This document shows positions 1 through 10,020 of a DNA stretch of 10,020 bases, one piece after another; position 1 is the first letter of the stretch, and each line of letters opens with the position of its first letter. The position numbers and the translations under genes were made by a program. Location of the stretch: IMG/VR virus record IMGVR_UViG_3300010244_000056, positions 1-10,020 of that record. The stretch is one strand, 5' to 3'. The notes beneath the pieces are model-generated. The model made no database searches. It worked only from the letters and a program-made list of their open reading frames with translations, and was not told the DNA's origin. This DNA is from a virus.

Positions 1-180
1 GGGATATCCGCACCCCCCCTCTCCGTTATCTCATTTCCCATAATATTCTCACAATTATTTTTTTCGATTCTAATTAGATTCAAAATTTTCTGTCATTAAA
101 TTTTTATTGAACCTATTTAATATTCTTAATAGAACCAACTATGAACAAATGGTAACCTAATAAATTAATTAAAAAACAAA
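1..180. repeat. Left inverted terminal repeat (180 bp)
   Basis: Reverse complement of 1-180 equals 9841-10020 at every position, compared in 10-nt blocks. The match breaks at 181 vs 9840. The end starts GGG, then palindrome GGATATCC (2-9) and a C7 run (13-19). Confidence 0.97.
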
Positions 181-192
181 TACCACAATCTA

Positions 193-221
193 TTGACAAT
201 GGAAATCCAATGGTGTAAGAT
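193..221 (+). promoter_or_regulatory. Candidate sigma70/sigmaA-type early promoter P1
   Basis: Consensus -35 TTGACA (193-198), a 17-nt spacer, then -10 TAAGAT (216-221, 4/6). It lies just inside the left ITR boundary and upstream of the first ORF. Confidence 0.5.
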
Positions 222-252
222 TGAGATATAAATTGAAAGCGAGGTGATGAAA

Positions 253-393
253 ATGATTGGAAAATGGTTAGCAATTAACATAAATGATGGTAGTTATGTT
301 AGGGCTGATGTTCAAATGACTTTGAAAAAGTTCCTTATTGAATCAGGTTTGACAAATGAGTTAGTAAAAAATTATAAGTTATTAAGTATTTAA
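253..393 (+). CDS. Small hypothetical early protein (46 aa; 48 aa if ATG 247 is used)
   Basis: Hand-translated ORF below the track size cutoff: MIGKWLAININDGSYVRADVQMTLKKFLIESGLTNELVKNYKLLSI, stop TAA 391-393. SD GAGGTG (241-246) is 6 nt before ATG 253. It is first downstream of P1. Confidence 0.4.
   Translation: MIGKWLAININDGSYVRADVQMTLKKFLIESGLTNELVKNYKLLSI
349..378 (+). promoter_or_regulatory. Candidate second sigma70/sigmaA-type promoter P2
   Basis: Consensus -35 TTGACA (349-354), an 18-nt spacer, then TATAAG (373-378, 5/6). It is positioned to drive the 422-772 gene and lies in the 3' end of the small ORF. Confidence 0.4.
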
Positions 394-421
394 ATTTTAA
401 CATATTAAAGGTGGTTTAAAC

Positions 422-772
422 ATGGGAATATTAAACAAGTATAATAAAAAACCGTTATTTGAATATGACAACAACAAAAAACGTGAGTTTGCGAAGTTGA
501 GGGATCTTGTTTCAATTGATGGTGTGGGTCAAAAAAATTATGTTGTTCATGCTTTGTTTATTAACAAAAAATCTAGGTTTGGTGAAGAGCCTATCATTGT
601 AACAGAAAATAATATGGTAAATGCACCTAGACATTTACTTGATACAGTTAAAGATATGAGGGAAGATGAAGAAGTTATAAACTTAATTAATAATAGAATG
701 GTCGCTTTTAAAATTTATAGCTATTCGGGTAAAAATGGTGATGGTTATTCAGTTGAATGGATTGAGTTATAA
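422..772 (+). CDS. Hypothetical early protein; tentative replication accessory DNA-binding protein (phi29 gp5 SSB / gp6 analogue)
   Basis: 116-aa ORF with SD AAAGGTGG 6-7 nt before the ATG. Its size, first large position in the early block and C-terminal pattern (MVAFKIYSYSGKNGDGYSVEWIEL) resemble my recollection of the phi29 gp5 C-terminus (FKVKVVQGTSSKGNVFFSLQLSL). The functional call is weak. Confidence 0.55.
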   Translation: MGILNKYNKKPLFEYDNNKKREFAKLRDLVSIDGVGQKNYVVHALFINKKSRFGEEPIIVTENNMVNAPRHLLDTVKDMREDEEVINLINNRMVAFKIYSYSGKNGDGYSVEWIEL

Positions 773-775
773 ATT

Positions 776-801
776 AGTTGGCGGTATAACCGCCAACTTT
801 T
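776..801 (+). terminator. Hairpin / weak intrinsic terminator after the 116-aa gene
   Basis: Perfect 9-bp stem AGTTGGCGG (776-784) / CCGCCAACT (790-798) with a 5-nt loop. Only a short TTT tract follows (799-801). Confidence 0.45.
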
Positions 802-817
802 AAGGGGGTGTGATAAA

Positions 818-1066
818 ATGCACGATACCATATTAAAAGAAGTTGGCATTTATTGTCGATTCTATCGAATGTACGAATTAAATATGACGCTTAGAGATGT
901 ACAAGGTAATGAAAAAATTAAATCATTATCAAGTTTTGAACATGGACATAGTAGCAATATTAAACACTTATTCAAATATTTAATTAAATGTGATAATGAT
1001 ACAGAACGTATTAATTTTTTAATTGGTCTTATAAGACATGTGAGGTCAAACATAAATTGGGAGTGA
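818..1066 (+). CDS. Putative XRE-family helix-turn-helix DNA-binding regulator
   Basis: 82-aa ORF with SD GGGGGTG (804-810). The segment VGIYCRFYRMYELNMTLRDVQGNEKIKSLSSFEHGHSSNIKHLFKYL fits the XRE/Cro-type HTH pattern (R..R...l.T..dv......lS.fE.G.......l.k). Motif-level recognition only. Confidence 0.5.
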   Translation: MHDTILKEVGIYCRFYRMYELNMTLRDVQGNEKIKSLSSFEHGHSSNIKHLFKYLIKCDNDTERINFLIGLIRHVRSNINWE

Positions 1067-1070
1067 TTTA

Positions 1071-1712
1071 ATGGTGAAGGGTATCAAACTAACAGACGAT
1101 CAACCAACCGTAACAAAAACAGTAAAAGAACAAAAAGAGAAAGCTATTCGTGAATATAGAAAAGAGGCTTCAAGGTTAGCAAGTAAAGCAAATAAACGTT
1201 TACAAAGATTAGAACGTAATAAGTTGCAAGATAGTCCAGCATACCAATCAGCTATTGATGGTGGTGAGGTACGCTTTGGTGTTCGTGGGAAAACTCATAA
1301 TGAACTACAATCTGAGGTATCTCGTATGACAAGGTTTTTAGAATCTGAGACATCAACTGTTAGAGGTGCTAACAGAATATTAAAAGAAATGGCAACAAAT
1401 ACAGGTATTAAATATAAAAATTTGAAGGACTTAAAAAAGAACGCAAAAAAATTCTTTGAGTTATCTAGTAAAGTTGAACAATATTTAAGAAACGTTGATG
1501 ATATGGCTTCAGCTATTGGATATGAGAAAATATGGGAGGCTGTTAATGAGTATGTTGAGGAAAATAAAGGTGACCTTTCTTCAAGTACCAACAATATTGA
1601 TAGTGCTGTCAAAAAAATATCTGATGCCATTAAAGAATATGACGATAAAGTTAAATTTGAACCATTAGATAGTGATTTTCCTGATGGTTGGTATAAACTA
1701 CCTAAGAAATGA
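1071..1712 (+). CDS. Candidate terminal protein (replication primer protein)
   Basis: 213-aa ORF immediately upstream of, and apparently coupled to, the protein-primed-type DNA polymerase, as for phi29 gp3/gp2. It has a highly basic N-terminal third (KEQKEKAIREYRKEASRLASKANKRLQRLERNK) and an acidic, Ser/Tyr-containing C-terminal part. SD GGGAGTGA precedes the ATG. The call rests on synteny and composition, not on a recognised motif. Confidence 0.5.
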   Translation: MVKGIKLTDDQPTVTKTVKEQKEKAIREYRKEASRLASKANKRLQRLERNKLQDSPAYQSAIDGGEVRFGVRGKTHNELQSEVSRMTRFLESETSTVRGANRILKEMATNTGIKYKNLKDLKKNAKKFFELSSKVEQYLRNVDDMASAIGYEKIWEAVNEYVEENKGDLSSSTNNIDSAVKKISDAIKEYDDKVKFEPLDSDFPDGWYKLPKK

Positions 1713-1721
1713 TGTGATTAG

Positions 1722-3827
1722 TTGCTTCATTTTAGAGAAAACACCATTAATGAATTATCTTTTCCAACCATTAAAACAAACAAAAAAATAACTTATTTGA
1801 ACACTGAATCAGCTTTTGACATTGAAACAACAAGTACTAAAATTCAGGGTGAAAAAACAGCCTTTATGTATATATGGATGTTTGGATTAGGATTTGGAAA
1901 TAATATTTATTATGGTAGAACATGGGATGATTTTTTAAATTTAATTAAACAATTACAAATCCATTTTAATTTGGGATATTATAAACGTTTGGTTGTCTAT
2001 GTTCATAATTTGGGATATGAGTTTCAATTTATGAGAAAATATTTCAAATGGGAAGAAGTATTTGCAGTTGGGGAAAGAAAACCAATTAAAGCTTTATGCG
2101 AAGAAGGGATTGAGTTCAGGGATAGCTACATTTTAAGTGGTTATTCACTAGGAAAAACAGCCGAAAATTTACAATATAATGAGGTGGAAAAACTGACAGG
2201 GGATTTGGATTATTCCCTAATAAGAACACCTGAAACAGTTATGCAACCACAAGAAATGGCTTATTGCCATAATGACATTGAAATTATACTGGCATATATT
2301 AATGAACAGATACACCAATATAAAGACATAACCAAAATACCACTAACAAACACAGGCAGGGTTAGAAAATATGTTCGTGATAACTGTTATTACACTAATT
2401 CTAACCATAGGAAAAGCAGTAAAGGGAAATACTACAAATACAGAAAATTAATGCAAGATCTGAAGTTGTCCGTCGAAGAATATAAAATGTTAAAACGTGC
2501 TTTTATGGGTGGATTTACACATGCTAATGCTAACCATACAGGTAAGGTTTTAAAAGACGTGTCAAGTATTGATTTTACATCATCATACCCTAGTGTTATG
2601 TTAGCTGAACAATATCCCATGAGTAAAGGGAAACAAATAGATGTTAATAGCATAGATGAACTTGAATATTATTGCCATAAATACTGCTTATTATTCAATA
2701 TACGTTTAACAAATGTTGAAAGCAGTATTTCACAAGAAAACTATATAAGTGAAAGTAAGTGTTTTGAGTTATCTAACCCTATTTTAAATAATGGGCGTGT
2801 GTATAGTGCTAGTTCATTGGCTATGACGATAACAAATGTTGATTTTGACATCATCAAACAATGTTATGATTGGGAAGATATTGAAGTATCCAACGTCATA
2901 CGTTATCATAAGGGTTACCTTCCAAAGTCAATTATATCAAGTATATTAGAACTTTATAAGGATAAGACCGTTTTAAAAGGTGTGGAAGGGTATGAAATTG
3001 AATATTTATTGTCAAAAGGTATGCTTAATAGCGTCTATGGTATGAGTGTAACAGATATAGTGAAAGACAACCATATTTATGATGATAATGAGGGGTGGGA
3101 AGTTGAACCTGTTACCATATCAGATGAAATTGAAAAATATAATGAAAGTAAAAACAGGTTTCTTTATTATCCGTGGGGTGTTTGGGTGACAGCCTATGCA
3201 AGAAAAAATCTCTGGACAGGTATTATAGCATTAGGGAATGATTATGTTTATAGTGATACTGATAGTATTAAAATGATTAATTATAGTGATAATGTTGATT
3301 ATATTGAATGGTATAATAAACAAACTATGAATAAATTAAACCGTATGTGTGATGTTATGAATATAGATAAATCATTACTTGAACCTAAAACAAAAGAGGG
3401 AACTAAAAAGCCTATTGGTGTTTGGGATTTCGAGGGTACTTATAAACGTTTTAAAACATTAGGTGCAAAAAGATATTTGGTACAAGAAAATGATGAACTT
3501 CATTTAACAATAGCAGGATTATCTAAACAAAATGGGATAGAATACATGAAAGAAAAAAGTGGGTTTAATTATGAGAAGGTGTTCGATATGTTTAATGATG
3601 AGTTATATATTCCTGCTGAACGCACAGGGAAAATGACACATACTTATATTGATAATGAACAACAATTCAGGATACAAGATTATCAGGGTAACGATAGTAA
3701 TATCACAACAAAAAGTAGTATCAACTTAGAACCTGCCGATTTTACATTATCAATATCAAGACAATATGGGCGTTTTTTACAATTCTTTTTAAAAGGTTAC
3801 CTATATAAAGGGGTGAACGAAATATGA
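1722..3827 (+). CDS. Family B DNA polymerase, protein-primed (phi29/Cp-1 type)
   Basis: All motifs occur in canonical order. ExoI AFDIETTS (D-I-E at 1818-1826), ExoII YVHNLGYEFQF (from 2004), ExoIII YCHND (2262-2276). Motif A DFTSSYP (2571-2591), motif B KGMLNSVYG (3015-3041), motif C YSDTDS (3249-3266), KxY GAKRY (3468-3476). Long inter-motif segments are compatible with TPR1/TPR2-type insertions. No in-frame ATG exists upstream of ExoI, so the start is TTG 1722. Confidence 0.95.
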   Translation: MLHFRENTINELSFPTIKTNKKITYLNTESAFDIETTSTKIQGEKTAFMYIWMFGLGFGNNIYYGRTWDDFLNLIKQLQIHFNLGYYKRLVVYVHNLGYEFQFMRKYFKWEEVFAVGERKPIKALCEEGIEFRDSYILSGYSLGKTAENLQYNEVEKLTGDLDYSLIRTPETVMQPQEMAYCHNDIEIILAYINEQIHQYKDITKIPLTNTGRVRKYVRDNCYYTNSNHRKSSKGKYYKYRKLMQDLKLSVEEYKMLKRAFMGGFTHANANHTGKVLKDVSSIDFTSSYPSVMLAEQYPMSKGKQIDVNSIDELEYYCHKYCLLFNIRLTNVESSISQENYISESKCFELSNPILNNGRVYSASSLAMTITNVDFDIIKQCYDWEDIEVSNVIRYHKGYLPKSIISSILELYKDKTVLKGVEGYEIEYLLSKGMLNSVYGMSVTDIVKDNHIYDDNEGWEVEPVTISDEIEKYNESKNRFLYYPWGVWVTAYARKNLWTGIIALGNDYVYSDTDSIKMINYSDNVDYIEWYNKQTMNKLNRMCDVMNIDKSLLEPKTKEGTKKPIGVWDFEGTYKRFKTLGAKRYLVQENDELHLTIAGLSKQNGIEYMKEKSGFNYEKVFDMFNDELYIPAERTGKMTHTYIDNEQQFRIQDYQGNDSNITTKSSINLEPADFTLSISRQYGRFLQFFLKGYLYKGVNEI

Positions 3828-4921
3828 GCGATGAAAAACAATTTTATAGTTTAAATCGAATAAAAAAGAAAAATGCGGTTTACAATGTTATATTTGGTGA
3901 ACGGTCAAACGGTAAAACATATGCTGTTTTGAAAGAAGGTTTACGGGTTTTCTGGAAAACAGGTGGTCAAATTGGAATCATAAGAAGATGGAAAGAAGAT
4001 ATTACAGGCAAACGAGCACAAGGAATTTTTAATGCTTTAAATGAAAACGATGAAATTTTGAAAATGACAGATGGGGTTTTTCAGGGAATACATTATTACA
4101 GTGGACGTTATTATTTATGTAATTACACTGAAGATGGTAAAGTTACTTATGAATATGAAAATTGTATAGGCTATGTGTTTGCTTTATCTGATAATGAACG
4201 CAATAAATCTATATCATTTCCTAACATTCAGACAATCTTATTTGATGAGTTCCTAACCAATCAAATATATTTACAAGATGAGTTTATTTTGTTTATGAAT
4301 ACAGTTTCAACAATTGTTAGACAACGAACCGATGTTAAAATATATATGCTAGGAAATACCGTCAATAAATATTGTCCGTATTTTAAAGAAATGGGGTTGC
4401 GACATATACACAAAATGCAAAAGGGGGATATTGATGTTTATAAATATGGAAATAGTAAATTAACGGTGGCAGTTGAGTATTGTAATTCAAGCACAAAAAA
4501 TAAGGAAAACAACTTTTATTTTGCCTTTGACAATCCAAAATTGGATATGATTACGGACGGTGCATGGGAATTAGATATGTATCCCCATATACCAACAAAA
4601 TACCAACCAAAAGACGTGTTAATGATATATTTCATTTTGTTTAATGAGTCCATCTACCAGTGTGAAGTTGTTCAACGAGAAAACATGACATTTACTTTTA
4701 TTCACCCTAAAACAACCCCGTTGAAAGATACTGAAAATGATCTTATATACACACTGGAATATATTCCTAAAATGAATTATAATAGGAATATATATAAACC
4801 TATAAACCAATTACAAGAAAGGTTATTATGGTATTTTAAAACAGATCGTGTGTTTTATTCAGATAATGAAACAGGAGAAGCTATTAATAATTATTTAAAA
4901 GTGTGTAAAGGTGGGGGATAA
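3824..4921 (+). CDS. DNA encapsidation (packaging) ATPase, phi29 gp16-like
   Basis: Walker A GERSNGKT (3896-3919) and Walker B ILFDE (4235-4249). The segments NVIFGERSNGKTYA, FPNIQTILFDEF and IYMLGNTVNKYCPYF parallel my recollection of phi29 gp16 (NFVIGARGIGKSYA, YPNVSTIVFDEF, ICLSNAVSVVNPYF). The start overlaps the polymerase stop (ATGA). SD GGGGTGA. Confidence 0.88.
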   Translation: MSDEKQFYSLNRIKKKNAVYNVIFGERSNGKTYAVLKEGLRVFWKTGGQIGIIRRWKEDITGKRAQGIFNALNENDEILKMTDGVFQGIHYYSGRYYLCNYTEDGKVTYEYENCIGYVFALSDNERNKSISFPNIQTILFDEFLTNQIYLQDEFILFMNTVSTIVRQRTDVKIYMLGNTVNKYCPYFKEMGLRHIHKMQKGDIDVYKYGNSKLTVAVEYCNSSTKNKENNFYFAFDNPKLDMITDGAWELDMYPHIPTKYQPKDVLMIYFILFNESIYQCEVVQRENMTFTFIHPKTTPLKDTENDLIYTLEYIPKMNYNRNIYKPINQLQERLLWYFKTDRVFYSDNETGEAINNYLKVCKGGG

Positions 4922-4922
4922 T

Positions 4923-5105
4923 ATGACAAATGAATTAGTTGATTTAATCGGTAACGTGGGGTTCCCCATTGTGATTTCATTGGTTTTATTTTATCAGCTT
5001 ATGAAAACAAAAGATATGATGATAGAATTTCAAAAAATCATAACTATGAATACAATGACGATTGAAAAATTAATACAAGAACTAGATGAGAAAAAAATGG
5101 AGTGA
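4923..5105 (+). CDS. Small membrane protein, YvrJ-family-like
   Basis: 60 aa from ATG 4923, with SD GGTGGGGG 5 nt upstream; the track's GTG 4911 is less likely. LIGNVGFPIVISLVLFYQL matches the conserved GFPI-containing transmembrane core I associate with the Firmicutes/phage YvrJ family. A charged helical tail follows. It is the only clear TM segment in the genome. Confidence 0.6.
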   Translation: MTNELVDLIGNVGFPIVISLVLFYQLMKTKDMMIEFQKIITMNTMTIEKLIQELDEKKME

Positions 5106-5110
5106 ATAAA

Positions 5111-6130
5111 GTGTATAATTATAAAGATAAAATAAAAAACATTCAACAACGAAATGATTATATGTTGGCTAGAACCCTTTCTATGTTTGAATATGAAAAC
5201 ATGCCTGATAGTATACCACCCCTAGAAGTTGAAAAGCAATTGCAAAAACAGGGATTCACCTTTATAACAGAAATTGAAGGTAAATTATATGCCCTGACAG
5301 GTGGTCTGGGAGGCTATCCTGATGTATACGGGAATCCTACACAAATAATTATTTCAAACCCTTATATAGAATATAATGCAACATTAGATATTAATAATGA
5401 TGGTGTTTTAATAATGAATGATGATATGATGAAAGGGTTAAATCCATTATTTGAACAATATAACACCCTATTAACCGAAAATGAGATATCTATGTATGTT
5501 AATTTATATAATACACGCATTCAAACACTAATCAGCGCAGGTGATGACGCAACTAGAGAAAGTGCTGAGAAATATCTTCAAAAAGTGCAGGAAGGTGAAC
5601 TAGGGGTTATAGGTGAAAATCAATTATTTGATGGCATAAGAGCACAGAACTCATCTGATAAATCAGACCTTACAAATCAATTAGTCGAATTTCATCAATA
5701 CATTAAGGCGTCATTATATAATGAAATTGGTCTTAATTCCAATTACAATATGAAAAGAGAGCGTTTAATTAGTGATGAAGTAAAAATGAATGACAGCTTA
5801 TATCCATTAATTCATAATATGCTTTCAAACAGGAAAAGAGGTATTGAAAAAGTGAATGCTATGTTTAATCACAATATAGATGTTATGTTTGGTTCTATTT
5901 GGAACATTAGAGATGTTGAACCTGAACCAGAACAAGTTGAACCTGAACCAGAACAAGTTGAACCTGAACCAGAACAAGTTGAACCTGAACCAGAACAAGT
6001 TGAACCTGAACCAGAACAAGTTGAACCTGAACCAGAACAAGTTGAACCTGAACCAACAGATGAAGAAATTTCAAACGCTTATGCTATTAATGAACAAAAA
6101 GATGATGAAGAAGGGCGTGATAATTCTTGA
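5111..6130 (+). CDS. Connector / portal (upper collar) protein, phi29 gp10-like, with C-terminal acidic tandem repeat
   Basis: FEYENMPDSIPPLEVEKQLQKQGF and NMKRERLISDEVKMND parallel my recollection of phi29 gp10 ([39 protein letters not shown]). The preferred start is GTG 5111 (SD GGAG 5099-5102, 8-nt spacing). The alternative GTG 5102 overlaps the upstream stop (GTGA). Confidence 0.85.
   Translation: MYNYKDKIKNIQQRNDYMLARTLSMFEYENMPDSIPPLEVEKQLQKQGFTFITEIEGKLYALTGGLGGYPDVYGNPTQIIISNPYIEYNATLDINNDGVLIMNDDMMKGLNPLFEQYNTLLTENEISMYVNLYNTRIQTLISAGDDATRESAEKYLQKVQEGELGVIGENQLFDGIRAQNSSDKSDLTNQLVEFHQYIKASLYNEIGLNSNYNMKRERLISDEVKMNDSLYPLIHNMLSNRKRGIEKVNAMFNHNIDVMFGSIWNIRDVEPEPEQVEPEPEQVEPEPEQVEPEPEQVEPEPEQVEPEPEQVEPEPTDEEISNAYAINEQKDDEEGRDNS
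5915..6055 (+). repeat. Perfect 21-bp tandem repeat, 6 full copies plus 15 nt (GTTGAACCTGAACCAGAACAA)
   Basis: Unit boundaries counted at 5915, 5936, 5957, 5978, 5999, 6020 and 6041, with no mismatch until 6056. It is in frame in the portal gene and encodes (VEPEPEQ)6-VEPEP. Confidence 0.97.
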
Positions 6131-6672
6131 TTTTAAGTGATTTTTTAGAGGGAAAAGAAAACTTATTCAATGTAATAAACACCAAAACAACCCTGCCATT
6201 TTTAAAAGAAAATGATACTGAAACGATTCTACTATCATATAAGTTAGAACATGGCAATTTAAAAGTACCTGAAAAGATAGAAAATTTGACTATTCCAGAA
6301 CTATCAGATATAATTATATTAAATTATGAGGATAAATGGGATAAACAGTATAAAATATTAAGTGAAGAAATTGTTCTGGGAGTTGATCGAAAAACAAAAA
6401 CTGATATTACAGGGACTGATGATACAAACAAAAAAACAAAAACAGATAAAACCAACAAAATAAGTGCCTATAATAGCAATGAATTAATAACAGATGATGG
6501 GTCTGATAGTAATTCAACCGATGATACAAATACAAACACAACAAAAAATAGTGAAAAAACAGAAAAAAGTTTTGAGGGTATGAAAGAACAACTGAAATTG
6601 TTTGATTATAGTTTCTTAAAAAACCATGTTTTTAGAGATGTTAATCATATTTTAACTTTACAAATTTATTAA
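6127..6672 (+). CDS. Hypothetical structural protein; candidate lower collar / tail-tube connector (scaffold role not excluded)
   Basis: 181-aa ORF with no in-frame ATG near the 5' end. TTG 6127 overlaps the portal stop (TTGA). It directly follows the connector gene, as gp11 follows gp10 in phi29. It has helical-looking N- and C-terminal parts around a 60-aa polar Thr/Asp/Asn/Lys-rich core (nt 6388-6567). No motif recognised. Confidence 0.4.
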   Translation: MILSDFLEGKENLFNVINTKTTLPFLKENDTETILLSYKLEHGNLKVPEKIENLTIPELSDIIILNYEDKWDKQYKILSEEIVLGVDRKTKTDITGTDDTNKKTKTDKTNKISAYNSNELITDDGSDSNSTDDTNTNTTKNSEKTEKSFEGMKEQLKLFDYSFLKNHVFRDVNHILTLQIY

Positions 6673-6685
6673 GGAGTTGTTAAGA

Positions 6686-7855
6686 ATGAAAGTTAAACAA
6701 TTACGACAATTAGTCAATCAGGCAACACAAGAAGTTCTAGGTGAAGAAGGTGTTATCAACGAAGATCTTTCAAACGTTGTTGATGTGGGGAAGAAAATTG
6801 AAAATGCAGACAGCGTTGATAATTATGTGAAAAAGTTGGTTAATCATATTGGTAAAGTGACATTCCAAAATAGATCATATGCGGGTGGTGCGCCATCTGT
6901 ATTAATTGATAGTTGGGAATATGGCTCAATCCTTGAAAAAGTGAGCACAGAACTACCTGAAGCCAATGAAAATGAAACATATAAATTGACTGATGGGGCT
7001 GAATATTCCCCTGATATTTTCTATCAACCAAAAATTAGTACACAATTTTTCAACAGTAAAGTGACATTTGAAATTCCATTATCTTTTACAGAAAACCAAA
7101 TTAAAGAAAGTTTTTCAAGTGGCAATCAATTGAACGGTTTTGTTTCAATGCTAACAACAAGTGTTGAAAACTCATTCACTGTTAAACTTGATAATCTAAT
7201 CATGAGAACTATCAATAATATGATTGGTGAAACACTTAATGATGATGTTTCAAGTGATTTTACAAAAACAGGTGTTAAAGCGGTCAATCTTATTAGATTA
7301 TATAATGATGAATATGATACAAGTATTACAAAAGAAACCGCATTATCTAACCCCGACTTTATTCGTTATGCAACTTATATTATTGGTTTGTATAGTGATC
7401 GCATGAAAAAGATTTCAACCTTGTTCAATATTGGTGGTAAAGAAAAATTTACACCTGAAGAGCATCTTAACACAGTTTTATTGTCCGACTTTGAAAAAGC
7501 TAGTAATGTTTTCTTAAAAGCTGATCTGGAAAACAGCAATCAAATCACATTGCCTACTCATGAAACAGTTCCATATTGGCAAGGAAGCGGTAAAGATTAT
7601 AGTTTTAAATCTGTATCTAGCATTGATGTTAAAACTTCAAGTAAAAACAAAGTTGCAACCGATGGTATTTTAGGTGTTATGTTTGATCGTGAAGCTATTG
7701 GGGTTTCCAATCTTGATCGTAGAGTGACAACTAACTTCAATCCAAAAGCAGAATTTTATACGAATTTTTACAAATTTGAAGCAGGTTATTTCAATGATAA
7801 AAATGAAAATTTTGTCGTTTTCTTCTTAGGTGATGAAGCAGGTACTGAGTCTTAA
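6686..7855 (+). CDS. Putative major capsid protein
   Basis: 389 aa from ATG 6686, preceded by the best SD in the genome (AAGGAG 6671-6676, 9-nt spacing); TTG 6677 in the track is too close to the SD. It is followed by an intrinsic terminator, lies between the portal block and the tail gene, and has a size typical of small-podovirus capsid proteins. The fold cannot be judged by eye. Confidence 0.7.
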   Translation: MKVKQLRQLVNQATQEVLGEEGVINEDLSNVVDVGKKIENADSVDNYVKKLVNHIGKVTFQNRSYAGGAPSVLIDSWEYGSILEKVSTELPEANENETYKLTDGAEYSPDIFYQPKISTQFFNSKVTFEIPLSFTENQIKESFSSGNQLNGFVSMLTTSVENSFTVKLDNLIMRTINNMIGETLNDDVSSDFTKTGVKAVNLIRLYNDEYDTSITKETALSNPDFIRYATYIIGLYSDRMKKISTLFNIGGKEKFTPEEHLNTVLLSDFEKASNVFLKADLENSNQITLPTHETVPYWQGSGKDYSFKSVSSIDVKTSSKNKVATDGILGVMFDREAIGVSNLDRRVTTNFNPKAEFYTNFYKFEAGYFNDKNENFVVFFLGDEAGTES

Positions 7856-7860
7856 TGAAT

Positions 7861-7891
7861 GCGGTGCGGGTAACCACATCGCTTATTTTTT
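7861..7891 (+). terminator. Intrinsic terminator downstream of capsid gene
   Basis: Stem GCGGTGCGG (7861-7869) / CCACATCGC (7874-7882): 9 positions with one G-U and one mismatch, loop GTAA. TTATTTTTT follows (7883-7891). Confidence 0.6.
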
Positions 7892-7899
7892 GAGGTGTT

Positions 7900-8355
7900 A
7901 TGATGGAAATTGTTTTGTATGAAACAATGGATAATGATGATGTTTTAAATAAATCAAAAACAGAACAATATAGATTTAACATTCAATTGAAAAGTGAAAC
8001 CGACATACAAGAACCTAATATTAAATTGAGTGATGAGGGGTTAATGAATTTTAAACGATGTAATTATTGTTATATTGAAGATTTGCAACGTTATTATTTC
8101 ATTCGACGTGTTGAAAACATTAATAGTCAAATATGGTCTTTAGACCTAAAATGTGATGTTATTGAAACATATAAAAATGACATATTAAATAGTTATGCTA
8201 ATGTTTATAGAGGTATTAAAAAAGGTGATTATATGGAAATTAGTTCAGATTTTGAAACCAAAAAAACTTATGAAAAATTTGACAGTAATAAATCATTCAA
8301 TAACGTTGAAAATGTCATCATATTATCAACTTTAGGTGGTGGGGACAATAAGTAA
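7900..8355 (+). CDS. Tail knob protein, N-terminal part (phi29 gp9 N-domain-like)
   Basis: SD GAGGTG precedes the ATG. NYCYIEDLQRYYFIRRVENINSQIWSLDLKCDVIETYKNDI (8062-8184) parallels my recollection of the phi29 gp9 N-domain ([46 protein letters not shown]). VIILSTLGG resembles gp9 FLVIISKSIMHG. The ORF ends 20 nt inside the next ORF. Confidence 0.7.
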   Translation: MMEIVLYETMDNDDVLNKSKTEQYRFNIQLKSETDIQEPNIKLSDEGLMNFKRCNYCYIEDLQRYYFIRRVENINSQIWSLDLKCDVIETYKNDILNSYANVYRGIKKGDYMEISSDFETKKTYEKFDSNKSFNNVENVIILSTLGGGDNK

Positions 8356-9817
8356 TTTTCATGTAAAAGATGACGGTTTAAAAGTGACAACGGTTATATA
8401 TGAGGACGGTATTAAAAGAGAAACAAAAGTATATGCTATTAAAGGTGATAAAGATTATTACGTTGATACGATAGGTGATTTTTCCAACGTTAAATGGGAA
8501 ATGACCGTTAGACCAACTTACAGGGGTGAGTTTCTTGTTCCTGGAACTATAAGGCTTAAACATGACGACGGGTCATTATCTGGCAATGACGAGTACTTCA
8601 TTGTTGATGATGATTTTCAGGGTACAAATACCATTGTTCGTGAAAACTTGGAATCAGAAGATGACATTACAATTATGGGTGATGTATCATCAACAAAACC
8701 TGTTCCACCAGTTGACAATGTTAAAGTTTCATTTAATGATGTGAATGAACGTGGGGCAGAATTAAAAATAGTTGATGGATCTGAGACAATTAAAACCATC
8801 ACTGATTATGGGGACTATGATGTACCATCTAAAGATAACCAAACCTATGATCTACACATTGAACTTGTTGATAATACAGACTCATTTAAGGAAACACCTT
8901 ATTATATTTTAGATGGTATAAAAACAGATTTTACTATGAAAAACAGTGCTGAAACAAACCCTGTCACCTTATCATTTAATGGAATTGACAATGAGAAAAT
9001 TGAAATATATGGGCGTGTATCATCATCTGGTGATAATGGGGGTGGTGATGGTGGTGAAACTTCAGGTTTTAATCACATATATAAAGTCACAAAAGATGAT
9101 TTGAATGAGCTATCTAAAGAGCGTTTTGAGGTTGTAACAGCAGATTTTTCTGCCGACCTTATCGACTTAGGACAGAACATACTTAATGTCATGAAGATCC
9201 CATTTTCAGTTGATGATTTTCTGGGTGGTAATAATAAGATTGTTTTAGGTAATAAAACAACAAAAGTCACAGCACCTGAAATAACAAGTGATTTATTAGA
9301 AGTTGATCTAGGGTCTATTAAAGTCACTGAAAAATTTGGAAACTTATTTGATTATATGAATACAACCACAACTATTTACCTTCCATATATTGAAGAGATG
9401 GAATTGGACAAGTCATATGTTATTGGTGAAACTATATATATTAAATATGTGATTGATCTTTATTCAGGTGATGTTACAGTGAATATAACCAATACAAAAA
9501 ATGAACAAGTGAAGTCTAAAACAACAACAATTGGTAGACAAATACCATTTATACAAGAACAAGAACACACACAAATGTTTAGCGAATATTCAGGTAACAC
9601 ATTTTTCAATGGTATCTATCACGCATACATCATAGTTAGTAGAAATGAGCCTGTTAATATTGATAATGATATGAATCCTTACATATCTGACTATGGACAG
9701 TTAAAAAATTTCACAAGCCGTATTGTGGTTGATAATGTGGACTTGAAAACAAACGCGACATTACAAGAAAAACAGGAAATAATTAGCATATTAGAAGAAG
9801 GTTTGAATATAAATTGA
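8336..9817 (+). CDS. Tail knob protein, C-terminal part (phi29 gp9-like) with an N-proximal beta-rich insertion; start uncertain, possibly expressed as a fusion with 7900-8355
   Basis: TIYLPYIEEMELD (from 9371), GNTFFNGIYHAYIIVS (from 9593) and the C-terminal NATLQEKQEIISILEEGLNIN parallel my recollection of gp9 (MMYPYCVTEITD; GNTAFDYGNGYRGVYVIK; DINNNDLQEIRTIFDNGITLW). There is no ATG and no SD upstream of GTG 8336/8339. The frame opens right after TAG 8333-8335. Confidence 0.7.
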   Translation: MVGTISNFHVKDDGLKVTTVIYEDGIKRETKVYAIKGDKDYYVDTIGDFSNVKWEMTVRPTYRGEFLVPGTIRLKHDDGSLSGNDEYFIVDDDFQGTNTIVRENLESEDDITIMGDVSSTKPVPPVDNVKVSFNDVNERGAELKIVDGSETIKTITDYGDYDVPSKDNQTYDLHIELVDNTDSFKETPYYILDGIKTDFTMKNSAETNPVTLSFNGIDNEKIEIYGRVSSSGDNGGGDGGETSGFNHIYKVTKDDLNELSKERFEVVTADFSADLIDLGQNILNVMKIPFSVDDFLGGNNKIVLGNKTTKVTAPEITSDLLEVDLGSIKVTEKFGNLFDYMNTTTTIYLPYIEEMELDKSYVIGETIYIKYVIDLYSGDVTVNITNTKNEQVKSKTTTIGRQIPFIQEQEHTQMFSEYSGNTFFNGIYHAYIIVSRNEPVNIDNDMNPYISDYGQLKNFTSRIVVDNVDLKTNATLQEKQEIISILEEGLNIN

Positions 9818-9850
9818 AGTAGTGCTAAGGTACTACTTCTTTTGTTTTTT
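9817..9850 (+). terminator. Intrinsic terminator after the last gene
   Basis: Stem AAGTAGTGC (9817-9825) / GTACTACTT (9830-9838): 9 bp including one G-U, loop TAAG. CTTTTGTTTTTT follows (9839-9850). Confidence 0.7.
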
Positions 9851-10020
9851 AATTAATTTATTAGGTTACCATTTGTTCATAGTTGGTTCTATTAAGAATA
9901 TTAAATAGGTTCAATAAAAATTTAATGACAGAAAATTTTGAATCTAATTAGAATCGAAAAAAATAATTGTGAGAATATTATGGGAAATGAGATAACGGAG
10001 AGGGGGGGTGCGGATATCCC
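9841..10020. repeat. Right inverted terminal repeat (180 bp)
   Basis: Exact reverse complement of 1-180. Its inner edge (9841-9850, TTTGTTTTTT) doubles as the U-tract of the last terminator. Confidence 0.97.

Follow-up and report, generated by a model that had tools for sequence, protein, structure and literature searches.

Phi29-related phages are described in a review as the smallest tailed viruses known (PMC11476376). The Astrithrvirus-related isolates span 11.15-11.9 kb and comprise the Salmonella phages astrithr, Astrid and assan (Astrithrvirus astrithr; 11.6-11.7 kb), the unclassified relatives Pectobacterium DU_PP_III, Enterobacter Entb_47, Shigella vB_SHGBLB0004 and Salmonella S.Kent 1-2-1 (together the astrithr group), as well as the Acinetobacter phage Aci01-2-Phanie (Phanie; OX458330, 11,885 bp). 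The smallest deposited relative, Vibrio phage K58 g2 (OZ195715), measures 10,290 bp after removal of the 100 N that join its ends. The review names a protein of the Astrithrvirus-related phages as a counterpart of phi29 p3. According to its section 2.6, which cites Pourcel et al. 2024, Phanie is reported to be helper-dependent and uses the contractile tail of the myophage Aci01-1 (PMC11476376).

We analyzed a 10,020-nt stretch of viral DNA (the window) and found it very likely to be the complete linear genome, of 10,020 or 9,936 bp, of an uncultivated, protein-primed, phi29-like podophage of the Astrithrvirus-Phanie clade. Its inverted terminal repeat (ITR) has two 180-nt arms, 1-180 and 9841-10020, that are 100% complementary and flush with both ends, which chance cannot yield. 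The terminal motif GGGATATCCGCACCCCCCC was found again at the termini of the isolates Phanie (GGGTTATCCGCCCCCC) and K58 g2 (GGGCTATCCTCCCCCC), and at one end of the metagenomic relative L166, indicating from sequence comparison that the window ends are real. The flush repeats and the matching termini thus bore out the proposal of the first-pass annotation that this is a whole phi29-type replicon bounded by ITRs. The GC content was 30.5% and coding density was 93.9% overall (97.4% excluding the ITRs). All long ORFs, about 12 genes, lie on the plus strand, and TGA is the stop codon in 6 of the 12. The features were as follows.

1-180, no strand: left ITR, with the presumed origin of protein-primed replication at its terminus GGGATATCCGCACCCCCCCTCTCC
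193-221, plus: predicted sigma-70-type early promoter just inside the left ITR, TTGACA-17-TAAGAT, 10/12 match
253-393, plus: short leader ORF of 46 aa (49 aa if begun at the GTG at 244), with a GAGGTG ribosome-binding site 7 nt upstream
422-772, plus: picovirus-type single-stranded DNA-binding protein (SSB), 116 aa, by predicted structure
818-1066, plus: 82-aa early protein, probable helix-turn-helix (HTH) DNA-binding regulator, by gp01 homology and weak HTH matches
1071-1712, plus: terminal protein (TP) candidate, 213 aa, helical, by position and homology
1722-3827, plus: protein-primed family B DNA polymerase (PolB), 701 aa (PF03175, 5e-11; phrog_1907, 5e-88)
3824-4921, plus: gp16-type DNA encapsidation ATPase, 365 aa (PF05894, 6e-17; phrog_2150, 1e-28)
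4923-5105, plus: small holin-like membrane protein, 60 aa (64 aa from GTG at 4911) (phrog_4898)
5102/5111-6130, plus: connector/upper collar, gp10 type, with a C-terminal acidic repeat tail (PF05352, 3e-14; phrog_2038, 7e-41)
5915-6055, plus: 21-nt tandem repeat within the connector gene, 6.7 perfect copies, encoding VEPEPEQ (TRF score 282)
6127-6672, plus: 181-aa structural protein, lower collar or scaffold candidate
6677/6686-7855, plus: major capsid protein (MCP), Phi29_MCP family, 389 aa (PF25622, 3e-53, full profile)
7903-8355, plus: tail knob N-terminal part as its own gene, 150 aa, by family profile match
8339-9817, plus: 493-aa protein with the tail knob C-terminal part at residues ~245-492
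9816-9839, plus: hairpin terminator with a 10-bp stem; the T-run after it opens the right ITR
9841-10020, no strand: right ITR, 100% complementary to 1-180

A 9,936-nt contig from JGI metagenome 3300020217 proved to be the same genome with identical ends; it has four 21-nt units fewer in the connector gene and two mismatches within the first 5,971 nt. Since the repeat copy number differs between the two assemblies, the length is either 9,936 or 10,020 bp. This disagreement over the connector array would fit an artefact or a defective variant, in which the true genome is about 11 kb with lysin or right-arm genes and the right ITR was mis-joined or the window is a deletion mutant. So would the closest ITR-bounded relative, L006 (IMGVR_UViG_3300020227_000065; 11,095 nt), in which a lysin occupies the very position that is just 23 nt long in the window. 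We consider such an artefact improbable, however, because two contigs of the same genome have identical ends, the end motif equals that of isolate genome ends, and a clean terminator, spanning the 23-nt stretch from the final stop codon to the ITR, separates the last gene from the repeat. Moreover, the window holds no lysin remnant, and independent contigs from other studies (L115, L197 and L198) show the one-strand gene order of the window with no endolysin gene detected. In the alignment, L115, L006 and Phanie each have a CTATTG(A/C)CA -35 box and a TAnnAT -10 box upstream of their first conserved gene.

The 46-aa leader ORF is also among the genes called on the JGI contig, and no homolog of it was found in any locus or library searched. 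The AF2 model of the 116-aa protein (pLDDT 92, pTM 0.82) matched the SSB of Staphylococcus phage JBug18 best in a Foldseek search of BFVD (E 1.7e-12, TMq 0.85, 38% identity) and gave no significant structural match in the PDB; the model identifies the protein as an SSB of picovirus type. Its family has 163 members, every one on metagenome contigs of at most about 14 kb. This SSB is an addition to the gene list of the first-pass annotation. The 82-aa protein was homologous to gp01 of astrithr and Phanie (E 2e-8 to 3e-10), and weak XRE-type HTH Pfam matches in 2-3 of the 12 members of its family suggest that it is probably an HTH DNA-binding regulator. The TP candidate is kept in 16 genomes and had 43-59% identity to the gene that immediately precedes PolB in astrithr, Phanie and K58 g2, with no detectable sequence similarity to phi29 TP; its assignment draws on where the gene lies and on homologs that are themselves unstudied. 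PolB matched the phi29 polymerase (1xhx, E 1e-9), the YCDTDS motif region included, and was 56-61% identical to Astrithrvirus-group polymerases.

The gp16-type ATPase was likewise 56-61% identical to those of relatives, and the acidic low-complexity tail of the connector was present in all 20 relatives examined. The 181-aa protein had no Pfam, PHROG or PDB match, even with its family profile, and was homologous to astrithr gp07, Phanie gp07 and K58 gp04 (~27% identity, E about 1e-11). The MCP was 59-62% identical to those of isolates and 74% to those of L006 and L115. A T=3 head is plausible for this phage, given a published model in which such a head holds 8.1-17.1 kb (PMC7762592). The family profile of the 150-aa protein matched residues 49-152 of the phage C1 knob (4eo2_A, E 1.3e-4) and the Andhra knob protein (8egs, E 1.5e-3), in each case covering the N-terminal part of the knob protein, and the protein is homologous to Phanie gp9, labelled a putative tail knob protein in the Phanie record. 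The gp10 proteins of astrithr, Phanie and K58 g2 matched the C-terminal ~250 aa of the 493-aa protein at 26-33% identity (E 1e-19 to 1e-35); homology was restricted to this C-terminal part, which is preceded by a beta-rich, lineage-specific N-terminal half of ~240 aa. Pfam and PHROGs revealed no enzyme domain in this protein, and its AF2 model (pLDDT 47.6) was too poor for use. Of the hallmark set listed in the first-pass annotation, PolB, ATPase, connector and capsid were confirmed by homology and the TP stays a candidate, while the single gp9-type knob of that list is in fact two genes.

No lysin domain was detected in any window ORF with Pfam or PHROGs, and tblastn gave no match in the window to an endolysin of either type or to the right-arm genes of relatives. 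A tail lysin, fibre or appendage gene was not found in the window either, nor was there an Rfam match to pRNA. What makes the window shorter than its isolated relatives is that it lacks an endolysin and the leftward right-arm early genes; the difference of ~270 bp from K58 g2 is due mainly to the missing gene for a cell-wall-lysis enzyme. Since lysin, tail lysin, fibre and appendage genes are all lacking, entry and lysis must depend on something else, and the gene set may not be self-sufficient.

Tentatively, we favor a helper-dependent ('satellite-like') podophage that would conduct its own replication and packaging, with a larger co-infecting phage supplying the adsorption/penetration device and probably lysis, so that the endolysin would become dispensable. 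The absence of endolysin, tail lysin and fibre genes agrees with this, as does the report on Phanie, a member of the same clade that also has a split knob and no fibre genes. Within the subclade of the window the lysin is patchy, as expected of a dispensable gene that is gained and lost: L006 and L195 (ERZ15185448 NODE_790; 9,936 nt) have an M15 lysin whereas the window and L115 (ENA UOOI01004376; 9,373 nt) do not. The name 'K58 g2' may, going by its wording, mean a second genome in one lysate. However, Phanie is the only relative for which section 2.6 of the review reports dependence (PMC11476376), and most relatives, Phanie included, retain an endolysin, so its loss does not follow from helper dependence.

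It is also possible, if somewhat doubtful, that this minimal lytic phage is autonomous and lyses its host in a non-canonical way: the holin-like protein would collapse the membrane potential, and the wall would be opened by host autolysins or by an unrecognised lytic activity. This conserved membrane protein matched a holin family (phrog_4898, 8e-8) and, partially, YvrJ; it is a homolog of astrithr gp05 with a single hydrophobic helix at residues about 5-27. The lysin of L006, the closest complete relative, is 62-67% identical to lysins of Bacillus and Listeria phages, suggesting Gram-positive hosts, and autolysin-assisted release is known for pneumococcal phages. Several independent lineages are without a detected endolysin gene at good coverage (L115, for example, at 77x). 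About 420 aa of the proteome have no assigned function; since the 181-aa protein is among these, as is the N-terminal half of the 493-aa protein, a novel lysin could hide there, and the 46-aa ORF is a further candidate. On the other hand, Pfam, PHROGs and PDB profiles gave no lytic domain, and it would be unusual for a podovirus on a Gram-positive host to have neither a tail lysin nor receptor-binding appendages.

A wall-less (Mollicutes-like) host with the standard genetic code would need neither endolysin nor tail lysin, and Mycoplasma phage P1 has a wall-less host presumed to make lysins needless. The one-strand genes and missing lysin of the window are reminiscent of that phage; the GC content of 30% and a relative, L063, binned with a Tenericutes MAG point the same way. 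We nevertheless regard a wall-less host as unlikely. TGA stops in half of the genes show that the host is not on code 4, the sisters L006 and L195 each encode a peptidoglycan hydrolase bearing CW_7 wall-binding repeats, and MAG binning is clearly unreliable because contigs of relatives fall into bins of many phyla, even an archaeon.

Megablast of the window against 50,697 phage records gave no match, and blastn identity-times-coverage was at most 48% to any retrieved genome. Amino acid identity to isolates was 56-62%, and gene-by-gene homology and common order were evident with astrithr, Phanie and K58 g2. By sequence, the window belongs to the clade of Astrithrvirus, Phanie, DU_PP_III and K58 g2, as a sister lineage at about new-genus distance. 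The first-pass annotation had suggested a new lower size limit and a minimal gene set, from a size comparison that overlooked the Astrithrvirus-related group. Neither suggestion was supported as stated: K58 g2 is just 270 bp longer, public metagenomes contain hundreds of relatives, and endolysin-less contigs of the same architecture measure 9.4-10.0 kb, among them independent contigs with the same gene order of 9,373, 9,979 and 9,987 nt. Two others, L018 and L023, have the core order in common with the window and are likewise without an endolysin gene. The small size reflects absent genes, and on these sequence comparisons the window is a new member of an already described group of smallest tailed phages.

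We propose that the promoter next to the left ITR would drive all genes rightward, with a stop at the terminator abutting the right ITR. Replication of the DNA from both ends would fall to the early genes (small ORF, SSB, HTH-like protein, TP and PolB), with TP priming on the conserved 3'-CCC...ATAGG terminus, where the GGG reiteration would permit sliding-back as known for phi29. The gp16 ATPase would package unit-length DNA via the connector into a small Phi29-type MCP capsid, probably T=3, and the tail would be a minimal knob of two proteins. Where isolated relatives have leftward-transcribed right-arm genes, the window has none, and its SSB is instead at the left end. Entry and lysis via a helper phage, as with Phanie, is our leading guess.

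With phi29 (Bacillus, Salasmaviridae, 19.3 kb), the window shares protein-primed PolB, gp16 ATPase, connector, MCP family, knob fold and linear DNA with inverted terminal repeats, which are 6 bp in phi29 (PMC11476376). Phi29 has genes on both strands, unlike the window, and possesses pRNA, a scaffold protein, head fibres, gp12 appendages, tail lysin gp13 and endolysin gp15 (PMC11476376), none of which was found in the window. The astrithr group has the HTH-like protein, TP, PolB, ATPase, membrane protein, connector, ~180-aa protein, MCP, ~150-aa knob N-part and knob C-part in the same order as the window, with 56-62% amino acid identity in PolB, ATPase and MCP and an acidic connector tail in both. 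Its endolysin gp11 and 3-4 leftward right-arm genes (gp12-15) are absent from the window, which is 1.1-1.9 kb shorter and has an unrelated SSB at its left end. The ITR is 18 nt in the astrithr record as against 180 nt, GC is 40% as against 30%, and there is no nucleotide-level match. Phanie has a nearly identical terminal sequence, a 171-nt ITR and a matching promoter box before the first conserved gene; its TP and PolB are 58% and 61% identical to those of the window. Unlike the window, it has a 204-aa lysin, two right-arm genes and a knob C-part of 854 aa that contains six Ig-like domains (PMC11476376). K58 g2 has a 183-nt ITR, a low GC of 32% and window-type core genes at 56-59% amino acid identity, but still has an endolysin plus four right-arm genes, and its knob C-part is shorter (386 aa) than the 493-aa protein. 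L006, L115 and L195, whose contigs all stop short of the true termini, form the window's own subclade. L006 and L195 differ from it in carrying the M15 peptidase plus CW_7 lysin, and L115, with 11 genes only, likewise has no endolysin gene. Blastn identity-times-coverage to the window is just 43-48%, whereas PolB and MCP are 68-74% identical in amino acids, and all three have the identical one-strand gene order with the SSB first.

We analyzed the termini of the window and recovered a perfect inverted repeat of 180 nt whose arms, 1-180 and 9841-10020, extend to the outermost base on each side. It is the repeat described in the first-pass annotation, and a script-based re-check agreed. A second JGI contig of the same genome (Ga0212156_100483, metagenome 3300020217, 9,936 nt) had identical ITRs and ends; its connector gene differed from that of the window by four units of a tandem repeat (21 nt per unit), and the first 5,971 nt contained 2 mismatches. 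Two isolate genomes conserve the terminal sequence of the window, GGGATATCCGCACCCCCCC, at their own ends, namely those of Acinetobacter phage Phanie (GGGTTATCCGCCCCCC, ITR of 171 nt) and Vibrio phage K58 g2 (GGGCTATCCTCCCCCC, ITR of 183 nt). Among about 200 related contigs the terminal motif occurred, besides the window, only in L166 and at one end only. The following features were identified:

193-221, predicted sigma-70-type promoter, just inside the left ITR
1722-3827, + strand, protein-primed family B DNA polymerase, PolB (p2); PF03175, 5e-11; phrog_1907, 5e-88
3824-4921, + strand, gp16-type encapsidation ATPase (p16); PF05894, 6e-17, exceeding the curated cutoff
5102-6130, + strand, connector or upper collar (p10); PF05352, 3e-14; phrog_2038, 7e-41
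6677-7855, + strand, Phi29-type major capsid protein, MCP (p8); PF25622, 3e-53, profile positions 2-323 of 323
60-64 aa, holin-like membrane protein; phrog_4898, 8e-8
23 nt between the final stop codon and the right ITR, occupied by a hairpin terminator

A CTATTG(A/C)CA box like that of the window was also present upstream of the first conserved gene in Phanie and in two uncultivated relatives, L115 (ENA UOOI01004376) and L006 (IMGVR_UViG_3300020227_000065). Taken together, the second contig, the terminal motif in isolates, the promoter and the terminator make a chimeric or truncated contig unlikely; the window is a genuine complete genome, and that it is an artefact we regard as very improbable. 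The ITR is 180 nt long in the window as compared to 18 nt in the astrithr record, and its length is highly variable in the clade, reaching ~795 nt in contig L023 (1-795) and ~445-460 nt in contig L018 (1-445). The first gene past the promoter is a 46-aa ORF (253-393) with a good ribosome-binding site and no homolog anywhere we searched; L006 and L115 carry short unrelated ORFs at this position.

Every long ORF of the window lies on the + strand, the GC content is 30.5% with a positive GC skew nearly throughout, and the coding density is 93.9% overall and 97.4% without the ITRs. TGA terminates six genes and TAA six, indicating that the standard bacterial code applies; code 4 (Mycoplasma) was ruled out on the same ground. 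The hallmark set of phi29-like protein-primed podophages consists of p2, p8, p9, p10, p11 and p16 (PMC11476376), and we found p2, p8, p9, p10 and p16 in the window. Pfam and PHROG matches bore out the PolB, ATPase, connector and capsid genes proposed from the sequence alone, and PolB additionally aligned to the phi29 DNA polymerase structure 1xhx with an E-value of 1e-9. The tail knob was also present but is encoded by two genes instead of the single gene that had been proposed. Homology shows that the window encodes machinery for protein-primed replication, a packaging motor of gp16 ATPase and connector, a capsid of the Phi29 type and a knob in two parts. The proposed terminal protein (TP) gene at 1071-1712 fared less evenly: the candidate gene lies upstream of PolB in 16 genomes and has homologs in the clade, both of which support it, but it gave no sequence match to the phi29 TP, and its family profile gave no usable match to PDB sequences. 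No pRNA was detected in the window by Rfam at E-values up to 5, and a tRNA scan of the window found none; no prohead RNA is known outside phi29 and close Bacillus phages, and the wider group is not defined by it (PMC11476376).

The family profile of the N-terminal part of the knob (~150 aa) matched the N-terminal region of the C1 knob (4eo2, E-value 1.3e-4) and the Andhra knob (8egs). For the C-terminal part (~492 aa), homology to the gp10 proteins of relatives was confined to the last ~250 residues, and its putative assignment is linked to the window through Phanie and astrithr gp10 and the published models of those proteins. An AF2 model of this part reached a pLDDT of 47.6 with only 9 usable homologs, and the Foldseek output against the PDB was meaningless; its family profile found no usable match among PDB sequences, and a PHROG scan of all members of the tail family gave no consistent family. 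The sole candidate in the window for the lower collar or tail tube (p11) was a 181-aa protein, which had no Pfam, PHROG or PDB match, family profile included; scanning all members of its family against PHROGs again produced no consistent family.

We also examined the early region. The 116-aa protein encoded at 422-772 had no annotation from sequence searches, and its family profile had no usable match to PDB sequences. Its AF2 model, built from 74 homologs, was confident (pLDDT 92, pTM 0.82) and matched in a viral structure library the annotated SSB of the phi29-like Staphylococcus phage JBug18 (E-value 1.7e-12, TMq 0.85, 38% identity), and we call the protein an SSB on the strength of this predicted fold; the model had no significant match in the PDB. 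The SSB gene occupies the left end and the + strand in the window, while it lies on the - strand at the right end in five related loci (L010, 9866-10177; L015, 9726-10037; L119, 9745-10029; L135, 9165-9515; L122, 9331-9687), so that either layout puts it close to a genome end, pointing inward. Identity of this family with that of astrithr gp13, which holds the matching terminal position in isolates, was rejected since hhalign showed no relation; the two are analogous at most. An 82-aa protein appeared weakly HTH-like, and its family profile gave no usable match to PDB sequences.

The 21-nt repeat in the connector gene (5915-6055, encoding VEPEPEQ) has 6.7 copies in the window and four fewer in the 9,936-nt contig (5915-5971). 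The array presumably matches a typical short read in length, so that the assemblies either fail to resolve its true length or reflect a polymorphism. An acidic, low-complexity or repeat-rich C-terminal tail of the connector was found in every relative examined (window 5870-6130 and 19 related loci), with lengths of 45-246 aa, 22-41% D+E, EP repeats in K58 g2 and EPTD repeats in the uncultivated relative L195 (ERZ15185448 NODE_790). By analogy with the phi29 connector, this acidic tail may lie inside the capsid. One related contig, L196, breaks within the connector-tail repeat.

A megablast search with the complete window found no match among 50,697 phage records. The nearest relatives by protein were the Astrithrvirus group (Salmonella phages astrithr, Astrid and assan), Pectobacterium phage DU_PP_III, Enterobacter phage Entb_47, Phanie, Shigella and Salmonella isolates of 11.15-11.16 kb, and K58 g2. 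The window shares its gene order with the isolated relatives and 56-62% amino acid identity in PolB and MCP (59-62% for MCP alone). Beyond the isolates, PolB/MCP identity was at most 35% (Amedibacillus phages, a Clostridium phage and gut phages), and for MCP the next group reached at most 31%. The ICTV genus criterion is ~70% nucleotide identity, and the window fell below 70% to Astrithrvirus astrithr, with an amino acid identity of ~58-61%. Since blastn identity-times-coverage was at most 48% to any retrieved genome, with the isolates not among the top scores, the window represents a new lineage, roughly at genus level, inside a described clade. MCP identity, the split knob and the tree all placed it in the Astrithrvirus-related clade (MCP cluster 23 of PMC11476376), and in the MCP+PolB tree it grouped with L006, L115 and L195 in a subclade sister to the clade of all isolates. 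In the description by Evseev et al. 2024, these phi29-related phages of Gram-negative hosts carry no fibre genes in genomes of 11-14 kb, their knob is split and their lower collar is short (PMC11476376).

The size of the genome had been proposed to lie at or below the known lower limit for tailed phages; we found instead that it sits at the low edge of a continuous range. The GenBank record of K58 g2 (OZ195715), a phage of which we found no account in the literature, is a permuted pseudo-circle in which, at 7031-7494, the true ends are joined by 100 N, and the end of the record interrupts PolB; the actual genome is a linear molecule with 183-nt ITRs. Without the 100 N it measures 10,290 bp, and the window is 270 bp and its 9,936-nt version 354 bp shorter. 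The MCP family included, at the least, more than 530 metagenome contigs, many of 10-13.9 kb, and related contigs with flush inverted ends ranged from 9.4 to 13.6 kb. L115, from a fermentation metagenome (9,373 nt, 77x coverage), has the architecture of the window and 11 genes; as its ends are repeat stubs of 55-58 nt, we estimate its real length at ~9.7 kb. Two further contigs, L198 (9,979 nt, with a left end common to three sequencing runs) and L197 (9,987 nt), were architecturally similar. These lengths, with that of K58 g2, leave no break below which the window falls, and any size record is marginal. What the window adds is a genome with both true ends to a clade already holding the smallest known tailed phages; genomes with verified ends now go down to ~10,000 bp, from 10,290 bp before. 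Metagenomic small tailed-phage candidates have been discussed by Luque et al. (PMC7762592; 10.1101/2025.06.18.659913).

In the isolates, the knob gene is followed by an endolysin gene and, at the right end, by 2-4 genes transcribed leftward. Homologs of all of these were absent from the window; tblastn detected no lysin remnant or lysin of any type, and its ORFs contained no lysin, tail-lysin, fibre or appendage domain. At the same place, the closest ITR-bounded relative, L006 (11,095 nt, 74% MCP identity), encodes a 225-aa M15 peptidase with CW_7-like repeats. The endolysin was patchy within the window's own subclade of the MCP+PolB tree, and none was detected in the related contigs L018, L023, L135 and L122, which shows that its loss recurs and is tolerated; the gene is dispensable in this clade, gained and lost among close relatives. 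L198, in which we detected no endolysin, carries a second 94-aa ORF (5758-6042) that by eye resembles the transmembrane holins of Gram-positive phages and is additional to its YvrJ-like small membrane protein.

An M15 L-Ala-D-Glu peptidase followed by CW_7 or CW_7-like wall-binding repeats was encoded in L006 (10201-10878) and L195 (9282-9833, where Pfam confirmed CW_7). Bacillus and Listeria phages encode L-Ala-D-Glu peptidases that share 62-67% identity with the catalytic domain of the L006 lysin, a similarity hinting that the window's subclade, unlike the isolated relatives, infects Gram-positive Bacillota. Some members therefore probably have Gram-positive hosts, though the clade has been described as Gram-negative-specific. 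Host assignment from MAG binning was rejected, as the bins of relatives span many phyla and an archaeon. The MCP family had 110 contigs in GTDB assemblies, nearly all of them MAGs, assigned to Omnitrophota, Bacteroidales, Clostridia, Spirochaetia, Melainabacteria and even Methanobrevibacter; most were whole contigs of ~10-14 kb, and the placements suggest that small phage genomes are systematically mis-binned. Metagenomes from gut, rumen and fermenters contain the clade in great abundance.

Replication of the window would be primed at the CCC 3' end with sliding-back, transcription would follow a single rightward programme, and the head would have T=3 symmetry, which a published model assigns to genomes of 8.1-17.1 kb (PMC7762592). 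Evseev et al. 2024 (PMC11476376) relay that Phanie requires the tail of a helper myophage. A comparable dependence for entry and lysis is possible rather than probable for the window, though it ranks first among the accounts considered, and the lack of fibre, tail-lysin and endolysin genes is indirect evidence for it. Lysis by a holin together with host autolysins, or by a hidden lysin, is a slightly less likely account of the same gene set, which includes the holin-like membrane protein and yielded no lysin in our searches; a wall-less host, for which the missing lysin would be of little account, appears highly unlikely. Extending helper dependence to the whole ~10-kb one-strand lineage without endolysin or fibre genes (the window, L115 and L197/L198), we suggest, as a speculative and rather unlikely reading, that these are obligate helper-dependent podophages, possibly of Gram-positive hosts, keeping only 11-12 genes for DNA copying and packaging and for a head with a docking knob, and leaving entry and lysis to another phage. 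The points that merit further work are that the endolysin gene is absent and that the phage may depend on a helper. With 11-12 genes, known ends and a predicted early promoter, the genome is a compact target suited to synthetic rebooting, helper-dependence tests and cryo-EM of what may be an isometric T=3 capsid with the HK97 fold. Should the helper-dependent reading be true, these genomes would be the smallest of any tailed virus that replicates and packages its own DNA, and would extend the lifestyle of Phanie to a second, wider case.

Follow-up and report, generated by a model that had tools for sequence, protein, structure and literature searches.

Bacillus phage phi29 combines protein-primed replication with a gp16-type packaging ATPase, a gp10-type portal, a phi29-type major capsid protein (MCP) and a gp9-type tail knob, and its 19.3 kb genome also carries the gp7 scaffold, gp8.5 head fibre, gp11, gp12 appendages, gp13 tail lysin, gp14 holin and gp15 endolysin. 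It has a pRNA as well. The astrithr-like mini-podoviruses are a phi29-related group (cluster 23 of PMC11476376) whose previously described family traits are the lack of gp12, gp13 and any recognisable scaffold, and a tail knob divided between two genes (PMC11476376). Within this group, Acinetobacter phage Phanie requires co-infection, and its virions are infectious only once joined to the tail of a helper phage (PMC11476376; Pourcel et al. 2024 cited there). The same review suggests that other members of the clade may share this strategy (PMC11476376).

Here we analysed a 10,020-nt stretch of viral DNA, the window (IMG/VR record IMGVR_UViG_3300010244_000056), in which every feature described below other than the terminal repeats lies on the plus strand; relatives are designated by L numbers. 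The window is a 10,020 bp linear genome with perfect 180-nt inverted terminal repeats (ITRs). The left ITR (1..180) begins with the C-rich motif GGGATATCCGCACCCCCCC and is 100% complementary to 9841-10020, the right ITR that forms the other genome end; a similar terminal motif is also found in L009, L059 and L082. An independent JGI contig, L038 (9,936 bp), has the same termini and differs by 2 mismatches and four fewer copies of a 21-nt repeat. Because the ITRs are perfect and a second assembly ends identically, the window is a complete genome, which removes the incomplete contig that an earlier, sequence-only reading of this DNA had allowed for. The 12 ORFs total 9,483 nt of the 9,660 nt outside the repeats, a very high coding density in keeping with the near-zero intergenic space reported in that reading, and TGA is a stop here, as it had also stated, ending 6 of the 12 genes. 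The GC content is 30%. A weak promoter-like site (TTGACA-17-TAAGAT, 10/12 matches; 193..221) lies on the inner side of the left ITR, upstream of the first ORF, and is a positional hint only, as the window has no more such sites in total than shuffled sequence. At the other end, an intrinsic-terminator-like hairpin (9816..9839) with a 10-bp stem followed by TTTTGTTTTT ends the late operon and adjoins the right ITR; in RNAfold, the 66-nt stretch containing it folds at -15 kcal/mol. No Rfam RNA was found in the window.

Judged by its sequence, the window is an astrithr-like, phi29-related mini-podovirus (cluster 23 of PMC11476376) and not the Salasmaviridae kind of phi29-type phage. Its MCP is 59-62% identical in amino acids, over 98% of the protein, to those of astrithr, Phanie, DU_PP_III and Vibrio K58 g2, versus 25-31% for Guelinviridae-like phages, and in a neighbour-joining tree of MCPs it is nested inside the astrithr-like clade. 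The window also has the clade's linear genome of ~10-12 kb, ITRs, protein-primed family B polymerase and terminal-protein gene, and its two-gene tail knob, with an N-part of ~145 aa and a C-part behind variable domains (o151 and o493). A clade feature it lacks is the lysin gene downstream of the knob gene, which encodes a CHAP enzyme in the isolates; as eight other lineages of the clade are also without this gene, it is not universal there. When the whole window was compared by megablast with 50,697 phage records, no match was returned; with no nucleotide-level similarity to Astrithrvirus astrithr, the window falls outside the genus Astrithrvirus (ICTV). The replication, packaging, portal, capsid and knob elements named above are shared with phi29, while gp7, gp8.5, gp12, gp13 and gp15 are not recognisable in the window. 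The sequence-only reading had taken phi29-type phages of walled Firmicutes as its reference, but this genome is astrithr-like, and the parts it found missing are described traits of that clade.

The comparison with Phanie is close. Both genomes are linear with ITRs (171 nt in Phanie, 180 nt in the window) and run in the same order: small first gene, terminal protein, PolB, ATPase, small transmembrane (TM) protein, portal, ~180-aa protein, MCP, knob N-part and knob C-part. The Phanie MCP, PolB and ATPase are 61%, 60% and 60% identical to those of the window, and in both phages the knob is encoded by two genes and has no hydrophobic loop. However, the Phanie genome is 11,885 bp long and has a CHAP+CW_7 lysin behind the knob gene, a pair of right-end early genes on the minus strand and ~600 aa of extra N-terminal domains on the knob protein, none of which is present in the window; the window instead has two additional plus-strand ORFs at its left end. 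Salmonella phages astrithr, assan and Astrid and Pectobacterium phage DU_PP_III likewise share the core genes and synteny (MCP 60-61%), but carry a CHAP lysin and 3-4 right-end early genes that the window lacks. One of these right-end genes encodes a conserved ~100-aa protein, which has been termed SSB-like (PMC11476376). The nearest known genomes are L009 (IMGVR_UViG_3300020227_000065) and L041 (ENA UOOI01004376, from a fermentation metagenome), with MCPs 74.5% identical to that of the window, a GC content of 30-31% and the same left-end layout of o116, o82 and terminal protein onward. L041 matches the window in gene set, including the missing lysin, except that it has no o49 and a shorter knob protein (343 aa). 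L009 differs in having an M15+2xCW_7 lysin behind the knob gene and an additional 89-aa ORF before the MCP gene.

The first ORF of the window, o49 (244..393, 49 aa), is seen in this genome only, with no homolog in any relative and no Pfam, PHROGs or NCBIfam match. The conserved early protein o116 (422..772) also has no family matches; its homologs are left-end genes in L009 (65%), L041, L026, L028 and L033; those of L013, L019, L059, L063 and L065 are minus-strand genes at the right end. The small early protein o82 (818..1066) corresponds by homology to the gene that opens the astrithr and Phanie genomes, and in tblastn is 39-55% identical to L001, L002, L009 and L010. Directly upstream of the polymerase is a 213-aa putative terminal protein (1071..1712), 43-64% identical to the gene in the same position in all relatives. 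The gene at this position has been assigned as the phi29 p3 counterpart (PMC11476376), and we infer the same role in the window from position and identity. The protein-primed family B DNA polymerase (1722..3827; Pfam DNA_pol_B_2 5e-11, phrog_1907 5e-88) is 56-73% identical to those of relatives and is followed by a phi29 gp16-type DNA packaging ATPase (3824..4921; Pfam Podovirus_Gp16 6e-17, phrog_2150 1e-28). The portal, or upper collar connector (5102..6130; Pfam Phage_connector 3e-14, phrog_2038 7e-41), has an acidic, repetitive C-terminal tail in which seven tandem copies of the 21-nt repeat (5915..6061) encode EPEPEQV. The copy number is polymorphic, with the four copies fewer in L038 giving a portal of 311 aa versus 342 aa in the window.

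Adjoining the portal and directly upstream of the MCP gene is o181 (6127..6672), a conserved core protein found in essentially every relative and represented by 303 homologs of ~180 aa in database searches. Its AF2 model (pLDDT 67) consists of helices at residues 3-94 and 137-177, with residues 91-144, which contain a conserved NKVSAFNS motif, below pLDDT 50. The model has no fold match in the PDB, and in BFVD an entry named "lower collar protein" matches at E = 2 only. Sequence profiles of o181 do not reach phi29 gp11 or gp7, and hhalign against gp7 was negative. The literature assigns this gene as a shortened lower collar; we consider o181 to be either that or a scaffold-like protein. A gp7-like scaffold is thus not recognisable, as the sequence-only reading had it, but with o181 modelled as all-helical apart from its low-confidence middle, a helical assembly protein cannot be called absent. 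The MCP itself (6677..7855) is of the phi29 type with an HK97 fold (Pfam Phi29_MCP 3e-53) and is 74% identical to those of L009 and L041.

The tail knob is encoded by two genes, o151 and the C-terminal half of the 493-aa protein o493. The o151 gene (7900..8355), left unnamed in the earlier list of late genes, encodes the N-terminal part of this split phi29-type knob. Its family profile matches chains of 4EO2 and 8EGS (PDB name "major tail protein"), which we take to be C1 gp12 and the Andhra knob, at ~1e-3 over residues 50-146. It also aligns with phi29 gp9 residues 91-131 in hhalign (E = 8e-4) and matches the tail protein family phrog_2248 (8.5e-4), and the same assignment was made for this gene in PMC11476376. 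The conserved C-terminal half of o493 (9071..9817) forms the C-terminal part of the knob: residues ~212-493 of the protein match all relatives, and this half has matching segments in the same order as the phi29 gp9 C-terminus, although the hhalign score is weak (E = 0.11). The Gly/Ala-rich hydrophobic loop of phi29 gp9 is missing from the alignment, with the longest run free of charged residues at 18 aa in o493 versus 53 in phi29. This loop is absent throughout the clade and present in phi29, AD70P2, L007, L033, P0003 and P0004. The N-terminal half of o493 (8336..9070, ~245 aa) is a variable orphan, with no homolog but itself among 1.84 billion representatives, no profile match in Pfam, PHROGs or NCBIfam, and no similarity to the variable regions of relatives. 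It has no Cys and only 3 His, and its predicted structure reaches a pLDDT of 35. In relatives, the knob variable regions fall into size classes from ~100 to 600 aa, and they have been described as arrays of Ig-like domains (PMC11476376). The N-terminal half of o493 is probably a non-catalytic binding module.

The window truly lacks an endolysin. Among the window ORFs, including alternative-frame ORFs of 46-110 aa, no peptidoglycan hydrolase match or catalytic motif (amidase_2/3, CHAP, NlpC/P60, M15, M23 or GH19/23/24/25/108) was found with Pfam, PHROGs or NCBIfam; the same three libraries gave no match to the phi29 gp12 appendage, gp13 tail lysin or gp7 scaffold. Six-frame tblastn with the CHAP endolysins of four relatives found no trace in the window (best E > 0.05). 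These searches bear out what had been read from the letters, namely that no endolysin, tail lysin, appendage or gp7-like scaffold is recognisable. In most relatives the lysin slot follows the knob gene and precedes the right end of the genome, and by Pfam contains CHAP, Peptidase_M15_4 + CW_7 or GH25 + CW_7. The slot of L039 holds a truncated ORF with an NlpC/P60-like start, possibly another type of slot enzyme. Nine lineages have nothing in the slot (the window/L038, L041, L082, L059, L062/63, L065, L021, L081 and L026/88), and no lysin was found elsewhere in their genomes. On the MCP tree, these losses fall in scattered positions. We show here that lysin loss is lineage-specific and repeated within the clade, whereas the absence of gp12, gp13 and gp7 and the loop-less knob are traits of the clade as a whole. 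The proteins o116 and o181 were considered as replacement lysins, in line with the earlier suggestion that the early ORFs or the 181-aa protein might hide a lysis function, and were ruled out because each is found alongside genuine lysins in relatives (for o116, alongside the CHAP lysins of L013, L019 and L033).

Between the ATPase and portal genes, o64 (4911..5105, 64 aa) encodes a YvrJ-family single-TM protein, a putative holin kept despite the loss of the lysin. It matches phrog_4898, annotated "holin", at E = 8e-8; its match to Pfam YvrJ (4e-4, 20.4 bits) is under the 29.5-bit cut-off, which family members in L033 and L082 pass. The TM window spans residues 9-27 with a mean hydropathy of 2.15, and the C-terminal tail is charged and helical, with 6 K/R and 7 D/E. 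A VGFPI motif inside the single TM helix, together with the TM segment, is found in 55/57 members of the family. In L033, the family member comes immediately after the CHAP lysin gene. Across 29 lineages, 20 have both lysin and o64, none has a lysin only, 3 have o64 only and 6 have neither (Fisher p = 1.8e-4, on lineage counts that are not phylogenetically independent). The o64 family is thus present in 20/20 lysin-bearing lineages and missing only from lysin-less ones; four independent lineages that lost the lysin have lost o64 too. In the literature, we found no paper linking YvrJ proteins to holins. Based on the database label, gene adjacency and co-occurrence, o64 is probably the holin partner of the lysin. 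The sequence-only reading had named a holin-family match as evidence against its claim, and o64 provides such a match in part.

How a genome without a lysin releases its progeny can be explained in several ways. Lysis could be self-sufficient, with o64 acting either as a holin whose depolarisation of the membrane unleashes host autolysins or as a single-gene blocker of wall synthesis. Holin-triggered autolysin activity is known in Gram-positive hosts, and the host here may be Gram-positive, since the L009 lysin resembles endolysins of Bacillus and Listeria phages. The intact o64 with its conserved motif and its holin-annotated PHROG also fit. However, a self-sufficient lysis protein would not need the lysin that accompanies o64 in every lysin-bearing lineage, no lineage has a lysin without o64, and lysin-less genomes do not owe their viability to o64, because four of them lost it as well. 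The earlier proposal of non-enzymatic single-gene lysis is therefore disfavoured for o64, and we regard it as unlikely. It is more doubtful still that a novel wall hydrolase is hidden in the N-terminal half of o493 or in o49 and replaces the lost lysin. Residues 1-250 of o493 have neither homolog nor usable model, and lysis by the knob insertion, as had been suggested, is conceivable; tail-associated lysis is plausible in a group whose CHAP lysins resemble a tail-tip lysin (PMC11476376). Against this are the lack of profile matches in three libraries, the absence of Cys and presence of only 3 His, and the equivalent regions in relatives, described as Ig-like and non-catalytic (PMC11476376). 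The knob proteins of other lysin-less genomes are only 343-382 aa, with variable regions of ~100-135 aa that offer too little for an enzyme, and o49 is too small for one.

Relatives carry 1.5-2 kb more at the right end, comprising the lysin and minus-strand early genes, and the window might on that account be a non-viable deletion variant or assembly artefact that lost them by terminal deletion or misassembly. Genomes bearing ITRs could in principle repair one end from the other ITR. Yet the window and L038 share ends and gene set while differing by substitutions and repeat-copy number, the terminator against the ITR closes the operon, and the early gene o116 occupies the left end, which is also its place in L009 and L041, so that the layout is ordered rather than truncated. 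The nearest lysin-bearing relative is also only 74.5% identical in MCP, and lysin-less clades have diversified, which makes a defective genome very improbable. Hardly credible is a wall-less or unusual-envelope host in which a lysin would be needless, an option that had been raised earlier. The low GC content would suit such a host, and a small protein-primed podovirus of Mycoplasma with a genome of similar size has been reported. But TGA is a stop codon here, every isolated clade member infects walled bacteria, and peptidoglycan hydrolases bearing wall-binding repeats occur in the closest relatives, which share the window's subclade and GC range; the M15 peptidase of L009 with its two CW_7 repeats, and the CHAP and GH25 enzymes of other relatives, indicate that the hosts of the clade have peptidoglycan.

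The explanation we favour, with about even confidence, is that the window is a minimal 12-gene astrithr-like podovirus that lost its lysin and lives as a Phanie-like satellite, with lysis provided by a helper. Dependence on a helper phage had been one of several options in the sequence-only reading and is now the best supported of them. The window has no fibre genes, a loop-less knob and dispensable lysis genes, which is circumstantially consistent with a satellite life. On the other side, helper dependence has been demonstrated for Phanie alone, which retains its lysin, and one preprint calls Salmonella phage Astrid non-satellite. The retention of o64 means that some lysis step may still be the window's own, and the low-confidence model of the o493 N-terminal half is a further point against. 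A functional analogy for an outsourced exit may be seen in Ando and Mulchroom, satellites of helper phages that have their own capsid genes and depend on the helper's tail, with the Streptomyces satellite Ando reported to be without lysis genes (PMC13587820). MiniFlayer is a related helper-satellite system. Ando and Mulchroom have no sequence relation to the window, which, unlike them, encodes its own replication and packaging machinery.

Under helper-provided lysis, the phage would multiply only where a helper phage infects the same cell, as Phanie does, entering via the helper's contractile tail and relying on the lysis system of the helper to release its progeny. Clades without a lysin have diverged to MCP identities of 70-82%, and the lysin-less state is therefore heritable and viable. 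Lysis by a helper would make the phage's own lysin dispensable and eventually the holin too, and the window genome may represent the intermediate state, in which the lysin is gone and the holin is still kept.

The window carries perfect inverted repeats of 180 nt at both ends, has a GC content of about 30%, and places all of its credible ORFs on the plus strand. Through its tail protein, P0001, we found L038, an independently assembled JGI contig of 9,936 bp (sample 3300020217) that encodes the same tail protein. The two share identical termini and inverted terminal repeats (ITRs), and, set against the window, L038 has 2 substitutions and lacks four copies of a 21-nt repeat that lies in the portal gene. 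This makes the window a complete genome and closes the escape route left by an earlier sequence-only reading, that the contig might be incomplete. Exact-sequence look-ups of the window major capsid protein (MCP) and ATPase returned no match, probably because gene callers chose other start codons. The portal repeat (5915-6061, within the portal gene at 5102-6130) consists of seven 21-nt units in the window, encoding (EPEPEQV)x7 in the acidic C-terminal tail, and of three in the near-identical L038; the array is therefore polymorphic in nature. Portals of the relatives are 294-454 aa with acidic tails, and contigs L021 and L081 instead have a distinct acidic ORF (110-113 aa) behind the portal gene.

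The sequence-only reading had described near-zero intergenic space and TGA as a stop codon, and both descriptions hold: the 12 ORFs fill 9,483 nt of the 9,660 nt outside the repeats, and TGA ends 6 of the 12 genes. At 10,020 bp, the window, together with L038 and L041 (ENA UOOI01004376, at least 9,373 bp), is smaller than every relative among the phage records (10.4-11.9 kb). The smallest tailed-phage genome has been quoted as 11.6 kb (preprint 10.1101/2025.06.18.659913), so these three genomes help show how few genes a head-tail virus can have. A run of C residues near the genome ends is common to the window (1-20, e.g. GGGATATCCGCACCCCCCC) and to the related contigs L009, L059, and L082, and may mark a replication-origin element conserved in the clade. 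L041 has no terminal C-run, and its ends therefore probably stop inside its ITRs. Another relative, L026 (11,684 bp, 45% GC), has a 714-nt perfect ITR (1-714 and 10971-11684) that reaches into the knob gene at its 3' end, such that part of the gene is duplicated in inverted orientation at the left end; the duplication may be genuine or may have arisen in assembly. The contig of the related L088 ends just past the knob gene.

Profile searches identified a protein-primed family B polymerase, a phi29 gp16-type packaging ATPase, a gp10-type portal, and a phi29-type MCP in the window. Despite the gp16-type ATPase, nothing like the phi29 packaging pRNA was seen. An Rfam scan of the whole window gave no family match at E <= 1 (the phi29 pRNA family being covered if in the library), and a tRNA scan of the whole window found none. 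There was no DNA-level relative among 50,697 phage records, and for comparison we fetched 30 viral and 74 metagenomic relatives. The window shares its gene order with the astrithr-like clade, which includes Salmonella phages astrithr and Astrid, Acinetobacter phage Phanie, Pectobacterium phage DU_PP_III, Vibrio K58 g2, and metagenomic kin: a small first gene, terminal protein, polymerase, ATPase, an ORF of ~65 aa, portal, a protein of ~180 aa, MCP, a protein of ~145 aa, and a large tail protein. This clade is the right reference frame for the window, and the phi29-type frame adopted in the sequence-only reading was wrong. The 13,600-bp contig L033 (ITR 255) departs from this layout, its left end carrying successive o116-like, CHAP, YvrJ-like, and portal genes and its polymerase and ATPase lying on the opposite strand. 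Its homolog of o181 (the 181-aa window ORF) is 370 aa and its knob retains the hydrophobic loop; L033 may represent a more autonomous sister group.

The tail knob of the window is split between two genes. The family profile of o151 (151 aa) matches chains of 4EO2, which we take to be the phage C1 gp12 knob, and of 8EGS, both named 'major tail protein' in the PDB, at E ~1e-3, and it aligns with phi29 gp9 residues 91-131. The earlier observation is largely right but needs correction here, the 151-aa ORF being a knob gene. In o493 (493 aa), conservation among relatives is confined to residues ~212-493, and this part ends with matching segments ordered as in the gp9 C-terminus, although the hhalign match is weak (E = 0.11) and a profile search of the o493 family against PDB sequences gave no match. 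The N-terminal 250 residues found only themselves in an exhaustive HMMER search of 1.84 billion representative proteins, and the N-terminal half has no internal repeat and no similarity to the variable regions of the relatives' knob proteins, which range from ~100 to ~600 aa in size classes. A structure predicted for o493 from four aligned sequences was too poor to use (pLDDT 35). A Gly/Ala-rich, charge-free loop of 50-60 residues is present in phi29 gp9 and in the more distant relatives AD70P2, P0003, P0004, L007, and L033. It is absent from every astrithr-like knob protein compared, the window's (9071-9817) included. In phi29 gp9, that loop is reported to form the membrane pore, and its absence fits a tail that would be unable to deliver DNA alone. 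The o493 start (GTG at 8336 or 8339) lies 20 nt before the o151 stop (8355) in the +1 frame, an overlap that suggests translational coupling of both knob parts. In the relatives the two knob genes are likewise neighbours, the stop of one adjoining the start of the next or lying a few bases away from it.

These features agree with section 2.6 of a 2024 review, PMC11476376, which describes for this clade a knob made by two genes, a shortened lower collar, and no detectable fibre or spike genes. The large knob protein is there given a variable number of Ig-like domains followed by a conserved C-terminal part, and 8EGS is identified as the Andhra knob. The phi29 parts missing from the window are thus a clade trait already on record.

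The o181 gene is a core gene with homologs in essentially every relative, including 303 database homologs of ~180 aa recovered after the low-complexity segment was trimmed out. A moderately confident AlphaFold model (71-sequence alignment, pLDDT 67) is all-helical, with helices at 3-94 and 137-177 and a low-confidence segment (91-144) that holds a family-conserved NKVSAFNS motif. Sequence profiles gave no match to phi29 gp11 or gp7, and comparisons with PDB sequences and with PDB folds gave none either; in BFVD the fold weakly matched an entry named 'lower collar protein' (E = 2). The protein may be either the shortened lower collar (PMC11476376) or scaffold-like. We also considered o181 as a hidden replacement lysin and rejected this, since relatives carry an o181 homolog and a real lysin together. 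In L009 (IMGVR_UViG_3300020227_000065), an extra 89-aa ORF (6764-7033), helical by eye, occupies the classical scaffold position between the o181 homolog and the MCP gene; in the window, only 4 nt separate the o181 and MCP genes.

In astrithr, Astrid, Phanie, DU_PP_III, and Vibrio K58 g2, a CHAP-type lysin gene directly follows the knob gene, with 48-66% mutual identity. These CHAP lysins left no trace in the six frames of the window (best E > 0.05). Instead, a terminator-like hairpin with a 10-bp stem and T-run (9816-9839, plus strand) overlaps the stop of the knob gene (9817) and abuts the ITR from 9841, leaving no room for a further gene and no gene remnant. The endolysin reported missing from the sequence alone is therefore truly absent. 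Across the fetched relatives, the position after the knob gene proves to be a swappable lysin slot. Most relatives have CHAP there; L009, the closest complete relative, has Peptidase_M15_4 with two CW_7 repeats; the L032/L034/L092/L098 group has GH25 with CW_7; and L039 has a truncated ORF whose start is NlpC/P60-like. Scoring only lineages where the region can be judged, we found the slot empty in window/L038, L041, L082, L059, L062/63, L065, L021, L081, and L026/88. L041, from a fermentation metagenome, has the window gene set minus o49 (49 aa). Mapping all genes and scanning each unlabelled ORF against Pfam and PHROGs revealed no lysin elsewhere in these genomes. They fall in at least five separate places in an MCP neighbour-joining tree, with MCP identities within lysin-less clades of 82% (L081-L021), 71% (L082-L021), and 82% (L065-L063). 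As judged from this tree, the lysin-less state is recurrent and stable. The window is an astrithr-like mini-podovirus that shed its lysin, among at least nine such lineages, a pattern for which we found no description in the literature examined.

The lysin appears to have had a partner. The 64-aa ORF o64 matches phrog_4898, annotated as holin (E = 8e-8), so the earlier 'YvrJ-like protein' label needs correction to a holin-like gene, the rest of that observation being largely right. Its single transmembrane helix (residues 9-27) leads into a charged helical tail; a VGFPI motif is common to the family, and 55 of its 57 unique members have the transmembrane segment. We scored o64 with a family HMM against lysin presence in 29 lineages (95% MCP clusters): 20 had both, none had a lysin only, three had o64 only, and six had neither (Fisher p = 1.8e-4, for lineages that are not phylogenetically independent). 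In these lineages o64 was never lost where the lysin was kept. Within the clade (L082,(L081,L021)), no member has the lysin and only the inner pair lacks o64, and in the rearranged, 13.6-kb L033 a YvrJ-family gene above the Pfam cut-off directly follows the CHAP gene. On these comparative arguments, which fall short of proof, o64 is probably the holin partner of the lysin. We found no literature linking YvrJ proteins to holins. The stretch 5847-6345 of L082 holds a weak Holin_LLH-like ORF of 84 aa (Pfam 2.4e-4, below cut-off) beside the YvrJ-family ORF, both after the portal gene rather than before it.

How, then, is the host cell opened? According to the account in PMC11476376 of Pourcel et al. 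2024 (J Virol 98:e00667-24), Phanie is a satellite, and PMC11476376 suggests that other clade members may act likewise. Under such a lifestyle, productive infection would always take place in a helper-infected cell, which the helper's lysis cassette would open. The satellite's own lysin could decay first and then its holin, and the window would be at an intermediate stage, its lysin gone and its holin-like gene kept. From the anatomy of the window we infer a Phanie-like satellite life with helper-provided lysis, at a confidence midway between doubt and acceptance. A helper phage was one of several options in the sequence-only reading and is now the leading explanation. Two observations, the absent knob loop and the repeatedly dispensable lysis genes, fit a satellite model for the whole clade. 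More tentatively, all members may be obligate satellites that have left to helpers both entry, with its tail and membrane penetration, and exit by lysis, in stages running from lysin plus holin through holin only, as in the window, to neither. The window lineage (9.9-10.0 kb, 12 genes) would then come close to the smallest gene complement with which a tailed-virus capsid can replicate and package itself.

It seems unlikely to us that o64 opens the cell by itself, whether by way of host autolysins or as a single-gene lysis protein, as four lineages have lost o64 too and lysin-bearing genomes always keep both genes. Less probable still is that the orphan half of o493 conceals a novel hydrolase: that half has no profile matches and no cysteine, and in other lysin-less genomes the variable region is only ~100-135 aa. 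We consider it very improbable that the window is a defective variant or assembly artefact, given L038 with its identical ends and a lysin-less state that is recurrent and diversified; empty-slot genomes so scattered are unlike a transient defective variant or misassembly. Least probable of all is the wall-less host offered as one option from the sequence alone. That idea is unsupported, since hydrolases that cut the wall and bear wall-binding repeats occur in the closest relatives.

Clade isolates all infect Gram-negative bacteria. The M15 domain of the L009 lysin (10201-10878) is 60-67% identical to L-alanyl-D-glutamate peptidase endolysins of Bacillus, Listeria, and Geobacillus phages, and this likeness, together with the CW_7 repeats, suggests that the low-GC subclade of the window may infect a Gram-positive host. 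A genome-collection scan yielded mainly metagenome bins spread over many phyla (Bacteroidales, Treponema, Christensenellaceae, Methanobrevibacter, and others); we rejected host assignment from these because small phage contigs are easily mis-binned and the phyla were too scattered. The assembly of Herbiconiux daphne CPCC 203386, an actinobacterial isolate, contains at least five short scaffolds (L116, L120, L121, L138, L140) with astrithr-like capsid proteins 55-64% identical to the window's. These scaffolds are no host evidence either; they probably derive from two or more phage genomes present through contamination or co-culture.

If lysis genes are dispensable in this clade, the pattern would be genomic evidence, independent of the single Phanie experiment, for widespread helper dependence among the smallest tailed phages. 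Such phages would not be isolated on pure host cultures and would be missed by lysin-based host prediction. The genomes would also trace an ordered path of gene loss, the lysin first and the holin-like gene second, and this path would in turn be comparative evidence on the function of an uncharacterised YvrJ-family membrane protein.

Follow-up and report, generated by a model that had tools for sequence, protein, structure and literature searches.

Two overlapping genes probably encode a two-piece tail knob in a phi29-like phage genome in which the second gene has no ATG start

The window, that is the whole 10,020-bp stretch of DNA that was analysed, is a complete phi29-like genome with inverted terminal repeats of 180 nt. 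Its genes include, in this order, those for DNA pol B, the gp16 ATPase, the connector and the MCP, followed by two open reading frames, ORF1 directly after the MCP gene and then ORF2. The original prediction concerned the boundary between these two frames, which together resemble the tail knob gene of phi29 (gp9), and the positions it gave for ORF1 (7900-8355), ORF2 (8336-9817), a TAG, two GTGs, a GGGG run and an AGGTGG are all present in the DNA as described (Table 1). ORF1 is open from 7900 to 8355 and its likely start is the ATG at 7903, 5 nt beyond GAGGTG; the alternative ATG at 7900 has a spacer of only 2 nt after the same motif. The frame of ORF2, which is +1 relative to that of ORF1, opens after the TAG at 8333-8335 and offers GTG at 8336 and 8339, with no ATG until about 8498, giving an overlap with ORF1 of 20 nt from the first GTG and 17 nt from the second. 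The AGGTGG lies at 8334-8339, within a longer Shine-Dalgarno (SD)-like motif.

Table 1. Positions of the features at and around the ORF1/ORF2 boundary
Feature	Position	Strand	Description
ORF1	7903..8355	+	150 aa; small proximal tail-knob protein; homologue of the N-terminal tube-like domain in phi29 gp9, C1 gp12 and the Andhra knob
AGGTGGTG, Shine-Dalgarno-like motif	8334..8341	+	One mismatch to AGGAGGTG; within the Leu-Gly-Gly-Gly codons ending ORF1
GTG, candidate ORF2 start	8339..8341	+	Start called by JGI; gives M-G-T-I-S-N-F...; overlaps the SD; would need termination-coupled re-initiation
GGGG run, proposed +1 slip site	8341..8344	+	Better explained as conserved Gly codons plus SD
ATA, alternative near-cognate ORF2 start	8348..8350	+	In the ORF2 frame; 8 nt after AGGTGG; equivalent in position to the ATG of the ATGAGTAA/G-type overlaps in L034 and L025
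TAA, ORF1 stop	8353..8355	+	Position conserved in the family, a few residues past a (S/T)(S/T)(V/L/I)G motif (alignments)
ORF2	8339..9817	+	Large distal tail-knob protein of 492 aa, counted from GTG 8339; orphan N-terminal/middle module and conserved C-terminal knob domain
ORF2 conserved C-terminal domain	9059..9814	+	About 250 aa; common to Astrithrvirus-like distal knob proteins and thousands of metagenomic proteins

That ORF1 corresponds to the N-terminal domain of gp9, as first suggested, is well borne out. A profile of ORF1 (A1) matches the knobs of phage C1 (4eo2_A, E=3.7e-4) and Andhra (8egs_Y, E=4.2e-4) in the PDB, ORF1 also matches the tail protein family phrog_2248 (E=8.5e-4), and hhalign places it on residues 63-130 of phi29 gp9 with E=0.018. 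Residues 1-105 are modelled with confidence by AF2, the tail residues 111-150 being disordered (pLDDT below 50), and the nine best fold matches of this model in the PDB by Foldseek are all tail knobs (4eo2, 5fb4, 5fb5, 5fei, 8egs), with probabilities of 0.98-1.00 and E from 3e-3 to 6e-2. Homologues of ORF1 number 1098, the best 120 of which are all stand-alone proteins of 145-150 aa, and ORF1 aligns with astrithr gp09, Phanie gp9 and others at 29-41% identity. The closest relatives of ORF1 share less than 50% aa identity with it, no close relative came out of a metagenome scan that used ORF1 by itself, a Pfam search of ORF1 and ORF2 gave no match, and neither did a megablast of 7700-10020 against phages.

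ORF2 is made up of two dissimilar parts. At E<=1e-3 it is matched by 5109 representatives, and among the best 150 of these nearly all align, by their own C-terminus, to residues ~387-638 of the query, which was the hypothetical fusion of ORF1 and ORF2. The ORF1 domain is found in none of the 148 ORF2-like proteins within this best 150, and an initial Met of their own is present in all of the 146 that have a complete N-terminus. By tblastn ORF2 matches astrithr gp10, Phanie gp10 and others, and the AF2 model of its C-terminal domain (pLDDT 84.7) has fold matches in BFVD to a protein of Salmonella phage Astrid (1.7e-24) and, from an uncultured podovirus, to a 'Major tail protein' (6.5e-4). The N-terminal 240 aa are an orphan with no homologue by tblastn or phmmer, and thus the true N-terminus of ORF2 cannot be fixed by homology.

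The original prediction had taken ORF2 for the middle and C-terminal parts of gp9, and of this only an indirect connection has survived. The C-terminal profile (A2) matches the C-terminal parts of two unsplit knobs, L093 (1e-27) and L079 (6e-5), whose N-termini match ORF1, and HHpred similarity of the distal knob part to gp9 has been reported for related phages (PMC11476376). Direct comparison gives much less: hhalign of the C-terminal part with gp9 reaches a weak E=0.33, the C-terminal profile has no match in the PDB or PHROGs, and its model has no significant Foldseek match in the PDB. Searches with the fused protein returned only a chance nanobody match (phmmer against the PDB), nothing useful in PHROGs and the window's own ORF2 alone in a word-indexed protein search; when the unsplit L079 protein was searched by sequence against the PDB, no knob was among the matches.

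The knobs of known structure, phi29 gp9, C1 gp12 and that of Andhra, are single-chain and hexameric (PDB 5fb4/5fb5, 4eo2, 8egs), whereas the knob of the window phage would, judging from its genes, be built of two polypeptides. ORF1 shares with these proteins the sequence motif and the fold of the N-terminal domain, and the genes lie at a comparable place in a late operon, beside those for capsid and connector. Unlike ORF1, the C-terminal domain of ORF2 has no significant direct match to them and is linked to them via the unsplit metagenomic intermediates and the published HHpred result. No single polypeptide of ~520-600 aa with both knob parts is encoded, as ORF1 stops at 8353-8355 with ORF2 in another frame, and the same is found in a sister contig (L007, from a JGI sample). 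Between this contig and the window there are 2 mismatches and a difference of four copies in a 21-nt repeat, so that it was assembled independently, and its junction is identical, including the GGGG.

A survey of related split loci covered 96 loci, representing 76 distinct junctions (77 with the window), and the split is at the same place in all 96. The frame of ORF2 relative to ORF1 is +1 in 35 of the distinct junctions, 0 in 21 and +2 in 20. An ATG lies between -11 and +17 nt relative to the stop of ORF1 in 72 of the 76, and a start codon of some kind (ATG, GTG or TTG) adjoins that stop in every one except L085, where the ORF assignment is unreliable. Non-ATG starts among the relatives are a GTG in L065 and a TTG in L063. 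Overlapping junctions with ATG starts also occur, of 8 nt in L025, L034 and L047 and of 14 nt in the L081 group, and couplings of the TAATG, TAAATG and ATGAGTAA kinds are all found; in the closest genome (L106) the junction reads ...GGAGGAGTT TAA ATG.... An SD-like motif is present in the last 30 nt of ORF1 in 51 of the 76 distinct junctions and, where junctions were read directly, the conserved Gly codons contain it, mostly 6-12 nt ahead of the ORF2 ATG. The G-run is also not peculiar to the window, since GGGG is found at the same place in 31 of the 76 relatives' junctions with no frame change needed.

Two genes are annotated here in the cultured relatives astrithr, Entb_47, a Shigella phage, Vibrio K58 g2 and Phanie, and in DU_PP_III the second ORF is present, unannotated. 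The impression that the two ORFs are one gene interrupted is not upheld, as the relatives also have both genes, divided at this position. Unsplit knobs occur in more distant relatives, and inside the split clade there is one natural in-frame fusion of ORF1 and ORF2 (L093), which shows that a split knob can revert to the fused form and makes it probable that a fused product is tolerated.

Such a split knob has been described for the Astrithrvirus-like phages (PMC11476376), for which AlphaFold models of the two-chain complex have also been published (PMC11476376), and it is, as cited in PMC11476376, also found in Pourcel et al. (2024, J Virol). The split knobs used for comparison are those of Salmonella phages astrithr and Astrid (gp09 and gp10), Acinetobacter phage Phanie (gp9 and gp10) and DU_PP_III, a phage of Pectobacterium. 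In these phages, as in the window, the MCP gene is followed by a gene for ~145 aa and then a large gene, the split comes after (S/T)(S/T)(V/L/I)G, the SD of gene 2 lies in the terminal Gly codons of gene 1, and the middle module of gene 2 is variable. Identity to the window is 35-41% over ORF1 and 33-38% over the C-terminal ~250 aa of ORF2. The window differs in that its gene 2 has no ATG and overlaps gene 1 by 17-20 nt, compared with an ATG at -11 to +17 nt in those phages, in that its genes all lie on one strand with no endolysin gene after ORF2, and in its GC content (30.5% against ~40% in Astrid).

The most probable explanation of 8331-8358, to which we give a probability of about 0.85, is that it is the boundary of two separate, translationally coupled genes which build a two-piece tail knob. 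It follows from the same split in 96 related loci, from ORF2 homologues having starts of their own and from the sister contig with the same GGGG. The two-piece knob was among the possibilities originally raised, and it is the one that fits the relatives, every close one of which has its two genes divided here, with all three frame relations represented among them, an arrangement that is moreover published (PMC11476376). ORF1 would then provide the equivalent of the N-terminal tube-like domain of single-chain gp9 and be the part nearest the head, with ORF2 (about 490 aa) contributing a variable outer module and a conserved C-terminal domain equivalent to the knob's distal part. The stretch AGGTGGTGGGG, rich in G, would be the Gly codons that end ORF1, doubling as the Shine-Dalgarno of ORF2 as in the relatives, rather than a slip site. 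The ATG that ORF2 usually has is missing from the window phage. The homology of both parts, the conserved split, the frame relations and the place of the SD are shown by the comparisons; the start codon in use and the mechanism of coupling are inferred.

It is here that the window is odd, the two-gene arrangement being already known. The observation that ORF2 has no conventional start was correct and is the one real peculiarity of the locus: the choice is between GTG 8336, GTG 8339 and ATA 8348, and the window is the only one of the 77 distinct junctions without an ATG and with a start codon overlapping its own SD. On paper, therefore, initiation of ORF2 looks inefficient. Relatives near enough to reveal how the junction arose were not found, identity in ORF1 being less than 50% aa and the N-terminus of ORF2 having no homologue. 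Starts other than ATG are not foreign to this phage, with TTG or GTG used by three other window genes, and the other genes have GGTG or GGAG cores 5-9 nt ahead of their starts, a spacing survey of the genome giving a mode of 8 nt from SD to start.

The GTG at 8339 has no SD at a usable distance, and its use may depend on coupling, with ribosomes terminating at the TAA of ORF1 and re-initiating 14 nt upstream. Adhin and van Duin are said to have proposed a scanning model of such termination-re-initiation coupling at overlapping genes (ATGA or TAATG). Here the ORF1 stop is downstream of both candidates, of GTG 8339 by 14 nt and of ATA 8348 by 3 nt, but such overlaps are usually of 1-4 nt, shorter than that of the window, and the start is not an ATG. 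The N-terminus that would result from 8339 resembles the MGTV of L009, the MATV of L001 and the MITI of L106, and with a score of 0.35 on a PWM of N-termini it is within the range of true N-termini. We infer that a start at GTG 8339 by re-initiation after the TAA is the first choice for ORF2, at somewhat under even odds. The alternative would be initiation at ATA 8348, which is at the modal distance from the SD and has the best PWM score of the offsets (2.08), although the matrix does not separate the two (0.35 vs 2.1, sd about 6); this start is put forward only tentatively. GTG 8336 was also considered and rejected, having no SD and a PWM fit of -11.2.

A more specific history for the missing ATG may be imagined, which is a sub-case of the two-gene explanation. 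The lineage would once have had an 8-nt overlap of the ATGAGTAA type, like that of L034 and L025, until the ATG became ATA 8348 (and GAG became AAG in ORF1) by a G-to-A change, leaving ORF2 to be made at a low level from ATA or from the fortuitous upstream GTGs. L034 reads ...AAT GAG TAA in the ORF1 frame and ATG AGT AAT (MSN) in that of ORF2, where the window has ...AAT AAG TAA and ATA AGT AAT, or (I/M)SN, and the spacing and the PWM both favour the ATA. However, this likeness is a 9-mer with one mismatch between genomes with 44% aa identity in ORF1 and may be due to chance, and the better PWM score is again no separation of 8348 from 8339. Furthermore, ATA is a poor initiator, and in E. coli reporters its use reached only 1-2% of AUG (bioRxiv 10.1101/063800). 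Such a decay of the start is possible but doubtful.

The explanation favoured at first sight was a programmed +1 frameshift, in which the tRNA-Gly on GGG 8341-8343 slips to GGG 8342-8344, aided by AGGTGG, and a fusion of 638 aa (phi29 gp9 having 599 aa, so that both lengths were given correctly) becomes a single-chain gp9-like knob as the main or required product. There is something to recommend this, as re-pairing on G-GGG would be perfect, only 1 nt separates the slip codon from the end of a strong SD-like motif, ORF2 lacks an ATG as well as an SD at the proper spacing from its GTGs, and the fused protein is structurally plausible given the unsplit knobs of distant relatives and the fusion in L093. 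The resemblance to prfB (RF2) is likewise real as far as it goes, an SD-like element being followed at once by a P-site codon for which re-pairing in the +1 frame is possible. In prfB, however, the spacing is 3 nt rather than 1, and the A site of the window holds neither a stop nor a hungry codon: the codon is GAC (40 uses in the window genes, 12.8 per 1000), which has no scarce tRNA to itself, as tRNA-Asp reads GAT too, and hence the pause that drives shifts of the prfB type is absent.

The comparative evidence points the same way, since no relative needs a shift, the junctions being in three frame relations with start codons of their own, and the G-run and SD-like motif are kept in relatives as the ribosome-binding site of ORF2, that is, as its ordinary SD. 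The site is not conserved in homologues, and the downstream ORF has its own candidate starts. Nor is the G-run statistically special, as GGGG occurs at 29 positions in the window (about 25 separate runs, mostly intragenic), about 16 of the runs other than that at the junction lying inside genes, and no stimulatory RNA structure was found in a fold of 8290-8410 (z=-0.42). Programmed +1 shifts are very rare in phages. The frameshift as the source of the main or required knob protein is thus very improbable, and we regard as equally improbable a weaker form, in which the distal knob gene lost its ATG in this lineage and an SD-assisted +1 slip on G-GGG-A makes at least part of the subunits as a fused ORF1-ORF2 chain. 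Were that so, the slip would functionally re-create the ancestral single-chain gp9 through recoding, with no fusion of genes; in a milder version, the near-cognate ATA 8348 may serve to initiate an essential virion gene. A minor fused product from the window junction is conceivable.

The least probable reading is that one extra G, by sequencing or assembly error or by a recent mutation in a defective genome, has broken a single fused knob gene, for whilst removal of one G does give a continuous 638-aa ORF, metagenomic contigs can carry errors and the fused form exists in L093, the independently assembled sister contig has the same GGGG and the fused state is not ancestral in the clade, ORF1 stopping at a conserved position, a few codons past (S/T)(S/T)(V/L/I)G, in about 100 relatives. 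A homopolymer of four bases is in any case not error-prone on short-read platforms.

For annotation it is appropriate to keep two genes, encoding a proximal and a distal tail-knob protein, without merging them, flagging a pseudogene or invoking ribosomal slippage. A non-ATG start that overlaps the SD of an essential structural gene would then be a small oddity in translational coupling. The split knob itself is widespread, with about 1,100 ORF1-like proteins (90% identity clusters) and about 5,100 ORF2-like representatives (50% identity clusters).

The lysin of the window's closest relative carries a CW_7 domain. This domain hints at a Gram-positive host, whereas the split knobs published so far are linked with hosts that are Gram-negative. 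The split knob probably reaches into a low-GC lineage, the nearest relative of which carries a lysin of the Gram-positive type.

The stretch 8331-8358, at which ORF1 (the upstream, proximal tail-knob ORF) meets ORF2 (the downstream, distal one), is very probably a normal boundary between two genes, the second having an unconventional start. The two had been read as a single gp9-like gene interrupted at a GGGG run, and the description of the sequence behind that reading is accurate throughout: the ORF coordinates, the TAG, the GTGs, GGGG, AGGTGG and the 638-aa fusion that a hypothetical +1 slip after GGG 8341-8343 would give (phi29 gp9 has 599 aa) all agree. Past TAG 8333-8335 the +1 frame is open; it begins GTG(8336) GTG(8339) GGG ACA ATA AGT AAT TTT and is uninterrupted to 9817. 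A minimal ATG-TAA ORF lies in the third frame at 8361-8366, 5 nt past the ORF1 stop, and could capture re-initiating ribosomes.

Features of the window and the corresponding junctions of cultured relatives
Feature	Position	Strand	Details
ORF1	7900-8355	+	preferred start ATG 7903, 5 nt after GAGGTG; stop TAA 8353-8355
AGGTGG	8334-8339
GGGG	8341-8344
21-nt perfect tandem repeat	5915-6055		6.7 copies of GTTGAACCTGAACCAGAACAA; encodes VEPEPEQ heptads, C-terminal part of connector
60-aa ORF	4923-5105		between packaging ATPase and connector; sub-threshold YvrJ small-membrane-protein match
astrithr junction			GTA GGG GAT AAA TAA ATG; ORF2 frame relative to ORF1: 0
Entb_47 junction			GTA GGG GCT TAA T ATG; ORF2 frame +1
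DU_PP_III junction			TCA TAATG; ORF2 frame +2
Phanie junction			GTA GGA GGT CGT AAA TAATG; ORF2 frame +2

A tblastn search of cultured phages with the hypothetical fusion leads to the Astrithrvirus group (Salmonella phages astrithr, Astrid and assan, Pectobacterium phage DU_PP_III, Enterobacter phage Entb_47, a Shigella phage, Vibrio phage K58 g2 and Acinetobacter phage Phanie), in every member of which it matches two adjacent genes immediately 3' of the capsid gene. A wider survey of 17 IMG/VR contigs, 80 metagenome contigs and L106, the closest genome to the window, gave 96 loci with a split knob, whose junctions fall into 76 distinct sequences, the frame of ORF2 relative to ORF1 being +1 in 35 of these, 0 in 21 and +2 in 20. 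An ATG stands at -11 to +17 nt from the ORF1 stop in 72 of the 76, the others having a GTG (L065), a TTG (L063), an ATG right after the stop where the ORF2 frame is short (L041) or no reliable assignment (L085). Some junctions overlap and keep an ATG start: L025, L034 and L047 have ATGAGTAA/G, and in the L081 group the overlap is 14 nt. Comparison with orthologues thus finds two separate genes at the same place and bears out the genuine two-piece knob, one of three options in the original prediction; the ancestral state of the clade is not a fused gene. A natural in-frame fusion of both knob genes, of 611 aa, is found in L093 (contig UMHN01047327.1, 994-2829), which sits in an otherwise split human-gut clade and is a single 3.6-kb contig in which an assembly error is possible; set against the split sister L083, it would have arisen through loss of 10 nt between direct repeats of AATGA.

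Another option, a functionally relevant +1 shift at G-GGG, is improbable. The run permits re-pairing in +1, but the pause that drives the Shine-Dalgarno (SD)-stimulated shift of prfB, the RF2 gene, is missing because the A-site codon is GAC, neither a stop nor a hungry codon; the shift site is not conserved among relatives, and their three frame relations mean that there is no obligatorily conserved frameshift. The motif also has a simpler role. The Gly codons that end ORF1 in relatives (GTAGGGG, TAGGAGG, ATAGGGGGT) typically lie 6-12 nt 5' of the ORF2 ATG and serve as its SD, with an SD-like motif at that place in 51 of the 76 junctions and GGGG in 31. Genes of the window have GGTG or GGAG cores 5-9 nt before the start, the gene at 4923 being preceded by nearly the same string as the junction (AGGTGGGGGATAAT-ATG), and GGGG occupies 29 positions in the window (about 25 runs), some 16 of them inside genes. 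What had looked like an SD followed by a slippery run is therefore the ordinary ribosome-binding site of the second gene, written in Gly codons of the first. Low-level slippage may yield a minor ORF1-ORF2 fusion, which would probably be tolerated, L093 being a natural counterpart. The remaining option, an extra G through error or lesion, is more improbable still: the sister contig L007, which differs by two mismatches and four fewer repeat copies, carries the same GGGG junction, making an assembly error unlikely, and a fused gene is not ancestral in the clade.

For the two-gene boundary the start of ORF2 is the unusual part, the window junction being unique among 77 in having no ATG and candidate GTG starts inside the SD itself. 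The JGI call is GTG 8339 (492 aa), and the resulting M-G-T-I-S-N-F resembles MGTV (L009), MATV (astrithr) and MITI (L106). Use of this GTG would require either ribosomes that have terminated at TAA 8353-8355, 14 nt further downstream, or direct initiation of a weak kind; GTG or TTG starts serve three other genes of the window. ATA 8348 follows AGGTGG by 8 nt, the most frequent spacing in this genome, and occupies the place that the ATG has in L034 and L025; the AAT GAG TAA there and AAT AAG TAA in the window suggest that the present junction came from an ATGAGTAA-type overlap by a change of G to A. Initiation at ATA reaches about 1-2% of that at AUG in E. coli reporters (bioRxiv 10.1101/063800). 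A position-weight model of family N-termini scores ATA 8348 best (2.1), with GTG 8339 at 0.35 and GTG 8336 at -11.2 (null -7.7 +/- 5.6), and by computation GTG 8339 and ATA 8348 cannot be separated. No significant RNA structure was found across the junction.

That ORF1 is the N-domain of gp9 is confirmed by several lines of comparison. Its match in PHROG is weak, to a 590-aa 'tail protein' family, and a profile built from ORF1 and six homologues in phages matches the N-terminal ~100 residues of the knobs of phage C1 (4eo2, E=3.7e-4) and Andhra (8egs_Y, E=4.2e-4), with phi29 gp9 residues 63-130 aligned through a common Y-x-F...(C/I)DV(L/I)(E/Q)T(Y/W) motif. The AlphaFold model is confident for residues 1-105, and the nine PDB folds that it matches best are C1 gp12, phi29 gp9 (5fb4, 5fb5, 5fei) and the Andhra knob, at modest E-values (3e-3 to 6e-2) and probabilities of 0.98-1.00. 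The C-terminal 40 residues (111-150), including the conserved ILSTLGG tail, are disordered in the isolated model (pLDDT <50), which would fit a strand that folds only against ORF2. The end of ORF1 is a conserved place, 1-7 residues beyond a (S/T)(S/T)(V/L/I)G motif in alignments of relatives, and of 1098 ORF1-like proteins the best 120 are all 145-150 aa.

ORF2 has no sequence match in Pfam, PHROG or PDB. Its C-terminal ~250 aa belong to a family of great size, with 5109 representatives at E<=1e-3; of the best 150, nearly all align by their own C-terminus, and the N-terminal part that precedes it varies greatly in length. Among these best 150, the ORF1 domain is absent from all 148 ORF2-like proteins, and the 146 with a complete N-terminus each begin with their own Met. 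The model of this domain is good (pLDDT 84.7) and finds no neighbour among PDB folds; in BFVD it matches a protein of Salmonella phage Astrid (1.7e-24) and gives weak matches to entries of uncultured podoviruses named 'Major tail protein'. The proposal that ORF2 matches the middle and C-terminus of gp9 is supported only in part. In seven metagenomic loci the protein is unsplit, 518-611 aa long, with an N-terminus that matches the ORF1 profile (1e-18 to 1e-24), and in five of them the C-terminal part matches the profile of the ORF2 C-terminus (L093 at 1e-27, L079, L080 and L082 at ~1e-4 to 6e-5, L074 only weakly; L073 and L077 without significant match), intermediates that would link ORF2 to single-chain knobs. 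Compared directly by hhalign, ORF2 and phi29 gp9 show no significant similarity (E=0.33), and the N-terminal 240 aa (8339-9040) have no detected homologue in any locus or protein set searched. Nucleotide similarity to L106 also ends at ~8190, and this part looks like a swapped distal, host-recognition module.

A split knob, one protein of which corresponds to the N-terminal part of p9, has already been described in a 2024 review of phi29-like phages that includes a bioinformatic analysis (PMC11476376), which cites Pourcel et al. and suggests that the split arose in the ancestor of a Gram-negative-infecting lineage. The window is therefore a divergent new example and not a new arrangement. Whereas the published split is tied to Gram-negative hosts, the lysin of L106 (9372-10019) combines Amidase_2 with a CW_7 repeat, a Gram-positive-type cell-wall-binding module, and this, together with strong SDs and a GC content of 30-31%, is a hint of a split knob in a Gram-positive-infecting lineage as well.

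The window is a complete linear genome of 10,020 bp (30.5% GC) with perfect inverted terminal repeats of 180 nt, 1-180 being the reverse complement of 9841-10020. A protein-primed type B DNA polymerase, gp16-type packaging ATPase, phi29-type connector and phi29-type major capsid protein, all genes being on the + strand, identify it as a phi29-like podovirus of very small size, and it ranks among the smallest tailed-phage genomes. L106 (10,117 nt, perfect terminal repeat of 55 nt) shares 68% nucleotide similarity over 1129-5858 and 6671-8190, breaking off within ORF1. L007 (a JGI contig of 9,936 nt) is identical to the window apart from two mismatches and its repeat tract in the connector gene, which is exactly four copies (84 nt) shorter, so that the 21-nt repeat is a copy-number polymorphism in a portal protein. 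In relatives an endolysin gene lies directly 3' of ORF2; here only 23 nt (9817-9841) separate ORF2 from the right terminal repeat, and Pfam detects no endolysin gene anywhere in the genome. The small ORF at 4923-5105 matches the YvrJ family at E=3.4e-4 (20.6 bits, below the cutoff of 29.5), and its product could be holin-like.
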